Assembly: GCA_022709865.1 (NCBI GenBank)
Contig: JAKLIA010000003.1
Coordinates: 21,547 to 85,546, forward strand
Direction of reading: 5' to 3'
From: Patescibacteria group bacterium
GTDB taxonomy: Bacteria; Patescibacteriota; Minisyncoccia; Portnoybacterales; GWB1-42-6
Length of the DNA stretch: 64,000 nt
In this document: positions 1-64,000 of the stretch, in pieces
Position numbering within the stretch: position 1 is the stretch's first letter
Layout of the letters: every line of letters begins with the position of its first letter
Program-made: the position numbers and the translations under genes
Notes under the pieces: model-generated
Databases searched by the model: none
Seen by the model: only the letters and a program-made list of their open reading frames with translations
What the model was told of the DNA's origin: nothing

Positions 1-191
1 GATTCGTGGAAATGTCCTCGGACGAAGAAGCTCAAAAGGCGATCGAACAATTCAATGGTGTTGAATTTGAAGGCCGCAAGTTGACTGTGAACGAAGCTCG
101 CCCGATGGAACCACGCGCTCCGCGACAAGGCGGATTTGGTGGCGGAAACCGCGGCGGATTTGGTGGCGGTCAGCGCAGAAACAACTGGTAA
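1..191 (+). CDS. RNA-binding protein with RRM domain, C-terminal part (5' end lies outside the window); glycine-rich RGG/GGF tail
   Basis: In-frame translation from position 3 gives FVEM (the end of an RNP-1 motif), then ...[11 protein letters not shown]... and a [14 protein letters not shown] tail, with the stop codon at 189-191. Confidence 0.7.
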
Positions 192-215
192 TCTCTACTA
201 GTTAAAATACTGACA

Positions 216-245
216 AAAACTCCCCTTACGGGGAGTTTTTGTTTT
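216..245 (+). terminator. Rho-independent terminator (AAAAACTCCCCTTACGGGGAGTTTTTGTTTT)
   Basis: GC-rich hairpin followed by a T-run, directly after the RRM gene stop. Confidence 0.6.
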
Positions 246-371
246 GCCCCTCACTTGAAAAGGAAAATGAGCGAAGCTCATAATTTTCAAGTAAAAAAGG
301 GTTTGCTAGCGCAGATAGTTAGTTTAAGTATTATTCATCACGATATCTAAGATTCCTTTTCAAGTGAGGGG

Positions 372-433
372 TTGCCGATTGCCGATAGAATTGCCGATAG
401 AAATATCTGTTGCCGATAGAATTGCCGATAAGA
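372..433. repeat. Tandem cluster of the 12-mer TTGCCGATAGAA (three perfect copies at 379-390, 391-402 and 410-421, plus degenerate copies TTGCCGATT and TTGCCGATAAG)
   Basis: Direct reading of the sequence. The same 13-mer TTGCCGATAGAAT recurs at 3208-3220 and 47506-47518. Confidence 0.55.
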
Positions 434-436
434 TTT

Positions 437-1312
437 TTATTGCTTTTTCTTTGCCGATTTAACGATATTTTGGATATAATCGGCAATACGATGTTTAGCT
501 TGCCAGCCAATAGCTTGTGATTTGGTAGCGTCAAGCCGGGCGTCCATGCGGTTTCCTTGGCGTTCCGGAGTCATTTTAATAGGCGCATTAAACATTTGGG
601 CAATCTCAAGGACAGAATAAGATTCATTAGCGCCTAAGCCAAACTCATCACCTTCTCCTTTTTCGCCAATCAATAATAGGCCGTCTACTATATCGTCAAC
701 ATGAGTAAAAATGCGCTTTTGGGTTCCCGGAGAGGTCACAGTTAAGGGCTGCCCAGCTAAGTATTTTTGGCGGAATATCTCTATTAGGGAGCCGTATTTG
801 CCGCTACGTTCACGTGGCCCATAAACATTATAAAAATACGCAATAGCATAAGGAAGATTATACCAATCTCCGTAGTTTCTAATTAATTCAGTATGGGTTG
901 CCTTACTGAAGGCATAAGGACTTTGATCTCTTCCTAACCCGCCGTCGGAAAACTTGGTAGAAGAACCAGCATAAATAAGGCGAATATTTCTTTGCCGGCA
1001 ATATTCAGCTACAGCAAATGTTCCGGCAATGTTCAAATCCCAGACCAGATCAGGTTCGCCAACGCTTTGTTCCACGCGTGAATATTCGCCAAGATGATAA
1101 ACTAGATCCGGCTTTTCTGGAATACGTGAAACAATATCTTTGGTGTGGCCTTGGCGATATTCAACGCCGGGAATATGATTCTCTTTCAGACCCGTAAAAT
1201 AGTTATCTAAGGAAATAACTTTATGGCCTTGCTTGGCTAGTCTGGCGCACAAATTAGAGCCGATAAAACCGGCTCCGCCGGTAACTAAAATAAGTTTAGT
1301 TTTCTTTGGCAT
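437..1312 (-). CDS. NAD-dependent epimerase/dehydratase (UDP-sugar 4-epimerase/decarboxylase-like), 291 aa
   Basis: N-terminal Rossmann motif LVTGGAGFIGSNL and a YxxxK-type region (YAFSKA). The 437-1420 ORF in the track runs into tRNA-Ser; the true start is the MPKKTKL codon at 1312. Confidence 0.8.
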   Translation of the reverse strand: MPKKTKLILVTGGAGFIGSNLCARLAKQGHKVISLDNYFTGLKENHIPGVEYRQGHTKDIVSRIPEKPDLVYHLGEYSRVEQSVGEPDLVWDLNIAGTFAVAEYCRQRNIRLIYAGSSTKFSDGGLGRDQSPYAFSKATHTELIRNYGDWYNLPYAIAYFYNVYGPRERSGKYGSLIEIFRQKYLAGQPLTVTSPGTQKRIFTHVDDIVDGLLLIGEKGEGDEFGLGANESYSVLEIAQMFNAPIKMTPERQGNRMDARLDATKSQAIGWQAKHRIADYIQNIVKSAKKKQ

Positions 1313-1339
1313 AACAAAATAGATTATTCCGATAGAAAG

Positions 1340-1426
1340 CGGAGGGTAGAGGATTTGAACCTCTGAAAGGATTGCTCCTTTACCGCATTTCGAGTGCGGC
1401 GCCTTCGGCCACTCAGCCAACCCTCC
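1340..1426 (-). tRNA. tRNA-Ser (anticodon CGA), type II with long variable arm, no encoded CCA
   Basis: Manual fold: acceptor GGAGGGT/ACCCTCC; anticodon stem CCGCA/TGCGG with loop CTCGAAA; variable arm TAAAGGAGCAATCCTTTC; T-arm AGAGG-TTCAAAT-CCTCT. Confidence 0.8.
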
Positions 1427-1588
1427 GCTTTCTTAAGAATCAAAATTAAGGTATATAATGTTTCATGTGAAAAATATTTTTTAAGTTTCACACGAAACAA
1501 TTATTAAAATAATCTTAACAAAAAAATTAGTTTTGTTCAAATTAAAAATCTATTTCGCAACAACGAAATAGATTTTTAATTGGGCTTG

Positions 1589-1764
1589 CCCTGAGAGAGC
1601 AAAGCGAATCGAAGGGTGGACCCGGCGGGAATTGGCCGCGGCTCTCGGCTCGCCGCCGCTCGCCTCGGCCTGGCCACCGCCTCATGATTTTCTCTGATGA
1701 TAAAATCACTCCGGCGTTCGATTCCTAGCGCAAGCCAAAAAATTGGCTTGCTTGTCATTTTTTA
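1589..1764 (-). repeat. tRNA-3'-trailer-associated conserved element, copy A (downstream of tRNA-Ala-GGC). It contains hairpin GCAAGCC-N8-GGCTTGC (1730-1751), a ~92-bp GC-rich core (1633-1724) and a 21-bp direct repeat of the tRNA-Ala 3' end (1612-1632 = 1765-1785).
   Basis: The core is nearly identical to 2084-2175 and diverged but homologous to the reverse complement of 61245-61334. The repeat AAGGGTGGACCCGGCGGGAAT is exact. Confidence 0.55.
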
Positions 1765-1767
1765 AAG

Positions 1768-1840
1768 GGTGGACCCGGCGGGAATCGAACCCGCTACTCT
1801 TCCATGCCATGGAAGCATGTTACCGGTATACCACGGGCCC
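1768..1840 (-). tRNA. tRNA-Ala (anticodon GGC), G3:U70 identity pair present, no full CCA
   Basis: Acceptor GGGCCCG/CGGGTCC with a G3-U70 wobble; anticodon stem CTTCC/GGAAG with loop ATGGCAT; T-arm GCGGG-TTCGATT-CCCGC. Confidence 0.75.
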
Positions 1841-2042
1841 CCTATTTCATAATTTCTCAAGAAATTATGAGCGGACCGTTCAAAAATAGCAAAACAATTT
1901 TTGAATAGGCCTTATTCACCGATTCATTCTATAAAAAAATATTCATTCAGTCAATTGCAAAAATGTTTTATTTTTAAAAAAGTTTCGCGTGGAACTATAA
2001 AAAAATAAAAAACCCGCTGCAGCGGAATCTTTTATGGGTTTA

Positions 2043-2212
2043 CCCTGAGGAGCGTAGCGACGATGGGTGCCCCCGGAGAGAATTGGCCGCGGCTCTCGGC
2101 TCGCCGCCGCTCGCCTCGGCCTGGCCACCGCCTCATGATTTTCTCTGATGATAAAATCACTCCGGCGTTCGATTCTTGGCGCGAGCCAAGCAGTTGGCTC
2201 GCCATTATAATA
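2043..2212 (-). repeat. tRNA-3'-trailer-associated conserved element, copy B (downstream of tRNA-Arg-CCT). It contains hairpin GCGAGCC-N8-GGCTCGC (2181-2202), the core (2084-2175) and an 18-19 bp direct repeat of the tRNA-Arg 3' end (2067-2085 = 2213-2231).
   Basis: The core is ~100% identical to copy A over ~92 bp. The flanking repeat matches the 3' end of tRNA-Arg, not that of tRNA-Ala. Confidence 0.55.
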
Positions 2213-2213
2213 G

Positions 2214-2285
2214 TGCCCCCGGAGAGAATTGAACTCCCATTTCCTCCTTAGGACGGAGTAGCTCTATCCGTTGAGCTACGGGGGC
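2214..2285 (-). tRNA. tRNA-Arg (anticodon CCT), no encoded CCA
   Basis: Acceptor GCCCCCG/CGGGGGC; D-arm GCTC-AACGGATA-GAGC; anticodon loop GTCCTAA; T-arm GGGAG-TTCAATT-CTCTC. Confidence 0.75.
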
Positions 2286-2375
2286 TGGTGTTTTTTATGA
2301 TAACATTTTTTATTGATGAAAAATAGTAATTTTAAATAAAAAGAAGTTTCGGCTTGGCCGAAACTTCTGGTGTGC

Positions 2376-2705
2376 TTACTCTGCGATGATCTCTTTGAGA
2401 GAAAGAATCTCTTGGTGGCAGCTTTTAATAATTCGCTCGATAACACCGCGGTTTTTGACAGAAATATCGGACATAAGAAGCGCTAGCGATACGAACATTC
2501 GTATATGCTCAGTAGTCTTAAACATCCTGTCTTTGTCTGTATAATTTCCTTCCACGGAATCGATCAAGATGGGTTTTAGTTTTTTTGCACAGTTTAATAC
2601 TAATCCGTAAGACTCTTCTAGCGATTTTTCCGAACAAAGCCCCTCAAGGTCTTCTATGGCACTTTTTAAAAGCGGAAGCCCTAGTTTCTTCTCGTTTTTT
2701 GTCAT
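2376..2705 (-). CDS. Hypothetical 109-aa protein, possible HEPN-like fold (R-x5-H near the C-terminus)
   Basis: ORF with a downstream bidirectional hairpin terminator (2345-2366). The motif RIIKSCH sits ~15 aa from the C-terminus. No nucleotidyltransferase partner is adjacent. Confidence 0.45.
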   Translation of the reverse strand: MTKNEKKLGLPLLKSAIEDLEGLCSEKSLEESYGLVLNCAKKLKPILIDSVEGNYTDKDRMFKTTEHIRMFVSLALLMSDISVKNRGVIERIIKSCHQEILSLKEIIAE

Positions 2706-2786
2706 TATACCCTCCTTCAGAGTAATGTATTTTTAGAGAACAATGAACAATTATATTATTGCATTTTTTCTATCGTTTGTCAATAT

Positions 2787-2862
2787 TGGGGTGGTCGATG
2801 GGATTCGAACCCACAACCGCTCGGACCACAACCGAGAGCTCTGCCGTTGAGCTACGACCACC
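2787..2862 (-). tRNA. tRNA-His (anticodon GTG) with the extra G-1:C73 pair and an encoded CCA
   Basis: G-1 plus GTGGTCG/CGACCAC acceptor; anticodon stem CTCGG/CCGAG with loop TTGTGGT; T-arm GTGGG-TTCGAAT-CCCAT; the 3' end reads CCCA. Confidence 0.85.
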
Positions 2863-2909
2863 ATAACCTAAACATTTTAACATTTTTTAACAGAAAATCA
2901 AGCAGGTTT

Positions 2910-3419
2910 TTAAAGAGTATCGGTAATTTTTAATTGAAGCAGGTCTGTAGCTGTGTCGTAAACTGCGAAAGAGGAGCGGAAGATCTCGCCACTTAAATTG
3001 CCCGGGTTTATTAATCGGCAATCGTTGATTTTCTCTTCCCAGGGTTTATGGGTGTGGCCGTAGAATACCAAATTAAAATGGTTAGTTTGCGCCAGCTCCT
3101 TTGCTTTTTCGGGAAAATGAGTAAAGGCAATTTTTTTGCCGCCAATTTCAACTTGGCCGGTTTGGTCATAGAAAATAAGGTTGGCCAATTCTTTATTTTT
3201 GGCTAAATTGCCGATAGAATCTCCGTCCGTATCCATGTTGCCGATAACCAAATGAAGCTTGATTTGGGGTAGGGCTAAACTCATTTCTTTGGCAAAATCA
3301 GCCCATCCGATATCGCCGCAATGGATTATTTTCTGGATATTATTTTGTTTGGCCCAGGCGGCAAACTTGGCGAAAGCCGCGCTGTTGCCGTGGGTGTCGG
3401 AGATGATAGCAATGAGCAT
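2910..3419 (-). CDS. Metallophosphoesterase (YfcE/MJ0936 family), 169 aa
   Basis: Motifs ISDTHGN, CGDIG and FYGHTHKP are typical of the calcineurin-like phosphoesterase superfamily. Confidence 0.8.
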   Translation of the reverse strand: MLIAIISDTHGNSAAFAKFAAWAKQNNIQKIIHCGDIGWADFAKEMSLALPQIKLHLVIGNMDTDGDSIGNLAKNKELANLIFYDQTGQVEIGGKKIAFTHFPEKAKELAQTNHFNLVFYGHTHKPWEEKINDCRLINPGNLSGEIFRSSFAVYDTATDLLQLKITDTL

Positions 3420-3648
3420 GATTTTTTAAACTATATAATTATTTTACCATTAGAATCTTTTATAAGCGATAACTTTATTCTCTAAGCCATTTTCAAAGCC
3501 AGAAAAATAGGATAATATATAGGAGATTCATCTCTTATATTTTGACGTTATTCGGATGATATGCTTGCTCGCCTTGCTTTGTGAGTCGAAGCTAGCTGGC
3601 GCACCGTCCTCATTAGTCAAAATTAAGGCAAAAATAAATAACTAACCT

Positions 3649-3721
3649 GCGCCCGTAGCTCAATGGATAGAGTACTTGGCTTCGAACCAAGGGGCTGGGG
3701 GTTCGAATCCCTCCGGGCGCA
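3649..3721 (+). tRNA. tRNA-Arg (anticodon TCG), no CCA
   Basis: Acceptor GCGCCCG/CGGGCGC; D-arm GCTC-AATGGATA-GAGT; anticodon stem CTTGG/CCAAG with loop CTTCGAA; T-arm GGGGG-TTCGAAT-CCCTC. Confidence 0.8.
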
Positions 3722-3733
3722 CACTGTTTATAT

Positions 3734-4378
3734 ATGGAAGGCTTTATAAAAAAGGTTGAGCAAGTTGCCAAACAAAGATTCCAGGGAAACTCTTCTTGCC
3801 ATGACTGGGATCATGTTATCAGGGTCAGGTCTTTAGCCTTAGCCATTGGCAAAAAAGAAAAGGCTAACCTTAAAACTGTTGAAACAGCTGCCTTGCTCCA
3901 TGATATTATGCGGGCCGAAGAAGCTAGAAAAAAGGGAAAGATTTGCCATGCGTTAGCCGGTGCTCAGGAGGCGGAAAAAATACTTCTCAAGCTAGGAGAA
4001 GAGGAAAGTTTTATAAAAGCGGTTAAACATTGCATTGAGGCGCATCGGTACCGGAATAGCCATCAACCCCGATCCATTGAAGCAAAAGTATTGTCCGATG
4101 CCGATAAATTAGACGCTTTGGGCGCTATCGGCGTGGGTCGGGGTTTTATGTGGTGCGGCCATCATGGATTGAACCTGCATAATACCGACCCGAAAATCAT
4201 TAGCCAAAATAATCCGTATGATAAAAAGCATTGCCTTTATGCGGAATACCATATCAAGCTGAAGTTTCTTAAGGATAGAATGTTCACTAGGACGGGCAAA
4301 AAAATAGCGAAAGAACGCAGCGCTTTTATGGCGGAGTTCTTGAAGCGTTTAGACAGTGAGGTTAAAGGAAAATTATGA
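3734..4378 (+). CDS. HD-domain phosphohydrolase, 214 aa
   Basis: H..HD motif (WDHVIRV ... LLHDI) and a second His/Asp cluster characteristic of the HD superfamily. Confidence 0.75.
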   Translation: MEGFIKKVEQVAKQRFQGNSSCHDWDHVIRVRSLALAIGKKEKANLKTVETAALLHDIMRAEEARKKGKICHALAGAQEAEKILLKLGEEESFIKAVKHCIEAHRYRNSHQPRSIEAKVLSDADKLDALGAIGVGRGFMWCGHHGLNLHNTDPKIISQNNPYDKKHCLYAEYHIKLKFLKDRMFTRTGKKIAKERSAFMAEFLKRLDSEVKGKL

Positions 4379-5835
4379 TAATTCCCAGCGAAGTAAAAAA
4401 TATTTTAACTGAATTGCAGAAAGCGGGATTTGAAGCGTTCGCAGTTGGCGGCTGCGTGCGCGATTTGATGCTAGGCAGAAAGCCCAAGGATTGGGATGTG
4501 GCTACCAACGCAACACCCGAGCAGGTGCAAAAAATATTTCCGGCCAGTTTTTATGAAAATAAGTTTGGCACGGTGAGCGTAAAAACCGATTCAGCTAAAG
4601 ATAATTTAAAGATCATAGAGATAACAACTTATCGGGTGGATGCCCCCTATTCGGATAAGCGCCACCCCGACGAAGTCAGTTTCACGCCGAACTTAAAAGA
4701 AGATTTGGCGCGGCGCGATTTCACTATTAATGCCTTAGCTTTGGGCCTGGATAAAAAAATTATAGACCCGTTTGGCGGGCAAGAAGATTTGGCAAAAGGA
4801 TTGATTCGCGCTGTTGGTGAGGCGGAAAAGAGATTCAATGAAGATGCCTTGCGCATGCTGCGGGCTGTCCGTTTTTTTGTGGAACTTGTTTCACCGAGCT
4901 CCGTGAAACAAAGTTTCTCGATCGAAAAGAAAACCCAAGAGGCGATAAAGAAAAACGCTTTGTGGCTCCAGGCAATCGCCAAAGAAAGGATTCGCGATGA
5001 GTTTGAAAAAATAATAATGAGCGAATCTCCTAGCGAAGGAGTTTTATTGCTGCACGAACTTGGGCTGCTTCAATATATTATTCCGGAATTAGAAAAAGGC
5101 TGGGGCGTGGCGCAAAATAAACACCATATATATTCTATTTTTGAACACGGAATATTTTCTTTAAAGTTTGCCGCGCAAAAAAAATATAATTTGGTGGTGC
5201 GCCTAGCGGCGCTGTTGCATGACGTTGCTAAACCCCAGGCCAAGAGGGGAGAGGGGCCGGAAGCAACTTTTTATAACCACGACATTATGGGCGCTCGGGC
5301 AGCGGCGCGGATTTTGGAGAGACTACATTTTAGCAATGAAATTATTGAACGCGTAGCAAATATAATCCGCCATCATATGTTCGTTTATGATGTTGGTGCG
5401 GTGACAGCCGCGGCAGTGCGGCGGCTCTTGGTGCGGGTGGGGCCGGAAAATATTGACGATTTGATCGCTTTGCGCGTGGCGGACAGATTAGGTTCGGGCG
5501 TGCCCAAGGCCCAGCCGTATCGCTTGCGGCACTTTCAATATATGGTAGAGCGGGTGCAGAGCGACCCGATATCCGTGAAGATGTTAAAGATCAATGGCCA
5601 TGATTTAATGTCTACTTTGCAAATTAAGCCCGGCCCGAAAATCGGTGCGATATTAGATGTGCTGTTGGCAGAAGTAATAGAAGAGCCAACTAAAAATACT
5701 AAAGAAAAATTATCGGCTCGCGCCGGAGAATTAGATAAAGAAGATTTGGCGCAATTGCGCCAAATGGCTAAGGCGCGCATCGAAGAAGAAAAAGAGGAAG
5801 AAGACAAAATAATCAAAGGGAGATATTGGGTATAG
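4375..5835 (+). CDS. cca: CCA-adding tRNA nucleotidyltransferase / poly(A) polymerase family with a C-terminal HD domain
   Basis: GGCVRDLMLGRKPKDWDVAT and RRDFTINALA nucleotidyltransferase motifs. The start ATGA overlaps the upstream stop. Consistent with most tRNAs here lacking an encoded CCA. Confidence 0.8.
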   Translation: MIIPSEVKNILTELQKAGFEAFAVGGCVRDLMLGRKPKDWDVATNATPEQVQKIFPASFYENKFGTVSVKTDSAKDNLKIIEITTYRVDAPYSDKRHPDEVSFTPNLKEDLARRDFTINALALGLDKKIIDPFGGQEDLAKGLIRAVGEAEKRFNEDALRMLRAVRFFVELVSPSSVKQSFSIEKKTQEAIKKNALWLQAIAKERIRDEFEKIIMSESPSEGVLLLHELGLLQYIIPELEKGWGVAQNKHHIYSIFEHGIFSLKFAAQKKYNLVVRLAALLHDVAKPQAKRGEGPEATFYNHDIMGARAAARILERLHFSNEIIERVANIIRHHMFVYDVGAVTAAAVRRLLVRVGPENIDDLIALRVADRLGSGVPKAQPYRLRHFQYMVERVQSDPISVKMLKINGHDLMSTLQIKPGPKIGAILDVLLAEVIEEPTKNTKEKLSARAGELDKEDLAQLRQMAKARIEEEKEEEDKIIKGRYWV

Positions 5836-5877
5836 AAAGTTGTTAACTATAATCTAAAAATAAGCTATAATCTAAAT

Positions 5878-7800
5878 ATGGATTTAGGTGATTTAAAGAA
5901 ACAACTTTTTAAAAAAGAAGGACAGTTTGCCGGGCGGCCAACTTTGCCCGAAGACCTGGAGCCGGGGAATGCCGCGCCGCAAATAGCTACCCAAGACCAA
6001 TGGAACAGCGAACAAGGCCAGGGAGTTTTTTTGTCTCCAAAAAGAAAAAGGATCATTTGGTTTTCTTTGGCCGGCGCGGGCTTTCTAGCGCTGGTTTTTG
6101 GTGGTTGGCTTCTGTGGCGCACTTTAACTTCGTTTGATTCTAGCGGTGTGTCGCTGGATATTTTCGGCCAAGAGCGGGTGGTAAGCGGCGAAGAGATAAC
6201 CTTTGTGGTCCGATACAAAAATAATTCCCGGGTAGCTATTAGCAATGCCACTTTGCTTTTTTATTTTTCTTCCCAATCTTCGCCAACTGATAAAGACAAT
6301 GTTGCCCTGCAAGGGGATTCATACGTAGCCACAAAAAACTTGGGCCAATTAACTTCTGGCCAGGAGGGTCAGGCGGAGTTCAAGGTTAGGGTGCTGGGAG
6401 ATAAAGACAGCCAGCAAAAGTTTAAAGCAAAATTAAATTATCGCCCGTCGAATGTTAACTCTGACTTTAGTAATGAAAAAGAGTTTGTTAGCACGATAAT
6501 TTCCGTGCCGTTGGTTTTGAGCTTTATTTTGCCGGAAAAGATCGTTTCCGGGCAAACTATGAACTTTTCTTTGCGGTATCTGAATACTTCTGATGCTTCT
6601 TTCAGCGATGCCAAATTAAAGATCGAATATCCGGAAGGATTTATTTTTGATAGCGCTTTGCCTTCGCCGGATTCCAGTTCTTCTTTATCGCCGGAATTAA
6701 GCAACACTTGGAGCTTGCCGGAAATTGGCAGCCGGGAAGAGGGGAACATTGTTATAAAAGGAATACTTTCTGGCACAGAAGGGGATTCAAAAGTTTTTAA
6801 AGCGCAAATTGGTTCGCAAAAAGAGAAGGAAGATTTTATTGTTTATTCCCAAACTTTAAGCGCTCTGCAAGTTTCTTCGTCGCCGTTATTTATTGAGCAA
6901 TCTTTATCTGGCGCAGAAGGCAATAATGCCAATATTGGCCAGGGGTTGACCTATAAAATAAAATATCGCAACACCACAAGCGTGGCGATCGGTCCGGTCT
7001 TTATAACGGTTAAAATTGATAGCCGGGTTGTGGACTTGGCCAGCGTTAAGGCGACTGACGGTTTTTTTAGCAGCTCCGACGGCTTGATAACTTGGAACAG
7101 CTCTTCTTTGTCGGCGCTGGAATCTTTGGCTCCCAAGACCGAAGGAGCCCTGGAGTTTTCTTTGCAAGTAAAAGACCGCTTGCCGGTGAGCACTTTTTCT
7201 GACAAAAACTTTATCATAACGACAACCGCTAAAATAGATTCTTTTAATGTGCCTTTGGCTTTGAGCGGCACGCAGCTTAGCGGACAAAATCAGCTGCTCG
7301 TTAAAATTAACTCGCCATTGGTTATAAACATGAAGGGTTTTTATAACGATAAAATAATTCCTAACTCCGGCCCTTTGCCGCCGCGGGTTGGACAAAAAAC
7401 GACCTATACTATATATTGGCAAGCGTTGAACGTTTCTAATGATTTATCAAACGTGGCCGTGGAAGCTTATTTGCCTTCTTACGTAAGTTGGGAGGGGAAT
7501 ATTTATCCTAAGGACGAGGATATAAAATATGACGCGGCTAGCGGAAAAATCGTTTGGCAGATCGGCCGGCTTTCAGCTGGAACTGGGATACTTTCGCCGG
7601 TGAGGCAAGCAGTTTTCCAAGTTGGCTTTACTCCGTCTATCGGGCAAGTGGGCAATGAGGCAATAATCGTTAAATCAGCCCAGATTTCCGGCCAAGATAA
7701 TTTTACCAATGTCCAATTATCAGCGAGCGACGAAGAGCTAAAAAGCGGCATGCCGGACGATCCGGTAGTAATAGACTCTAAATCCAGGGTAACCCAATAA
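5878..7800 (+). CDS. Hypothetical membrane-anchored surface protein, 640 aa, with repeated beta-sandwich (DUF11/CARDB-like) modules
   Basis: A single N-terminal TM helix (IIWFSLAGAGFLALVFGGWLLW) is followed by repetitive Ser/Thr/Asn-rich segments. Confidence 0.6.
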   Translation: MDLGDLKKQLFKKEGQFAGRPTLPEDLEPGNAAPQIATQDQWNSEQGQGVFLSPKRKRIIWFSLAGAGFLALVFGGWLLWRTLTSFDSSGVSLDIFGQERVVSGEEITFVVRYKNNSRVAISNATLLFYFSSQSSPTDKDNVALQGDSYVATKNLGQLTSGQEGQAEFKVRVLGDKDSQQKFKAKLNYRPSNVNSDFSNEKEFVSTIISVPLVLSFILPEKIVSGQTMNFSLRYLNTSDASFSDAKLKIEYPEGFIFDSALPSPDSSSSLSPELSNTWSLPEIGSREEGNIVIKGILSGTEGDSKVFKAQIGSQKEKEDFIVYSQTLSALQVSSSPLFIEQSLSGAEGNNANIGQGLTYKIKYRNTTSVAIGPVFITVKIDSRVVDLASVKATDGFFSSSDGLITWNSSSLSALESLAPKTEGALEFSLQVKDRLPVSTFSDKNFIITTTAKIDSFNVPLALSGTQLSGQNQLLVKINSPLVINMKGFYNDKIIPNSGPLPPRVGQKTTYTIYWQALNVSNDLSNVAVEAYLPSYVSWEGNIYPKDEDIKYDAASGKIVWQIGRLSAGTGILSPVRQAVFQVGFTPSIGQVGNEAIIVKSAQISGQDNFTNVQLSASDEELKSGMPDDPVVIDSKSRVTQ

Positions 7801-7801
7801 A

Positions 7802-8896
7802 ATGTTAGAGCTTATAAAAAAGAATAAAAAAACCAAGCAGCGTTCGGGACAGCTAACAACGCGAAACGGAGTCATCCAGACCCCGTTTTTTATGCCAATT
7901 GCCACTAAGGGCGCGGTCAAAAGCCTGGCGCCGGAAGATTTAAAAGCTTTGGGCGCGCAAATTATTTTGGGTAATACGTATCATTTATGGCTCCGGCCCG
8001 GAACAGAAATAATTAAAAAGGCGGGAGATTTGCATAAGTTTATGAATTGGCCAGGGCCGATTTTAACCGACTCGGGGGGATACCAAGTTTTTTCATTGGG
8101 CGAAAAAATCAAAAAAGGCTTTGTTAAATTATCGGATGAGGGTGTAGAGTTTCGCGATCCGATAGACGGCCAGAAATATTGGCTGACGCCGGAAAAGTCC
8201 GTTGAAATCCAATTGGCGTTGGGCAGCGATATTATTATGGTGCTGGATGAATGCCCGCCATATCCGGCTAGCCGCGAGCAAGTGGAGCGCGCAGTAAAAA
8301 GGACGACTGAGTGGGCGGCTCGGTGCAAAAAATATTTTGATAAAAAAGTGAGCAAGAAAAAAAATCGTCCGTTGCTTTTTGGCATTGTGCAAGGCGGCGT
8401 GCATAAAGATTTGCGCCAGCAGAGCGCACAAGAACTTTTAGCAATTGGGTTCGATGGCTATGCCATTGGCGGCGTGGCGGTGGGGGAGCCGAGGAAATAT
8501 TTAAAAACGGTGCTAGAAGCAGTGCTGCCTTTATTGCCCCAAGATAAGCCTAGGTATTTAATGGGCCTGGGCAAACCAGAAGAAATTGTGGCAGCGGTTG
8601 AAGCGGGAATAGATATGTTCGATTGCGTGATTCCTACTCGCGAAGCGCGGCATGGGAAACTATACATAAAAAACTCTGGCGCTAAAGGCTTTTATAAAAC
8701 TATAAATATTTTAAACTCTAAGTTTGCCAAAGATTTTACGCCGTTGGATAAATCTTGTGGTTGCTATTCTTGCGCTAATTTTACCCGCGCCTATCTGCAT
8801 CATTTATTTAAGGTCGGCGAACCCTTATCTTTAAGATTGGCGACAATTCATAATTTAAAGTTTTATTTGGGATTGATGGAAGGGTTGAGAAAATAA
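7802..8896 (+). CDS. tgt: Queuine tRNA-ribosyltransferase
   Basis: QTPFFMP, LTDSGGYQ, VLDECP and GGVAVGE motifs plus the C-terminal zinc site CxCxxC...H (CGCYSCANFTRAYLHH). Confidence 0.9.
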   Translation: MLELIKKNKKTKQRSGQLTTRNGVIQTPFFMPIATKGAVKSLAPEDLKALGAQIILGNTYHLWLRPGTEIIKKAGDLHKFMNWPGPILTDSGGYQVFSLGEKIKKGFVKLSDEGVEFRDPIDGQKYWLTPEKSVEIQLALGSDIIMVLDECPPYPASREQVERAVKRTTEWAARCKKYFDKKVSKKKNRPLLFGIVQGGVHKDLRQQSAQELLAIGFDGYAIGGVAVGEPRKYLKTVLEAVLPLLPQDKPRYLMGLGKPEEIVAAVEAGIDMFDCVIPTREARHGKLYIKNSGAKGFYKTINILNSKFAKDFTPLDKSCGCYSCANFTRAYLHHLFKVGEPLSLRLATIHNLKFYLGLMEGLRK

Positions 8897-8900
8897 AATT

Positions 8901-9314
8901 ATGCCATCGAGCAAGCGACAATTTGGCGATAAAGGAGAAAAAGAAGCTGAAGAGTTTTTACGCTCCAACGGCTATAAAATAATTGAGCGAAATTATCTTT
9001 GCCCCAAATGCGGCGAGATTGATATCGTGGCGGCTAAAATAGAAGGGAGGTTTTTTACTAAAACTGCGGTGTTGGTTTTTGTGGAAGTCAAAACCATCAA
9101 AGGCGATGGCACGGACCTAACAGCTGCTTTGGCAGCGCAAAATGTGCATTATTCTAAGCAGCAACGCCTAATTCGCACGGCTAAACATTATTTGCTGGAT
9201 AAAAAAATACCAGCCTCAACGCCTTGGCGGATAGATGTCGTTTTGGTAATCCTTAACGATGCCGAAAAGTTAATAAAAATTGAGCATTTAGAAAGCGCGG
9301 TGTGGGGAAGATAA
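8901..9314 (+). CDS. YraN/UPF0102 family endonuclease, 137 aa
   Basis: Size and the GEIDIVA ... VFVEVK pattern are typical of the YraN family. Confidence 0.65.
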   Translation: MPSSKRQFGDKGEKEAEEFLRSNGYKIIERNYLCPKCGEIDIVAAKIEGRFFTKTAVLVFVEVKTIKGDGTDLTAALAAQNVHYSKQQRLIRTAKHYLLDKKIPASTPWRIDVVLVILNDAEKLIKIEHLESAVWGR

Positions 9315-9316
9315 AG

Positions 9317-9350
9317 AAAAAGGCCCTTCTTAAGGAGAAGGGCCTTTATA
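9317..9350 (+). terminator. Rho-independent terminator (AGGCCCTTCTTAAGGAGAAGGGCCTTTAT)
   Basis: Perfect hairpin followed by a T-rich tract after the YraN stop. Confidence 0.6.
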
Positions 9351-9778
9351 AAAGCGCATCAAGAAAATGCATTTTTGCTCCAAAGCCTTAGAGGGCTTTG
9401 ATTTTTAATAAACGGTTTTTTGTCCGTTGTAATTGAGCAGAGGGCATTTCTGTGCGCTCGTTTTTTTGGCCTTGCGACTTGAGGTGTGGGGGCTGTTGCT
9501 GAAAGGAGGCTAGGTCCCTGAATAAAGCTGATAGCTTTGTGGAGTCTATCGGTTTTTCCTCAAGCCGCAAGATAAAAAGAACAAAATTGGAGTTGGCCCA
9601 ACGCTATTAGCGCAAAACAGTGAGTCTATCACCATGATGCCAGCGTTGCGCCAACTTTTGATTCGCGCCAACAAGGCGGGCTTATGATATCTGGCGGTTA
9701 TGCCACTAAAGGGCCCTTTTGGATAACCGACTCTCGGAGCCGCCATAACGAACGCGAATCCAATATAATTGTTCGTAT

Positions 9779-9834
9779 CCCATAGAGGCTAAGCAAGCTA
9801 CTTTTTTTAGATTTTCACTTGCCACCTCTATGGG
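9779..9834 (+). promoter_or_regulatory. Long hairpin (10-bp stem CCCATAGAGG/CCTCTATGGG, 36-nt loop) in the 5' leader of glyQS
   Basis: Perfect inverted repeat ~80 nt upstream of the glyQS ATG, inside a 600-bp noncoding region. No U-tract follows, so it is not a canonical terminator. Confidence 0.25.
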
Positions 9835-9915
9835 TAAAGCAGGACAATAGAGCCATTATATCAGCGATATTTGGCTTGTCAATAGAATTAATGAATGATA
9901 TGCTGAAGGCATAAA

Positions 9916-11253
9916 ATGGCTAAAAAAGAAAACAAAAATATGCCTAATGACTCAATGGAAAAAATAGTCGCTTTGGCTAAGCGGCGGGGTTTTGTTTTTC
10001 CGGGTTCCGAGCTCTATGGCGGGCTAGCTTCAACTTATGATTACGGCCCGATGGGTGTGGAATTGAAAAATAACATTAAGCGTTTGTGGTGGAAATATTT
10101 TGTCCAAGATAGGGACGATATGACCGGAATTGACGGCGGGATTTTGTTGCATCCCAAGATCTGGGAAGCTTCCGGGCATGTTAAAAACTTTAAGGACCCG
10201 CTAGTTGAATGCAAAAAATGCCATCATCGGTTTAGGCCCGATAAATTAAAAGATGCTAGCAAATGCCCGGACTGCGGCGGCGAGTTCACGGAAGTGAAAA
10301 TGTTCTCGGGAATGTTTAAGACCAATATTGGCGCTATAGAAAAAGAGGGAATTGAAGCTTATTTGCGGCCCGAAACCGCGCAGGCAATTTTTGCCAATTT
10401 TAAAAATGTTTTAGACTCCACCAATAAAAAGATTCCCTTTGGCATCGGGCAGATGGGCAAAGCTTTTCGCAACGAAATTACCACGGGGAACTTTATTTTC
10501 CGGACACTGGAGTTTGAGCAAATGGAAATAGAATATTTTATTGCGCCAGACAGCGATTGGCAGAAAGCTTTTGAAGCGTGGGTAGAATATATTTATGGTT
10601 TTGCCGACTTAATAGGGTTGCCGCGCCAGAACTTTTTCAACCATGAGATACCGGATGAAGAACGGGCTTTCTATTCCAAGCGCACGATCGATATTGAGTA
10701 TAACTTTCCTTTCGGGCAGGACGAGCTTTGGGCGATAGCTTATCGCACGGACTATGACCTCTCGGCCCATCAAGCGGCTTCGGGCAAAAGCCTGGAATAT
10801 TTTGACGATGAAACAAAAAAACGATTTGTGCCTCATGTCATCGAGCCGACCTTTGGCGTTGACCGGACGGTCTTGGCAATTTTGGGCCAAGCTTATGCGG
10901 AAGAAATGATGCCGGACGGGGAGCAGAGAATTGTTTTAAGATTTCATCCTCGGGTGGCTCCATACAAAGTGGCGGTTTTCCCATTGCTTAAAAATAAGCC
11001 TGAACTTATTGCCAAGGCGCGCGAAGTGTATCAAGACCTAAAAAAAGATTTTGTTTGCGTTTGGGACGAGCGGGGGAATATCGGCAAGCGCTATCGTTCG
11101 CAAGATGAAATTGGCACGCCGTTTTGCGTGACCGTGGATTTTGATTCTTTGGAGAAAGGCGATGCAACGGTGCGGGAGCGGGATTCAATGAAGCAAGAAA
11201 GAATAAAAATCAGTGAGCTGAAAGAATATTTGAAAAATAAAATAGAAAAATAA
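9916..11253 (+). CDS. glyQS: Glycine--tRNA ligase, alpha2 (class II, eukaryote/archaeal-like) type
   Basis: 445 aa with class II motifs (FRNE, GLDR) and the ECKKCHHRFR zinc-knuckle insertion typical of alpha2 GlyRS. Confidence 0.9.
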   Translation: MAKKENKNMPNDSMEKIVALAKRRGFVFPGSELYGGLASTYDYGPMGVELKNNIKRLWWKYFVQDRDDMTGIDGGILLHPKIWEASGHVKNFKDPLVECKKCHHRFRPDKLKDASKCPDCGGEFTEVKMFSGMFKTNIGAIEKEGIEAYLRPETAQAIFANFKNVLDSTNKKIPFGIGQMGKAFRNEITTGNFIFRTLEFEQMEIEYFIAPDSDWQKAFEAWVEYIYGFADLIGLPRQNFFNHEIPDEERAFYSKRTIDIEYNFPFGQDELWAIAYRTDYDLSAHQAASGKSLEYFDDETKKRFVPHVIEPTFGVDRTVLAILGQAYAEEMMPDGEQRIVLRFHPRVAPYKVAVFPLLKNKPELIAKAREVYQDLKKDFVCVWDERGNIGKRYRSQDEIGTPFCVTVDFDSLEKGDATVRERDSMKQERIKISELKEYLKNKIEK

Positions 11254-11262
11254 TTTTTATTT

Positions 11263-12207
11263 ATGAACCAAAAACAAATTCTGGAGCTGGCGATAAAAAT
11301 GGGCATAGAGGGAGACTTGAGAGGGGAGGGAGCGGTAAAAAAATATCTGGCCAGGCAAAAAAAGAAGTTTGAAAACCTACCCGCCAAGAAACAGGCGGAT
11401 TTTGATCAGGAAAAATTAGTTAACCCTTATATGGATTCTGGCATCTGGCGCGATAATGGCCAGCCGGTAAAAAAAGCTATGGCCGGCATTGATATCACCA
11501 GCGGCGACGTGATGCTTGCCAAATCTTTGGGCATCGACACAATTATAAACCATCATCCTTTGGGCAAGGGGCTGGCGATGTTGGACGAAGTAATGCATTT
11601 GCAAGCAGAAGTTCTATCTCTGTATGGCGTGCCAATAAATATTGCCGAGTCATTATTGCGGGTGAGAATATCGGAAGTGGGGCGGGGCGTGCACGCTTCT
11701 AATTCTTATAAAACTATCGACGCGGCTAAGTTAGCCGGGATTAATTTAATGAATGTGCATACGCCTTGCGACAATTTGGTAGCTAGCTTTTTAAAAAAAC
11801 TGATCGATAAAAAGCAGCCCGAATACGTCGGTGAAATAATCGAGTTGATCGCCGGCATTGATGAATATAAGGAATCGGCCAGGCGTGGCTCGCCGGTGAG
11901 GCTTTTTGCCGGTTCGGAAGACCGCCATGCCGGGAAAATTGCTTTGACGGAAATTACCGGCGGCACCGAGGGTTCAAAAACCATCTATAAAGAAATGGCT
12001 AACGCCGGCATTGGCACGATCGTGGCGATGCATTTATCCGAAGAACACCGCAAGAACGCCGAAGAAGCGCACTTGAGCGTGGTGGTAGCTTCGCATATCG
12101 CTTCTGATTCTTTGGGCATGAACTTGTTCTTGGATGAATTAGAGAAAAAAGGGATCGAAATTATTCCTTACGGCGGACTGATAAGAGTTAAAAGAAAGCA
12201 GCAATAG
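11263..12207 (+). CDS. Nif3-family (YqfO/YbgI-like) dinuclear metal-centre protein
   Basis: D-x-I-INHHPL motif and a C-terminal HLS..H cluster; size fits the family. Confidence 0.5.
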   Translation: MNQKQILELAIKMGIEGDLRGEGAVKKYLARQKKKFENLPAKKQADFDQEKLVNPYMDSGIWRDNGQPVKKAMAGIDITSGDVMLAKSLGIDTIINHHPLGKGLAMLDEVMHLQAEVLSLYGVPINIAESLLRVRISEVGRGVHASNSYKTIDAAKLAGINLMNVHTPCDNLVASFLKKLIDKKQPEYVGEIIELIAGIDEYKESARRGSPVRLFAGSEDRHAGKIALTEITGGTEGSKTIYKEMANAGIGTIVAMHLSEEHRKNAEEAHLSVVVASHIASDSLGMNLFLDELEKKGIEIIPYGGLIRVKRKQQ

Positions 12208-12289
12208 TTAGATCTTTAAAGTTTTTGGAAAATAAAAACCGCCTAGGATAACCTTGGCGGAAGCAGTTGGCCTGCTCGGTCCTGTTGCT

Positions 12290-12520
12290 TTATAGCAATT
12301 TTCCGTCGTATTCCTCGAAGTCGCGATCCATTATCTTGCCATTAGGGTAAAAGGTGGCGCCTAGTTCATCAGGAAAAACCAGCTTCATGATCAAATGGGG
12401 AGTTCCGTCTCCCTTGGGCACCATTTCTTTTTTGGCAAGCACATCGGTCTGATCGCCAAACTCCAGGAACCAAGATTCGGCAGATTGCTTTGTAAAGAAC
12501 CCTACTGTTTGCGTTTGCAT
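12290..12520 (-). CDS. Hypothetical 76-aa protein
   Basis: ORF only; convergent with the Nif3 gene. Confidence 0.35.
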   Translation of the reverse strand: MQTQTVGFFTKQSAESWFLEFGDQTDVLAKKEMVPKGDGTPHLIMKLVFPDELGATFYPNGKIMDRDFEEYDGKLL

Positions 12521-12659
12521 GTCTCCCTCCTTATTTCTTACAGTTATTGTTATGATCGGTTAATTATATAAAATAAGCATATTTTTATAGTTATGTCTAG
12601 AATAAATAAGAAAGTTGAATATTTAAAAAATTGACCAAGGAAAATCATATTTATATTTT

Positions 12660-13922
12660 ATGTTCAAAAAAACTATTTTATCGAACGGCTTAAGAGTGAT
12701 AACTGCACCAATGGCTGGCAGCCAATCAACCACGGTGCTGGTCTTTTTTGCCACGGGCTCAAAATATGAAACAAAAGATAATAATGGCATTTCGCATTTT
12801 TTGGAGCATATGTTTTTTAAGGGCACTAAAAAACGGCCAACCACTCTAGACTTGAGTGAATACTTGGATAGAGTGGGCGGAGAATATAACGCTTTCACGG
12901 GCCAGGAATTGACCGGTTATTATGCAAAAGTGGCGCCAGAATATATCGATATGGCGCTGGATTGGGTGAGCGATATTTTACTTAATTCCAAGTTTGATAG
13001 CGCGGAAATAGAAAAAGAGCGGGGCGTGATTACTGAAGAATATAATATGTATCTTGATAACCCGGCGCGTTTGGTGGGGGATTTGTGGGAAGAGCTGCTT
13101 TATGGCGACCAGCCGGCCGGCTGGAAAATTATTGGCACTAAAGCTAATATCGCCAAATTGCCGCGCGAGCAATTTATAAAATATTTTGACGCGCATTATC
13201 AAACCAAGAATGCGGTGGTTTGTGTGGCAGGGAAAGTCAGCAAAGATATTATTAAAAAAATCGAGAAGTCCTTTAGCCGTTTGAAGAAAGGTGAAGGGAA
13301 AGATAAATTAGCTGTTAAAGAATCGCAAGAAAAACCGGAGGCGCTTATCTATTATAAAGCGACCGACCAAACTCATTTGTGCTTGGGTGCGCGCGCTTAT
13401 GATATGTCCCATAAAGACCGCTACACCTTGATGGTTTTATCGGCCATCCTGGGCGGCATGATGAGTTCTCGGCTTTTTATTTCTGTGCGCGAACAAAAAG
13501 GCTTGGCTTATTATGTTCGTTCCAGCACCGAAAGTTTTACTGACACGGGATTTTTTGTGACCCAAGCCGGCGTGGCCAATGACAAGGCGGAGGAAGCCAT
13601 AAAAGCGATCTTGATTGAATATAAAAAAGTTTGCGATGCCAAAATTGGCGCGGCGGAAATTAATAAAGCCAAAGACTGGCTGCGGGGGAGCTTAAGGCTG
13701 GGGCTGGAAACTTCTGATGAGCTAGCTTCCTGGATCGGCACGCAAGAAATCTTGAAGAAAGAAGTTTTGACACCAGAGCAGATTTTTAGCAAAATAAAAG
13801 CAGTTAGCGCGCAAGACTTGCAGCGGGTAGCCCAAGATATTTTCCAGCCGCAAAAGCTTAACTTGGCGCTGATCGGACCGTTCAAAGAAAAAAATAAGTT
13901 CGAGCCATTGCTTAAATTATGA
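12660..13922 (+). CDS. M16 family zinc peptidase (insulinase-like)
   Basis: Inverted zincin motif HFLEHMFFKGT near the N-terminus. Confidence 0.8.
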   Translation: MFKKTILSNGLRVITAPMAGSQSTTVLVFFATGSKYETKDNNGISHFLEHMFFKGTKKRPTTLDLSEYLDRVGGEYNAFTGQELTGYYAKVAPEYIDMALDWVSDILLNSKFDSAEIEKERGVITEEYNMYLDNPARLVGDLWEELLYGDQPAGWKIIGTKANIAKLPREQFIKYFDAHYQTKNAVVCVAGKVSKDIIKKIEKSFSRLKKGEGKDKLAVKESQEKPEALIYYKATDQTHLCLGARAYDMSHKDRYTLMVLSAILGGMMSSRLFISVREQKGLAYYVRSSTESFTDTGFFVTQAGVANDKAEEAIKAILIEYKKVCDAKIGAAEINKAKDWLRGSLRLGLETSDELASWIGTQEILKKEVLTPEQIFSKIKAVSAQDLQRVAQDIFQPQKLNLALIGPFKEKNKFEPLLKL

Positions 13923-14929
13923 CCCAAAAAATAGAGATCTCCACTTCCACTATTTTCCGTTTTATCCTAATAGTTTTAGGGTTGATTTTTCTTTTCTTGA
14001 TCCGCGATGTTATTTTAATAGTTTTTGTCGCTTTGATCATTTCGGCGGCTATTGACGCGCCGGTTGATTGGCTGGCTAGGCACCATATACGCCGGGCTTT
14101 AGGCGCTTCAATGATCTATGTGCTTATATTTGTTCTATTGCTCTCTTTTGTTTATTGGGCTTTTCCTATTTTAGCCGGCCAGCTTCAGTCTTTAGCCTCT
14201 ATGTCTCCGGAGTATTTAAATAGGATCGTGGCGGATATTTCCATTTTTCACCAAAAGCTGGGCGCCGATTATGCCCAAAAACTTTTAGGAAACTTAAGCA
14301 CACTGCTTAGCGGCGCAACGGAAGATATTTTTGGCACAGCGGCTAATATCTTTGGCGGATTCTTTTCTTCCATTGTTATCGTGGTGATATCTTTTTATCT
14401 GGTGGTGCAAGATAAAGGCATTAAGCTTTTTTTATCCAGCGTTACTCCAGCTGAGCATCGGGCCTATGTCATCAATTTGGCTGAGCGCATCCAAACAAAG
14501 CTTGGCCGATGGTTGCGCGGGCAGCTGATAGTGATGATGGCTGTTGGCGTTCTAGTTTTTACAGGGCTTTATTTTTTGGGAGTAAAAATGGCTTTAATGG
14601 TGGCAGTTTTGGCTGGGCTGTTTGAACTCATCCCTTATATTGGGCCTTTCACGGCCGGCGCTATCGCAGTTTCATTGGCTTTCTTGCAATCGCCGATTCT
14701 GGGCATTTTAGTATTAGTGTTGTTTTTGATCATCCACCAAATAGAGGGTTATGTTCTAATTCCTCAAGTCATGAAGCGGGCGGTGGGGCTGAATCCTTTG
14801 GTGGTTATTATTTCTATGATAATCGGCGCTAAACTTTATGGCATCTTTGGCATGGCGGTGGCCGTGCCCATCGTGGCGATCGCTTCGGTCTTTTTGGGTG
14901 ATATTTTTATGAGAGAAGAAACCAGATAA
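13919..14929 (+). CDS. AI-2E family transporter (PerM/YhhT, UPF0118)
   Basis: Eight predicted TM helices with the family's typical pattern; the start ATGA overlaps the upstream stop. Confidence 0.7.
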   Translation: MTQKIEISTSTIFRFILIVLGLIFLFLIRDVILIVFVALIISAAIDAPVDWLARHHIRRALGASMIYVLIFVLLLSFVYWAFPILAGQLQSLASMSPEYLNRIVADISIFHQKLGADYAQKLLGNLSTLLSGATEDIFGTAANIFGGFFSSIVIVVISFYLVVQDKGIKLFLSSVTPAEHRAYVINLAERIQTKLGRWLRGQLIVMMAVGVLVFTGLYFLGVKMALMVAVLAGLFELIPYIGPFTAGAIAVSLAFLQSPILGILVLVLFLIIHQIEGYVLIPQVMKRAVGLNPLVVIISMIIGAKLYGIFGMAVAVPIVAIASVFLGDIFMREETR

Positions 14930-14990
14930 TAATAAAAAAGTGAAACAAAAACCCCCGCTTAAGCGGGGGTTTTTAATAATTGCCAGCCTG

Positions 14991-15485
14991 TTATTTTTGT
15001 TTTTTTATTATGCGCCGCGTTTGCCAGAGAACAAGGATTGCTGCGGCCGCAACGGCTGTTTCGGCTATAATGCGCCAAAATAAAAAATCAATTCCATCGG
15101 AAAAATGGATTTGATGATGGAAATTAATCAGTGGATCTAAAAAAGTCAGATTCCAATTAAAAAATACTTGAGCTAAAGCATGGACGAAAATAAAGCCGTC
15201 AGGGAGGATAGCAAAAAAAGCGCCGATTAGCGCCGGTTTAGCCAGGCGAGAATGTTTAAGAAGCAAGCTTATGACGCTAACGCCGACTAAAATATCAAGC
15301 AAGGCTTCAACGGTTATGGCCAGGAACTCATTTCCGGAAACGCCAACTATTTTAATTACGTATTCCCAATGGGGGATAGCATCAAGAACAAAATGGGAAA
15401 TCAGGGCAATAATAAAAATAGCCCAATAATTTTTTATTTTAGAACCAATAGCGGCACCAACGAGGAGGTGGGGAGTAAGTATCAC
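14991..15485 (-). CDS. Membrane protein, possible membrane-bound metal-dependent hydrolase (YdjM/DUF457-like)
   Basis: Polytopic protein with His/Asp motifs (HFVLDAIPH, ILPD). Confidence 0.35.
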   Translation of the reverse strand: MILTPHLLVGAAIGSKIKNYWAIFIIALISHFVLDAIPHWEYVIKIVGVSGNEFLAITVEALLDILVGVSVISLLLKHSRLAKPALIGAFFAILPDGFIFVHALAQVFFNWNLTFLDPLINFHHQIHFSDGIDFLFWRIIAETAVAAAAILVLWQTRRIIKKQK

Positions 15486-15524
15486 AAGTTTGAAACTTTA
15501 AAGGTTTTCATTTAAACTGAATCT

Positions 15525-16202
15525 ATGGGAACATTATATATTATTGCGACACCTCTTGGCAATTTGAAAGACATAACTTTTCGGGCGATTGAAGCCTTAA
15601 AGGAAGTTGATTTGGTGGCGTGCGAAGACACTCGCCAGACAGTAAAGCTTTTGAACCATTACCAAATCGCCAAACCATTAGTAAGCTATTTTCAGCATAG
15701 CAAGTTGTCAAAAATCGAATATTTAGCAGAGCAATTAGCGCAAGGAAAAAATCTAGCGCTGGTCACGGATGCCGGCACCCCTGGGATTTCCGATCCCGGC
15801 AATAAGTTAATCGAAGAATTAACGCGCTTAACAAGCGGCCAAATAAAGATCGTTCCACTTCCCGGGCCTTGTGCCGCTATTGCTGCTTTGAGCGTGTCTG
15901 GTTTTCCGACTGATAAGTTCGTGTTTATGGGTTTTCCGCCGCATAAAAAAGGGCGAAATAAATATTTTGAAGAAATTGCGCAAGCCCAGCACTCGGTGGT
16001 TTTTTATGAATCGACCCATAGGATCTTAAAGGCGCTGGAACAGCTGAAAGAGCTGTTGCCCGAGCGCCAAATTATGGTAGCGCGCGAGCTAACCAAAATG
16101 TTTGAAACGATATACCGAGGAAGCGCAGAGGAGATTTTAGGCATTTTAAATAGCGATAAAAACAACTTAAAAGGGGAGTTTGTGGTGGTGGTAAAAAAAT
16201 AG
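15525..16202 (+). CDS. rsmI: 16S rRNA (cytidine1402-2'-O)-methyltransferase
   Basis: LYIIATPLGNLKDIT and VACEDTR motifs of the tetrapyrrole-methylase-fold RsmI family. Confidence 0.85.
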   Translation: MGTLYIIATPLGNLKDITFRAIEALKEVDLVACEDTRQTVKLLNHYQIAKPLVSYFQHSKLSKIEYLAEQLAQGKNLALVTDAGTPGISDPGNKLIEELTRLTSGQIKIVPLPGPCAAIAALSVSGFPTDKFVFMGFPPHKKGRNKYFEEIAQAQHSVVFYESTHRILKALEQLKELLPERQIMVARELTKMFETIYRGSAEEILGILNSDKNNLKGEFVVVVKK

Positions 16203-16227
16203 AATCAGAAACTTAATTTTAATAAAT

Positions 16228-18318
16228 ATGAAAAATAAATTATTGATTGCGCTAGCAGCTGTAATTTTAGTTGTGGCCGCGGGTCTGGGCTGGAATTATT
16301 TTAAAAAAAGTTCAGAGCCCTCTTTGGCTGTCAGCTATACAAATGTAAACGTGGCAATAGACAATATCAATAATCGCTTATATGTTGCTGACAATGGTTC
16401 AAATAAAATAGATATATACGATTTAAATACTTTAACGTTGTCTGGCTCAATAATGCTAAATGAGCCTTCAGACGATGCTCTGCGTCTTTATATCGACGAA
16501 AACGAAGGAGTCGCTTTGTTGAACAGCAAATCCAATAGTCAATTTAAAGTTTTGGATTTAAGCACTAAAAAGATCAGATGCCAAATAGAAGTTGGCCAAG
16601 ATAGCGTTGGTTGGATAGACGCAAGAAATAAGCAATTTTTCCAAGCCGCGGCTGCTCAATTTAATTTGTATGATTATAATTGCCAGCAAAAAAAATCAAT
16701 TGCCAAAGATGGCACGATCCTATCTAAGATATCCGAAGCAGGGGAGATAGGCGTTCTCAGAGAAAAAGATTCACGGTTAAGCATTATGGACCTGGTGAGC
16801 GGAAATATTATTGATTCCTTTTATTTATACAGCAATAACTTCACGCTCTTGCCCCAGCATAATATGTTATTGAGCAACGATTGGCTGGTGGTCAATTTTA
16901 ACCGGGGGACAACAACCGATGTTGATTTTTACGATAGGAGCACAAAAATAACTTCTTGGTTTAATACTTCCGGGTCGACGGCTGCCCCTTCTTTAAAGCC
17001 GGTTTATCTGGCAGGCGATCTATACTTTTTGGGCCTGGAAGATAATGGCGAACAGGAGATTATTGTTGTCGATCTACAAAATAAAAATGTTTTGGATAAA
17101 ATTGCTGTCAGCAGCGATACGGTATCTTACGCGGTAGATTCGCTCGGAGAAAATATTTTTATTTTGAATAAATCTGGAAAAATCGAGAAAAAACAAGTGG
17201 CGCCTGTTGATGGGCCGGCGGCAACTACAATAACTAAGCCTCTTAATTTTGGAGTCATGCTTCATCTGGAGGGGCAATTAAGCTTTCCGAACAAAACAGA
17301 ATATCTCCGTGTTAACTCCAATCTTAAGCAGATTATCGACCTGTTTAAAAAATATAATGCAAAAATAACGATTGAGTCAGAGACACCATATATTGAGGCG
17401 GCTAACAAATGGGGAGACAACTTGCTTCTTTATGCTTTAGAAAACGGCCAAGGTGTAGGCACTCACTGCGATTTTGATTCAATGTCCCAAAGCGAAGCGG
17501 CTGCGGCTTATAAAAAGAGGAAAGATGCAATTGATGCAGCGGTTGGCGCGGAAAACAATCTCGGGTGCTCCGGGGGCTGGGGAACACATGATTGGGCCCA
17601 GGCTGCTTTTAGCGCGGGCTTCTCTTATTTGGACGCTCCGATAATGATTGCCTATCTGGCCGTGCCTGAAGAAAATAGGCCGATTAATCCTGATACAGGT
17701 AAGCATTATACTGACGCCGAAATAAGCCCGCAATCCAAATTGTATTACCATGATGTAATTCCTTATGAGCTAAGCGACCGAATCTATCCGAGGCGCCTTA
17801 AAGATACAAATGATTTAACGGGGGATAATTCCGGAATTGTTTTGATTCCCGGTTCTTTAGGCGAGATACCAGCTTTATATGAGGGCCGAAGCACTTGTTA
17901 TCCTAGTTGCGAGTTGACCAATAAAGATATCGATTATATTTTTAATGCTATCGATCAGGTGAACGGTTTTAAGGATGATTCTAAAGTTTCTTCTCTGTAT
18001 CTTCATTTTCCTATAGATACAATAGTGATGCCTTCTTCAAAGAAAGAAGAAAATCTAAAAATTGTAGAAGATTGGTTGAAGCGGATGCAGGAATACCAAA
18101 CTCAAGGAAAAATTAAATGGATGACCATGAAAGAAATATACGAAGAATATTCTGGAACAAAAACGAGCATTAAATCTTGGACTCCTAAGCCAAGCCAAAC
18201 TCCTAGTCTTCGGCCGTCACCTAGCCAATCGCCATCAGTTCAAGGCAAATGCGGCGATGGTGTTTGTGGGCCGATAGAAAAAGCTAATCCGGCTTTATGC
18301 CCGCAGGATTGCAAGTAG
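16228..18318 (+). CDS. Hypothetical secreted/anchored protein, 696 aa: N-terminal signal/TM, YVTN/NHL-like beta-propeller repeats, a central carbohydrate-esterase-like region, a Pro/Ser/Thr linker and a Cys-rich C-terminal tail
   Basis: The YVADNGSNKIDIYD repeat; a PKPSQTPSLRPSPSQSP linker; and the terminal KCGDGVCGPIEKANPALCPQDCK. Confidence 0.55.
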   Translation: MKNKLLIALAAVILVVAAGLGWNYFKKSSEPSLAVSYTNVNVAIDNINNRLYVADNGSNKIDIYDLNTLTLSGSIMLNEPSDDALRLYIDENEGVALLNSKSNSQFKVLDLSTKKIRCQIEVGQDSVGWIDARNKQFFQAAAAQFNLYDYNCQQKKSIAKDGTILSKISEAGEIGVLREKDSRLSIMDLVSGNIIDSFYLYSNNFTLLPQHNMLLSNDWLVVNFNRGTTTDVDFYDRSTKITSWFNTSGSTAAPSLKPVYLAGDLYFLGLEDNGEQEIIVVDLQNKNVLDKIAVSSDTVSYAVDSLGENIFILNKSGKIEKKQVAPVDGPAATTITKPLNFGVMLHLEGQLSFPNKTEYLRVNSNLKQIIDLFKKYNAKITIESETPYIEAANKWGDNLLLYALENGQGVGTHCDFDSMSQSEAAAAYKKRKDAIDAAVGAENNLGCSGGWGTHDWAQAAFSAGFSYLDAPIMIAYLAVPEENRPINPDTGKHYTDAEISPQSKLYYHDVIPYELSDRIYPRRLKDTNDLTGDNSGIVLIPGSLGEIPALYEGRSTCYPSCELTNKDIDYIFNAIDQVNGFKDDSKVSSLYLHFPIDTIVMPSSKKEENLKIVEDWLKRMQEYQTQGKIKWMTMKEIYEEYSGTKTSIKSWTPKPSQTPSLRPSPSQSPSVQGKCGDGVCGPIEKANPALCPQDCK

Positions 18319-18352
18319 TTTTAATAAAATCCGTTATTACTGAAAATAAATT

Positions 18353-19771
18353 ATGAGCAAAAAATATATTACCACAACTTTGCCTTATGTTAACGCGGAC
18401 CCGCATATTGGTTACGCCTGGGAGGTGGTGCGGGCGGATGTTTGGGCTCGCTTCCAGCGCTCGCAGGGGAGCGAGGTCTTTTTTAACATCGGCACCGATG
18501 AGCATGGTTTAAAGATCTATCAGCGGGCGCAGGAACTTAACATGGAAATCCAGGCTTATTGCGATGAACAAGCGATCAAATGGCGCCAGCTCAGCCAAAC
18601 GCTTAATTTAAGCGAACATAATTTTATTCGCACCACAGATGCGCATCACATTAAAGCAGCGCAGGAGTTTTGGAATAAAGCCAAAGCGAACGGTTTTATT
18701 TATAAGAAAAAATACAGCGCTAAATATTGCGTGGGCTGCGAATTGGAAAAAACCGATTCAGAATTAGTTGATGGCTGCTGCCCGTTGCATCCGGGAAAAG
18801 AACTGCAATTAATAGAAGAGGAAAATTATTTTTTTAAGTTTTCTGAGTTCCAACAAAAACTTCTGGATTTATATGAAAAACAACCGGATTTTGTAATGCC
18901 GGCCAAGCGCTTTAACGAAATTAAAAAGTTTGTGGAAATGGGGTTGCAGGATTTTAGTATTTCGCGTCTGAAATCAAAAATGCCCTGGGGTGTGCCGGTG
19001 CCGGGAGATAACGACCAAGTTATGTATGTTTGGTTTGATGCGCTGGTGAACTATATTTCGGCTATTGGGTATCCCGATGATATGGCTAGTTTTAATTCTT
19101 GGTGGCCGGCAATCCAGGTAGCGGGCAAGGATAATCTGCGCCAGCAAAGCGCGATGTGGCAAGCAATGCTGATGGCGGTGGGGCTCGCGCCGTCCAAACG
19201 AATATTTATCAATAGTTTTTTGACCAGCAACGGGCAGAAGATGAGCAAATCTCTGGGCAATGTAATTTCGCCTGTTGAGATGGCGGCGAAGTTTGGCGTG
19301 GACGGGACAAGGTATTTGCTGGCTTCTTGGCCAAGCTTTGGCGAAGATGTTGATATTACCTGGGAAAGCATGGCGGATAAATATAACGCTGAGCTGGCTA
19401 ATGGCCTAGGGAACTTAGTGAGTCGGGTTTTTAATATTATCGAGAAAAACTTTGATGGTCGCCTTCAGGCGCAAAAAACAACCATTGATATTGCTGCGGA
19501 AATGGAAGAGTTGAAATTATCGGAAACACTGCAAAAAATAAAAGACAAAATTGATTGGGCCAATAAATATATTGATGAAGTTAAACTTTGGGAATTAGTA
19601 AAAACAGATAAAACCAAAGCAGAAAAAGCCTTGGAAGAATTGTTGGGAGTGATTGTAGCGGTGGGGGAGGTTCTGCAGAGTTTTATGCCTCAAACCGCCG
19701 AAAAAATATTAACGGCAGCGCGAGCCGAAAAAATAGTTAAGGGTGAGGGATTATTTTTGAGAATAAAATAG
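18353..19771 (+). CDS. metG: Methionine--tRNA ligase (short form)
   Basis: HIGY (HIGH) and KMSKS motifs, plus zinc-knuckle cysteines (CVGC...CPLH). Confidence 0.9.
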   Translation: MSKKYITTTLPYVNADPHIGYAWEVVRADVWARFQRSQGSEVFFNIGTDEHGLKIYQRAQELNMEIQAYCDEQAIKWRQLSQTLNLSEHNFIRTTDAHHIKAAQEFWNKAKANGFIYKKKYSAKYCVGCELEKTDSELVDGCCPLHPGKELQLIEEENYFFKFSEFQQKLLDLYEKQPDFVMPAKRFNEIKKFVEMGLQDFSISRLKSKMPWGVPVPGDNDQVMYVWFDALVNYISAIGYPDDMASFNSWWPAIQVAGKDNLRQQSAMWQAMLMAVGLAPSKRIFINSFLTSNGQKMSKSLGNVISPVEMAAKFGVDGTRYLLASWPSFGEDVDITWESMADKYNAELANGLGNLVSRVFNIIEKNFDGRLQAQKTTIDIAAEMEELKLSETLQKIKDKIDWANKYIDEVKLWELVKTDKTKAEKALEELLGVIVAVGEVLQSFMPQTAEKILTAARAEKIVKGEGLFLRIK

Positions 19772-19774
19772 GTT

Positions 19775-20593
19775 ATGTTAATAGATACCCACGCCCATAT
19801 AAACTTTCGCGACTTTAAGGACGATGGCGATGAGGTCGCCAAGCGCACTTTGGCAGAAGGCGTTTGGATGATTAATGTTGGCGCGGAAAGAAAGACCAGC
19901 CAGCGGGCAATTGATTATGCCAAAAAATATGATAGCGGAGTTTTTGCGGCCGTGGGTTTACACCCGGGGCATTTAGCTAACGTGGAATACGATGAAGAAG
20001 TAAAAGGAGAAAAAATAAAGTTTTCTTCTCAAGCTGAAGCTTATGATGAGAAATATTATTTTAGTTTGGCAAAGCAGCCAGAAGTGGTGGCAATAGGGGA
20101 GATAGGCTTGGATTATTACCGCAACGCCGCCAGGCGCGAACTGCAGAAAGAAACATTGCTTGAGCAGCTAGGCTTGGCAGAAAAATTAAATAAGCCCGTT
20201 ATCCTACATTGCCGCGAAGCGCATGAAGATCTGCTGGGCATTTTAAAAACCTGGACTTTGGTTGGTAATAAGCCTTTGCGCGGTGTTGTCCATTCTTTTT
20301 CCGGCCGCTGGTCGCAAGCAGAGCAATATTTGGCGATGGGATTTTATTTAGGCTTTAATGGCTTAATCACTTTTGCCCGCGATTACGACAAGGTGGTTTG
20401 CCAGATGCCGTTGGATAAAATGCTCTTGGAAACCGATTGCCCTTATTTGACTCCATTGCCGTTTCGCGGTAAAAGAAATGAACCAAGCTACGTTAAATAT
20501 GTGGCGCAAAAAGTAGCGGAATTGCGGGGAATAAGCGCTGAGGAAGTGGCGGAAGCAACGACTAAAAACGCCAAAGGATTATTTAGAATATGA
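19775..20593 (+). CDS. tatD: TatD family deoxyribonuclease
   Basis: MLIDTHAHINF N-terminal motif and the conserved His/Glu/Asp ligands. Confidence 0.85.
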   Translation: MLIDTHAHINFRDFKDDGDEVAKRTLAEGVWMINVGAERKTSQRAIDYAKKYDSGVFAAVGLHPGHLANVEYDEEVKGEKIKFSSQAEAYDEKYYFSLAKQPEVVAIGEIGLDYYRNAARRELQKETLLEQLGLAEKLNKPVILHCREAHEDLLGILKTWTLVGNKPLRGVVHSFSGRWSQAEQYLAMGFYLGFNGLITFARDYDKVVCQMPLDKMLLETDCPYLTPLPFRGKRNEPSYVKYVAQKVAELRGISAEEVAEATTKNAKGLFRI

Positions 20594-21072
20594 TTTTAGA
20601 CATCAAAAAATATCCCGATAAGATTCTGACAAAAAAAACCAAACGAGTTGGTGAAGTTAGCGCTGAAATAGAAAAGCTAATAGATGATATGATAGAAACG
20701 CTTTATGCCAAACGCGGCGCTGGGTTGGCGGCTAACCAGGTGGGAATATCAAAGCGCATCGCGGTGGTAGATGATGGCCAGGGTTTGGTGGTCTTGATAG
20801 ACCCTAAAATAACCAAGAAAAAAGGAGAGACTTCAATGGCGGAAGGTTGTTTAAGTTTTCCGGGCCTGGAAATTGAGGTTAAGCGCCCGGAAAAGATAGA
20901 AGTGGAATATTTGGATAAAAGCGGGCAGCAGAAAAAAATAAAAGCCAGCAATTTGCTGGCGCGGATAATTTGCCACGAAACAGACCATTTAGACGGCAAA
21001 ACAATGTTAGATAAATTGCCGTTAATAAAAAGGTTAAAAATGAAAAGGCAGCTAAAGGGTCTTTTTAAGTAA
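20590..21072 (+). CDS. def: Peptide deformylase
   Basis: GLAANQVG, EGCLSFPG and HETDHLDG motifs. Confidence 0.9.
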   Translation: MILDIKKYPDKILTKKTKRVGEVSAEIEKLIDDMIETLYAKRGAGLAANQVGISKRIAVVDDGQGLVVLIDPKITKKKGETSMAEGCLSFPGLEIEVKRPEKIEVEYLDKSGQQKKIKASNLLARIICHETDHLDGKTMLDKLPLIKRLKMKRQLKGLFK

Positions 21073-21900
21073 TCATAGCCAGCCGCCCAGGATTACTATC
21101 CCTAAGGCCAAAAGCACCACTCCGGCAATCAAATGCAATAGCCGGAGTTTTTGTTTGCGCCAGGCCTCGGCGCGCTCAGGGGAGAGCCCCCAATAGAGGG
21201 CTAAAACTATCGCCAGCATCGGCGCGATAAAAATTAAATTGTAGAAAACTAAATAAATTAAAGCTTTGGCCAGAACGGTTTTTGAAGCTAGCATTCCTAA
21301 AATAACAATATAGGGCCCAGAAGTGCAGGGGAGAAGGAATAGGCTGACCAGGAGCCCCGTTAGAAAAGCGCCTAGAGGAGTGGTAATTTTTAAAATCAAG
21401 CCTTTCATTTTTGGCCGCCAGCTTTGGGGCACTTCCATTAAAAACCCGCCGCCGCCATACCAGAAAAAATCCTTGATATTAAGCAGCCCTAAAATTATCG
21501 CCAGGGCGCCAACGATATAATAGAAATAATTAGCGTAGGCCACGGTGTAATTTCGCAAAAACTCCAGCAATCCCACGCCCATCAAAAAATAAGCGATAAA
21601 AACTGCGGCAATAAAACTTAAGCCGGTGAGCAAGGCTTTTTTGCGGTTCTCGTCGTTCAAAAGCAACGAAGCCATGAGCAAGATTAAAATGGCAAACTCG
21701 CAAGGATTTATGGCATCCAGCGCCGCGCCGCAAGCCACGGCCCAAGGCGTTAAGTCAAAAGAAAAAGAGCTGCCGGCCGGGCAAACTTCCTCGGCTGCCA
21801 GCGCCGGCGCGGCGCCAAAAAGAGCCAAGGATAAAGAAAACAAAATAAGTGTTGATAAAAATATTTTTTGCATATTTAAAACTATTATAGCTTTTTTCAT
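21073..21900 (-). CDS. ccdA: Cytochrome c biogenesis / thiol-disulfide transporter CcdA (DsbD transmembrane family)
   Basis: Polytopic membrane protein with the paired conserved Cys (CGAAL...PCEF) of the family. Confidence 0.65.
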   Translation of the reverse strand: MKKAIIVLNMQKIFLSTLILFSLSLALFGAAPALAAEEVCPAGSSFSFDLTPWAVACGAALDAINPCEFAILILLMASLLLNDENRKKALLTGLSFIAAVFIAYFLMGVGLLEFLRNYTVAYANYFYYIVGALAIILGLLNIKDFFWYGGGGFLMEVPQSWRPKMKGLILKITTPLGAFLTGLLVSLFLLPCTSGPYIVILGMLASKTVLAKALIYLVFYNLIFIAPMLAIVLALYWGLSPERAEAWRKQKLRLLHLIAGVVLLALGIVILGGWL

Positions 21901-21939
21901 AAAATAAAAACAGGGCGCTTAGGCGCGCCCTGCGGCAGA

Positions 21940-22353
21940 TTAAAAAGTTATTTTGTTTTTAATCTTTTTTTCTGTATCCGGTATGGCTGGGTCTTCATAG
22001 CGCATATGGATAATAAATAAGAGCTTGAGCTCTTGATAGAACAGCTCCATGGATTGGTCCATGAACTTGGCCATTGCTGCCCGGCTGTAGCCCTTATTAT
22101 TCATTTTCTCGATCTCATTGAGAAGATTTTCGGAAGAGTATTCCAGCAAGCAGAATAGCCCCGACAAGCTGTTTTCCGTGTCTACGTCATAGACGGGGAA
22201 CTGAAGCGAATCAAAGGCCTCGCTTATTTTTTCCTGGTAAAGGCGGCTGTCTTCTATAAAGGCCGCTACCTCTTTATCTGCTGCCAGAACCGGAACGGTT
22301 AAAAGGGAAAAAGCGATTATTGCCACAACTGAAAATGCCAGCCATTTCTTCAT
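21940..22353 (-). CDS. Hypothetical secreted protein (signal peptide MKKWLAFSVVAIIAFSLLTVPVLA)
   Basis: ORF with a clear signal peptide. The track ORF starts further upstream, but the likely start is the MKKW codon at 22353. Confidence 0.45.
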   Translation of the reverse strand: MKKWLAFSVVAIIAFSLLTVPVLAADKEVAAFIEDSRLYQEKISEAFDSLQFPVYDVDTENSLSGLFCLLEYSSENLLNEIEKMNNKGYSRAAMAKFMDQSMELFYQELKLLFIIHMRYEDPAIPDTEKKIKNKITF

Positions 22354-22520
22354 TTTTAAGCCTCCTTTTAGGTATATTTTTGTTAAATGACTATAAACAT
22401 AATATACCAATTTTGGTCATTTGTCAATATCTATAGTCTGGATTTTTTTGCAGCAAAACTTTAAATAAAAAGCAGTCCGAACGGTTGAAAAAAAAGCAAG
22501 GAAGGGGTAGAGTAAATATT

Positions 22521-25118
22521 ATGAAATATGACCACAAAAAGATAGAAAAAAAGTGGCAGAAATATTGGGCTGAAAATCCCAAACTCTTCGCGGCGGATGA
22601 TAAATCTGATAAGCCCAAACAATATATCTTGGATATGTTCCCGTATCCTTCGGGCGACGGGCTGCACACCGGCCATGTGGAAAGCTATACCGCCACGGAT
22701 ATAATCTCGCGTTATTTGCGGATGAGCGGCTTTAATGTTTTGCACCCGCAGGGTTTTGATGCTTTTGGTTTGCCCGCGGAAAACTATGCCATTAAAACCA
22801 AGATTCATCCGGCCGAAACCACTAAGAAAGCCATCACCAATTTTAAGAAGCAGATGAATATGATGGGTTTCTCTTATGATTGGTCGCGGGAAGTTATATC
22901 GGCCGATCCGGAATATTATAAATGGACCCAATGGTTTTTCTTGCTGCTCTATAAAAACGGTTTAGCCTTTAAATCAAAAGGAAAAGTTAATTGGTGCGAT
23001 TCTTGCCAAACGGTGCTCGCCAACGAGCAAGCTGAAGGGGGAGTGTGCGATAGATGCGGCAAGCCGGTGAGGCAAAAGGATTTAGAGCAGTGGTATTTTA
23101 AAATTACAGATTTTATAGAGGATACCGGCAAAACTTCTGGTTTATTGTCGGGCTTAGATAAAATTGACTGGCCCGAATCAACCAAGGCTGGGCAGCGCAA
23201 TTGGATCGGGAAATCCGAAGGCGCACAATTTAAAATGGAAATTGTTACAAAAGATTCTGTCATTCTGAGCCCAAAGGGCGAAGAATCTAAAAGATCCTTC
23301 GTTAACACTCAGGACGACAAATTGCATTTGTCGGTTTTCACCACTCGCTTAGACACGGTTTTTGGCATGACTTTTGCGCTGATTGCGCCGGAGCATAAAT
23401 TAGTTCAAGAATTAAAATCAAAAATTACCAATTGGAGCGAAGTAGAAAAATATATAGTTGAAACCAAAAAGAAATCTGAACTTCAGCGCATGGCGGAGGT
23501 GAAAGAAAAAACCGGCGTGGAGCTAGAAGGCATTAAAGTTTTAAATCCTTTCACTAAAAAAACTATTCCGCTTTTTGCCAGCGATTTTGTGCTGGCGCAC
23601 TATGGCACGGGTGCTGTTATGGCAGTGCCGGCGCATGATGAGCGGGATTTTGCCTTTGCCAAGAAGTTTGGTTTGCCGATAGACGAAGTGGTAAAAAGCG
23701 TGGACGGCAAATCATCTGTTGCCAAAGAAGCCTACACGGAAGACGGCGTTTTGATAAACTCTGGCGAGCATAACGGCTTAACTTCCGCTGAAGCTAGAAA
23801 AAAATTAACCCAATGGCTCCAAAAAGAAAAAATCGGGCAGGGCACGATAAATTATAAACTCCGTGATTGGCTGGTTTCCCGCCAGCGCTATTGGGGCGCG
23901 CCAATTCCCATTATCTATTGTGATAAATGTGGTGAGGTGCCGGTGCCAGAAAAAGATCTGCCGGTTTTATTGCCCAACGATGTTGATTTTATGCCGACGG
24001 GCGAATCGCCCTTAGCGATTTCCAAAAAGTTCCATGATATAAAATGCCCAAAGTGCGGCGCTAAAGCTCGCCGGGAATCTGATACCATGGACACCTTTGT
24101 TTGTTCTTCTTGGTATTATTTGCGTTATGCCGATAGCCAAAACGACAAAGAGTTTGCTTCCAAGGAAATGCTAAAAAAATGGTTACCGGTTGACTTATAC
24201 GTTGGGGGAGCGGAACACACGGTTTTACATCTTTTGTATTCGCGATTTTTTACCAAGGTTTTGCATAAGCTTGGTTATATAGATTTTGACGAGCCATTTT
24301 CCAAAATGCGGCACCAAGGAATAATTCTAGCGCCGGACGGCCGGAAAATGTCCAAGTCTTGGGGCAATATTATCAATCCCGACGATGTGGTCGCCGAATA
24401 TGGCGCTGATGCCTTGCGCTTGTATGAAATGTTTATGGGGCCGCTGGAAGAAATGAAACCTTGGAATACCAAGGGGATTGTTGGAGTAAAAAGATTTTTA
24501 GACAAAACATGGAATTATCTTTCCGCAGATTATACGGGCATATTCATAGATAATAATGATCGGAATCAATGGATAGAAGGTAAGATAGATGGAGCTACTT
24601 CGCGTGAGACAGAAGTTTTATTGCATAAAACAATAAAAAAGGTTTCTGAGGATATTGAAAGTTTGAAGTTTAATACGGCAATTAGTCAGTTGATGGTATT
24701 GAGAAACTCTTTTTATGAAATAGAAGCGAAACGACCAATATCAGAAAAATCTTATATTGAACCAATAAAGGGGCAGCGTATAAAGAAATCTGATTTTGAA
24801 AAATTTATTATTCTTCTTGCTCCATTTGCTCCTTTTATAGCTGAGGAGATCTGGCAAGGAGTGTTAAAACATAAGGGAAGTATCTTCAATGAGGAATGGC
24901 CCAAATATAATAAAGACTTAGTTAACGACGAAACCATACAGATGCCGATTCAAATCAATGGCAAAGTCCGCGCTGTGCTAGCCGCATCAGCAACTATTTC
25001 AGAAGAAGATGCCAAAAAACTTGCTTTATCCGATTCTAACGTTATCAAATGGTTAGAAGGCAAAGAGCCTAAAAAAGTTATTTTTGTGAAAGGAAGATTG
25101 GTTAATATTGTGGTATAA
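22521..25118 (+). CDS. leuS: Leucine--tRNA ligase
   Basis: HTGH (HIGH) and KMSKS motifs and a CP1 editing domain. The start is taken at MKYDHKK, preceded by the AAGGAAGGGG ribosome-binding site. Confidence 0.9.
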   Translation: MKYDHKKIEKKWQKYWAENPKLFAADDKSDKPKQYILDMFPYPSGDGLHTGHVESYTATDIISRYLRMSGFNVLHPQGFDAFGLPAENYAIKTKIHPAETTKKAITNFKKQMNMMGFSYDWSREVISADPEYYKWTQWFFLLLYKNGLAFKSKGKVNWCDSCQTVLANEQAEGGVCDRCGKPVRQKDLEQWYFKITDFIEDTGKTSGLLSGLDKIDWPESTKAGQRNWIGKSEGAQFKMEIVTKDSVILSPKGEESKRSFVNTQDDKLHLSVFTTRLDTVFGMTFALIAPEHKLVQELKSKITNWSEVEKYIVETKKKSELQRMAEVKEKTGVELEGIKVLNPFTKKTIPLFASDFVLAHYGTGAVMAVPAHDERDFAFAKKFGLPIDEVVKSVDGKSSVAKEAYTEDGVLINSGEHNGLTSAEARKKLTQWLQKEKIGQGTINYKLRDWLVSRQRYWGAPIPIIYCDKCGEVPVPEKDLPVLLPNDVDFMPTGESPLAISKKFHDIKCPKCGAKARRESDTMDTFVCSSWYYLRYADSQNDKEFASKEMLKKWLPVDLYVGGAEHTVLHLLYSRFFTKVLHKLGYIDFDEPFSKMRHQGIILAPDGRKMSKSWGNIINPDDVVAEYGADALRLYEMFMGPLEEMKPWNTKGIVGVKRFLDKTWNYLSADYTGIFIDNNDRNQWIEGKIDGATSRETEVLLHKTIKKVSEDIESLKFNTAISQLMVLRNSFYEIEAKRPISEKSYIEPIKGQRIKKSDFEKFIILLAPFAPFIAEEIWQGVLKHKGSIFNEEWPKYNKDLVNDETIQMPIQINGKVRAVLAASATISEEDAKKLALSDSNVIKWLEGKEPKKVIFVKGRLVNIVV

Positions 25119-25830
25119 GTTTTTAATGATAGATAAATTAGAACAGGAAGCTCTAGACTTTATAAAGAAGAAGGAGAACTATAAGAAAATTATAGAGCGT
25201 TTTGCTGGAAAAGACTTTATTTCGGAGGGACTACCAATTTCTTTGTTTATGGCTGGTTCTCCTGGAGCGGGAAAAACAGAAATATCAAAAAGGCTTGTAG
25301 AGACTTTTGAAGTGGATCGAAAGGCAAGAATAGTTAGAATTGACCCAGACGAGATTAGGGAGCTGTTGCCAGGATACAACGGAAATAATTCGAATTTATT
25401 TCAAGGGGCTTGTTCTGTTGGCGTAGAAAAAATACATGATTATGTATTGTCTGCTGATAAAAGCTTTCTTTTAGATGGAACATTTTCTAATTATGAAAGA
25501 GCAAAAAATAATATAGAAAGATCTCTAAACAAAAGAAGGTTTGTGACACTAGTATATGTGTATCAAGATCCTCTGATAGCGTGGGAATTAACAAAAAAAA
25601 GAGAAGCGCTAGATGGAAGATTTGTGCCTAAAGAGGCATTTATAAGACATTTTTTTGGGGCAAGAGACACTGTTAATAAAATAAAGGCTGAGTTTGGTAA
25701 TGCAATACAGGCACATCTGATAGAAAGAAATATGCATTCCCCTGATTATAAGATTCAATTAAATATTAAAAATGTTGACGATTTTGTAGAGATAAAATAT
25801 ACTGAAGACACGCTAAAAACAAGCATATGA
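25108..25830 (+). CDS. Zeta-toxin/AAA_33-like P-loop kinase, 240 aa
   Basis: Walker A motif GSPGAGKTE in a zeta-toxin-like context. The start overlaps the leuS stop. The local sequence is AT-rich relative to its flanks. Confidence 0.5.
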   Translation: MWYKFLMIDKLEQEALDFIKKKENYKKIIERFAGKDFISEGLPISLFMAGSPGAGKTEISKRLVETFEVDRKARIVRIDPDEIRELLPGYNGNNSNLFQGACSVGVEKIHDYVLSADKSFLLDGTFSNYERAKNNIERSLNKRRFVTLVYVYQDPLIAWELTKKREALDGRFVPKEAFIRHFFGARDTVNKIKAEFGNAIQAHLIERNMHSPDYKIQLNIKNVDDFVEIKYTEDTLKTSI

Positions 25831-26018
25831 AAGAGTTTATTTTTAGATGCTTTCCTAGTTTAAATAAAGGGAATAAATATAATAGTCTCTCAGGCTTTTT
25901 TCAAAACTCTTCTGATAAAGAAAAAGAGGAGCTTTTTAGTCGTGTCATAGAAAAAGCGAACAAAGACCAGAGAGATATAATAGATAGATATAATCGCAAG
26001 TGTCCGATATCAAAATAG
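25827..26018 (+). CDS. Small hypothetical protein (63 aa), translationally coupled (ATGA) to the zeta-like kinase
   Basis: ORF only; 4-nt overlap with the upstream gene. Confidence 0.3.
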   Translation: MKEFIFRCFPSLNKGNKYNSLSGFFQNSSDKEKEELFSRVIEKANKDQRDIIDRYNRKCPISK

Positions 26019-26114
26019 TTAATGAAAATAGTTAAATCTCACGACCTTATAAGTTGTGAGATTTTTAATTTTGTTTGATTTTTTCTCGAAAATATGATGA
26101 AATAGGGAAGTCGG

Positions 26115-26185
26115 CGGGCTGTAGTGTAACGGTAGCACGAGTCCTTCGGGAGGATTTAGTCAGGGTTCAAATCCCTGCAGCCCGA
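26115..26185 (+). tRNA. tRNA-Pro (anticodon CGG), no CCA
   Basis: Acceptor CGGGCTG/CAGCCCG; anticodon stem AGTCC/GGATT with loop TTCGGGA; T-arm CAGGG-TTCAAAT-CCCTG. Confidence 0.75.
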
Positions 26186-26207
26186 CAAATATGTGTGTTA
26201 AATAATT

Positions 26208-26471
26208 ATGGACAAAGAAAGCCTGATTTATTTATTTCATCATATTCACCACAAAGCTGGCGAGCATGAAGTCCATCATTGTGGCGGAGGGCATCGAGCA
26301 ATTAATCCGAAACTTGATTATGAGATTTGTCATTGCCAATGCGCCTTGCACCGGATAAATAAAAAAATAGCTATTGGGCATGGCACAAACCAGGAAGAAA
26401 TAGAGATAAAGTTTATGGAACAATGCCCCGAAGGCGGTTGGCACATTGAAAGCGGGCAAGTGGTAAAATAA
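26208..26471 (+). CDS. His/Cys-rich small protein (87 aa; 13 His and 7 Cys), putative metal-binding
   Basis: Sequence HHIHHKAGEHEVHHCGGGH...CHCQC. Confidence 0.4.
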   Translation: MDKESLIYLFHHIHHKAGEHEVHHCGGGHRAINPKLDYEICHCQCALHRINKKIAIGHGTNQEEIEIKFMEQCPEGGWHIESGQVVK

Positions 26472-26475
26472 AATT

Positions 26476-26781
26476 ATGAAATTGATTTTTGACCAACCAA
26501 GCGGCTCTCCTTTGAATATTATGCGGCGGGCGGGTTATAGTTTTCAGCGGAAAGATGATAGAACAGGGGAGATGTCTTTTGTTAAAAGGGCGGGCAGCGG
26601 AGACTATCCTAGATTCCATGTTTATGCTAAAACTTCTCCGAAGGGCAGCGTGGAAATAAGCTTGCATTTGGACCAGAAGAAGGCATCATATGAAGGGACG
26701 ACCGCCCATAGCGGAGAGTATGAAGAGAATAAATGGGTGGAAAGAGAGGCGGAGATAATAAAAAAAGAGTTTAGCCAATAG
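26476..26781 (+). CDS. Hypothetical 101-aa protein
   Basis: ORF with good coding character; no recognisable family. Confidence 0.4.
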   Translation: MKLIFDQPSGSPLNIMRRAGYSFQRKDDRTGEMSFVKRAGSGDYPRFHVYAKTSPKGSVEISLHLDQKKASYEGTTAHSGEYEENKWVEREAEIIKKEFSQ

Positions 26782-26833
26782 ACATATGCTATTTTTTGCC
26801 CGTTCATAATTTCTAAAGAAATTATGAAGTAGG

Positions 26834-26904
26834 GGGCCCGTAGTATAGTGGTAATACGCGGCATTCGCATTGCTGAGACGGGAGTTCGATTCTCCCCGGG
26901 TCCA
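26834..26904 (+). tRNA. tRNA-Ala (anticodon CGC), G3:U70 present, no CCA
   Basis: Acceptor GGGCCCG/CGGGTCC; anticodon stem CGGCA/TGCTG with loop TTCGCAT; T-arm GGGAG-TTCGATT-CTCCC. Confidence 0.75.
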
Positions 26905-26920
26905 CATTTCATTTTGTCCT

Positions 26921-28063
26921 ATGAGAATACTCAATTTTTTAAGGACAGTAAAAAAGTCTTTCTCAAAATACCGCCCGTCTGTGGAGGTTTTTGTTTTTCG
27001 GGACAATCTCATCCATAACTTAAGGGAATATCAGCGCCAATATCCGAAGCTCTCTTTTTCGCCGGTGCTGAAGAGTAATGCTTACGGCCATGGCTTAGCG
27101 CTAGTGGCTAAGATTTTAGATAAAGAATCGATTGCTTTTTTGGCTGTGGACTCTTTATTTGAGGCAATGATGTTGCGCAGCGAGGGTATAAAATCAGAGA
27201 TTTTGGTTATTGGCTACACTAGCGCCGAGAACATAAAAAATAGCAAGTTATCCGGCGTAGCCTTCACTATTACGAGCCTGGAACATTTACGGGCAGTGTC
27301 GCAAATTATTGATAAACCCAAAAAACTTCATTTGAAAATAGACACGGGTATGAGCCGGCAGGGGCTTTTGCCAAATCAAGCGGCTGAAGCGATGGGAATC
27401 ATTAAAAAGAATAAGTTTATTAATTTAGAGGGTTTGCTTTCTCATTTGTCTGATGCCGATGGTTCGGATGGCAATTTTACTAAAATGCAGATTAAGCAGT
27501 GGCAGGAGTGCTCGGATATTTTTAGAAAAAATTTGCCGGAAATAAAATATTATCATTTATCGGCTAGTTCCGGGATTGGCTATTCCGAGTCTTTTGCCAG
27601 CAATACGGTGCGTTTGGGGCTGGGGCTTTATGGTTTTAATGTTTCATCTTTGGTAAAATTGAATTTGAAGCCGGCATTAAGAATGGAATCGATAATTAGT
27701 TGTGTCAAAGGAATACCGGCTGGCGCCGGAGTGGGTTATAACGCAACTTATAAAACTTTAGCGCCGATAAAAATTGCTACAGTGCCGGTTGGCTATTTTG
27801 AGGGGGTAGACAGGCGTTTGTCCAATAAAGGATTTTTAAAAATTGGCGGCAAGTTTTGTCCTATTATCGGCCGGGTAAGCATGAATATAACCACAATCGA
27901 TGTTTCCTCTGTCTCGGAAATCAAGTTGGGCGATAAAGTGATAGTTATCAGCGAAAAATCGGAAGATAAAAACTCGGTTGAGCAGATGGCGCTTTTGACG
28001 CAAACAATTCCTTATGATGATTTGGTTCACATTCCGCAACATTTGCGGAGGATTATTATTTAA
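26921..28063 (+). CDS. alr: Alanine racemase
   Basis: PLP-binding motif VLKSNAYGHG. The track ORF start at 26870 overlaps tRNA-Ala, so the real start was taken as the MRILN codon at 26921. Confidence 0.85.
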   Translation: MRILNFLRTVKKSFSKYRPSVEVFVFRDNLIHNLREYQRQYPKLSFSPVLKSNAYGHGLALVAKILDKESIAFLAVDSLFEAMMLRSEGIKSEILVIGYTSAENIKNSKLSGVAFTITSLEHLRAVSQIIDKPKKLHLKIDTGMSRQGLLPNQAAEAMGIIKKNKFINLEGLLSHLSDADGSDGNFTKMQIKQWQECSDIFRKNLPEIKYYHLSASSGIGYSESFASNTVRLGLGLYGFNVSSLVKLNLKPALRMESIISCVKGIPAGAGVGYNATYKTLAPIKIATVPVGYFEGVDRRLSNKGFLKIGGKFCPIIGRVSMNITTIDVSSVSEIKLGDKVIVISEKSEDKNSVEQMALLTQTIPYDDLVHIPQHLRRIII

Positions 28064-28776
28064 TGATTAAAATTATGCAAGCAGTAATTTTAGCGGCCGG
28101 ACGAGGCGTGAGAATGGGGGAGTTAACCAATGATAAGCCCAAGCCTTTGCTGGAAATTGCCGGCCGACCAATCCTTGAATACACTCTTGAAAACCTTCCG
28201 GAAGAAATCTTGGAGGTAGTTTTAGTTATCGGTTATAAGGGAGAGATGATAAAAAAACATTTTGGCGAAAGTTGGGGCGGCAAGAAAATCAGTTATGTTG
28301 AGCAAAAACAAATGGACGGCACTGGTGGCGCTATTACGGCTGCCAGAGACCTTCTAAAGGATAAGTTCTTGGTTTTAATGGCGGACGACCTTTACCATAG
28401 AAGCGACTTAGCCAAGCTTTTATCTTATGACCTGGCTTTATTGGTCCGTGAGATTGAACAGAACACCAGATTTGGCGTAGTGGAAAAAGATGAAAAAGAA
28501 AACCTAAAAAGCATTATTGAGTTTAAGGATTTGCAAGGCAAACAGATCAACGAGCACTTGGTTAACATGGGAGCATATATGTTAAATAAAGAGTTTTTTG
28601 AATATCCCTTGGTTAAAATATCGGAAAAGGAATACGGCTTGCCGCAAACCTTGGCGCAGATGGCGGATAAATATAAAATAAAAGTGATCAAAGCCGAATG
28701 CTGGCATCCCAATGGACAGCAAGAGGATTTGATAAAAGGAGAAGAAGTGGTCAAAAAGCATTTTAATATAGATTAA
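28063..28776 (+). CDS. Sugar-phosphate nucleotidyltransferase (NTP_transferase family)
   Basis: N-terminal AVILAAGRGVRMG ... KPLL signature. Confidence 0.75.
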   Translation: MIKIMQAVILAAGRGVRMGELTNDKPKPLLEIAGRPILEYTLENLPEEILEVVLVIGYKGEMIKKHFGESWGGKKISYVEQKQMDGTGGAITAARDLLKDKFLVLMADDLYHRSDLAKLLSYDLALLVREIEQNTRFGVVEKDEKENLKSIIEFKDLQGKQINEHLVNMGAYMLNKEFFEYPLVKISEKEYGLPQTLAQMADKYKIKVIKAECWHPNGQQEDLIKGEEVVKKHFNID

Positions 28777-28778
28777 GC

Positions 28779-29384
28779 ATGGATAAAAAGCTGAAGGAAA
28801 TACCGACGGCGGAGCTTAGGAGCATTTTGCAGAAATATAAGAACAGCCTTGTTGTTTATGAAAAAAAACCGGTCCGTAAATTTTTTCTTTGCCCGGTTGG
28901 GTTGGTTGGTGCGGGTAAGACCACGGTTTTAAAGCCGTTAGCTGAACAAATGCAAACGGTCCGGGTCTCAACAGATGAAATTAGGAGGATATTGAAAAAC
29001 AAGGGTTATAATTACGATTTTGTCGGGGAGATAGCGCTAAAACTAATTGAAGATTTTGCTAAAGAAGGCTATAGCGTGGCTATTGATGCGGATTGCGTTA
29101 ATAAAAAAGATAATATTGAAAAATTGGCCAAAGAAGCTGGCGCTAAAATTATTTGGCTTCATATCAATCCGCCAGAGGAGTTTATAATTAATAAGCTTCG
29201 TAATTTTAAAAACGGCTGGCTAGTTGAAGACAACGAAGAGATGGTCAGAAATTATTTTGAGCGCAAGTCGTTGCACCAAAAATTAGACTTCCCGTTTTTA
29301 TATGTTTTTGATACTTCCAAGAATAATTTAAAAGAGCAAATTAAAGAGGCGGAAGATTTGATAAAAGGAGAATTAAAAATATAA
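28779..29384 (+). CDS. P-loop NTPase / putative small-molecule kinase (AAA_33-like)
   Basis: Walker A motif GLVGAGKTT; size and layout resemble sugar/nucleotide kinases. Confidence 0.5.
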   Translation: MDKKLKEIPTAELRSILQKYKNSLVVYEKKPVRKFFLCPVGLVGAGKTTVLKPLAEQMQTVRVSTDEIRRILKNKGYNYDFVGEIALKLIEDFAKEGYSVAIDADCVNKKDNIEKLAKEAGAKIIWLHINPPEEFIINKLRNFKNGWLVEDNEEMVRNYFERKSLHQKLDFPFLYVFDTSKNNLKEQIKEAEDLIKGELKI

Positions 29385-29388
29385 AAAA

Positions 29389-29856
29389 ATGCCAAAATCA
29401 TCTAAGAAAAAAATCGTGGTTGCCGTGAGCGGGGGGTTTGACCCGATACATGTTGGGCATGTTGATATGCTAAATGAAGCCAAGGCTTTGGGCGATGAGC
29501 TGGTGGTTATTTTAAACAATGATAATTGGCTGATGAAAAAGAAGGGCCATGTTTTTATGCCGCAAGAAGAGCGCAAGGAAATAATAGAAGCTTTAAAGCC
29601 GGTGGACCGGGTGGTCTTTACTAAGCACGAAGCAAATGACGAAGAGAGAAGCGTTTGCCGGGAGCTGGCTGAACTGAAGCCGGATATTTTTGCCAATGGC
29701 GGCGACCGCAAACCGGACGGAGACCCAATTCCCGAAGTTAAACTTTGCGAAAAAATGGGCATCAAAGTTGTTTACAATGTGGGCTCAAGAGGGAAAATCC
29801 AATCCAGCTCTTGGCTGGTGGAAAAATACATTAAAAAAGATAAAAAAGCCAAATAA
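29389..29856 (+). CDS. Cytidylyltransferase-like nucleotidyltransferase (RfaE domain II / HldE-like adenylyltransferase)
   Basis: HxGH motif (GGFDPIHVGH) and a C-terminal GGD. Confidence 0.7.
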   Translation: MPKSSKKKIVVAVSGGFDPIHVGHVDMLNEAKALGDELVVILNNDNWLMKKKGHVFMPQEERKEIIEALKPVDRVVFTKHEANDEERSVCRELAELKPDIFANGGDRKPDGDPIPEVKLCEKMGIKVVYNVGSRGKIQSSSWLVEKYIKKDKKAK

Positions 29857-29956
29857 GCAAAAAAGAGGACTAATATTGACTTTTTGTTTAAAGAGGGTTA
29901 TAATTATAATATATAGTAAATTAAAAAAACAATAATCCAGGACAAAGGAGGAAGGA

Positions 29957-30142
29957 ATGAGCAGATTGCAGAGGGATCCTTGCCCGGTTTGTGGCAAAGG
30001 GGAAATTGACCGAATATTTGACACCTTTTTGGACCATCGTGAGAAATGCCCATTTTGTCAGTCTCTTTTATCGGTGCCCAGTGATAAAGCGAAGCCGATA
30101 ACAGTAATTGAGAGGGCGGAGGTTCAGGCTAGTGTTAATTAA
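29957..30142 (+). CDS. Small zinc-ribbon protein (61 aa)
   Basis: CPVCG...CPFC cysteine pairs, with a strong ribosome-binding site AAAGGAGG 6 nt upstream of the ATG. Confidence 0.5.
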   Translation: MSRLQRDPCPVCGKGEIDRIFDTFLDHREKCPFCQSLLSVPSDKAKPITVIERAEVQASVN

Positions 30143-30159
30143 AAACAGTTCTTATGATA

Positions 30160-30188
30160 GCCGGCAAGTAATTGTCCGGCTTTTTTTA
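30160..30188 (+). terminator. Rho-independent terminator (GCCGGCAAGTAATTGTCCGGCTTTTTTT), followed by the palindrome CCCGTCAGTCGCGACTGACGGG (30190-30211)
   Basis: Hairpin plus T-run; the second element is a perfect palindrome upstream of nusA. Confidence 0.55.
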
Positions 30189-30314
30189 TCCCGTCAGTCG
30201 CGACTGACGGGATTTATTATTGACAAAGAAGCGATAGAAATATAGACTAATAATAGGTTGTGGATAGGTATTGATGGGTCCGTGGAAACGGGCCTTATTA
30301 TTTAACTAAAAACT

Positions 30315-31628
30315 ATGGACAAACAATCATTTGCTTCGGCAATAGATCAGATTTGCGAGGAAAAAGGCATCTCCAAAGCCAAGGTCATGGAGACTATTGA
30401 AGTGGCCATCGCGGCGGCCTATAAAAAGGATTACGGCCATAAAGGCCAGAATATCCGGGCGGCTTTTGATTTGGCGACCGGTGAAGTAAAAATCTTCCAG
30501 GTTAAGCTAGTGCTTGATGAGAGTTTGATAAAAAGCGAGGAAGAGATAGAAGCGGAAAGGCAAGCAGCTGAAGCCAGGGGAGAATCGGAAGAAAGAGAGC
30601 CGAAAGAAGAGGAATTGGCGGGCGAGAAAAAAGTCCGATTCAACGCCGAAAAGCATATTATGGTTGATGAGGCTAAAAAAATAGACAAGAAAATAAAAGT
30701 GGGCGAAGAGCTCTTGATAGAACTTGAATCTCGCACTGATTTTGGCCGCATTGCTGCCCAGACCGCTAAGCAAGTGATTATCCAGCGGATTAGGGAAGCT
30801 GAGCGGGAGACTATTTTTGATGAGTTTAAAGAACGGGAAGGGGAGGTGGTTTCCGGAATCGTGCAGCGCATTGAGCGGGGCGCGGTTTTTGTGGATATTG
30901 GCAAAACCACAGGTGTGCTGTTCCCGGAGGAACAGATACAAGGAGAGCGGTATCGCTTGGGCCAACGGTTGCGTGTTTTGCTGCTGGAAGTGCAAAAAGA
31001 GGTGCGCGGGCCGAATATTATTTTATCCCGGGCCCACTCTAAAATGTTGGCTAAACTTTTTGAGTTGGAAGTGCCGGAAATTGCTTCGGGCGCTGTTGAA
31101 ATTAAAGCGATCGTCCGGGAAGCTGGTTCCCGTTCCAAAATCGCGGTGTTTGCCACGGAAGCGGGCGTGGACCCGATCGGCAGTTGTGTTGGCCAAAAAG
31201 GCACCAGGGTGCAGGCGGTAATTAATGAATTGGGCGGAGAAAAAATAGATATTATTGAATGGTCGGATAACCCTGAAAAGTTTATTGCCAATGCTTTGGC
31301 GCCGGCTAAAGTTATAAAAGTGGATATAAATAAAGAGCAAAAAATTGCAAAAGTTGAAGTGCCGGAAGACCAACTATCGCTGGCAATCGGTAAACGAGGG
31401 CAGAACGTCCGCTTAGCCGCCAAATTAACCGAATGGAAAATTGATATGGTGGGCGGAGTGGTGCCGGAAGAAGGGAAAGAAGGGGAGAGCGAAGAGGGCG
31501 ATGAAGCAGCGCCAAAGGGTGAAGGAGAAGAAAAAAAGGAGCCGAAAAAAGAAGAAGGAATAATTGAGGCAGAAGAAGCCAAGCCTAAAGATAAAAGAGG
31601 CCGGAAGAAGAAAAAAATCGAACCCTAA
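30315..31628 (+). CDS. nusA: Transcription termination/antitermination factor NusA with an acidic/lysine-rich C-terminal extension
   Basis: N-terminal NusA domain, an S1 domain and two KH domains (GxxG motifs IGKRGQN). Confidence 0.9.
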   Translation: MDKQSFASAIDQICEEKGISKAKVMETIEVAIAAAYKKDYGHKGQNIRAAFDLATGEVKIFQVKLVLDESLIKSEEEIEAERQAAEARGESEEREPKEEELAGEKKVRFNAEKHIMVDEAKKIDKKIKVGEELLIELESRTDFGRIAAQTAKQVIIQRIREAERETIFDEFKEREGEVVSGIVQRIERGAVFVDIGKTTGVLFPEEQIQGERYRLGQRLRVLLLEVQKEVRGPNIILSRAHSKMLAKLFELEVPEIASGAVEIKAIVREAGSRSKIAVFATEAGVDPIGSCVGQKGTRVQAVINELGGEKIDIIEWSDNPEKFIANALAPAKVIKVDINKEQKIAKVEVPEDQLSLAIGKRGQNVRLAAKLTEWKIDMVGGVVPEEGKEGESEEGDEAAPKGEGEEKKEPKKEEGIIEAEEAKPKDKRGRKKKKIEP

Positions 31629-31669
31629 AAATAAAAATTAACATTAATAATTAAATAATTATTTATAGT

Positions 31670-33670
31670 ATGACAATCCAACTTTTTTCTATTATTGCAA
31701 GTTTAATCTCAGTGGCCTTTGCCGCTTATTTGGCGGCTAAGATAATGCGTTATCCGGCGGGCGAGGGCAAGATGCTGGAGATCGCGCAGGCGATTCGCGA
31801 GGGCGCTAAAGCTTATTTGAACCGCCAATATCGGGCAGTGGCTATGGTGGCGGTGGTTATCGCTGTGGCGTTGGGCTATTTTTTTGACCTGACAACGGTA
31901 GCTGGCTTTTTGTTCGGCGCGCTGGCTTCGGCTTTGGCCGGTTATATCGGCATGAACGTGGCGGTGCGCGCCAATTCCCGGACGGCGCAAGCAGCTAAGT
32001 CCGGTTTAACTAAAGCTTTGGCGGTGGCGTTTGAAGGCGGAACAGTAACCGGTCTTTTGGTGGTGGGCCTGGGGCTTTTTTCTGTTACTTTATTCTATTG
32101 GCTGACCGGCGACTTAAAGGCATTGGTAGCTTTGGGTTTTGGTGGTAGTTTGATATCAGTTTTTGCCAGACTCGGCGGCGGTATCTTTACTAAAGGCGCG
32201 GATGTGGGCGCGGATCTGGTTGGCAAAGTGGAAGCGGGCATTCCGGAAGACGACCCAAGAAACCCGGCGGTTATTGCCGATAACGTGGGCGATAACGTGG
32301 GTGATGACGCAGGTATGGCAGCGGACTTGTTTGAAACTTACGTGGTGACAGCGATTGCCGCGATGATATTGGGCAATTTGCTTTTCCCGGGTTTTGCCAA
32401 CGCGATCTTGTTGCCGTTGGCTTTGGGCGCGATTTCTATTTTTGCCTCAATTGCCGGATTTTTCTTTGTGCGGCTGGGCAAGAAACAAAATATTATGGGC
32501 GCATTGTATAAAGGCCTGTTCGCTTCGGCAGCTTTGGCGGCGATTGGTTTTTATCCGATGATCCAGGGATTGACTAAGAACGTGGTGGAAACTTCGTTTA
32601 GCTTCTGGCCTCTTTATCTTTCTACGATCGTGGGCTTGGTAGTCACAGCCGGCATGGTGTTGATTACGGAATACTATACTTCCAAGAGTTTCAAGCCCGT
32701 AAAATCAATTGCCCAGGCTTCTACCACGGGGCATGGCACGAATATCATTACGGGGTTGGCAGTCTCGATGCAATCAACCGCTTTGCCGGTAGTTTTGATC
32801 TCGGCGGGAATCTTTTTCTCTTTCTATTTGGCGGGAATCTATGGCGTGGCTTTGGCCGCGATGAGCATGCTTTCTATGGCGGGGATTGTGGTGGCGGTGG
32901 ACGCATTTGGCCCGATTACGGACAATGCCGGCGGTATCGCAGAGATGGCTAACTTGTCTGAAGATGTAAGAAAGATTACCGATGCTTTGGATGCGGTGGG
33001 AAATACCACTAAAGCCGTGACCAAAGGTTATGCGATTGCTTCGGCGGGGTTAGCGGCTTTAGTTTTGTTTGCCTCTTTCTCGCAAGAAGTTTCGGACATG
33101 GCCAGCGCGCCAATAATTTTTGAATTAAGCGATCCGAGAGTCATTATTGGTTTATTCATTGGGGGCCTCTTGCCATATTTGTTTGGTTCACTCGCCATGC
33201 AAGCGGTAGGGAAAGCAGGCGCGGCAGTGGTCACGGAAGTTCGCCGGCAGTTCAAGGAGATCAAAGGCATTATGGATGGCACAGGCAAACCGCAATACGG
33301 ACTTTGCGTGGACATCGTGACCAAAGCGGCAATTCGCGAAATGATTTTGCCGGCATTGATTCCGGTGCTGGCGCCAGTGGTTATGGGTTTGCTCTTAGGG
33401 CCAAAGGCAGTTGGCGGTTTGTTGGTGGGCTCAATTGTGACGGGTTTATTTGTGGCAATTTCTATGACTTCGGGAGGAGCAGCTTGGGATAACGCGAAAA
33501 AATATATTGAAGAAGGCAATTATGGCGGCAAGGGTTCATTTGCGCACCAAGCGGCTGTGACGGGTGATACTGTTGGAGATCCTTATAAAGATACCGCGGG
33601 TCCGGCTATCAATCCTATGATTAAGATAATCAATATCGTGGCATTATTGATAGTTAGCTTTTTGGTCTAA
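31670..33670 (+). CDS. hppA: Membrane-bound proton/sodium-translocating pyrophosphatase
   Basis: Motifs [28 protein letters not shown], and EYYTS...KP. Confidence 0.9.
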
Positions 33671-33786
33671 ATCTTTTCTTTGCCACTTTTTGGCAACCCG
33701 TTTCGACTCGTCTGACGGCGAGTCGAAACAAGAATGATAATAAGAGAATAATAGTTTGCCCTTCGACTGCGCTCAGGGCGTAATTT

Positions 33787-35085
33787 TTGAAAAAAATTAT
33801 GAAAATCGATATTAAAAACCTTCCAAAATCAGAAGTAGAGATTTTAGTTGAGCTTGACCTTACCGAGTGGGGCAAGTTTATTGACGAGGCGACAAAAGAG
33901 CTTGGCAAGGAAGTAAAAATTGAAGGTTTTAGGCCAGGCATGGCGCCCAAAGAGATGCTCGAACAAAAAATTGGCCAAGGCCATATTTTGGAAGCAGCGG
34001 CGGATTTGGCAGTGCGCAAAACTTATAGCAAGGTTTTGGACCAAAAAAATATCGAAGCGATCGGTCGGCCGGAAGTACAGGTCTTAAAGGTGGCCATAGG
34101 CAATCCTTTTGAGTTCAAGATTAAGACAGCTGTTTTGCCGCCGATAAAATTGGCGGATTATAAAAAAATTGCTAAGGATGACAAGCCTAAAACCAAGGAC
34201 CAAATAAAAGTGGAAGAAAAAGAAATAAACGAGTCGCTAGAATGGTTAAGAAAATCCAGAACAAAATACGCCACCGTTCTGCGGCCGGCGCAAAAAGGGG
34301 ATAGGGTGGAAGTTGATTTTGTGGCCAAGCAAGAAGGCAAAACCATTGAAAATGGCGAAAGCAAAAATCATCCGCTGCTTATCGGCGAAGGCAAGTTCGT
34401 GCCTGGTTTTGAAGACCAATTGATCGGTTTGAAAGAAGGCGAAACCAAGAACTTCAGCTTGGTTTTTCCAGAAGATTTTGCCGCTAAGGCCTTGGCTGGG
34501 AAACTAATTGATTTTGAAACTAAGATGAACTTAGTGCAGGAGCCCCAAGCGCCCGAGCTTAACGACGAGTTTGCCAAAGACTTGGGCAAGTTTGAAAACC
34601 TAGAAGCGTTAAAAAACAACGTCAAAGATGGTTTAGCCATGGAAAAAGAGCAAAAAGAAAAAGAGATTTGGCGGGCTAAGATTTTGCAAGAGATAGTCAA
34701 AAAATCGGAAATGGAATTGCCGGAAATCCTGATCCAAGCCGAGGTTGATAAAATGGCTGACGAATTCAGGGCAAACTTAACGCAAATGGGATTGGTCTAC
34801 GAAGATTATTTAAAGAACGTCAAAAAGACCGAAGAAGATATGAAGAAAGAGTGGCTGCCAAAAGCCAAAGAGCGGGCGCAGGCCGGCCTGATTTTGCGCC
34901 AAATCAGCGAATTGGAGAATCTGGAGGTTTCGCCCGAAGAAGCTGAGGCGGAAATGAACCATATTATCAAGCATTATCCTGATTGGGACGCGGTCAAATC
35001 CAAAATTGACATGGCCTCACTGCTAGAATATACTAAGGGAAGGTTAAAAAACGAGAAGGTTTTTGAGTTTTTAGAGAAAGCGTAA
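33787..35085 (+). CDS. tig: Trigger factor
   Basis: N-terminal ribosome-binding region, central FKBP-like PPIase region (FRPGMAPK...), 432 aa. Confidence 0.85.
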   Translation: MKKIMKIDIKNLPKSEVEILVELDLTEWGKFIDEATKELGKEVKIEGFRPGMAPKEMLEQKIGQGHILEAAADLAVRKTYSKVLDQKNIEAIGRPEVQVLKVAIGNPFEFKIKTAVLPPIKLADYKKIAKDDKPKTKDQIKVEEKEINESLEWLRKSRTKYATVLRPAQKGDRVEVDFVAKQEGKTIENGESKNHPLLIGEGKFVPGFEDQLIGLKEGETKNFSLVFPEDFAAKALAGKLIDFETKMNLVQEPQAPELNDEFAKDLGKFENLEALKNNVKDGLAMEKEQKEKEIWRAKILQEIVKKSEMELPEILIQAEVDKMADEFRANLTQMGLVYEDYLKNVKKTEEDMKKEWLPKAKERAQAGLILRQISELENLEVSPEEAEAEMNHIIKHYPDWDAVKSKIDMASLLEYTKGRLKNEKVFEFLEKA

Positions 35086-35200
35086 AAGACATATTTTATG
35101 TCTTTTTCTGCACCGCTAGACAATATAATTGTGTAATGATGCAGAAAATAGCATAGAATCATTAAATTATTTAAGCTAACTAAGCTAGGGTAGGCCATTT

Positions 35201-35785
35201 ATGAATTTGATTCCGACTGTTATTGAAAAATCATCGTATGGCGAGCAAGCCTACGATATCTACTCGAGACTGCTTAAAGAGCGGATAATTTTTTTGGGCG
35301 GCCCGATTTCCGACGTTTTAGCCAACTCGGTCATCGCGCAACTTTTGTTTCTTGATTCGCAAGACCCCAAAAAAGACATCCAGCTTTATATCAACAGCCC
35401 GGGCGGAGTCGTGACGGCGGGGCTAGCCATTTATGACACGATGCAATATGTTAAGGCGGACGTTTCTACAATTTGCATCGGTATGGCTGCTTCCATGGGA
35501 GCGGTGCTTTTAACTGCGGGAGCCGCGGGCAAGCGGTTCATTTTGCCAAACTCGGAAGTTTTGCTCCATCAAGTGATGGGGGGAGCGGAAGGGCAGGCGG
35601 TGGACATCGATATTGCCGCCAGGCAGATCCTGAAAGTAAAAGACCGCCTGAACCATATTTTGGCCAAGCACACGGGCCAGGATATAAAGCAGCTGGAAAA
35701 GGATACAGACCGTGATTTTTTCATGTCGGCCGAAGAGGCCAAACAGTATGGCGTGGTTGATAAGATCTTGAGAAAAGCCAACTAA
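35201..35785 (+). CDS. clpP: ATP-dependent Clp protease proteolytic subunit
   Basis: [14 protein letters not shown] ... catalytic Ser (GMAASMGA) and His. Confidence 0.9.
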
Positions 35786-35806
35786 TACGCCAGAACTCTT
35801 TCTTAA

Positions 35807-37366
35807 ATGGTTAGAGCTCTAGCTCTAACTGCAATGGAATCTAACTTTGTGCTCATATTAATAGGGGTCGGCGCTTTGATCGCAGGCTCTGTTTTAGGTT
35901 ATTTGTCGCGCCAAAGCATTGCCCGGAAACAGGCTGGCAGCGTTGAGGCCAGGATGGAAAAACTAACCGAAGAGGCCAAGCGCGAAGCCAAGGAAGTGGA
36001 GATCCAAGCCAAGGACAAAGCGATACAGATATTGGAAGAAGCTAAGCGCGAACAAAAAGACCGGGAACAACAAATTATGCGCTTGGAAGACCGCTTGGAA
36101 AGAAAAGAGCAAACTTTAGAAGCTAAGTCTCAGGACTTGGAAAAAAAGTTTGTTGAAGTGGCGGAAAAAGCAGAAAAAATAAAAGTCATCAAAGAAGATT
36201 TGGCGCAACTTCAGGCCCAGAAACTAAAGGAGCTGGAACGGGTAGCCAAGTTAAGCGCCGAACAAGCCAGGGAGGAACTATTGGTTCAAGTGGAAAAAGA
36301 GCAAGGGAATATTTTAATGGAGCGGATACAAAAGCTTGAGCAAGAAGGAAAAGAAGAGCTGGAAAAGAAAGCGCGCAATATTTTAACTTATGCCATGCAG
36401 CGCTACGCAGCTTCCCAATCAGCTGAAATTACCACTTCTACCGTGGCTTTGCCATCGGACGAATTGAAGGGCCGGATCATTGGCAAAGAGGGTCGCAACA
36501 TTAAAACTTTGGAAAAATTAACGGGTGTGGAAATTATTGTGGACGATACTCCCGGCGCAATCGTTATTTCGGCTTTTGACCCGGTGCGGCGTCAAATTGC
36601 CAAAGTAGCCTTGGAAAAATTAATGTCCGATGGCCGAATCCAGCCGGCGCGGATCGAGGATGCAGTAGAAAAAGCTAAAGAAGAAATTGGCGAGAAGATT
36701 GCCCAAGCCGGCCAGGCCGCAGCTTATGATACCGGTGTGGCGGGGCTAGACCCAAAGCTGGTGAGAGTTTTAGGGCGGCTAAGCATGAGAACCAGCTATG
36801 GCCAGAATGTTCTGCTGCACTCTTTGGAGGTGGCTCACTTGGCGGCTTCCATTGCGGCTGAAGTTGGGGCGGATGTGAACTTGGCGAAAAAAGCGGGCCT
36901 GCTGCACGATATCGGCAAAGCCGTGACCCATGAAGTCCAGGGTTCGCATGTGGAAATTGGCAAAATGATCTTGCAAAAGTTTGGCATGCCAGAAGACGTT
37001 ATCAAGGCCATGCAATCGCACCACGAAGAATATCCTTATGAGAGCCTAGAAGCGGTAATTGTGCAGGTGGCCGACCAAATCTCGGGAGCCCGCCCTGGCG
37101 CGCGCAAAGACACTTTGGAGGCTTATTTAAAGAGATTAGAAGAGCTAGAGCGAGTAGCTAATTCTTTTGCCGGCGTAGAAAAATCTTATGCGATTCAAGC
37201 GGGCCGGGAAATCAGGATATTTGTGCAGCCGGAAAAAATAGACGATATTGAAGCCAGAAGATTGGCTAAGGATGTGGCTGATAAGGTGCAACAGGAGTTG
37301 CAATATCCGGGCGAAATAAAAGTGACGGTGATTCGGGAAACGAGAACGATTGAATATGCTAGATAG
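35807..37366 (+). CDS. rny: Ribonuclease Y
   Basis: N-terminal TM, a coiled coil, a KH domain (IIGKEGRNIKTLE) and an HD domain (LLHDIGK). An alternative start lies at 35834. Confidence 0.85.
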   Translation: MVRALALTAMESNFVLILIGVGALIAGSVLGYLSRQSIARKQAGSVEARMEKLTEEAKREAKEVEIQAKDKAIQILEEAKREQKDREQQIMRLEDRLERKEQTLEAKSQDLEKKFVEVAEKAEKIKVIKEDLAQLQAQKLKELERVAKLSAEQAREELLVQVEKEQGNILMERIQKLEQEGKEELEKKARNILTYAMQRYAASQSAEITTSTVALPSDELKGRIIGKEGRNIKTLEKLTGVEIIVDDTPGAIVISAFDPVRRQIAKVALEKLMSDGRIQPARIEDAVEKAKEEIGEKIAQAGQAAAYDTGVAGLDPKLVRVLGRLSMRTSYGQNVLLHSLEVAHLAASIAAEVGADVNLAKKAGLLHDIGKAVTHEVQGSHVEIGKMILQKFGMPEDVIKAMQSHHEEYPYESLEAVIVQVADQISGARPGARKDTLEAYLKRLEELERVANSFAGVEKSYAIQAGREIRIFVQPEKIDDIEARRLAKDVADKVQQELQYPGEIKVTVIRETRTIEYAR

Positions 37367-37375
37367 AATCAATTT

Positions 37376-38194
37376 ATGAAAATATTATTCTTCGGTGATA
37401 TCACTGGCCGCGGCGGGCGGCAAGCTTTAAAGCAAGTTCTGCCAGAGCTCAAGCAAGAGCTGGGGCCGGATTTGGTTTTGGCTAATGGCGAGAATATGGC
37501 GCATGGCCAGGGAATAACCGAAGATTCGTTGAAAGAGTTATCGGATATTGGCATTGAATATTTTACCGGCGGCGACCACGCTTTTGCTTTGGGCGGGAGC
37601 GAAGAGATATTGGCGGACTCGTCCCAGCCTGTATTGCGGCCGATGAATTGGCCGGGAAACGTGGCGGGCCATGGCAGCGCGATAATTAACATTGGCACTA
37701 AGCGCGTTCTATTGATAAGTTTGATCGGCCGGGTTTTTATGAAGCATGATTTTGATGACCCCTTTACTTGCGTTAAGGATTTTTTAGATGATTATTCTTT
37801 GGGGGGCAAAGAGCGGGGGAGTGAGGCAGTGGACGCGATAATTTTAGACTTCCATGCCGAAGCGACTTCGGAAAAAGCGGCTTTAGCTTGGTTTCTAGAC
37901 GGCCAGGTTTCAGCGGTCCTGGGCACTCATACTCATGTGCCGACGGCCGATGAAAAGATTTTGCCTGGCGGCACGGCTTTTATTTCTGATGTTGGCATGG
38001 TGGGTGCGCTGGATTCGGTTTTAGGCGCGGATAAGGATATAATAATAAAAAGATTCTTAACCCAACGCTTATTTAAGATAGAATCTGCCCAAGGCAATCA
38101 GGTTGAGGTGAACGGTGTTTTATTAGAGCTGGACGATAAGACCGGTTTGGCTAAAAGCTTAATTAGGGTGCGGCGCCTAGTTGCGTTGGAATAG
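37376..38194 (+). CDS. ymdB: YmdB-like 2',3'-cyclic-nucleotide phosphodiesterase (TIGR00282 metallophosphoesterase)
   Basis: N-terminal MKILFFGDI..GR motif; the rny-ymdB synteny matches the Firmicute arrangement. Confidence 0.8.
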   Translation: MKILFFGDITGRGGRQALKQVLPELKQELGPDLVLANGENMAHGQGITEDSLKELSDIGIEYFTGGDHAFALGGSEEILADSSQPVLRPMNWPGNVAGHGSAIINIGTKRVLLISLIGRVFMKHDFDDPFTCVKDFLDDYSLGGKERGSEAVDAIILDFHAEATSEKAALAWFLDGQVSAVLGTHTHVPTADEKILPGGTAFISDVGMVGALDSVLGADKDIIIKRFLTQRLFKIESAQGNQVEVNGVLLELDDKTGLAKSLIRVRRLVALE

Positions 38195-38376
38195 ATCTTC
38201 TTCGTTAAAACTACGGAAGACCGAGCAACAATTTTAAAATGGAAGCATCACCTCGCCGCTCCGAAGCTTCAGCGAAGGACGGGTTGCGTTGGAATAGGCA
38301 TTAAGGTAAAATAGAGAGGTAAATCAGGAGGGGAAAGGTCGAGAAAGAAACATAAATTATATAACGATATAATTTT

Positions 38377-38649
38377 ATGACCAAAGATCAAATTATCGAT
38401 GCTATTGCCAATAAGACTGGTTTGTCTAAAAAGCAAACCGATGAAGTGATAGAATCATTATTGGAAACTATCACCAAAGCTTTGCAGAAGGGCGATAAAG
38501 TTGCTTTTACCGGCTTTGGCGCGTTTGTTATTTCAAACCGCAAGGCTCGCCAAGGAGTAAATCCTAAGACCGGCGCCAAGATCCAGATCCCGGCGATGAA
38601 AGCTCCGAAGTTTCGCGCAGGCAAGGCGTTGAAAGAAGCGGTTAAATAA
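38377..38649 (+). CDS. hup: DNA-binding protein HU
   Basis: 90 aa with the FGxF...R-K-x-R-x-G-x-NP HU signature. Confidence 0.9.
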   Translation: MTKDQIIDAIANKTGLSKKQTDEVIESLLETITKALQKGDKVAFTGFGAFVISNRKARQGVNPKTGAKIQIPAMKAPKFRAGKALKEAVK

Positions 38650-38673
38650 GGCCTAGAGAAATATTTTGCAAAC

Positions 38674-38707
38674 AAAAAAACCCTTTCCTCAGGGTTTTTT
38701 TGTTTTA
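38674..38707 (+). terminator. Rho-independent terminator (AAAAAAACCCTTTCCTCAGGGTTTTTTTGTTTT)
   Basis: Hairpin plus T-run after hup. Confidence 0.6.
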
Positions 38708-38766
38708 CTTTTTGCCTTTGTTCTGGTATATTGATAAATCGGAAAAATAAAAAAGGAGGGCCGAAA

Positions 38767-39840
38767 ATGGAGATATCGGAAGAGGCAGTTTTTTTACAAA
38801 AAAATAAGAGAGCTTTGAGCTATTTAGCTTTTGATTCAGCTAAAACTCGAGGGAGGAAAGACAAGGCCCAAGATAACGATTCTTGGCTTTATGGCCTGCT
38901 GGACCCTTTTGCCGTGGACCAGCAGAAGATCGAGCGTTCCAAAGCCTGGCGTCGTTTGTCTGGTAAAACCCAAGTTTTTTCTTTGCAGCTTAATCCGTAT
39001 GTGCGGACTCGCCAAAGCCACACCCAAGAGGTCGTGTCTAACGCGGCTCTGATCGCCCAGGTTTTGGGGTTAAATATCGATCTTTGCGTTTCAATCGCTA
39101 AAGCCCATGATGTCGGGCATTTGCCTTTTGGTCACGCCGGCGAGCGTTTTATGGAGGAAGTCGTTGGCCGGCCTTTTAGCCACGCTATTTATGGCGCAAT
39201 AGTCTTGCAAGAAGTTGAACGGGGCGGAAAGGCTAATTTTTCTTTCGAGGTTTTGGAAGGCATAACTTACCATTCAGGCGGGTCTTGGCCTTCTGCTTTG
39301 CCGCAGGAATACCGGGTGGGTTATTGGGCGGATAAGATCGCTTATGTTTCCCACGATATCAATGACGCTGTGCGCAAGGAAATGTTGAGGTTGCCTTCGT
39401 CAGAATTAGCTAATTTAGGGTCAACTCATCGCGAACGGACAGAAAAATGCCTCGTGGCGTTATTAGCTGAAAGCGCTTATTCTAAGAAGATCTCTTTTGA
39501 ATATTCTAACGAGGCAATAGCTTTTCAAAAAGTCAAAGATTGGCTTTTCGAGAACGTCTATTACAAAATAGACGATGGCCCATGCTTCAGCCTGCTGAAA
39601 ACAGTTTATGAGTTTCTCTATGAAGAAACTAAAAAAGAAGAGTCAATATTTTTTAATATTGATCCGGTAATTTTATTAAGCTTGATGACTGATTGGGAAT
39701 GCAAGCAACTTTACGAGTCTTTGATCAGCCGCTTGCCTAATCCCGCTGGGGGATTAGGCATAGTGGAAATTGCTCCTTCGATCCGGGGCAAAAAAATCGA
39801 TTGGGAGAGCCCGGATTTTTCCTGGGCCAAGAACAAATAA
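38767..39840 (+). CDS. dGTP triphosphohydrolase-like HD-domain protein
   Basis: RTRQSHTQEV...HDVGHLPFGHAGE motif. The start is taken at MEISEE, which has a strong ribosome-binding site AAAAAGGAGGG; the track ORF begins at an upstream TTG. Confidence 0.8.
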   Translation: MEISEEAVFLQKNKRALSYLAFDSAKTRGRKDKAQDNDSWLYGLLDPFAVDQQKIERSKAWRRLSGKTQVFSLQLNPYVRTRQSHTQEVVSNAALIAQVLGLNIDLCVSIAKAHDVGHLPFGHAGERFMEEVVGRPFSHAIYGAIVLQEVERGGKANFSFEVLEGITYHSGGSWPSALPQEYRVGYWADKIAYVSHDINDAVRKEMLRLPSSELANLGSTHRERTEKCLVALLAESAYSKKISFEYSNEAIAFQKVKDWLFENVYYKIDDGPCFSLLKTVYEFLYEETKKEESIFFNIDPVILLSLMTDWECKQLYESLISRLPNPAGGLGIVEIAPSIRGKKIDWESPDFSWAKNK

Positions 39841-39845
39841 AAACC

Positions 39846-39877
39846 AAAAAGGTTCCTAAAAAGGAACCTTTTTTTAT
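39846..39877. terminator. Bidirectional hairpin terminator (AAAAAGGTTCCTAAAAAGGAACCTTTTTTT) between dgt (+) and the tRNA cluster (-)
   Basis: Perfect hairpin flanked by an A-run and a T-run. Confidence 0.55.
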
Positions 39878-39953
39878 TGGAGCGGGCGAGCAGAATCGGA
39901 CTGCCGTCTCGACCTTGGCAAGGTCGCATAATAGCCACTATACGACGCCCGCA
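39878..39953 (-). tRNA. tRNA-Gly (anticodon GCC), CCA encoded
   Basis: Acceptor GCGGGCG/CGCCCGC; anticodon stem CGACC/GGTCG with loop TTGCCAA. Confidence 0.8.
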
Positions 39954-40023
39954 CTTCGGCGGGCAAACCCGCCTTTATATAATCTAATTTTTTTTGCGTG
40001 TCCGCCCAGGGCGGGTTTTACGC

Positions 40024-40098
40024 GGTGCCGGGAGTCAGAATCGAACTGACATGAAAGGTTTTTCAAACCTCCGCCGTGACCAACTTGGCTATCCCGGC
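40024..40098 (-). tRNA. tRNA-Phe (anticodon GAA)
   Basis: Acceptor GCCGGGA/TCCCGGC; anticodon loop TTGAAAA; T-arm GTCAG-TTCGATT-CTGAC. Confidence 0.8.
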
Positions 40099-40117
40099 GA
40101 TTCGCAATCGCTAATTT

Positions 40118-40192
40118 GTGGGCGCTTAAGGATTCGAACCTTAGACCTTCTCGGTGTAAACGAGACGCTCTAACCAGCTGAGCTAAGCGCCC
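40118..40192 (-). tRNA. tRNA-Val (anticodon TAC)
   Basis: Acceptor GGGCGCT/AGCGCCC; anticodon stem TCTCG/CGAGA with loop TTTACAC. Confidence 0.8.
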
Positions 40193-40203
40193 GCGCTCTG
40201 AGC

Positions 40204-40289
40204 TGGTGCGCGGGAGAGGATTTGAACCTCCAAGCCTTGCGGCACCAGCACCTCAAGCTGGCGTGTTTACCGGGTTTCACCACCCGCGC
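40204..40289 (-). tRNA. tRNA-Leu (anticodon GAG), type II, CCA encoded
   Basis: Acceptor GCGCGGG/CCCGCGC; anticodon stem CCAGC/GCTGG with loop TTGAGGT; long variable arm. Confidence 0.8.
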
Positions 40290-40294
40290 GAAAA

Positions 40295-40678
40295 TTATTC
40301 TTCCGAAGCTTCGCCGCTGGTTTTGGCTTCGACCGGCACGAGGACAGTATTTTTGCTTTTCATTCTAGCTCTTTTGCCGGAGCGTTCACGCATATAGTAT
40401 AACTTGGCTTGGCGAACCTTGGAAGTCTTTAAAACTTCTATTTTATCGATTGCGGGGGAGTGCAGCGGATAAACTCTTTCCACGCCTACGCCCTCGGAAA
40501 TCTTGCGGACGGTAAAAGTGCCGTCTAAACCCTTACCGTGTTTAGTGGCAATAACCAACCCTTCAAAAGGCTGGATCCTTTCTTTTTCGCCTTCTTTTAC
40601 TCGTTGATAAACCTTAACAGTTTGGCCAGCTTTGATTTCCGGCACCTTTTTTAATTGGTCTTGAATAATGTTTGTCAT
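40295..40678 (-). CDS. rplS: 50S ribosomal protein L19
   Basis: 127 aa with the conserved L19 core (FEGLVIA...GTFTVRK). Confidence 0.9.
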
Positions 40679-40731
40679 AGCCTTACAAATTGAGAATTAC
40701 CGTTAATTACTAATAGATATTAGCATATTCT

Positions 40732-41667
40732 TTATATTTTTTCAAGGGGGGCTAAAACAGCTAAAAGTTCTTCCGGCAAAGGTGCCTGGAAGGTCTTTTT
40801 CTGGTTATTGGGCAGCGTAATTTCCAGGCTCTTGGCATGCAGGAATTGGCGGGTTAACCCGGGCAAAGTAGGCAGCCGTTTATCGCCGTATTTGGCGTCT
40901 CCAGCTACGGGATGTCCCAGATGCGCCAAGTGTACCCGGATTTGGTGCAGGCGGCCTGTTTTAGGGCAGGCTTCAATTAGGCTATAATCTTGGAACTCTT
41001 TAATGACTTTATATTGAGTGATGGCTTCTTTGCCCTCCCTGGAAACCTTTTGTTTGGTGGGGTTTTGGCTGGCGCGCGCCAGAAGAGTTTTTATCTCGCC
41101 TTGTTTCTCTTTTAATTTGCCATGAACTAGGGCTAAGTATTTTTTAGCAGTTTGCCTTTCTTTAAATTGTTTTTTCAGCCAATCAAAACTTATTTGGTTT
41201 TTGGCAATTATCATCACGCCCGAAGTATCTTTGTCTAGCCGATGAACTAGGCCTGGGCGCAAAGAGGGGACATCACCAACAGAAGCGATAGCCGGATAAT
41301 AGGCTAACAGCCCGCTGACTAGCGTGGAGCCAATTTCTTGCGCCAGAGGCAAGCCGTTTTTATCTTGCCGCGGATGGACAGATAAGCCGGCGGGTTTATT
41401 AATAACAAGGACATTGTTATCCTCGTAGATTATATTTAATTTAATTTCCGGATTAGGCAAAATCTGTGAGGCGTCGGGCAGCGCAAATCCCGGCGCGAAG
41501 GCGACTTTGTCGCCTTCGCGCAGAAGATAAGACGGTTTAACTTTTTTATTTCCAATCCCTCGACTGCTCTCGGGATAAACCACAAAATTGCCCAGATTAA
41601 CTTGGTTTTTAATATATACGCGCGATAGATTGGGATATTTATTTGTTAAATATTTGTCTAACCTCAT
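40732..41667 (-). CDS. RluA-family 23S rRNA pseudouridine synthase (RluD-like) with an N-terminal S4 domain
   Basis: HRLDKDTSGVMIIAKN catalytic motif. Confidence 0.85.
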   Translation of the reverse strand: MRLDKYLTNKYPNLSRVYIKNQVNLGNFVVYPESSRGIGNKKVKPSYLLREGDKVAFAPGFALPDASQILPNPEIKLNIIYEDNNVLVINKPAGLSVHPRQDKNGLPLAQEIGSTLVSGLLAYYPAIASVGDVPSLRPGLVHRLDKDTSGVMIIAKNQISFDWLKKQFKERQTAKKYLALVHGKLKEKQGEIKTLLARASQNPTKQKVSREGKEAITQYKVIKEFQDYSLIEACPKTGRLHQIRVHLAHLGHPVAGDAKYGDKRLPTLPGLTRQFLHAKSLEITLPNNQKKTFQAPLPEELLAVLAPLEKI

Positions 41668-41722
41668 TTTTTAAAAAATCCTCCCTGGCTGCCCAAGGAG
41701 GAGGTCTTTGTTTCTTTTGTGT

Positions 41723-42499
41723 TTATTTGGGTTTTTTTTCTCGCCACCTGTCCCATTGGTCAAGAAGTTCAATGGCGCCTTTTGCGTAGGCGTTGGCCTT
41801 AGCAATATCTAAGTCGTCTTGTTTGTCGCGCAGGGCGCCTTCCGCATCCAGGCTGACCTTAGGAAAGCAATAATAAGGCATCCTGATTATCGGAAGCAAT
41901 TCGGCTTTTAATCCGCCGGCCACTCCAATGCCGATATCATAACCTTCAAGCTCCTTAATGCACTGCTGGTAAAAAGAGAAATTGGCCACAGCTCCTTTCC
42001 CGCCGCTGGAATCAAGCAAAATGCCGTCGATCGCTTCGGCCCGGATATACTTTTTTATTTCGTCCGCTATTTTCCATGGGTCGCGCTTAACTTTTTCCAT
42101 GGCGTTTGACCCGACCTGCAGGACTATTTTTTGTCCCGGGAAAGTTTCTTTAAAAAGCGCTAATTGGTCGATCTTTGGCCAGGCAATATTGAGCTGAATG
42201 CCCTGTATATTGAAACCGGCAATATCCATTAGGAATGTTAATTGGTTTATTAAAGGCTTTGGTTCGTCTGTGCTGTAGTGAATTAAATTAATGACTCGAG
42301 GGTCTTGAAAAAAAATATCTTTAATTTTTTCTATCTTTGGGTATCTCCCCGGATATTTATTTTGCTGGCCATTCAAAGTTTTTGAGCTGGCTAGCACCCC
42401 AACCATTAATTTGCGTTTTGAGCCTTTGGAAAAAGACCGTAAAACATCTTTAACTTCTTGCCTGCCCATAAAGCCGGTAATGCCAATGTAAGAATCCAT
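41723..42499 (-). CDS. Phosphoribosylanthranilate isomerase-like (TrpF family) TIM-barrel protein
   Basis: IGITGF, LLDSSGGKGAVANFSF and GVAGGL motifs parallel the TrpF segments KICGLT, LDNGQGGSGQRFDWSL and LAGGL. No other trp genes are in the window. Confidence 0.5.
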   Translation of the reverse strand: MDSYIGITGFMGRQEVKDVLRSFSKGSKRKLMVGVLASSKTLNGQQNKYPGRYPKIEKIKDIFFQDPRVINLIHYSTDEPKPLINQLTFLMDIAGFNIQGIQLNIAWPKIDQLALFKETFPGQKIVLQVGSNAMEKVKRDPWKIADEIKKYIRAEAIDGILLDSSGGKGAVANFSFYQQCIKELEGYDIGIGVAGGLKAELLPIIRMPYYCFPKVSLDAEGALRDKQDDLDIAKANAYAKGAIELLDQWDRWREKKPK

Positions 42500-42531
42500 T
42501 TTTTCCCTCCTTGTTTTTTTGTAAGAACTTT

Positions 42532-42608
42532 TGGTGGGCGTGCCCCGACTCGAACGGGGGACCTTTTCGATGTCAACGAAACGCTCTAACCAGCTGAGCT
42601 ACACGCCC
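42532..42608 (-). tRNA. tRNA-Val (anticodon GAC), CCA encoded
   Basis: Acceptor GGGCGTG/CACGCCC; anticodon loop TTGACAT. Confidence 0.8.
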
Positions 42609-42654
42609 GAATAAGTCATCTTAAGGAAAGGTTAAGATGACAGACTAACATATT

Positions 42655-42966
42655 TTACTTCAATAATACCAGGGTTATCATCGCAATCGCTACAAAAACC
42701 GCCAGCCACCCGATAGTATAAGCCAATAATTTTACAGCCGCTTCTTTTTGATTTTCCAGATAAAGCATAATTGGCTTGCCCAGAACCAACGCGCCGGTAA
42801 TAGTTGCCGAGAGAACTAAAAGCAACAGCATTAATATCGGCATCAAAAAATTATCTTCTGCGCCAAATAATTTATTGGCGTTAGAAAAAAACAAAGCGAT
42901 GGCGACGATATAAATAAAGACACCAAGCGAGTTAAGCAGGGAGCGGACGGACAATTTGTTTTTCAT
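42655..42966 (-). CDS. Small hypothetical membrane protein (103 aa, 3 TM helices)
   Basis: ORF with a hydrophobic profile. Confidence 0.4.
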   Translation of the reverse strand: MKNKLSVRSLLNSLGVFIYIVAIALFFSNANKLFGAEDNFLMPILMLLLLVLSATITGALVLGKPIMLYLENQKEAAVKLLAYTIGWLAVFVAIAMITLVLLK

Positions 42967-42987
42967 GAATTATATTTTAAAAATTAG

Positions 42988-43059
42988 TGCGCGCGCTAGG
43001 ATTCGAACCTAGAACCAGTCGTGTATAAGACGACTGCTCTACCGTTGAGCTACGCGCGC
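42988..43059 (-). tRNA. tRNA-Ile with anticodon UAU (TAT), no CCA
   Basis: Acceptor GCGCGCG/CGCGCGC; D-arm GCTC-AACGGTA-GAGC; perfect 5-bp anticodon stem GTCGT/ACGAC with loop CTTATAC; T-arm CTAGG-TTCGAAT-CCTAG. Confidence 0.7.
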
Positions 43060-43089
43060 GGAAGCCCTTTTTAGGGGGCTGGAATAAGA

Positions 43090-44919
43090 TTAGCTTTTCA
43101 TTAACGCTTCAAACTCCTCTTTTTCAATCGTTTCTTTTTCTATCAGGCGGTTGGCAATTTTATCCAATAAAGCTCGTTTTTCTGTGAGTATCTTTTGGGC
43201 GGCCTTGGCGGCGTTATCGATAAAATCAAAAACTTCTTTGTCGATATCTTGCGCCACTTTTTCCGAGTAATTCTTTTCGGTGGTTATTTCTTTGCCCAAA
43301 AATACCATATCTTCCGTTTCGCCGAAAGTCCGCGGGCCAAGCTTATCCGACATTCCATATCTCATAACTAATCTTCTAGCAAGGTCCGTGGTTTTTTCCA
43401 GGTCATTGCCCGCTCCGGTGGTAATCTCGTTGAAGACTACTTTTTCCGCATAGTAGCCGCCAAGCAACACCGAGAGCTCTTCAACGAACTCTGTTTTGCT
43501 GTGCAAATGTTTATCAAACTCTGGTAATTTTAAAGTGTAGCCGGCAGCCTGGCCTCGCGCAATAATGGAAACTTTGCGGACCGGGTCGGTGTGGGGGAGA
43601 GAGGCGGCCACCAAAGCATGGCCGGCTTCATGATACGCCGCAATTTTCTTTTCATCGGTGGAAAGAATATGGCTCTTTCTTTCCGGGCCCAACAGGACTT
43701 TTTCAATAGAAGATATCAGGTCTATCATTTCCACTTCCTTTTTATTTTGCCGAGCCGCGGCAATAGCTGCTTCGTTAACTAGATTGGCTAGGTCCGCGCC
43801 CGAAAATCCGGGTGTGCGCTCAGCCAGCTGCCTTAAATTAACGTCAGCTGTGACAGGCTTATTTTTAGCATGGATCTTTAATATCTCTTCGCGGTCGTTG
43901 ATATCAGGCAGGTCCAACATTACTCGGCGGTCAAAACGGCCCGGCCGCAAAAGAGCGGTATCAAGAATATCGGGCCGATTGGTGGCGGCCAAAACCACCA
44001 CTCCGCTGTTTGGTTCAAAGCCGTCCATTTCGACTAATATTTGGTTCAGGGTTTGTTCTCTTTCGTCGTGTCCGCCGCCCAGCCCTGCGCCCCGCTGCCG
44101 GCCGATGGCATCCAGCTCATCGATAAAAATTATGCAAGGGCTGTTTTTCTTAGCGGTTTGGAATAAGTCGCGGGTTCGCGCGCTGCCCACGCCAACGAAA
44201 AGCTCAACGAACTCGGAACCGGAAATATGGAAGAAGGGGACTTTGGCTTCGCCGGAAACCGCGCGCGCCAACAATGTTTTGCCGCAGCCCGGAGGCCCGA
44301 TAAGCAAAACTCCCTTGGGAATCTTAGCTCCGATAGCAATAAACTTTTCCGGGCTCTTTAAGAAATCAACTACTTCGTCCAACTCTTGTTTAGCTTCCTT
44401 TAAGCCGGCCACATCAGCAAAGCTGGATTGTTGTTTTTTATCTTCCGGCATAATGATGCGCGCCAAAGATTTGGTAAAACCAAAGCCCTGCCCGCCAGCG
44501 CCTTGCTTGGCTTGGCGCATCATGAACCAAAGGAATAATCCCATGATCAAAAGCGGCAAAAGGAAGGGGACAATAACATTGCCTAGCCAATATTTCCAGC
44601 CGCTAGCTTGCTCAACTGTAATTGCTACTTTTTGGAGTTTGGTTGTGTCTACGCCGTAATTTTTCAAGGACTCGGTTAGGCCCGATTCCGCTTCTTTTGT
44701 TGCCACTTCGCTGGTCTCGTCTTTTAAGAAGACTTCTAGGCTTTGGTCTTTAACAGTTATTTTATTTACTTTTTCATCGTTGATCTGCTGGGCTAGTTCC
44801 GTTAAAGAGATTTCGGCTGGGCTTTTTCCAGAAGAGCTGAACATGGAAAAAATACCCGAGACCAGGATGAATAGAATTAAAATGATAAGGAAGTTTTTTA
44901 ATAATCCTTTCATAGCCAT
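43090..44919 (-). CDS. ftsH: ATP-dependent zinc metalloprotease FtsH
   Basis: Walker [12 protein letters not shown] region, and HEAGHA zinc motif. Confidence 0.9.
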
Positions 44920-45007
44920 TTAAACATTTTGACATTTAAACATTTTAACAAAATATTAAAATCCTCCGGGCTTAAATGTTTTTGTGTTTGTATGTTAATA
45001 TGCTAAA

Positions 45008-46174
45008 TTATTCAGTTTTTTTAGTTTCGTTTTCCGCGGCTTCTTCTTTGGTTTTGCTTTCAGGCCGCACGAGCGACAGGGCCATTTTGTGGGCGCTAGG
45101 TTCAATGGAAACTATTTTGAATTGGTATTTTTTGCCAACCTCTAATTCCTTGTTCATGTTTTCCAGCGAGCCAAAATCGGAAATATGCACCAAACCGTGG
45201 ATATCTTTGTCTATTTGGGCAAAAGCGCCGAACGGATTGATCTTGGTGATCTCTCCTTTAATAACTTGGTCTTTGGTATATTTGCCTTCGATTTCCTGCC
45301 AAGGGTCTTTTTTCAAAGCCTTGAGGGAGAGGGACAAGCGGTCTTTTTCAATGCCAATAATTTTAGCAGTGACTTTTTGCTCCGCGTGCAAGATCTGGCG
45401 CGGGTCTTCGATCAATTGCCAATCAATTTCAGAGATATGAATTAAGCCTTCGATCATCTCTGGTTTTTCTTGGTTGTCTGAGCCCTTAAGAGGGAAGCGC
45501 ACGAAAGCGCCAAAGTCGACAACGCCGGAAATGGTGCCTTCAACCAAGTCGCCGATCTGGTATTGCGATAGGGCTTGGCGGACTTTTTCTTCACCGACCG
45601 CTTTTTCGGAAACGATCAATTTTTGCTGGCTCGGATCCACATCCAAAACCCGCACGGACATTTCCTTATTAACAAACTTATTCAATTCCTGCAGGATCTT
45701 ATTTTTATCGCCGTCTTCTACCCGAGGATAATGGTCATGTGATAATTGGGAAACCGGCAAAAATCCGACTACGCCGCCAAGTTCGATCATTAGCCCGCCG
45801 CGGTTAGCCGCGGTTATTTTGGCCTTGACTATTTCTTGGGTGGCGGACATATTTTTGAGAACATCCCATGATTGTTCCCGGTGAGCTGCTTGCAAAGAAA
45901 GCTCAACGAAACCGTTTTCATTCTCGGTTTCCAGCACCATGGCGGAAATCTCGTCTCCCGGCTTTAAGCTTTTTATTAGGTTGCGGTTTTCTTTTATCTC
46001 CCGGCCAAAAAGCACGCCTGTGCCGGCTGCTCCCAAATCAATAAAAACTGTGTCGCGGCCGACTTCCAAAATGTGGCCGTTCACGATTTCTCCTAATTTC
46101 GGGGTTTTGGGGGATTGGGCTAAAAGCCCGGTCATCAAGCCTTTTTTAGGCTCGGCTGTTGGTTTAGCTGTCAT
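45008..46174 (-). CDS. rpsA: 30S ribosomal protein S1 (four S1-domain form)
   Basis: Repeated S1 OB-fold motifs (GxV.G.V..I...G.FV). Confidence 0.8.
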   Translation of the reverse strand: MTAKPTAEPKKGLMTGLLAQSPKTPKLGEIVNGHILEVGRDTVFIDLGAAGTGVLFGREIKENRNLIKSLKPGDEISAMVLETENENGFVELSLQAAHREQSWDVLKNMSATQEIVKAKITAANRGGLMIELGGVVGFLPVSQLSHDHYPRVEDGDKNKILQELNKFVNKEMSVRVLDVDPSQQKLIVSEKAVGEEKVRQALSQYQIGDLVEGTISGVVDFGAFVRFPLKGSDNQEKPEMIEGLIHISEIDWQLIEDPRQILHAEQKVTAKIIGIEKDRLSLSLKALKKDPWQEIEGKYTKDQVIKGEITKINPFGAFAQIDKDIHGLVHISDFGSLENMNKELEVGKKYQFKIVSIEPSAHKMALSLVRPESKTKEEAAENETKKTE

Positions 46175-46529
46175 TTAATGTTTATACAAGTCTTTCAGTC
46201 ACAAAACTTCAATTTAATTAATCGAATATTTTATAATCAAAAGATGATAACGCCGTTTTTTAATTATTAAATTGCCCTGTTGAACAATTTGCTTTGCAAA
46301 TTAAAATCAGTATGATTTTGTTTAATAGGGCGGATTTTTCGGCATTTAATACGGTGTTAGTATAATATAGAAAATCAATTTTTGCAAGGCTTGAAGATGC
46401 TTCGATTTTGGGGTTTGCAGTTTTAAAAAAATATGATAAAATTAAGGCATAAATAAATAGAAGCGCAGATAAAACCGCGGTTATCCACTAGTTTGCTGAT
46501 AGCTCGTGGTGTTTGCGCATTTAGCAATT

Positions 46530-47168
46530 ATGGTTATCACTTGGTACGGGCAGTCATGTTTTAAAATCCAAAGCGGCGATACGGTTTTGTTCACCGACCC
46601 TTTTGACAAAGAGATCGGTTTAACTCCGCCGCGGAGCCAGGCTGATGTGGTCACCGTTTCCCATAACCATTACGACCACAATAACCGGGAAGCCTTAAGC
46701 GGCGAGCCGTTGATAGTTGAAGGCCCGGGAGAGTACGAAATAAAAGGAGTGGAAGTGAGGGGAATCTTTTCTTTTCATGATGACAAAGAGGGGAAAGAGC
46801 GGGGCGCCAATACTATCTATGTGATCGAGATGGAAGGGATAAAGATCGGGCACCTAGGGGATTTGGGCCAGTCTAAATTGACTGCCGAGCAGGTAGAGCA
46901 GATCGATGGCGTAGATATTCTGATGGTTCCGGTCGGCGGCACCAATACCATTGACGGGGAAACAGCCGTGGATATTATCAATCAAATTGAGCCGCGTTTA
47001 GTTATCCCGATGCATTATAAAATCCCGGGTTTAAGCTTGAAGGCTGACGGGGTGGATGTTTTTTTGAAAGAAATGGGCATCGCTAAAAAAGAAACAGTGG
47101 ATAAATTAACGATCAAGAAGAAAGACCTGCCAGAAGAAGATATGGAAGTTGTGGTCATGCATATTTAA
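46530..47168 (+). CDS. MBL-fold metal-dependent hydrolase (UPF0173 family)
   Basis: ITWYGQSCF N-terminus and HxHxDH-like motif SHNHYDH. The first ATG is at 46530; the track ORF starts at an upstream GTG. Confidence 0.75.
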   Translation: MVITWYGQSCFKIQSGDTVLFTDPFDKEIGLTPPRSQADVVTVSHNHYDHNNREALSGEPLIVEGPGEYEIKGVEVRGIFSFHDDKEGKERGANTIYVIEMEGIKIGHLGDLGQSKLTAEQVEQIDGVDILMVPVGGTNTIDGETAVDIINQIEPRLVIPMHYKIPGLSLKADGVDVFLKEMGIAKKETVDKLTIKKKDLPEEDMEVVVMHI

Positions 47169-47178
47169 CAGACAAACC

Positions 47179-47520
47179 ATGAGCTTAGTCGGTTTTATAG
47201 AAAAATTGCAGAAGAAGCCCCGCTATATAAGGATCCAAATAATGTGGGTGGGGGCGATAATCGGAGCAACTATTATTTTTGCTTTTTGGCTGTGGTCTTT
47301 AACGTCTTTGCTATCCCAATCAACCGGAGCTAAAAACAACGATAAGGTTAATAATGGTTTGAGCGAGATAAAAAAAGAGATGCCCGGCCTTTGGCAAAGC
47401 TTGAGCGCTGGCATCAGCAGCGTTATCCAAACAGCGAAAGAAGATCTGGATGATAGCAGCTTTGAATTAAAAGCAGGGCAAGAAAGCCAGGCAACAGTAG
47501 AAAGGTTGCCGATAGAATGA
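47179..47520 (+). CDS. Hypothetical membrane protein (single TM)
   Basis: ORF with the ATG at 47179. Its stop region carries the TTGCCGATAGAAT motif. Confidence 0.4.
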   Translation: MSLVGFIEKLQKKPRYIRIQIMWVGAIIGATIIFAFWLWSLTSLLSQSTGAKNNDKVNNGLSEIKKEMPGLWQSLSAGISSVIQTAKEDLDDSSFELKAGQESQATVERLPIE

Positions 47521-47548
47521 TTTTATAATAGAAAATTAATTTTATTTT

Positions 47549-50032
47549 ATGGAAATAGGCAATGTCAAACCGCAAGAAATAGTTAAGGAAATGCAGGATT
47601 GCTATTTGGATTATGCAATGTCTGTTATCGTTGGCCGGGCGCTGCCCGATGTGCGCGACGGCTTAAAGCCGGTGCACCGCCGGATACTTTATGCCATGTG
47701 GGATATGGGATTGCGCTCTAGCGCCAAGCTTAGAAAATCGGCCTTGGTGGTTGGCGATGTGCTAGGTAAATATCATCCGCACGGCGATAGCGCGGTTTAT
47801 GAAACAATGGTGCGGTTTGCACAAGATTTCTCTATGCGTTATCCCATGGTTCAAGGCCAGGGTAACTTTGGTTCTTTGGATGGCGATGGCGCAGCGGCTA
47901 TGCGTTATACGGAATGCCGCTTAACCGCTTTGGCGGAAGAGATGATGCAGGATATTGATAAAGATACGATTCCTTGGGGCGATAACTATGATGGCACTCG
48001 GAAAGAGCCAATGGTTTTGCCGGCCAAACTTCCGCAGCTTTTATTGAACGGGTCGCTAGGTATTGCTGTGGGTATGGCAACTTCTATTCCGCCACATAAC
48101 TTGACGGAATTAGTGGATGGCATTTCCTATTTAATAGAAAATCCTAAATCTACCACTGAGGATTTGATGAAGATAGTTAAGGGGCCGGATTTTCCGACCG
48201 GCGGAGCGATCTATGACCGGCAGGCGATAGTGCAGGCTTATTCCACCGGCAAAGGAGCAATCGTGAATCGCGCCACAGCCGAAATCATTGAAGACAAAAA
48301 AGGCGCTAAGCAAATAATTGTTTCGGAAATCCCGTATCAAGTTAACAAAGCTTCTTTGCTAGAAGTGATCGCTGATTTGGTAAAAGAAAAGAAGGTTGAT
48401 GGCATCAAAGATATTCGCGATGAATCGGATAAGGACGGCGTGCGCATAGTTATTGACCTGAAAAGCGAGGCTTATCCGCAAAAGACGCTGAACCGCTTAT
48501 ACAAATTAACCGACCTGCAAAAAACTTTCCACTTGAATATGCTGGCGCTGATGGATGGCTTGCAGCCCCAAGTGTTGCCGCTTAAGGCTTTTTTGGAACA
48601 ATATGTTGAGCACCGATATAATGTGGTGACACGGCGGACTAAGTTTGATCTGGATAGGGCTAAAGAGCGGGCGCATATTTTGGAAGGCTTGAAAAAAGCG
48701 CTGGACCATATTGATGCGATCATTGCTGTTATTAAAAAATCCGCCAATAAAGAAGACGCGCACGACCAGCTATGCAAAAAGTTTAAATTAAGCGATGCGC
48801 AATCGGCTGCTATTTTGGAAATGAAGCTGCAAACGCTGGCGGGGCTGGAGCGCAAGAAAATAGAGGATGAATTAAAAGAGAAAAAACGGATAATCACGGA
48901 ATTGGAAGAGTTGTTAAAATCTCCCAAGAGGATTTTAGGCGTGATAAAAACGGAGCTGGCGCAGCTCAAAGAAAAGTTTGGCGATGAACGCCGGACAAAA
49001 GTCTTTGCTTCACCGGTCGGGGAGTTTAAAGAAGAAGACCTAATCCCGGAAGAAGAGTGCGTTATCACTTTGACCGAGGGCGGATATGTGAAGCGCATGA
49101 ATGCCAAAAACTACAAGGCCCAGCATCGGGGCGGCAAAGGGGTTTCGGGCATCACCACGCGCGAAGAAGATTTGGTTAAATATTTATCCAGCGTGAACAC
49201 CCACGATAATTTGCTGTTCTTCACCAATACCGGCCGAGTTTTCCAGACTAAGGCTTATGAAATCCCGGAAGCCAGCCGCGTGGCGCGGGGACAGGCGATG
49301 GTTAACTTTTTGGAACTAGGGCCGAAAGAAGAAGTTAATGCTTTGGTGGCGCTGAAAGAAAACTTGAAAAATAAGAAAAAGGGCGACGCCAAAACAGCGG
49401 GCGCCAATGGAGAGGAAAACTATCTGGTGATGACCACTAAAGATGGTATAATAAAGAAAACCGCAATAGAAGATTTTGCCAACGTGCGCCGCAGCGGCCT
49501 GATCGCTATTAAATTGGGCAAGGACGACTTCTTGCGCTGGGTCAAGCCATCTTCGGGCAACGACGAAATAATTTTGATTACCGGCAAAGGCCAAAGCGTG
49601 CGCTTCAAAGAAAAAGATGCTCGCCCCATGGGCCGAGCCGCCAGCGGAGTGAGAGGCTTGCGATTGAAAAAAGGAGATATGGTGGTGGGGATGGAAATAA
49701 TTGGCGAAAAAGCCAAAGCGAAAAATGAGAAATTGGAACTGCTAGTGGTTACGGAAAACGGTTATGGCAAAAAAACGGAATTAAAACAGTTTAAGATCCA
49801 GCGGCGCGGGGGATCGGGCATTAAAGCCGCTCAGGTCACGCCAAAAACCGGGCAGATCGTAGCAGCTAAGATCCTAGAATCAGAAGAAGAAGATGTTATT
49901 GCTATTTCCAAGCAAGGCCAAACTATCAGGACTTCCTTAGGTTCTATTTCTCTGCTTGGCCGGGCAACTCAGGGAGTCAGGATCATGAAGCTGGACGACG
50001 GCGACAAAGTGGCTTCAGTGACTTGTTTGTAA
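47549..50032 (+). CDS. gyrA: DNA gyrase subunit A
   Basis: Active-site region AMRYTE (Tyr), GyrA-box QRRGGKG, and C-terminal beta-pinwheel repeats. Confidence 0.9.
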
Positions 50033-50069
50033 AAAAACTAAATAGCTAGTTTATATAGCAGGCTTTACT

Positions 50070-50612
50070 ATGAACGGAACTGGCGGGTTCATTAGTCCTC
50101 AAAAAGTCATAAACCAAATAGGCCTTAAAAAAGATATGAAGGTGGCTGATTTTGGTTGTGGCCATGGCTATTTTACTCTTCCGGTGGCAAAAATAGTCGG
50201 CCAAGACGGCAAGGTCTACGCGGTAGATATTTTGGAGGAGGCGTTGGAAGCGGTGCGTTCCAGCTATAAGCTTGGCGGCCTGGCCAATATTGAAACTAAG
50301 CGCGGAAACTTGGAAACGGCTGGCGGATCTGGCCTGGCCGACGGCTCGGTAGACTTGGTTTTGCTCCATAATGTTCTATTCCAAACGCAGAAAAAATCAG
50401 AAATCATAAAAGAAGCTAAGAGGGTCTTAAAGCTGGGCGGAGTTTTTGTTTTGGTTGACTGGCAAAAAAACAAATCTTCTATCGGGCCGCAGGGCGGCTG
50501 GCGTCTGTCTTTTGATGAAGCCAGAAATCTGGTGCAAGAAGAAGGATTGGTTTTTAATCGGGTTTTTGATGCGGGGGAATATCACTATGGTTTAATCTTT
50601 ATTAAGCCTTAA
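50070..50612 (+). CDS. Class I SAM-dependent methyltransferase
   Basis: Motif I VADFGCGHG. Confidence 0.7.
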   Translation: MNGTGGFISPQKVINQIGLKKDMKVADFGCGHGYFTLPVAKIVGQDGKVYAVDILEEALEAVRSSYKLGGLANIETKRGNLETAGGSGLADGSVDLVLLHNVLFQTQKKSEIIKEAKRVLKLGGVFVLVDWQKNKSSIGPQGGWRLSFDEARNLVQEEGLVFNRVFDAGEYHYGLIFIKP

Positions 50613-50621
50613 TTTTCGAAA

Positions 50622-51917
50622 ATGGACAAAACAAAAATAATTTTATTTTCAGCTCTTGGCCTGATAGCTGTTATTGTTATCGCGGTTGTCATAATAAATC
50701 CTTTCAAAGAAGACACGGCCACACCTATAACCTTGGAGTTTTGGAGCGTTTTTGATGATTCCAGCGTCTATAAGCCCTTAATAGATAAATATAGAGAGCT
50801 ATATCCGAATGTCACTATAAATTATTATAAAAAGAACATCACTTCTTACGAAGATGACTTGGTGGATGCTTTAGCGGCTGGCCGCGGTCCGGATATTTTT
50901 TCCATCCATAATACTTGGCTGCCAAAGCACATAGATAAATTAGCGGCTGCGCCGGCAAGCTTGGTTACAACTAGCCGATATAATGAAGTTTTTGTGGATG
51001 TAGCCAGCCAGGATTTTATTGATAGCGGCAAGATTTATGCTTTTCCTTTATCGGTTGACTCTCTAGCGCTTTTTTACAATAAAGACCTGTTTAACTCGGC
51101 CGGCATAACCAGCGCGCCAAAAACTTGGACCGAGTTTAACGCGGCGGTGGAAAAATTGACCAAGCGCGACGCGAAAAATAATATTTTGCAAGCCGGCGCG
51201 GCTCTGGGCACGGCTGAAAATGTTAACCGCTCAACGGATATTTTATCGGCTTTAATGCTGCAAAGCGGCGCAGTCATGGTGAGCGAGGAGAAGACCGAGG
51301 CAGCTTTTAACCAAAATATTTCTTCATCCGGGGAAACTTTTAACCCCGGCAAACAAGCCCTTATTTTTTATACTAATTTTGCCCGGCCCGCGCTTAAGGT
51401 TTATACCTGGAATAGATTGCAGCATTATTCCGTGGACGCTTTTGTGGAGGGGCAGGCGGCGATGATGTTAAATTACGCCTATCAAATACCGATAGTCCGT
51501 GCCCGAGCGTCGCATTTGAACTTTAGCGTGGCGGCTCTGCCGCAAATCTCCCAAAGCGGCAATAAAGCCACCTTTGCCAATTATTGGGCGCAGGCAGTTA
51601 GCCAAAGCTCGCCTAATCAGGCGGCGGCTTGGCAATTCATCACTTGGTTATCTTCTCAGGAAAACAGCCGTGAATATTTAACCGCGACTAAAAAACCGGC
51701 CGCAAGGCGCGATTTGATAGATGAGCAAAAATCCGATGCAGACCTGGGAGTTTTTGCCCAGCAGTCTTTATATGCTAAATCTTGGTGGGAAGTTGATAAT
51801 TTAGCCATTGAGGGTATTTTTGCCGATATGATAGAATCAGTGGTAGGGAATAGCGCCACAGCAGCCGATGCCTTAGAAGTGGCTAACACCCAAGTATCAG
51901 CTTTAATGAGGGATTAA
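50622..51917 (+). CDS. Extracellular solute-binding protein (ABC transporter, family 1 sugar-type)
   Basis: N-terminal TM/lipobox-like anchor and the SBP_bac_1 pattern. No permease is adjacent. Confidence 0.65.
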   Translation: MDKTKIILFSALGLIAVIVIAVVIINPFKEDTATPITLEFWSVFDDSSVYKPLIDKYRELYPNVTINYYKKNITSYEDDLVDALAAGRGPDIFSIHNTWLPKHIDKLAAAPASLVTTSRYNEVFVDVASQDFIDSGKIYAFPLSVDSLALFYNKDLFNSAGITSAPKTWTEFNAAVEKLTKRDAKNNILQAGAALGTAENVNRSTDILSALMLQSGAVMVSEEKTEAAFNQNISSSGETFNPGKQALIFYTNFARPALKVYTWNRLQHYSVDAFVEGQAAMMLNYAYQIPIVRARASHLNFSVAALPQISQSGNKATFANYWAQAVSQSSPNQAAAWQFITWLSSQENSREYLTATKKPAARRDLIDEQKSDADLGVFAQQSLYAKSWWEVDNLAIEGIFADMIESVVGNSATAADALEVANTQVSALMRD

Positions 51918-51921
51918 TTTT

Positions 51922-52329
51922 ATGAATAAAAATATTTTCAAAAAAATATTAGTTCCGTGCTTGGTTATCGGTTTTGCTTTTTTTGTTATCTGGCCGGTTG
52001 AAGCGGCTGGCCTTTTGCCTAATTGCCGGGCAGCCTCTTGCACCCCTTGCCATTTCTTGCAATTGATCAGTAATGTGTTGCTTTTTGTGGTTAAAAATAT
52101 AGTCGCGCCGCTGGCTGGACTGCTTTTTTTGATAGGTGGTATAATGATGGTATCAGCAGGCGGATCGGAAGAGCGGTTTAAAAAAGGTAAAGAGATGTTC
52201 AAAAATGTGGCGATCGGCGTTCTAATAATTTTGGCTTCTTGGGCTATAGTGAACACTCTAATCACAACTTTTGGCACCAGCGTTGACGGGTTTGTTCCCG
52301 GCAATTGGTGGAGAGTTAATTGTTTATAA
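51922..52329 (+). CDS. VirB2/TrbC-like pilin paralog 1 (signal peptide plus two hydrophobic helices separated by a short charged loop)
   Basis: Signal peptide cleavage VEA|AG; helix-1 LISNVLLFVVKNIVAPLAGLLFLIGGIMMVSAG; loop GSEERFKKGKEM; helix-2 FKNVAIGVLIILASWAIVNTLI. Confidence 0.5.
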   Translation: MNKNIFKKILVPCLVIGFAFFVIWPVEAAGLLPNCRAASCTPCHFLQLISNVLLFVVKNIVAPLAGLLFLIGGIMMVSAGGSEERFKKGKEMFKNVAIGVLIILASWAIVNTLITTFGTSVDGFVPGNWWRVNCL

Positions 52330-52334
52330 AAACA

Positions 52335-53261
52335 ATGCAATTAAAATCTTATAAAACATTTTTTTTCGCGTTTTTGATAATCGGCGGTTTTTTATTCTGG
52401 GGCAGCGTTGGCCAAAAGGCGTTGGCTGCTAATTGCACTTGCGCTAATGGCAAAGATTTCACCACCCTTACCCAATCTGCGATAACCGAATACGGCAATT
52501 TGGGCGCTGCTTGCGAAATGTATTGCGCAGCCAGCGGCGGTGCCAAGATAAATGATGAGTATATCAACTCTACAGATCCTTGCGGCGGGTGTAATGACCC
52601 TGGTTTTTATTGCAACACAAGCACGGGTAGATGTGAATATGATGGTAGTCAATCTTATGATCCGACAGATCCAGAGGCAAGTAATTTGCCCAATTCGGAT
52701 TATGACCCAACTTCTTCTTCCAATTCTTCTCAAAAAAGCTCTTCTGGCGGCGGTAGCGCTTCCTTGCCAAACTTTGTCGGGGTGAGCAGCATCAGCGAAC
52801 TAATCTTAAAGATTACAAAGTTTTTGATTGCTCTAGCTATTCCTTTTGCTGTATTGATGCTTATTTGGGCGGGCTTCCAATTTGCAACTGCTCAAGGAAG
52901 CGAAGAAAAGCTTAGGACAGCAAAAAGAAATCTTGTTTGGACAATAGCAGGCATCGCGGTCATTATGGCGAGCAACGCGATCATTGGATATATTACCGAG
53001 ATCTTAGGCGGCGGCACGGGAGAAGGCAATGCGCTAATCACTACGATTAAAAATGTTCTGGACCAAATAATCGGCTTGCTGTTTATTTTGGTGACAGTAT
53101 TCTTTTTCTGGGGGATTGTGGAGTTCGTGCGGGCAAGTTCTAGCGGCGACACAGGCAAATTGGAAGAAGGCAAGAGGCATATGATCTGGGGAATCATCGG
53201 TATGGCAGTTATGGCTGGCGCTTGGGGAATCGTGAGAATAATCCAACAAGCATTCCAATAG
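52335..53261 (+). CDS. Secreted Cys-rich protein fused to two tandem VirB2/TrbC-like pilin modules
   Basis: Signal peptide ALA|ANC; N-terminal domain with 12 Cys; two modules homologous to the flanking small pilin genes. The start is taken at the ATG at 52335. Confidence 0.5.
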   Translation: MQLKSYKTFFFAFLIIGGFLFWGSVGQKALAANCTCANGKDFTTLTQSAITEYGNLGAACEMYCAASGGAKINDEYINSTDPCGGCNDPGFYCNTSTGRCEYDGSQSYDPTDPEASNLPNSDYDPTSSSNSSQKSSSGGGSASLPNFVGVSSISELILKITKFLIALAIPFAVLMLIWAGFQFATAQGSEEKLRTAKRNLVWTIAGIAVIMASNAIIGYITEILGGGTGEGNALITTIKNVLDQIIGLLFILVTVFFFWGIVEFVRASSSGDTGKLEEGKRHMIWGIIGMAVMAGAWGIVRIIQQAFQ

Positions 53262-53324
53262 AGGCTAGGAAATTATTATAAATAAAAATCCGTATGAAAT
53301 GCGGCTTGAAAGGAGGTGAGCAGG

Positions 53325-53684
53325 ATGAAAAAATTTAATGATATATTTGAAAAGGTAGCAGTTGTTGCCTTGAGCTTGATTTTTCCGACGATGGTTTTGG
53401 CAGCCGATATCAACAGCACCATAACCAGAATAACAGATATATTGAACATGGTTATCGGATTGCTCTTCGTTTTGGTTACCTTGTATTTTGTTTGGGGTAT
53501 CGTTCAGTATGTTATGGCAGCTGGCGACGAGGGCAAGATTAAGGACGGCAAACAGCATATGATCTGGGGAATCATCGGTATGGCAGTTATGGCTGGCGCT
53601 TGGGGAATCGTGAGAATAATCACTTCAACTTTTCTTTCAGGAAACAGCACCGGTATTCCAACGGGAGTAGGCAGCGGATTATAA
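53325..53684 (+). CDS. VirB2/TrbC-like pilin paralog 3
   Basis: Ribosome-binding site AAAGGAGG 9 nt upstream; signal peptide VLA|AD. It shares an identical 22-aa (67-nt) segment HMIWGIIGMAVMAGAWGIVRII with the preceding gene. Confidence 0.5.
   Translation: MKKFNDIFEKVAVVALSLIFPTMVLAADINSTITRITDILNMVIGLLFVLVTLYFVWGIVQYVMAAGDEGKIKDGKQHMIWGIIGMAVMAGAWGIVRIITSTFLSGNSTGIPTGVGSGL
53556..53622 (+). repeat. 67-bp perfect direct repeat (a copy of 53177-53243) spanning the 3' regions of two adjacent pilin-like genes
   Basis: The two segments match exactly by direct comparison. Confidence 0.8.
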
Positions 53685-53710
53685 AACTTGAGTTTTGCAA
53701 AGTTCAAAGA

Positions 53711-53756
53711 AAAAAGCCTCCTAATTCCACGATTGTGGAACGGAGGCTTTTGGTTT
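53711..53756. terminator. Bidirectional hairpin terminator (AAAAAGCCTCC...GGAGGCTTTTGG) between the convergent pilin gene and the membrane protein gene
   Basis: GC stem GCCTCC/GGAGGC with an internal palindrome, flanked by A-runs and T-runs. Confidence 0.5.
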
Positions 53757-53766
53757 GTTTAAAGAA

Positions 53767-54843
53767 CTATTTTTTGCCTAAGGTTTCATCCAATAGGCAA
53801 ACCGTTTTTGAAGCGACCGGAAGGCTTTGCCCTGGCTCTGCGTAGATATAGAGCTGGTATCCTTCCTGGCGGTGCTTGTTGGTGGCGCAATACTGCTTTT
53901 TGTCTGTTGGCCAGGGGTGCGATTTAATTTCGCCGCCCAGATCAACAAAGAACTTTGGCGGCGGGCCATCCAGGCTTTCTCTCTCCATGCAAACTCGATC
54001 GTTTAGCATGACGGTGGCTACGAATTTTGCCTCGGAAGGTATTTGAATCTGTTTTGTGACCGGCTCTGGGTTTTTTGATACAACAGGAGCGGCGATGGTT
54101 TCTTTTTTATCACCGGCATTGCCGCCAAGTGAAACTAATTTTGCTTGTACTTCAGGAAGAATTATAATCGTGATGACTATAATTAAAATAACTGAGCCCG
54201 AGACTCTTAGAAACCCCAAAATCTTTGTTGGGATTTTTGGGATAAGGCTCAGCCCCCAAAAGACAAGGCCAAGAATAAACAATCTTACTGTCCAGCTGCT
54301 AAGAAAAAAACTAATCTTTTCCGGCGTTAATCCGAAAATGTCGGTTTTGAACCAACCGGCGATGCCGGCTATTGCCAGAATGAAAAGAATCGCCGCAGCC
54401 AACCAAACATAAACCCTGTAAAACCTTATCCAAGCAGTTTCCTTATTAGCCAAGTTTGCGGTGGTAAAAATGCCAACCAGGACAATCGGGAGAATAAATG
54501 TTGCGGCCCAAAACTTCCAAATTGGAAATAAAGAAAAGAAGATCACGGTCGTGCTGCCTAAAAAAAAGAAAACATTAAGCGCTCGCGTGAACTCTGTTCC
54601 AATCTCTTCTTTTAAAAGTTTGGCTAAGAACAAGGAGTCAACCGCTATCCCGCCTAGATGCCAAATAGTTGCAGCTGTGGCCAAAACCCAGAGGACTCCA
54701 ATGATTGGTAATGCCGGATGCATAACTTCTTGCGTTAGGCCGGCTATCGCCAACATAACTACAAAAAGCAACAACCAGTCCCAAACCAACACAGAGACTC
54801 CAAGTTTTATATTCTTTCTGAACAAGTTAATCATAGCCCACAT
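53767..54843 (-). CDS. Polytopic membrane protein (6-7 TM helices) with a C-terminal extracytoplasmic Cys-containing domain; possible VirB6/TrbL-like protein
   Basis: Hydrophobicity pattern; positioned convergently to the pilin cluster. Confidence 0.45.
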   Translation of the reverse strand: MWAMINLFRKNIKLGVSVLVWDWLLLFVVMLAIAGLTQEVMHPALPIIGVLWVLATAATIWHLGGIAVDSLFLAKLLKEEIGTEFTRALNVFFFLGSTTVIFFSLFPIWKFWAATFILPIVLVGIFTTANLANKETAWIRFYRVYVWLAAAILFILAIAGIAGWFKTDIFGLTPEKISFFLSSWTVRLFILGLVFWGLSLIPKIPTKILGFLRVSGSVILIIVITIIILPEVQAKLVSLGGNAGDKKETIAAPVVSKNPEPVTKQIQIPSEAKFVATVMLNDRVCMERESLDGPPPKFFVDLGGEIKSHPWPTDKKQYCATNKHRQEGYQLYIYAEPGQSLPVASKTVCLLDETLGKK

Positions 54844-54855
54844 AATCGTTCCTCC

Positions 54856-55404
54856 TTATCGGAATAAGATGTCAGCTAAACGGCTGACGAAGTGTTTTTC
54901 TTTGTGTTCTTCTGCATAAAGCTCTAAACTCTTGTTCGTGGCGCCGACAGTATAAGCTATTTGCAGCGCCACTTTTTCAAGAGCATTGCCCATGTGCTCT
55001 AATTCGTGCTCCAATTGGTGGGTAAGAGAAGAATGAGATAATGCTTCAAATAATTGATCAAGCACCTCAGGGTTCGCTTTAGCTATCTGAGCCATAACGA
55101 CTCTGGCCTCATTAGTATCCAAAGACCCGTCGTCTTTTAAAGGTAGGGCAGCAGAAATTGTCATAACCATTTCTTTCATTCTGCCTTCTTCTTTGGCTTT
55201 TTTGAGTAGATAACGAAAAGATTCTGCATCTTCCGGTTCGAGCATCAGTATGGCCCTCATAAAACTTGCCTGGGGCGGATGCTTAATGAAGCTTTGTATT
55301 TTTTCTCCCATAATTCCTGTCCCTTGAGACATAAAGGTTTTTAGAACTCGGGTAACAATTTGGTCTACTGCTCCACCTAAAAATATGTCTTTAATGCGTC
55401 CCAT
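54856..55404 (-). CDS. Hypothetical 182-aa protein
   Basis: ORF only. Confidence 0.4.
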   Translation of the reverse strand: MGRIKDIFLGGAVDQIVTRVLKTFMSQGTGIMGEKIQSFIKHPPQASFMRAILMLEPEDAESFRYLLKKAKEEGRMKEMVMTISAALPLKDDGSLDTNEARVVMAQIAKANPEVLDQLFEALSHSSLTHQLEHELEHMGNALEKVALQIAYTVGATNKSLELYAEEHKEKHFVSRLADILFR

Positions 55405-55438
55405 ATTTTCTCCTTTTTGATTTTTTTATTTTGTCTTT

Positions 55439-64000: not shown

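Follow-up and report, generated by a model that had tools for sequence, protein, structure and literature searches.

Within a window of 64,000 nucleotides on contig JAKLIA010000003.1 of a Patescibacteria group bacterium, the same GC-rich block lies directly behind two different tRNA genes, and each time it is followed by a repeat of that gene's own 3' terminus. The question raised by this locus is what kind of element could carry one conserved core to different tRNA genes while being flanked at each by a sequence that belongs to the gene itself.

Three copies of the element in the window

A recheck of the window verified all of the coordinates originally assigned to the repeats and the cores, and the positions given by ARAGORN and Rfam place both elements downstream of their tRNAs in tRNA sense, as had been proposed. 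The repeat of each tRNA's own terminus is exact, both for tRNA-Ala (AAGGGTGGACCCGGCGGGAAT, 1765-1785 and 1612-1632, 21/21 matches) and for tRNA-Arg (GTGCCCCCGGAGAGAATTG, 2213-2231 and 2067-2085, 19/19). The core of about 92 bp had been described as nearly identical between the two sites; it is indeed shared, but 1633-1724 and 2084-2175 match at 92/92 positions and are thus exactly identical rather than merely close. The first nucleotides of the core, GAATCGAAC, are the T-loop in reverse complement, as the original prediction had said. A 31-nt core probe gave two matches in the window against none expected. A third copy, overlooked originally, follows tRNA-Glu(TTC) at 61200-61353 on the forward strand and scores 108.6 bits with the covariance model, and a filter-free scan with that model found no decayed extra copies in the window.

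Read in tRNA sense, the order of parts is the tRNA, an A-rich spacer, usually a hairpin (P0), a three-way junction of about 105 nt (P1, P2 and P3), a copy of tRNA nt 56-74 and then the native CCA and trailer, with the element as a whole measuring approximately 150-190 bp (Table 1). P0 of copy 1 reads as a terminator on the forward strand, and the segment that carries the guide has complementarity to nt 53-60 of the T-loop and nt 61-62 of the T-stem. The distal part of copy 1 comprises the P1 3' strand, the T-stem and acceptor 3' strands and ACC CTT, and the trailer that comes after it is also found directly after tRNA-Ala in L010. From GAAUCG through CAAUUC, the core of copy 2 has 100% identity to that of copy 1. 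This identical block takes in CAATTC, which does not match the Ala T-loop (CGATT) at nt 57, and the Ala repeat therefore begins at A58. The P2 and P3 sequences of copy 3 are unlike those of copies 1 and 2, with the pairing kept and a compensatory GGCU/AGCC in P3a, and the trailer behind copy 3 resembles that of the relative L056.

Table 1. Positions in the window of the three copies, their tRNA genes and the sequences behind them
Feature	Position	Strand	Details
tRNA-Ala(GGC)	1768-1840	-	ARAGORN, Rfam; acceptor pairing 7/7, T-stem 5/5
tRNA-Ala nt 56-74	1769-1787	-	proximal repeat copy, completing the functional tRNA
Copy 1 A-rich spacer	1752-1767	-	tRNA-Ala to P0
Copy 1 hairpin P0	1730-1751	-	GCAAGCCAA-UUUU-UUGGCUUGC; inverted repeat, compensatory changes versus other copies and loci
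Copy 1 linker, P1 5' strand and junction GAA	1717-1729	-	guide AGGAAUCG
Copy 1 arm P2	1678-1716	-	CGCC/GGCG, internal loop GGA/GA, variable hairpin; covariation
Copy 1 arm P3	1634-1675	-	GGCC/GGCC, A/GA loop, hairpin with tandem G.A pairs
Copy 1 distal tRNA 3' part	1612-1634	-	displaced native 3' end; exact repeat
Native tRNA-Ala trailer and terminator	1540-1611	-	trailer 1581-1611; rho-independent terminator hairpin 1540-1581
tRNA-Arg(CCT)	2213-2285	-	T-loop UUCAAUU; nt 56-74 = proximal repeat, 2213-2231
Copy 2 spacer and hairpin P0	2181-2212	-	spacer 2203-2212; P0 2181-2202
Copy 2 three-way-junction core	2085-2180	-	guide AAGAAUCG 2168-2177; P2 2129-2167; P3 2085-2126
Copy 2 distal tRNA-Arg nt 56-74	2067-2085	-	exact 19-nt repeat
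Trailer and terminator behind copy 2	1999-2066	-	trailer 2035-2066; terminator 1999-2026
tRNA-Glu(TTC)	61127-61199	+	proximal repeat, nt 56-74, 61181-61199
Copy 3 spacer and hairpin P0	61200-61238	+	spacer 61200-61216; P0 61217-61238, identical to that of copy 2
Copy 3 three-way-junction core	61239-61335	+	guide GGGGAAUC; P2 61253-61291; P3 61294-61335
Copy 3 distal tRNA-Glu nt 56-74	61335-61353	+	exact 19-nt repeat, then native trailer AAUUUU...

A covarying three-way junction closed by target sequence

The original prediction missed both the covarying three-way junction and the construction of its closing helix from the T-loop and T-stem of the target. Overall, 97.2% of cells are paired and 13 of the 26 pairs carry a compensatory change, while none of 500 shuffles was as good and slid controls reached 24-43%; because the loci were found with an exact-pattern search, the sequence invariance of the junction is in part artefactual. 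P1 is formed by the guide xGGAAUCG and, in the distal tRNA copy, the T-loop and T-stem, and it covaries with the tRNA. Its first tRNA-specific pair is GC in 24 cases, AU in 5, GU in 2 and unpaired in none, the extension into tRNA-specific nucleotides has a permutation p of ~0.001, and a copy at tRNA-Pro combines the T-loop CGAGU with a matching guide. Terminal inverted repeats, GGAAUCG ... CGAUUCC, close the core in all copies; no left terminus is defined for the element. Structural selection on P0, which had been suggested, is borne out by the compensatory changes that distinguish 1730-1751 from 2181-2202. The three-way junction would fold as a single strand, either RNA or ssDNA and more likely the tRNA-sense one, with G.U versus A.C counts and hairpin energies being only weakly informative on the folding strand and promoter scans giving no indication of it.

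The repeat most often spans precisely nt 56-74, ending sharply in 14 or more loci; it is 19 nt long in most loci and 22-82 nt in others. Proximal and distal copies are identical in 17 of 24 loci. The distal one represents the native tRNA 3' end, with CCA or trailer as at empty orthologous sites, and the insert thus sits inside the gene. The ancestral gene is split between nt 55 and 56 by an insert made up of a duplicate of tRNA nt 56-74, the A-rich spacer, P0 and the three-way junction. A working tRNA is completed by the upstream copy, while the original 3' terminus, together with CCA and trailer, has moved downstream. The sequence behind the distal repeat (1581-1611 and 2035-2066), alike at both loci, is probably the native tRNA trailer type of the lineage. 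This tail was considered as a part of the element and rejected, as the same motif is present at the element-free sites of tRNA-Ala in L010 and tRNA-Glu in L055.

Distribution and target preference

Further copies beside tRNAs, the search for which had been proposed as a check, are present elsewhere: the family comprises 31 copies in ~26 loci from eight CPR (Patescibacteria) lineages, all of them downstream of a tRNA, on the tRNA strand, and together covering at least 14 tRNA species. The T-loop CGAUU is found in 21 of 23 occupied tRNAs versus 6 of 41 unoccupied ones, and in the window, three of the five tRNAs with an AUU-ending T-loop are occupied versus none of the 10 others. Genomes hold multiple copies at unrelated tRNAs, a core subtype is common to different tRNAs within one genome, and the neighbours of the copies are housekeeping genes. 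The insert is present in as many as one fifth of the tRNA genes seen here, although these genomes are tiny and have their tRNA genes in single copy. A search of the genome contigs with a 26-mer from the GC hairpin gave no match because P3 is variable. The 20-mer matches in IMG/VR and two of three metagenome matches were rejected as chance occurrences in high-GC contigs, as were five candidate members (L018, L026, L028, L032 and L035).

Turnover and unusual loci

Orthologous tRNA loci of relatives, which the original prediction had recommended inspecting for empty sites, include both empty and decayed ones. The Ala and Arg sites occupied in the window are empty in L010, whereas the His site is occupied in L010 and empty in the window, and the Gly(GCC) site is occupied in L034 and empty in the window. 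The tRNA-Glu locus, filled in the window, holds a core of another subtype in the 91% relative, a core with an internal deletion in the 69% relative and no element in the 76% relative. Assembly breaks fall within the element, and identical-protein look-ups for population variants returned identical sequence only. At tRNA-Arg(GCG), an orthologous insertion has been kept with its structure intact in seven Moranbacteria-type genomes, a retention that could reflect a host function.

Several loci depart from the usual arrangement. In L011 and L029, the distal fragments differ from the resident tRNA, and these differences fit a 3' end borne by the element better than a target duplication. L012 and L024 have an A-X-A arrangement, which is not foreseen by the simple model. 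Cargo between the repeats occurs in only two of the ~30 copies, L029 (3.8 kb, between two cores) and L011 (0.8 kb, with an ORF inside), and in L029 a foreign-looking block lies behind a mini copy with the tRNA undamaged.

Searches for an enzyme and for known families

No transposase, integrase or reverse transcriptase gene was found beside the copies, with the exception of a Xer-like gene in L009, and tblastn with one Xer-type recombinase query returned only this gene, which lies outside the repeats. There are no ORFs within the 150-190-bp copies, no TnpB or IS110 recombinase-type gene for an RNA-guided protein within or next to them, and no autonomous relative with a transposase sharing the ends, whether among the 29 genome loci or in searches of viral, phage and plasmid sequences; the phage, plasmid and viral collections gave no match to the element itself. 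The 230-aa ORF inside the L011 copy, probably a homing-endonuclease-like gene, was rejected as the mobilising enzyme: its family is found CPR-wide downstream of tRNAs, but without the core, and it was therefore treated as a separate tRNA-associated gene. An ORF after the truncated core of L023 has no Pfam match.

Comparison of the core with known RNA families, another check that had been proposed, matched none. Rfam 15 at the gathering threshold gave only tRNA matches in the window and in seven other loci, and in E-value mode the core had nothing better than E ~2. RF00028 (group I intron) did not match, and the upstream tRNA is complete. No account of an element of this kind was found in the literature searched, the closest work being on the group I introns in which CPR tRNA genes are rich (PMC13011429) and which are unrelated to it.

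A proposed targeted mobile insertion and its alternatives

We give about an even chance to a reading of the element as a non-autonomous mobile insertion of miniature size that specifically targets tRNA genes at the T-loop and 3' end. Among the options originally offered, namely a MITE-like element, a retro-type element and a trailer-RNA module, the mobile-element ones fit best because occupancy differs among related genomes and because empty and decayed sites exist, while the retro-type one is unsupported, as no reverse transcriptase was found. The original argument against an ordinary integrase island also holds. Under a targeted insertion, the three-way junction would be a cis-acting recognition module acting as a folded single strand, whose 5' guide (1-5 tRNA-specific nt, GAAUCG and AAC) would pair with the T-loop and the T-stem 3' strand of the target; with zero linker between P3 and P1, this pairing would set the 3' end of the element (..GGC) against C56, which is the observed junction. 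The 19-nt repeat would most likely be copied from the target at insertion, in the manner of a long target-site duplication, and being derived from the target it would keep a single-copy tRNA functional. Counting against this reading, a 19-bp target duplication is, to our knowledge, longer than any known for DNA transposases; the lack of an enzyme gene beside the copies apart from that in L009, of an autonomous relative and of a defined left terminus, the retention at tRNA-Arg(GCG) and the departures in L011, L029, L012 and L024 also speak against it. Movement would require a trans-acting enzyme, the copies within a genome would be homogenised through gene conversion of their core block, and copies would decay or be lost through recombination between the repeats. 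We would only tentatively go further, to a nucleic-acid-guided insertion module in which the guide docks on the T-loop and T-stem, completing P1 and P3a, and the 3' end abutting C56 is joined by a host ligase, a recombinase or the RNA itself; a few guide changes would then retarget it to another tRNA, and mobile elements that are programmable, restore their target and are this small would form a new class.

It is possible, but in our judgement unlikely, that the element is instead a structured trailer RNA in tRNA sense that benefits the host, through tRNA processing, quality control or regulation, or as a decoy or landing pad shielding the T-loop from nucleases or integrating elements. The strong covariation, with purine-rich internal loops and tandem G.A pairs on the tRNA-sense strand, is in keeping with such a role, as are the long retention at the orthologous tRNA-Arg(GCG) locus, the identity of the distal copy to the tRNA in 17 of 24 loci and the intact tRNA ahead of the foreign-looking block in L029, and the tRNA's own terminator comes after the element, making co-transcription possible. 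However, related genomes differ in orthologous occupancy and have empty and internally deleted versions, many loci have a terminator between the tRNA and the element, the acceptor 3' strand has no partner inside the element, and a genome may hold several copies at unrelated tRNAs. Another alternative is that the copies are inert scars, that is, attL/attR and arms left by larger integrase islands or phages in the T-loop whose interior was lost. T-loop-integrating elements reportedly have as their classic signature a direct repeat that extends from the T-loop as far as the tRNA 3' end, L029 and L011 have material between their repeats, and a Xer-like recombinase adjoins the L009 copies. Against this, one compact form of 150-190 bp, with P0 only a few nucleotides from P1, recurs in ~25 independent loci, covarying helices are unexpected for protein-binding arms, the other loci lack an integrase and the phage, plasmid and viral collections a match, and one core subtype occurs at different tRNAs in a single genome; we regard scars as improbable.

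Two further explanations turn on complementarity to the tRNA. An intron-like or ribozyme element would use an internal guide sequence across 55/56 for transesterification or splinted ligation, and the guide is indeed complementary to both sides of the insertion point (AAC to G53-U55, xGGAAUCG to C56-N62), P3a and P1 have no linker between them, and the junction GGC/C56 falls within helix P3a, in a nicked-helix geometry. Group I introns are common in CPR tRNA genes, for example L051, and the L011 copy contains its homing-endonuclease-like ORF. Against this, the upstream tRNA is already complete, so that no splicing is needed, reverse splicing does not produce a 19-nt duplication, and ~105 nt without any Rfam intron match is far under the size of known self-splicing introns, leaving this explanation only a slim chance. 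Slimmer still is that of an antisense guide-type RNA, made up of a 5' complement of the tRNA 3' end, 19 nt long, a scaffold and P0 with a U-run as terminator, that directs a protein to the tRNA or its gene. Such a guide-scaffold-terminator layout is like that of an sgRNA or omega-RNA, P0 with its T-run is called as an intrinsic antisense-strand terminator in two of the three window copies, and AAAAGC precedes P0 in several loci. On that strand, however, the tandem G.A pairs and purine-rich loops become pyrimidine mismatches and disruptive cells number 27, versus 13 on the sense strand; many P0 hairpins also lack a T-run, and there is neither a conserved promoter position nor an associated nuclease gene.

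Significance and comparison with known systems

The family was previously uncatalogued and has the look of a novel type of miniature mobile element, one whose target is located through base pairing. If the reading as a targeted insertion is true, this repeat family, widespread yet undescribed, shapes tRNA loci, causes assembly breaks and supplies portable homology for genome rearrangements, and it has a way to invade an essential gene while leaving it functional. Through its target-complementary helix and zero-linker junction, a module of ~105 nt would then make target choice by base pairing testable, a prospect relevant to insertion tools guided by RNA or DNA. At minimum, this is a new covariation-supported structured element for RNA and repeat libraries, and it is worth masking in tRNA and island annotation.

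Islands and prophages that use tyrosine integrases at the T-loop, including tycheposons and the sublocation classes of Williams 2002, likewise insert inside the tRNA gene, with a T-loop-to-3'-end repeat whose upstream copy restores the tRNA while the native 3' end is displaced, and they share its arrays and accretion. The element differs in its size, in having no integrase and usually no cargo, and in using one conserved folded module, with a covarying inverted copy of the target, for at least 14 tRNAs. Like MITEs, it is small, non-coding, structured and multi-copy, with terminal inverted repeats, presence/absence polymorphism and assembly breaks; unlike them, its inverted repeat is made of target sequence, it has a single target class, no defined left end and no parent transposon, and its flanking repeat is gene-specific and 19 nt long rather than 2-10 nt. 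The omega-RNAs of IS200/IS605 TnpB, the bridge RNAs of IS110 and the EBS/IBS pairings of group II introns similarly combine a scaffold with stretches complementary to the insertion site, the guide changing as the target changes, and the omega-RNA layout of scaffold and then flanking target sequence resembles that of the element; the latter, in contrast, has no TnpB, IS110 recombinase or reverse transcriptase gene and no Rfam match, and has a long target-derived repeat. With integron attC sites and the CTX-phi attP(+) hairpin, it shares a structure conserved above sequence, a stem that mimics a double-stranded target site beside unpaired bases, and small promoterless units that stack, empty or loaded, in arrays at one site. 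It is distinguished from these by a three-way junction rather than a hairpin, a tRNA T-arm as target and high sequence conservation of the junction. A resemblance, and only that, also exists between ATCGAAC and GTTCGAT and the attC core sites RYYYAAC and GTTRRRY, with 6/7 positions agreeing in each.

Family and genomic setting

A single element is common to tRNA-Ala(GGC) and tRNA-Arg(CCT) of the window (copies 1 and 2), lying downstream of each in tRNA sense, and a covariance model located a third copy behind tRNA-Glu(TTC). The 92-nt core shared by copies 1 and 2 proved identical at every base, the terminal repeats of 21 and 19 nt described in the original prediction are both exact, and P0, the hairpin beside the core, does differ between the two by compensatory changes. 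The window contains two matches to a 31-nt core probe (0 expected), and covariance-model scans, also filter-free, detected no further or decayed copies there beyond the third. The window is ordinary cellular DNA of a Patescibacteria-like organism (43% G+C), with genes for LeuRS, MetRS, GyrA, TGT, TsaD and a CCA-adding enzyme that shares 80% identity with that of a Portnoybacteria MAG, and housekeeping genes adjoin the element copies.

Coordinates of features in the window and in compared loci (L numbers)
Feature	Sequence	Position	Strand	Remark
tRNA-Ala(GGC)	window	1768-1840	minus	copy 1
tRNA-Arg(CCT)	window	2213-2285	minus	copy 2
Copy 3, behind tRNA-Glu(TTC)	window	61200-61353	plus	covariance model
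Identical cores, copies 1 and 2	window	1633-1724; 2084-2175		
Exact repeat, 21 nt	window	1612-1632; 1765-1785		
Exact repeat, 19 nt	window	2067-2085; 2213-2231		
CCA-adding enzyme gene	window	4375-5835		
109-aa ORF	window	2376-2705	minus	gene call in public assemblies
Antisense P0/T-run terminators	window	1730-1760; 61208-61238	plus; minus	
tRNA genes encoding C74, examples	window	3649-3722; 26115-26186		
tRNA-Gly(GCC)	window	39878-39952	minus	T-loop UCCGAUU
tRNA-Val(TAC)	L034	6348-6421	minus	T-loop UCCAAAU
Trailer motif	window	1581-1611; 2035-2066		
Trailer motif	L010	6321-6350		
Trailer motif	L055	~1500-1540		
Region with inverted gene pair	window	2200-5835		
Region with inverted gene pair	L010	860-4141		
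Shorter element type	L010	6611-6889		tandem
Contig ends in tRNA-Glu or core	L053; L054; L059	1-60; 1-40; 1-70		
230-aa ORF in element copy	L011	5457-6149		
230-aa ORF family member	L034	5624-6256	minus	
230-aa ORF family member	L010	5614-6216		
230-aa ORF family member	L043	3001-3684		
230-aa ORF family member	L051	3001-3699		
Split tRNA-Phe(GAA)	L051	2640-2932		no ARAGORN call

Exact-pattern scans designed from the first metagenome relative (L009) returned 29 genome loci, five of which are chance matches in high-GC genomes. The remainder are MAGs labelled Portnoy-, Nealson-, Uhr-, Magasanik- and Moranbacteria, Paceibacterota, Saccharibacteria and 'Parcubacteria', with a few Gammaproteobacteria that are presumably mis-binned, because both their tRNA synteny and their element agree with those of Uhrbacteria loci. 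True copies by cmsearch number 31 (68-125 bits), and every copy that has upstream sequence is preceded by a co-oriented tRNA, the carriers being Ala(GGC, CGC), Arg(CCT, TCT, GCG), Glu(TTC, CTC), Gly(CCC, GCC), His, Lys, Leu(CAA), Pro and Gln. Searches of Rfam 15, INPHARED phages, PLSDB plasmids and IMG/VR gave no match to the element, and a full-text literature search found no description of one like it.

Structure and covariation

In tRNA sense, the upstream tRNA runs to C74 and is followed by an A-rich spacer of 10-17 nt, P0, a 2-5-nt linker, the 5' strand of P1 (the guide, (x)GGAAUC) and the junction GAA. P2 (CGCC/GGCG, an internal loop GGA/GA and a variable hairpin with loop ANCA) is separated by GU from P3 (GGCC/GGCC, an A/GA loop and a variable hairpin, often with tandem G.A pairs), and the P1 3' strand, GAUUCC(x), abuts P3 with no linker. 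This strand is itself nt 57-62 of a second, distal copy of the tRNA 3' part, which continues via the 3' strands of T-stem and acceptor to N73-C74 and then to native CCA or to a trailer and terminator; the core meets the tRNA copy (..GGC to C56) within helix P3a.

It is clear from the model-based alignment of the 31 copies that this structure is under selection. Standard pairs fill 97.2% of pair cells, compared with 84% in shuffles and 24-43% with slid partners; 13 of the 26 pairs show changes on both sides (101 compensatory cells), and none of 500 shuffles reached the observed covariation values. The P2 and P3 hairpins differ wholly between subtypes (AU-rich or GC-rich) with pairing kept. The invariance of GAAUCGAACGCCGG and GGCGGUGGCC is in part imposed by the search pattern, and both vary in model-found copies (window copy 3, the tRNA-Pro copy of L029, and L054). 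G.U cells number 14 and A.C cells 9, with nine G.A or A.G cells arranged in tandem pairs. The count of disruptive cells, 13 on the tRNA-sense strand versus 27 on the opposite strand, lends moderate support to the tRNA-sense strand as the one that folds, although the scoring of P0 and its T-run as an intrinsic terminator on the other strand in two of three window copies counts against it.

A trailer motif, CC(C/A)(U/A)UC..UCGCU..GCUC with a small hairpin, recurs directly 3' of several tRNAs of the window lineage with or without the element; that of window copy 1 includes UUCGAUUC, a potential pairing partner of the guide.

Occupied and empty sites among relatives

Most commonly the repeat spans 19 nt (nt 56-74), and it stops exactly where the tRNA gene does in at least 14 loci, nt 56-73 being identical between its copies in 17 of 24. 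C74 is uninformative for the repeat end because 14 of the 15 window tRNA genes encode it; full CCA is encoded in only four (His, Gly-GCC, Leu-GAG, Val-GAC). Comparison with element-free orthologous sites identifies the distal copy as the original 3' end, as it retains the CCA of tRNA-His (filled in L010, a genome with 80% CCA-enzyme identity to the window, but empty in the window itself), the CCAAU of tRNA-Gly(GCC) (filled in L034, empty in the window), the trailer that adjoins tRNA-Ala directly in L010, and the AAUU.. trailer of tRNA-Glu. With the distal copy native, the inserted DNA consists of a copy of nt 56-74 plus spacer, P0 and core, placed between nt 55 and 56. Where repeats have diverged, the proximal copy, which completes the upstream tRNA, is fully paired and the distal one decays (L019, L030, L029-1, L036), L011 being mixed. 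Repeats are longer in L009 (30 nt), L017 (42 nt) and L012 and L024 (80-82 nt), the last two with an A-X-A layout in which A extends from nt 56 across trailer, P0 and guide, and X comprises only P2 and P3; L027 and L037 hold tandem units.

Occupancy turns over at other orthologous tRNAs as well. The window carries the element at Ala(GGC) and Arg(CCT), where L010 is empty, and the tsaD/tRNA-Glu(TTC) locus, filled in the window, has the same spacer and P0 with a different guide and P2 subtype in L054 (91% TsaD identity), is empty in the 76% relative L055, where tRNA-CCA passes directly into the trailer, and in the 69% relatives L056 and L057 holds a core internally deleted to 86 nt plus an extra tRNA-end fragment. 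Such gain, loss, core replacement and decay among related genomes speak for a selfish element rather than a fixed host function; against this stands the tRNA-Arg(GCG) copy, kept intact in seven Moranbacteria-type genomes. The Ala and Arg copies themselves suggest exchange of the core block alone, by gene conversion or replacement, because their cores are identical, including a CAAUUC that mismatches the Ala T-loop at nt 57, and their P0 hairpins and trailers have diverged.

Contigs of close relatives, and contigs of this strain from other samples, break off within tRNA-Glu or the core, as assemblies typically do at repeats. Between the window and L010, the pair of HD and CCA-enzyme genes is flipped with respect to the tRNA-His/Arg(CCT) cluster, with breakpoints at tRNA genes that bear the element in one or the other. 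L010 also has a second, shorter element type in tandem (period 123), with P0 as in the main element and a different core, whose guide GGUGGGAG is complementary to CUCCCACC in a repeated tRNA-like 3' end (T-loop CGACU); it sits behind a 49-nt mini tRNA-like sequence and is followed by an N stretch.

Target complementarity and a possible mechanism

P1 is built from the target: its 5' strand, taken together with AAC, is reverse-complementary to T-arm nt 53-6x. At the first tRNA-specific pair, 24 copies have GC, 5 have AU and 2 have GU, with no mismatches, and P1 extends 1-5 nt into tRNA-specific sequence (mean 2.23 versus 1.67 for non-cognate pairings; permutation p ~0.001). Despite their identical 92-nt block, the Ala and Arg copies have, just 5' of GAAUCG, G opposite C62 and A opposite U62, respectively, and the tRNA-Pro copy, with T-loop CGAGU, has the guide GGAGAC-GAG. 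T-loop nt 56-60 read CGAUU in 21 of 23 occupied versus 6 of 41 unoccupied tRNAs of the same loci, a contrast subject to ascertainment bias; in the window, three of five tRNAs with AUU-ending T-loops are occupied and none of the other ten. Position 55, near-universally U in tRNAs, is C in tRNA-Gly(GCC) of the window, and since the orthologous tRNA of L034 carries the element, this C beside the insertion point could mark an allele that resists the element or a footprint left by it.

Beyond the observed insert position, covarying fold, target-derived P1, T-loop preference and turnover among relatives, a mechanism can be proposed. The guide would pair with T-arm nt 53-64 of the target and, because P3a and P1 are contiguous, dock C56 against the element's 3' end, matching the observed junction; such an arrangement would correspond in geometry to a splinted nick or a product of strand transfer. 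Most simply, the 19-nt repeat would be target sequence duplicated at insertion, which would account for its constant match to the resident tRNA even though identical cores sit at different tRNAs. Alternatively, the 3' end could be element-borne and exchanged by site-specific or homeologous recombination, which suits L011 and L029 better than target duplication but requires a new 19-mer for each change of target.

The element spares the tRNA as T-loop-integrating islands do and resembles MITEs in size and copy number. Its target-mimicking fold is like that of attC and CTX-phi attP, and its complementarity follows the target as in guide-bearing mobile-element RNAs, but the element has none of the integrase, parent transposon, Rfam match or guide-dependent protein gene that define them. 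We regard it as a form of tRNA-targeting mobile DNA; that it represents a new guided-insertion mechanism seems unlikely.

Cargo and neighbouring genes

In L029, 3.8 kb between two cores encode a 905-aa ORF with no Pfam matches and a CAP-domain protein, and the first distal fragment fails to match the resident tRNA, an arrangement that could have arisen by homologous recombination between element copies. The L011 copy carries a 230-aa ORF whose family (128 database matches, all CPR, many on ~1-kb contigs; 220-235 aa) shows an N-terminal HTH and weak similarity to the intein portion of an RFC model, and otherwise no Pfam domain. In many genomes it lies just 3' of tRNA genes (Glu, Val/Phe) without a core, and we therefore did not accept it as the mobilising enzyme; it may be a free-standing homing-endonuclease-like gene. 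In L009, a XerC/D-type recombinase gene lies directly next to the element-bearing tRNA-Arg, with no similar gene beside copies at other loci. The 109-aa ORF between tRNA-His and tRNA-Arg(CCT) of the window has no Pfam match and no homologue in related loci. In L051, the anticodon loop of tRNA-Phe(GAA) is split by a ~250-nt insert, presumably a group I intron of the kind described for Patescibacteria.

Follow-up and report, generated by a model that had tools for sequence, protein, structure and literature searches.

The 64-kb window (the whole stretch of DNA analysed here) encodes a tRNA-Ile gene whose UAU anticodon is written directly in the DNA, and this gene probably yields a functional tRNA that reads AUA as isoleucine without the lysidine made by TilS, as a conserved trait of the lineage. 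The tRNA is most likely the main AUA decoder, and possibly the sole one, and would allow the genomes that carry it to use AUA as an ordinary codon. The kind of decoder is already known, being that of Mycoplasma mobile; what is new here is that the gene is conserved, linked to ftsH, found in many species of one lineage, and associated with unbiased usage of AUA.

Nowhere else in the bacterial code than at AUA/AUG do two amino acids differ by a single wobble base, and nearly all bacteria rely on an essential enzyme, TilS, to keep them apart. To our knowledge, an encoded UAU anticodon has been described only from scattered species. In fact, the tRNAscan-SE 2.0 survey listed this rare tRNA-Ile in just 17 bacterial genomes (PMC8450103), and earlier work reported nine species that lack tilS and carry tRNA-Ile(UAU) (Taniguchi 2013; PMC3575796). 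There are no members of the CPR among the 17 bacterial genomes of the published surveys, and a literature search found no paper linking tilS, lysidine or tRNA-Ile(TAT) with Patescibacteria or CPR.

The gene occupies positions 42988–43059 on the minus strand, a placement supported by ARAGORN, Rfam and covariation, and it spans 72 nt to the discriminator base A73, with no encoded CCA. ARAGORN, run on the 64-kb window, called a tRNA-Ile with anticodon tat at 42987–43059 of the minus strand, while the Rfam model RF00005 matched 42988–43059 (minus strand) over its full length (model positions 1–71 of 71) with 73.9 bits and E=2.6e-14, where the gathering threshold is 29 bits; this was the top Rfam score among the 15 tRNAs of the window. 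Read on its own strand, the sequence is GCGCGCG-UA-GCUC-AACGGUA-GAGC-A-GUCGU-CUUAUAC-ACGAC-UGGUU-CUAGG-UUCGAAU-CCUAG-CGCGCGC-A, with an acceptor stem of 7 bp made of G and C only, a D stem of 4 bp with G18 and G19 present, a variable loop of 5 nt, and a standard T arm (GGUUCGAAUCC). The anticodon stem-loop, GUCGU-CUUAUAC-ACGAC, lies at 43018–43034 (minus strand), with U34, A35 and U36 running from 43027 down to 43025, and its loop of 7 nt, compared below in 41 sequences, contains U33, A37 at the t6A-type position, and C at position 38. A preliminary description made from the letters of the DNA had proposed a tRNA-Ile with an encoded UAU anticodon on the basis of this arm, without naming a strand. 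The arm matches exactly on the minus strand, ARAGORN and Rfam bear out the assignment, and the tRNA caller suggested there as a check returned the same anticodon and cloverleaf.

The conserved upstream neighbour of the tRNA is ftsH (43090–44919, minus strand; 609 aa; Pfam Peptidase_M41, AAA and FtsH_ext), and its stop codon is separated from the tRNA by a spacer of 30 nt (43060–43089, minus strand). A promoter and terminator scan of this spacer found no promoter-like or terminator-like sites, so that co-transcription with ftsH followed by processing is the simplest reading. The tRNA would thus probably share a transcript with ftsH and be excised from it, the expected work of RNase P and a 3′ nuclease. 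Since the gene encodes no CCA, a CCA-adding enzyme would be needed to complete the 3′ end, and one is encoded at 4375–5835 on the plus strand (Pfam PolyA_pol and tRNA_NucTran2_2; NCBIfam CCA tRNA nucleotidyltransferase). As a point of comparison, a 3′ CCA is encoded by the genes for tRNA-Val(GAC), tRNA-Leu(GAG) and tRNA-Gly(GCC) (42532–42608, 40204–40289 and 39878–39952), and not by most of the others. The modification t6A37 is expected on tRNAs that read ANN codons, and the window encodes tsaD, a subunit of the t6A37 machinery (59849–61045, minus strand; NCBIfam TIGR03723, 365 bits against a cutoff of 296). The TsaD complex would most likely act on this tRNA and supply the t6A at A37, and IleRS would then charge the tRNA with isoleucine. 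The genes around the tRNA are housekeeping genes, and Tgt, MetRS, LeuRS and GlyRS are also encoded in the window.

The window matches metagenome contigs of 88–102 kb from several assemblies, its proteins bear the NCBI name Candidatus Portnoybacteria bacterium, and the nearest species genomes by FtsH identity stand at 91%, 76% (Parcubacteria GW2011_GWB1_42_6) and 70% (Candidatus Portnoybacteria, which sits in the Parcubacteria group of the Patescibacteria group). When loci from 80 Patescibacteria species were retrieved through FtsH with flanks of 10 kb, a tRNA-Ile(TAT) was found within 10 kb of ftsH in 40 of the 80, and in 25 it follows ftsH on the same strand at a distance of less than 1 kb. 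Portnoy-, Giovannoni-, Taylor-, Kaiser- and Nomurabacteria, Paceibacterota and Minisyncoccia are among the named carriers, while Uhrbacteria and Falkowbacteria are among the named non-carriers at the ftsH locus; in 5 of the 40 loci counted as non-carriers, the downstream sequence is too short to judge. The rarity that the preliminary description had ascribed to an encoded UAU anticodon therefore stands for surveyed bacteria at large, with their 17 genomes and nine tilS-less species, but does not stand within this lineage, where the gene is linked to ftsH in at least half of the 80 species. The ftsH-linked tRNA-Ile(UAU) is an old, conserved trait of Parcubacteria-type lineages and not a one-off.

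The arrangement on the other side of ftsH also varies among these loci. In the window, the gene upstream of ftsH is rpsA, encoding ribosomal protein S1 (45008–46174, minus strand; four Pfam S1 domains). This gene was found upstream of ftsH in 31 of the 40 loci that lack the linked tRNA and in 3 of the 40 carriers, and those three include the closest relatives of the window. Many carrier loci have instead a tmRNA gene within a few kb of ftsH.

An alignment of 41 tRNA-Ile(UAU) sequences, with a mean pairwise identity of about 71%, was used to follow the cloverleaf through this divergence. Across its stems 99.7% of cells were paired, and in 17 of the 21 pairs changes had occurred on both sides; the covariation score of 0.755 compares with 0.188 in shuffles and with at most 0.14 when partners were slid, and none of 500 shuffles reached the observed score. 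The call is thus no chance match, because compensatory substitutions preserve the cloverleaf in 40 orthologues from other species. All 41 tRNAs share C32-U33-U34-A35-U36-A37, A73 and the U12-A23 pair, and position 38 is a pyrimidine throughout (C in 38, U in 3). The one tRNA-Ile(GAU) that was recovered has the canonical loop CUGAUAA, unlike CUUAUAC. Judged from sequence, then, this is a real, functional tRNA gene that strong selection maintains and whose anticodon is fixed.

In its usage, AUA behaves as a normal isoleucine codon. Among 60 ORFs of the window, ATA makes up 28% of isoleucine codons and 22.4 per 1000 of all codons, a frequency above that of ATG, and each of the 14 housekeeping genes examined for it contains it, rpsA, rplS, tig and HU among them. 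The examination of AUA usage proposed in the preliminary description thus shows a codon that is used freely and that, as described below, aligns with I, V and L in orthologues. Loci with the ftsH-linked gene have a mean ATA share of isoleucine codons of 27% versus 13% in the others, an effect that persists with GC as a covariate (+0.12, t=5.0), and for the ratio of observed ATA to that expected from four-fold A3 usage, carriers have a median of 0.89 and non-carriers one of 0.35, with strong avoidance (a ratio below 0.5) in 4 of 38 carrier loci versus 18 of 33 non-carrier loci; these contrasts are confounded by phylogeny, and a locus with no TAT gene near ftsH is not the same as a genome with none. 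Five relatives within the Parcubacteria (loci L044, L061, L035, L068 and L008; 34–42% GC) even have ATA as the majority isoleucine codon, at 51–65% of isoleucine codons and 42–54 per 1000, up to 2.8 times the prediction from general third-position A usage.

The foremost alternative is that the tRNA is an accessory decoder, adding to the AUA-reading capacity of a genome that also has TilS and tRNA-Ile2(CAU). The two systems do co-occur in some bacteria, namely Lactobacillus casei, Lactobacillus plantarum, Cyanothece and Ferrimonas, where an encoded tRNA-Ile(UAU) like that of the window is redundant with the lysidine system (PMC3575796). Searches for TilS were made with a motif scan, with tblastn using E. 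coli TilS, and with an HMM built from the TilS of three species. The motif scan found no SGGxDS PP-loop motif, nor a PP-loop protein of any kind, among the ORFs of the window, and TilS was absent from the window, from flanks of about 17 kb gained on the source contigs (L083/L084 and L086), and from the 80 related loci, which together hold 1.36 Mb and 8043 ORFs, or about 1–2 genome equivalents. Three PP-loop ORFs in the related loci were rejected as candidates: one is ThiI, one is SHMT and the third is spurious. No CAT anticodon occurred among the tRNAs of the window or of the fetched related loci, which are a partial sample of each genome. The pair of tilS and a CAU-type tRNA-Ile2, named in the preliminary description as a refuting condition, thus did not turn up in this sample. 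Nor was ileS found in the window, the flanks or the 1.36 Mb of related loci, the last of which were searched by tblastn with E. coli IleS. The arrangement tilS-hpt upstream of ftsH is common in Firmicutes and Actinobacteria, at the position that rpsA takes in the window; a tilS adjoining ftsH was thus rejected for the window, and tilS-hpt was found upstream of ftsH in 0 of the 80 loci. A database-wide search with a TilS profile returned only Enterobacteria and Aquificae among the 120 matches listed, all of them near the query species. Structure models of TilS had a pLDDT of 47 when made from a single sequence and of 94 when based on an alignment.

Because the sample amounts to about 1–2 genome equivalents, the failure to find TilS in 1.36 Mb carries little statistical weight, and searches of this extent leave some room for an accessory role. 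TilS is moreover close to universal in bacteria, and the tRNA set of the window is not minimal, its many C34 and G34 isoacceptors indicating that redundancy is tolerated. Against this, the tRNA persists among deeply diverged species with its anticodon unchanged, genomes with the ftsH-linked gene show no avoidance of AUA, neither TilS nor a tRNA with a CAU anticodon came to light in the related DNA, and a redundant pair of enzyme and tRNA would be less likely to be kept in small genomes. An accessory role is therefore a possible but tentative reading, and the tRNA as main decoder of AUA is the one pursued here.

On the ribosome, U34 of the tRNA would pair with the A of AUA and so deliver isoleucine with no conversion of C34 to lysidine by TilS, as extrapolated from published systems. 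Work with M. mobile and with B. subtilis lacking tilS has shown that tRNA-Ile(UAU) with an unmodified U34 reads AUA much better than AUG (PMC3575796, PMC3919564). Since the U34 is unmodified in both of the bacterial tRNA-Ile(UAU) that have been analysed chemically, that is also its most likely state here. If M. mobile and the B. subtilis suppressor are a guide, misreading of AUG would most likely be avoided through the weak binding of AUG by unmodified U34, and it is conceivable that the invariant loop context of C32 and a pyrimidine at 38 tunes the reading of AUA against AUG, although this is speculation.

Another way that AUA specificity could conceivably arise is through modification of U34 itself, either of the xm5U type or to pseudouridine, as in the PsiAPsi anticodon of eukaryotic tRNA-Ile. 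Almost all tRNAs carry a modification at U34 (PMC3919564), an enzyme could recognise its target by the invariant loop, and 1.3 kb downstream of the tRNA there is a gene for an RluA-family pseudouridine synthase. This gene is, however, linked to the tRNA in only 2 of 40 loci, those of the two closest relatives, so that a dedicated modification enzyme nearby finds no support, and a search across the tRNA-Ile(UAU) loci found no conserved neighbouring modification gene. Two ORFs of unknown family just downstream of the tRNA (41723–42966, minus strand; 103 and 258 aa) are without recognisable homologues in the 80 related loci, and were likewise set aside as U34 modifiers for want of tRNA linkage beyond the closest relatives. 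Together with the unmodified U34 of the two tRNAs analysed chemically (PMC3575796, PMC3919564), this makes a modified U34 the less likely state, and an unmodified U34 is retained in the proposed mechanism. The consequences drawn in the preliminary description, altered AUA/AUG discrimination or a dedicated modification of U34, are accordingly conjectural.

A further alternative is that the tRNA does not accept isoleucine at all, either because AUA has been reassigned (for example to methionine, as in mitochondria) or because the tRNA is charged with lysine or another amino acid. The meaning of AUA was examined on an alignment of 81 FtsH orthologues. When a column holds ATA in one species, the residue in the other species is I in 46%, V in 18%, L in 17% and M in 3%; this profile is the same as that of ATT and ATC and unlike that of ATG, from which it follows that AUA has its standard meaning of isoleucine. 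The invariant A73, U12-A23 and A37 (the last compatible with t6A) of the 41 sequences also fit isoleucine identity, as do the invariant A35 and U36. The identity element A38 of E. coli IleRS is replaced by a pyrimidine in these tRNAs, a departure from the canonical base that speaks for another acceptor identity, and the backbone is about equally similar to tRNA-Lys and tRNA-Ile. Within the lineage, isoleucine was not singled out by similarity (0.67 to Lys-CUU, 0.62 to Ile-GAU and 0.61 to Val), and BLAST against E. coli tRNAs gave weak matches of about 78% to tRNA-Lys and tRNA-Asn; neither comparison was discriminating, and assignment of the isotype by similarity was dropped. The predicted isoleucine identity rests instead on the anticodon, A37, A73, U12-A23 and the meaning of AUA, and with the FtsH profile showing so little methionine, a tRNA that carries another amino acid is very improbable. 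The cloverleaf, the anticodon and the meaning of AUA place the gene among tRNA-Ile(UAU) genes. Finally, the gene might be a pseudogene, a tRNA-like sequence arisen by chance, or a recent arrival from a mobile element or a phage, phages being frequent carriers of tRNAs for rare codons. This reading is refuted by the conserved chromosomal position near ftsH in 40 species and by stems maintained through compensatory change, the top Rfam score in the window and the housekeeping genes around it pointing the same way, and the chance of it is negligible.

The wider tRNA set of the window has features of its own. A tRNA-Arg(UCG) is encoded at 3649–3722 (plus strand), and also at 3894–3966 of locus L069, while a tRNA-Arg(GCG) occurs at 884–956 of locus L043. 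In most bacteria, CGU, CGC and CGA are read by a tRNA-Arg(ACG) that TadA edits to ICG, and arginine tRNAs with UCG or GCG have been described in Mollicutes as the pattern that goes with a lack of TadA. Also encoded in the window are a number of isoacceptors beginning with C34 or G34, including Ala GGC and CGC, Pro CGG, Ser CGA, Leu GAG (with UAG) and Val GAC (with UAC). Taken together with tRNA-Ile(UAU), these arginine tRNAs and isoacceptors suggest a predicted decoding system built on directly encoded anticodons and not on the editing of wobble bases.

The window has several other features of note. A zeta-toxin family gene (25108–25830, plus strand; Pfam Zeta_toxin, E=1.4e-35) starts within the last codons of leuS (22485–25118), and no obvious epsilon-type antitoxin was identified beside it. 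Three clustered T4SS-pilin/TrbC-like genes, typical of Patescibacteria, adjoin a gene for a solute-binding protein (51922–53684, plus strand). The longest ORF for an NAD-dependent epimerase (437–1420, minus strand; TTG start at 1420) overlaps the tRNA-Ser(CGA) gene (1339–1426, minus strand) by about 80 nt; its true start is probably further downstream, since one public gene call is a shorter version of 291 aa. ORFs of 696, 358, 182, 245, 518, 258 and 103 aa had no match in Pfam or NCBIfam; they lie at 16228–18318 (plus strand), 53767–56176 (minus strand) and 61858–63414 (plus strand) and in the minus-strand stretch downstream of the tRNA already mentioned (41723–42966). Some 5.6 kb beyond the right-hand end of the window (L083, from 17712 onward), a giant gene of about 3800 codons with a Peptidase_S74 domain runs off the end of the source contigs.

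For the window alone, the outcome is a correct and useful annotation with no new mechanism. The wider proposition, for which the chances are about even, is that much of the Parcubacteria-type Patescibacteria, perhaps thousands of species, has dropped TilS and lysidine in favour of an ftsH-linked tRNA-Ile(UAU) with a fixed loop of C32 and a pyrimidine at 38, thereby freeing AUA. If this is true, AUA would have become an ordinary isoleucine codon, which in some genomes makes up most isoleucine codons (up to 65%), TilS would be dispensable across a major branch of bacterial diversity, and no other natural case of AUA decoding by U34 would come near this lineage in size. There would be practical consequences as well. 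TilS (TIGR02432) is one of the bac120 marker genes, and its systematic absence would affect phylogenomic marker sets and estimates of genome completeness. The divergent tRNA, IleRS and 16S sequences of these species would also allow a comparative test of how U34 avoids AUG, and would provide a data set on the co-evolution of IleRS, tRNA loop and ribosome that keeps AUA and AUG apart.

Among known systems, one parallel is found in the Archaea, where the tRNA-Ile3(UAU) of Nanoarchaeum equitans and Korarchaeum cryptofilum, both small-genome or symbiotic organisms, has replaced a decoder with a modified C34 (PMC8450103); the system replaced there was agmatidine and TiaS, not lysidine and TilS. Bacterial parallels are Bifidobacterium, Neorickettsia and Candidatus Spiroplasma holothuricola, which also encode UAU directly and in whose genomes the tRNA replaces tRNA-Ile2(CAU) (PMC3575796, PMC8450103, PMC5861454). 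The absence of tilS has been established in these three from complete genomes, whereas here TilS was looked for and not found in about 1–2 genome equivalents, and Bifidobacterium and Neorickettsia have an IleRS of the eukaryote type. S. holothuricola has been read as relying on directly encoded anticodons over wobble modification, a view in keeping with the C34/G34-rich set and the tRNA-Arg(UCG) of the window.

The suppressor of a tilS deletion in B. subtilis, a G34U form of tRNA-Ile1, shows that an unmodified U34 can support normal growth while binding AUA strongly and AUG weakly (PMC3919564). That tRNA is a laboratory mutant of tRNA-Ile1(GAU) and keeps A38, whereas the natural gene described here has the conserved loop of C32 and a pyrimidine at 38. 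The nearest counterpart is the tRNA-Ile2(UAU) of M. mobile, which shares the encoded UAU, A37 and a reduced host genome, and which reads AUA as isoleucine without lysidine, as is proposed here too (PMC3575796). In M. mobile, the absence of tilS, the unmodified U34, an adapted IleRS (Arg865) and a ribosome-dependent rejection of AUG have been demonstrated (PMC3575796), while the present tRNA is known from its sequence. Arg865 corresponds to W905 of E. coli IleRS; Arg or Lys at this position, or an IleRS2 of the eukaryote type, would mark an enzyme adapted to U34. M. mobile is, however, an isolated case in its genus, and the gene described here is linked to ftsH and common to many species.

Follow-up and report, generated by a model that had tools for sequence, protein, structure and literature searches.

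Three consecutive genes in the stretch of DNA analysed here (64 kb in full, hereafter the window) form a tandem array of VirB2-like pilins, and the locus is a typical member of a kind of array that has already been published for Patescibacteria. On balance, we read it as a chromosomal array, the Paceibacteria/Portnoybacteria form of that described kind, whose subunits probably serve the pilus or stalk of a T4SS.

Patescibacteria are ultrasmall and live on other microbes, and their arrays were described by Wang et al. 2023 in Cell (PMC10633639) and by Quinonero-Coronel et al. 2025 in Microb Genom (PMC12102498). In S. epibionticum (PMC10633639), the one species tested, the array lies inside the T4SS cluster and both are essential; so far, no Patescibacterium has been observed to carry a pilus. 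The 2025 survey, in whose dataset Paceibacteria are the largest class, found VirB2-like pilins in 1,948 Patescibacteria assemblies that are VirB4-positive, along with 441 arrays, an array being defined as 2-11 PF04956/PF18895 genes placed in tandem or with one non-pilin gene between them (PMC12102498). In neither paper did we find the invariable upstream gene for a solute-binding protein (SBP), the absence of VirB4 within about 10 kb, the replacement of a Cys-rich domain between near-identical strains, or the parity of Cys counts, all of which are treated below.

Organization of the Locus

The ORFs of the window place genes A, B, and C consecutively, co-oriented and tightly spaced on the + strand. 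Together they encode four hairpin modules of three types, namely A, B1, and B2/C; an earlier reading of the sequence (the first-pass annotation) had proposed three genes and four modules, and the ORFs, hydropathy, and structural models confirm it. The features of the locus are as follows.

50622-51917, + strand: SBP gene, 431 aa, membrane-anchored family-1 (carbohydrate/MalE-type) solute-binding protein
51922-52329, + strand: gene A, 135 aa, A-type VirB2-like pilin, single hairpin
Gene A, aa 1-28: signal peptide predicted from sequence, VEA↓A
52335-53261, + strand: gene B, 308 aa, fused double pilin with N-terminal secreted domain
52428-52667, + strand: Cys-rich secreted domain of B (residues 32-111), 8 Cys, hypervariable between strains
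52668-52763, + strand: linker of B (residues 112-143), Ser/Asp/Pro-rich, low-complexity
52764-53015, + strand: module B1 (B residues 144-227), B1-type hairpin
53016-53258, + strand: module B2 (B residues 228-308), B2/C-type hairpin
53177-53243, + strand: 67-nt perfect direct repeat, copy 1, in helix 2 of B2; apparent gene-conversion recipient
53325-53684, + strand: gene C, 119 aa, C-type pilin, single hairpin, 0 Cys
Gene C, aa 1-26: signal peptide predicted from sequence, VLA↓A
53555-53621, + strand: 67-nt perfect direct repeat, copy 2, in helix 2 of C; apparent gene-conversion donor
53712-53764, + strand: likely intrinsic terminator, a GC-rich hairpin followed by a U-rich run, between convergent genes

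Each module consists of two long hydrophobic helices with a short K/R-rich loop between them, as seen by hydropathy, sequence reading, and AlphaFold models. The loops carry 3-5 K/R each, and the termini and the inter-module linker 0-1. The two-helix hairpin had been correctly recognized in the first-pass annotation, which had also assigned a signal peptide to every module; there are three of these, not four, one for each of A, B, and C, and their AxA cleavage sites (VEA↓A, ALA↓A, and VLA↓A) are inferred from sequence alone.

The model of B contains four long helices (residues 153-185, 190-224, 230-270, and 273-307), and that of C has a pLDDT of 77.8 with helices at residues 29-64 and 69-107. 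If the TTG at 52320 were the start of B, the protein would have 313 aa and its gene would overlap the end of A. Likewise, an alternative start of C at 53316 would give 122 aa rather than 119; the ATG at 53325 is preceded by AGGAGG, 7 nt upstream, and an identical 119-aa call is found in other assemblies.

The spacing is that of a compact transcription unit: the SBP stop lies 4 nt before gene A, A and B either overlap or are 5 nt apart, and 63 nt, including the AGGAGG, separate B from C. The hairpin after C (-25.5 kcal/mol, z = -3.84, with none of 200 shuffles equally good) likely closes the operon. It was recovered by folding, having been missed by a promoter/terminator consensus scan whose matches were no better than those in shuffled sequence.

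Family Assignment

All three proteins exceed the gathering cut-off of PF18895 (T4SS_pilin), which is 26.6 bits, with scores of 38.1 for A, 78.8 for B (over two stretches), and 42.3 for C. The second relevant family, PF04956 (TrbC/VirB2, cut-off 27.9), is reached marginally by B at 28.6 bits; A stays below it (21.1 bits, E = 3.7e-4) and C has no match. Of 49 diverse modules taken from related loci, 47 match PF18895, and 23 match TrbC at E ≤ 0.01 (best 1e-8). In addition, NCBI names the homologues "pilin" or "TrbC/VirB2 family protein". With a predicted signal peptide, two hydrophobic helices, and a short basic loop, the proteins have the VirB2-type layout, and with three adjacent genes and four modules the locus falls within the array definition of PMC12102498.

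A further relationship is with NF045849, the Mbov_0395 family, whose profile of 80 positions is matched over almost its full length by module B2 and by C. Both B, through B2, and C score 32.7 bits (E = 4.4e-8), under the curated cut-off of 40. A PDB profile search returned no match for the double pilin and, for the 49 single modules, chance membrane or designed proteins only, with no pilin structure among them, and Foldseek gave generic helical hairpins only, all non-significant.

The first-pass annotation had preferred VirB2/TrbC-like proteins over type IV prepilins, and these scores bear it out. The prepilin alternative is rejected on the basis of the Sec-type leaders with AxA sites and the two helices per module; moreover, the Pfam scan of A, B, and C gave no match to the N-methylation motif or to type IV pilins. 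That the proteins belong to some unrelated small membrane family, for example holins or bacteriocin-immunity proteins, deserves hardly any credence. Its one point of support is a match of gene C to Phage_holin_10 (15.8 bits, E = 0.015), which covers 23 residues and lies far under the cut-off of 27, whereas PF18895 is significant in A, B, and C. Matches to such families had been named with the first-pass annotation as grounds for refuting it. The context does not suit a holin either, as there is no phage or bacteriocin gene nearby, the neighbours are housekeeping genes, and the locus belongs to the core genome across the class.

The Cys-Rich Domain of B and the Cys Pattern

Gene B joins a secreted Cys-rich domain to two pilin modules. 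This fusion had been noted in the first-pass annotation, along with 12 Cys in the secreted part; the count is 8, at residues 34, 36, 60, 64, 83, 86, 93, and 100. The domain has no Pfam match, and AlphaFold models it as two short helices and a beta-hairpin with a pLDDT of 56-83, followed by a stretch (residues 112-144) with a pLDDT below 50. Module B2 is joined to B1 directly via a GGGTGEGN linker. The two-module layout is common to 54 homologues, and elsewhere in the family the fusion partner of a pilin module is in some proteins a PKD domain or a different Cys-rich domain.

The N-terminal domain varies far more than the rest of the locus. Compared with a closely related strain (locus L085), it cannot be aligned to its counterpart, which has 16 Cys, although the flanking genes are ∼92% identical. 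Orthologues have 4 or 0 Cys in this domain, and its lengths and Cys counts are broadly spread among homologues. Module B1, on the other hand, is 100% identical in amino acids between the two strains, yet differs at 34% of synonymous codons, and module B2 retains just 72% nucleotide identity. Strain differences thus fall mainly in the N-terminal domain of B, and less so in B2.

Gene A has three Cys at its mature N-terminus (C35, C40, and C43) and a penultimate one, C134, a pattern conserved in orthologues. Among Cys-containing single-module pilins, the number of terminal Cys is even in 130 of 140, and an odd count at the C-terminus is accompanied by an odd count at the N-terminus in 29 of 33. 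This parity suggests disulfide-stapled hairpins, and in A a disulfide probably ties the two termini.

The 67-nt Repeat and Gene Conversion

Modules B2 and C are 61% identical in amino acids, and B2 is 70% identical to its orthologue at another locus (L001). Within them, the perfect 67-nt repeat reported in the first-pass annotation does exist, with its second copy at 53555-53621 and not at 53556-53622. Given the codon usage at other conserved residues of both paralogues, such a repeat has a probability of ∼1.5e-8. An assembly artefact was considered and rejected, as two other assemblies (ENA and JGI) also contain both copies, with 0 mismatches over 12 kb.

The comparison with the ∼92%-identical strain supports the recent gene conversion that had been proposed for the repeat, and from the distribution of the differences its direction is from C to B2. 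The B2 tract of the window equals the C tract of the window and differs from C of L085 at 3 of 22 codons; from B2 of L085 it differs at 16 of 22, with 12 of these codon differences synonymous and 4 altering the amino acid.

The first-pass annotation had seen in this multi-paralog locus a sign of antigenic or phase variation, in which recombination between copies alters the pilus surface, and the same possibility is raised in PMC12102498 by analogy with Bartonella and Anaplasma. A real conversion tract does link B2 and C, and the N-terminal domain of B and module B2 do differ sharply between near-identical strains. Nevertheless, we find this reading very improbable. What was converted is a transmembrane helix, and conversion makes the copies more alike rather than diversifying a surface. 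Module types are ∼20-27% identical to one another, as against 52-75% to their orthologues in two compared Portnoybacteria genomes, and they follow one order throughout the class. No inverted repeats were found, nor were silent cassettes or other pilin modules in the window; all genes lie in one operon with one terminator, and three assemblies agree in having an identical sequence.

Slippage was considered separately and rejected as a means of phase variation. The apparent truncation of B in L085 reflects a start-codon call, the signal-peptide region being in frame, and no relative has a frameshift at the poly-T tract. We infer that the 67-nt repeat arose as a by-product of paralogy and does not serve as a mechanism of variation.

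Conservation, the Upstream SBP Gene, and the T4SS

Homologues and syntenic loci are found in Portnoybacteria/Paceibacteria, in agreement with the link to CPR bacteria made in the first-pass annotation. The order A - B1 - (B2/C)n is common to about 80 Paceibacteria species, and synteny is retained in two Portnoybacteria genomes (B 51% and 45% identical) as well as in the ∼92%-identical strain. Judged by this conservation, the unit is inherited vertically within a conserved housekeeping neighbourhood, and the module types are ancient.

No VirB4, VirD4, or other T4SS gene was found by a Pfam scan of the gene-like ORFs of at least 110 aa in the 64-kb window, which upholds the first-pass statement; the ORFs scanned are mostly housekeeping, and a few lack a Pfam match. 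About 8 kb beyond the window there is likewise no T4SS gene, with RecG and a protein of roughly 3,800 aa located there. When 85 loci were searched for candidate VirB4 genes by ORF size and Walker A motif, none had one less than about 10 kb from the array; apart from the named clusters, Walker A ORFs of at least 450 aa were limited to FtsH and a single unscanned ORF of 507 aa. Of the 12 related array-bearing draft genomes found in Table S1 of PMC12102498, 8 are listed "Yes" for VirB4 and 4 "No". One of the "No" genomes has the identical three-gene layout, and since the four negatives are incomplete MAGs, their lack of VirB4 is weak evidence of absence.

Immediately upstream of A lies the SBP gene, which scores 113 bits against Pfam SBP_bac_1 and whose relatives in NCBIfam and PDB are distant sugar-binding proteins only. 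In every locus that includes the upstream flank (72 of 72), it directly precedes the array on the same strand; the median gap is 6 nt, and the SBP has a lipobox in none of them. Such an invariable partner is unexplained by a classical T4SS pilus, and this weighs down the T4SS-pilus reading.

The SBP would have a place in a T4SS-independent envelope module, in which hairpins and the co-transcribed SBP would together capture, take up, or sense host-derived carbohydrate; the hairpin proteins would either remain membrane-bound or build a short assembly of their own at the surface, and "pilin" would describe ancestry only. The missing VirB4 near the 85 loci and in the 4 listed genomes would fit this module, as would the absence within the window of an ABC permease or ATPase to serve the SBP and the weak matches to DctQ in 3 of the 49 modules. 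We regard it as unlikely all the same. The homology is to TrbC/VirB2-type pilins and to no permease family; the best DctQ match (E about 0.005) is at the level of chance membrane-protein matches in the same scan; and the VirB4-negative genomes are incomplete drafts. Furthermore, gyrA, a methyltransferase gene, the SBP gene, and the array are conserved as a whole block, so adjacency may partly reflect general synteny. Finally, no SBP-dependent transporter is known to be built from two-helix hairpins whose signal peptides are cleaved.

Proposed Mechanism and Significance

Under the preferred T4SS reading, A, B, and C would be exported by Sec and their signal peptides cut at the AxA sites. The hairpins would then sit in the membrane with the K/R-rich loop predicted to be cytoplasmic and both ends outside, from where a monoderm-type (MPF-FATA-like) T4SS encoded elsewhere in the genome would take up the subunits and assemble them into a heteromeric pilus or stalk, with a place of its own for each module type. 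The Cys-rich domain of B, carried on a flexible linker from an outward-facing N-terminus, would be displayed and may bind the host cell.

A more speculative proposal, which we think doubtful, joins the two sets of observations. In Paceibacteria, SBP - A - B1 - (B2/C)n would be a separate, universally conserved operon and no accessory of the T4SS gene cluster. Its products would form a heteromeric filament or conduit at the surface, an organelle for scavenging nutrients that descends from a conjugative pilus, with fixed subunit places, N-to-C disulfides instead of peptide cyclisation, a strain-specific Cys-rich head that recognizes the host, and a membrane-anchored SBP that takes host-derived glycans at the base.

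The locus opens no new category. What it adds is a Paceibacteria array that is a core-genome operon, always coupled to a sugar-type SBP and physically unlinked to virB4, with fixed subunit types and one strain-variable domain that is predicted to be exposed. Structural modelling can thereby start from a known set of subunits, the domain of B is a candidate for host recognition, and a connection of the "pilus" with nutrient capture becomes testable.

Comparison with Known Systems

TrbC of RP4 and VirB2 of Agrobacterium have a signal peptide, two hydrophobic helices, a short basic loop, and both ends outside, and the same is predicted here. The present proteins differ from these pilins of Gram-negative T4SS in that their host is monoderm, no virB3 or virB4 is adjacent, several fixed paralogue types replace one major pilin, and the similarity to PF04956 is marginal. 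TrbC and VirB2 pilins undergo head-to-tail cyclisation; the present proteins give no sign of it, and their paired terminal Cys may act as a substitute.

The Mbov_0395 family (NF045849) of Mycoplasma ICEs comes from wall-less or monoderm hosts and MPF-FATA-type conjugation; B2 and C are related to it without being members. Unlike these elements, the locus in the window lies off any mobile element, with no conjugation genes nearby. In Bartonella and Anaplasma, tandem VirB2 paralogues of the T4SS are thought to serve antigenic variation, as raised by analogy in PMC12102498. The locus shares with them several virB2-like genes in a row, but type and order are maintained throughout the class, within one operon.

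The closest counterparts are the Patescibacteria arrays themselves (S. epibionticum ML1 SEML1_0006-0019 in PMC10633639, and those of PMC12102498), which are likewise tandem divergent pilin genes in a monoderm CPR host and, in the latter study, were detected with PF04956 and PF18895 as here. Mean identity within these arrays is about 25%, with a maximum of 54% (PMC12102498), whereas B2 and C are 61% identical and share the 100%-identical 67-nt tract. In contrast to arrays of the S. epibionticum type, the present one is neither in nor near a T4SS cluster and always follows an SBP gene, and it is further distinguished from the published arrays by the fusion of two modules with a hypervariable Cys-rich domain.

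The pilin array and its family

The region 51922–53684 holds three ORFs, all on the + strand, followed by a strong terminator hairpin downstream of the last:

51922–52329, + strand: gene A, ORF of 135 aa
52335–53261, + strand: gene B, ORF of 308 aa (alternative TTG start at 52320, giving 313 aa and overlapping the end of A)
53325–53684, + strand: gene C, ORF of 119 aa (its ATG preceded by an AGGAGG site at a distance of 7 nt)

Each product opens with a Sec-type leader that ends at an AxA site (VEA/A in A, ALA/A in B, VLA/A in C). Hydropathy, along with AlphaFold models of B (pLDDT 67.5) and C (pLDDT 77.8), indicates four hairpins of two long hydrophobic helices apiece: one in A, two in B (B1 and B2, linked through the sequence GGGTGEGN) and one in C. 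The inter-helix loops carry 3–5 Lys/Arg each, and the termini and the B1–B2 linker 0–1; by the positive-inside rule, the loops are thus predicted to lie in the cytoplasm and every end outside. Ahead of the first hairpin of B is a secreted domain (residues 32–111) that contains 8 Cys, not the 12 counted in the first-pass annotation, followed by a Ser/Asp/Pro-rich linker modelled as disordered.

We assign A, B and C to a VirB2-like pilin array with high confidence, as that annotation had proposed. All three exceed the gathering cut-off (26.6 bits) of T4SS_pilin (PF18895), with 38.1 bits for A, 78.8 for B (two stretches) and 42.3 for C. The TrbC/VirB2 model is passed by B only just (28.6 bits, cut-off 27.9), A falls below its cut-off, and C has no match. 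Among 49 diverse modules of related loci, PF18895 matches 47 and TrbC 23 (best E = 1e-8). Two other identities were rejected: the leaders are not of the type IV prepilin kind, and the sole holin match, in C, is far under the cut-off. The homologues are from Patescibacteria, and those named in NCBI are "pilin" or "TrbC/VirB2 family protein" of Candidatus Portnoybacteria.

The family is vast: a double-pilin profile collected 46,370 cluster representatives (50% identity level) at E ≤ 0.001, including polyproteins of up to 8 modules. As such polyproteins and a pilin–PKD fusion exist elsewhere, neither the fusion of modules nor their fusion to extracellular domains is unique. One such locus (L090 9925–16481, JGI Ga0265297_10004127) encodes an 820-aa protein of 8 tandem pilin modules, then a 155-aa pilin, the pilin–PKD fusion and a 718-aa PKD-repeat protein; its surroundings are housekeeping genes, with neither a solute-binding-protein gene nor VirB4 nearby.

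Module types and their order

Identity between types A, B1 and B2/C is only ~20–27%, and identity to their orthologues in the two other Portnoybacteria genomes compared is 52–75%. With type-specific HMMs, every module of every array was assigned a type, and the order was almost everywhere A, B1, then two to five modules of B2/C type. The B1–B2 fusion is typical of the Portnoybacteria-like clade; elsewhere it is often the first (A-type) gene that bears a large Cys-rich extension (10–18 Cys). The paralogues are ancient and ordered, a pattern consistent with a heteromeric assembly whose subunits have fixed roles, not with an interchangeable antigenic repertoire. Antigenic or phase variation, suggested at first reading, finds no support: the types are ancient and fixed in order, and searches found no inverted repeats, no pilin modules in the window beyond A, B1, B2 and C, and no frameshift in the poly-T tract. 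What the data do bear out of the idea is the allelic replacement in gene B, with its strain-specific, predicted exposed domain.

Gene conversion and strain variation

The 67-nt perfect repeat reported between B and C is real, with its second copy one base from where it had been placed (53177–53243 and 53555–53621). Two further assemblies of this organism also carry both copies and match the window over 12 kb with 0 mismatches; an assembly artefact is therefore ruled out. Within the tract, B2 and C of the window share 22 identical codons, 17 of them degenerate; outside it, the two agree at only 9 of 26 conserved degenerate codons, giving the tract P ~1.5e-8 and bearing out the recent gene conversion first suggested. 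The same stretch in seven other genomes has 6–8 synonymous and 8–14 non-synonymous differences over 32 codons. In L085, a ~92%-identical strain, C carries nearly the same tract (3 differences), whereas B2 differs from that of the window at 16 of 22 codons (12 synonymous, 4 amino-acid changes). Because C of L085 keeps the tract and its B2 does not, the copying ran from C into B2, in the lineage of the window.

Gene B (window 52335–53261, L085 1862–2821) stands out in the same comparison, in which the flanking genes are ~92% identical.

Differences at synonymous codons between the window and L085 (SBP, the family-1 sugar-type solute-binding-protein gene directly upstream of A)
SBP: 19%
A: 19%
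B1: 34% (amino acids 100% identical)
B2: 59%
C: 13%

The N-terminal domains of B cannot be aligned between the two strains (143 and 154 aa; 8 and 16 Cys). Given this and the uneven divergence, gene B is a hot spot of allelic replacement or recombination, and its predicted exposed domain is strain-specific.

Genomic neighbourhood

Outside the array, the window carries mostly housekeeping genes and a few ORFs that lack a Pfam match. The genes leading up to the array are GyrA, then a SAM methyltransferase, then the SBP (50622–51917), and downstream are VanW, HSP20, PrsW and TsaD. More distant window genes include tRNA synthetases, NusA, trigger factor, ClpP and FtsH. RecG and a giant protein lie within the ~8 kb past the window. 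The same gene order recurs in two Portnoybacteria genomes (B 51% and 45% identical) and in the ~92%-identical strain.

When a single genome of each GTDB species was scanned, 275 relatives came up, and 79 loci were retained; ORFs were called and neighbours clustered in 85 loci, the window among them. Where an upstream flank is present, the SBP gene immediately precedes the array in the same orientation (72 of 72 loci); the other 13 begin at a contig edge. Its gap to the array has a median of 6 nt (≤50 nt in 61 of 72), and ahead of it usually come the methyltransferase (in 62 loci) and GyrA (in 53). The SBP is anchored in the membrane by an N-terminal helix, and it is distantly related to MalE-type and oligosaccharide-binding proteins; no ABC permease or ATPase for it was found in the window.

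Several other genes were observed. Just past the array, on the minus strand (53767–56176), are three genes with no Pfam match (a 358-aa multi-pass membrane protein, 182 aa and 245 aa). This slot is variable, holding a 251- or 272-aa protein and a Band_7 protein in the related loci L001 and L004, and 300- and 339-aa proteins in L085; weak similarity alone ties these proteins to each other. A zeta-toxin-family gene (25108–25830; Zeta_toxin, 123 bits) directly follows that of leucyl-tRNA synthetase. The 696-aa protein at 16228–18318, whose sole matches are a weak C-terminal RET_CRD Cys-rich domain (E = 4e-5) and faint beta-propeller hits, may be another secreted surface protein. At 61387–63414, a gene for a C39-family peptidase (155 aa) stands immediately ahead of a 518-aa gene that lacks a Pfam match, a pair kept in the loci L087–L089. 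About 6 kb past the right end of the window, L087 and L088 (17712–21557 in both) have a gene for a ~3,800-aa protein matching Peptidase_S74, probably a surface fibre or adhesin.

Relation to type IV secretion

A Pfam scan of the gene-like ORFs (≥110 aa) of the 64-kb window found no VirB4, VirD4 or VirB6, in line with the first reading for VirB4 and VirD4, and no candidate VirB4 lies within ~10 kb of the array in the 85 loci. A Walker A search of their unassigned ORFs of at least 450 aa left only FtsH and one still unassigned 507-aa ORF. In Table S1 of Quinonero-Coronel et al. (2025, Microb Genom, PMC12102498), 8 of 12 related array-bearing genomes, all incomplete drafts, are VirB4-positive and 4 negative; one of the 4 has the three-gene layout of the window. 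Sequence-profile and fold searches of solved structures gave nothing significant. We moderately favour a heteromeric pilus that would be assembled by a T4SS and would display the variable domain of B. The main rival is a T4SS-independent envelope module coupled to the SBP.

Comparison with known systems

Tandem VirB2-like pilin arrays are already published, in three papers, and the present one is thus ordinary in kind. Wang et al. (2023, Cell, PMC10633639) treat this kind of Patescibacteria pilin locus, and a 2025 review raises the speculative idea of uptake from the host through the pilus as a conduit. With PF04956 and PF18895, Quinonero-Coronel et al. detected VirB2-like pilins in 1,948 VirB4-positive Patescibacteria assemblies; they described 441 arrays of 2–11 tandem pilin genes (identity mean 25%, maximum 54%) and discussed antigenic variation by analogy; the SBP linkage is unmentioned there, the term "solute" being used 0 times. 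Four details appear to be undescribed in these papers and deserve the attention of specialists: the SBP gene as a constant partner, subunit types that keep a fixed order, an array separated from virB4, and the strain-specific Cys-rich head with the Cys parity described below.

For B2 and C there is also a resemblance to the Mycoplasma ICE "Mbov_0395 pilin-like conjugal transfer protein", at 32.7 bits, below the cut-off of 40. Mature A has 3 Cys at its N-terminus and a penultimate Cys, kept in its orthologues. Among 140 distinct Cys-containing single-module pilins (gene A and pilins of related loci), the terminal Cys count is even in 130; an odd C-terminal count goes with an odd N-terminal one in 29 of 33, and where no C-terminal Cys is present, the N-terminal count is even in 75 of 81. 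This parity, together with the predicted placement of both termini outside, suggests an N-to-C disulfide closing the hairpin of such pilins. In RP4 TrbC and Agrobacterium VirB2, closure is by head-to-tail cyclisation, to which the predicted disulfide would be a functional parallel.
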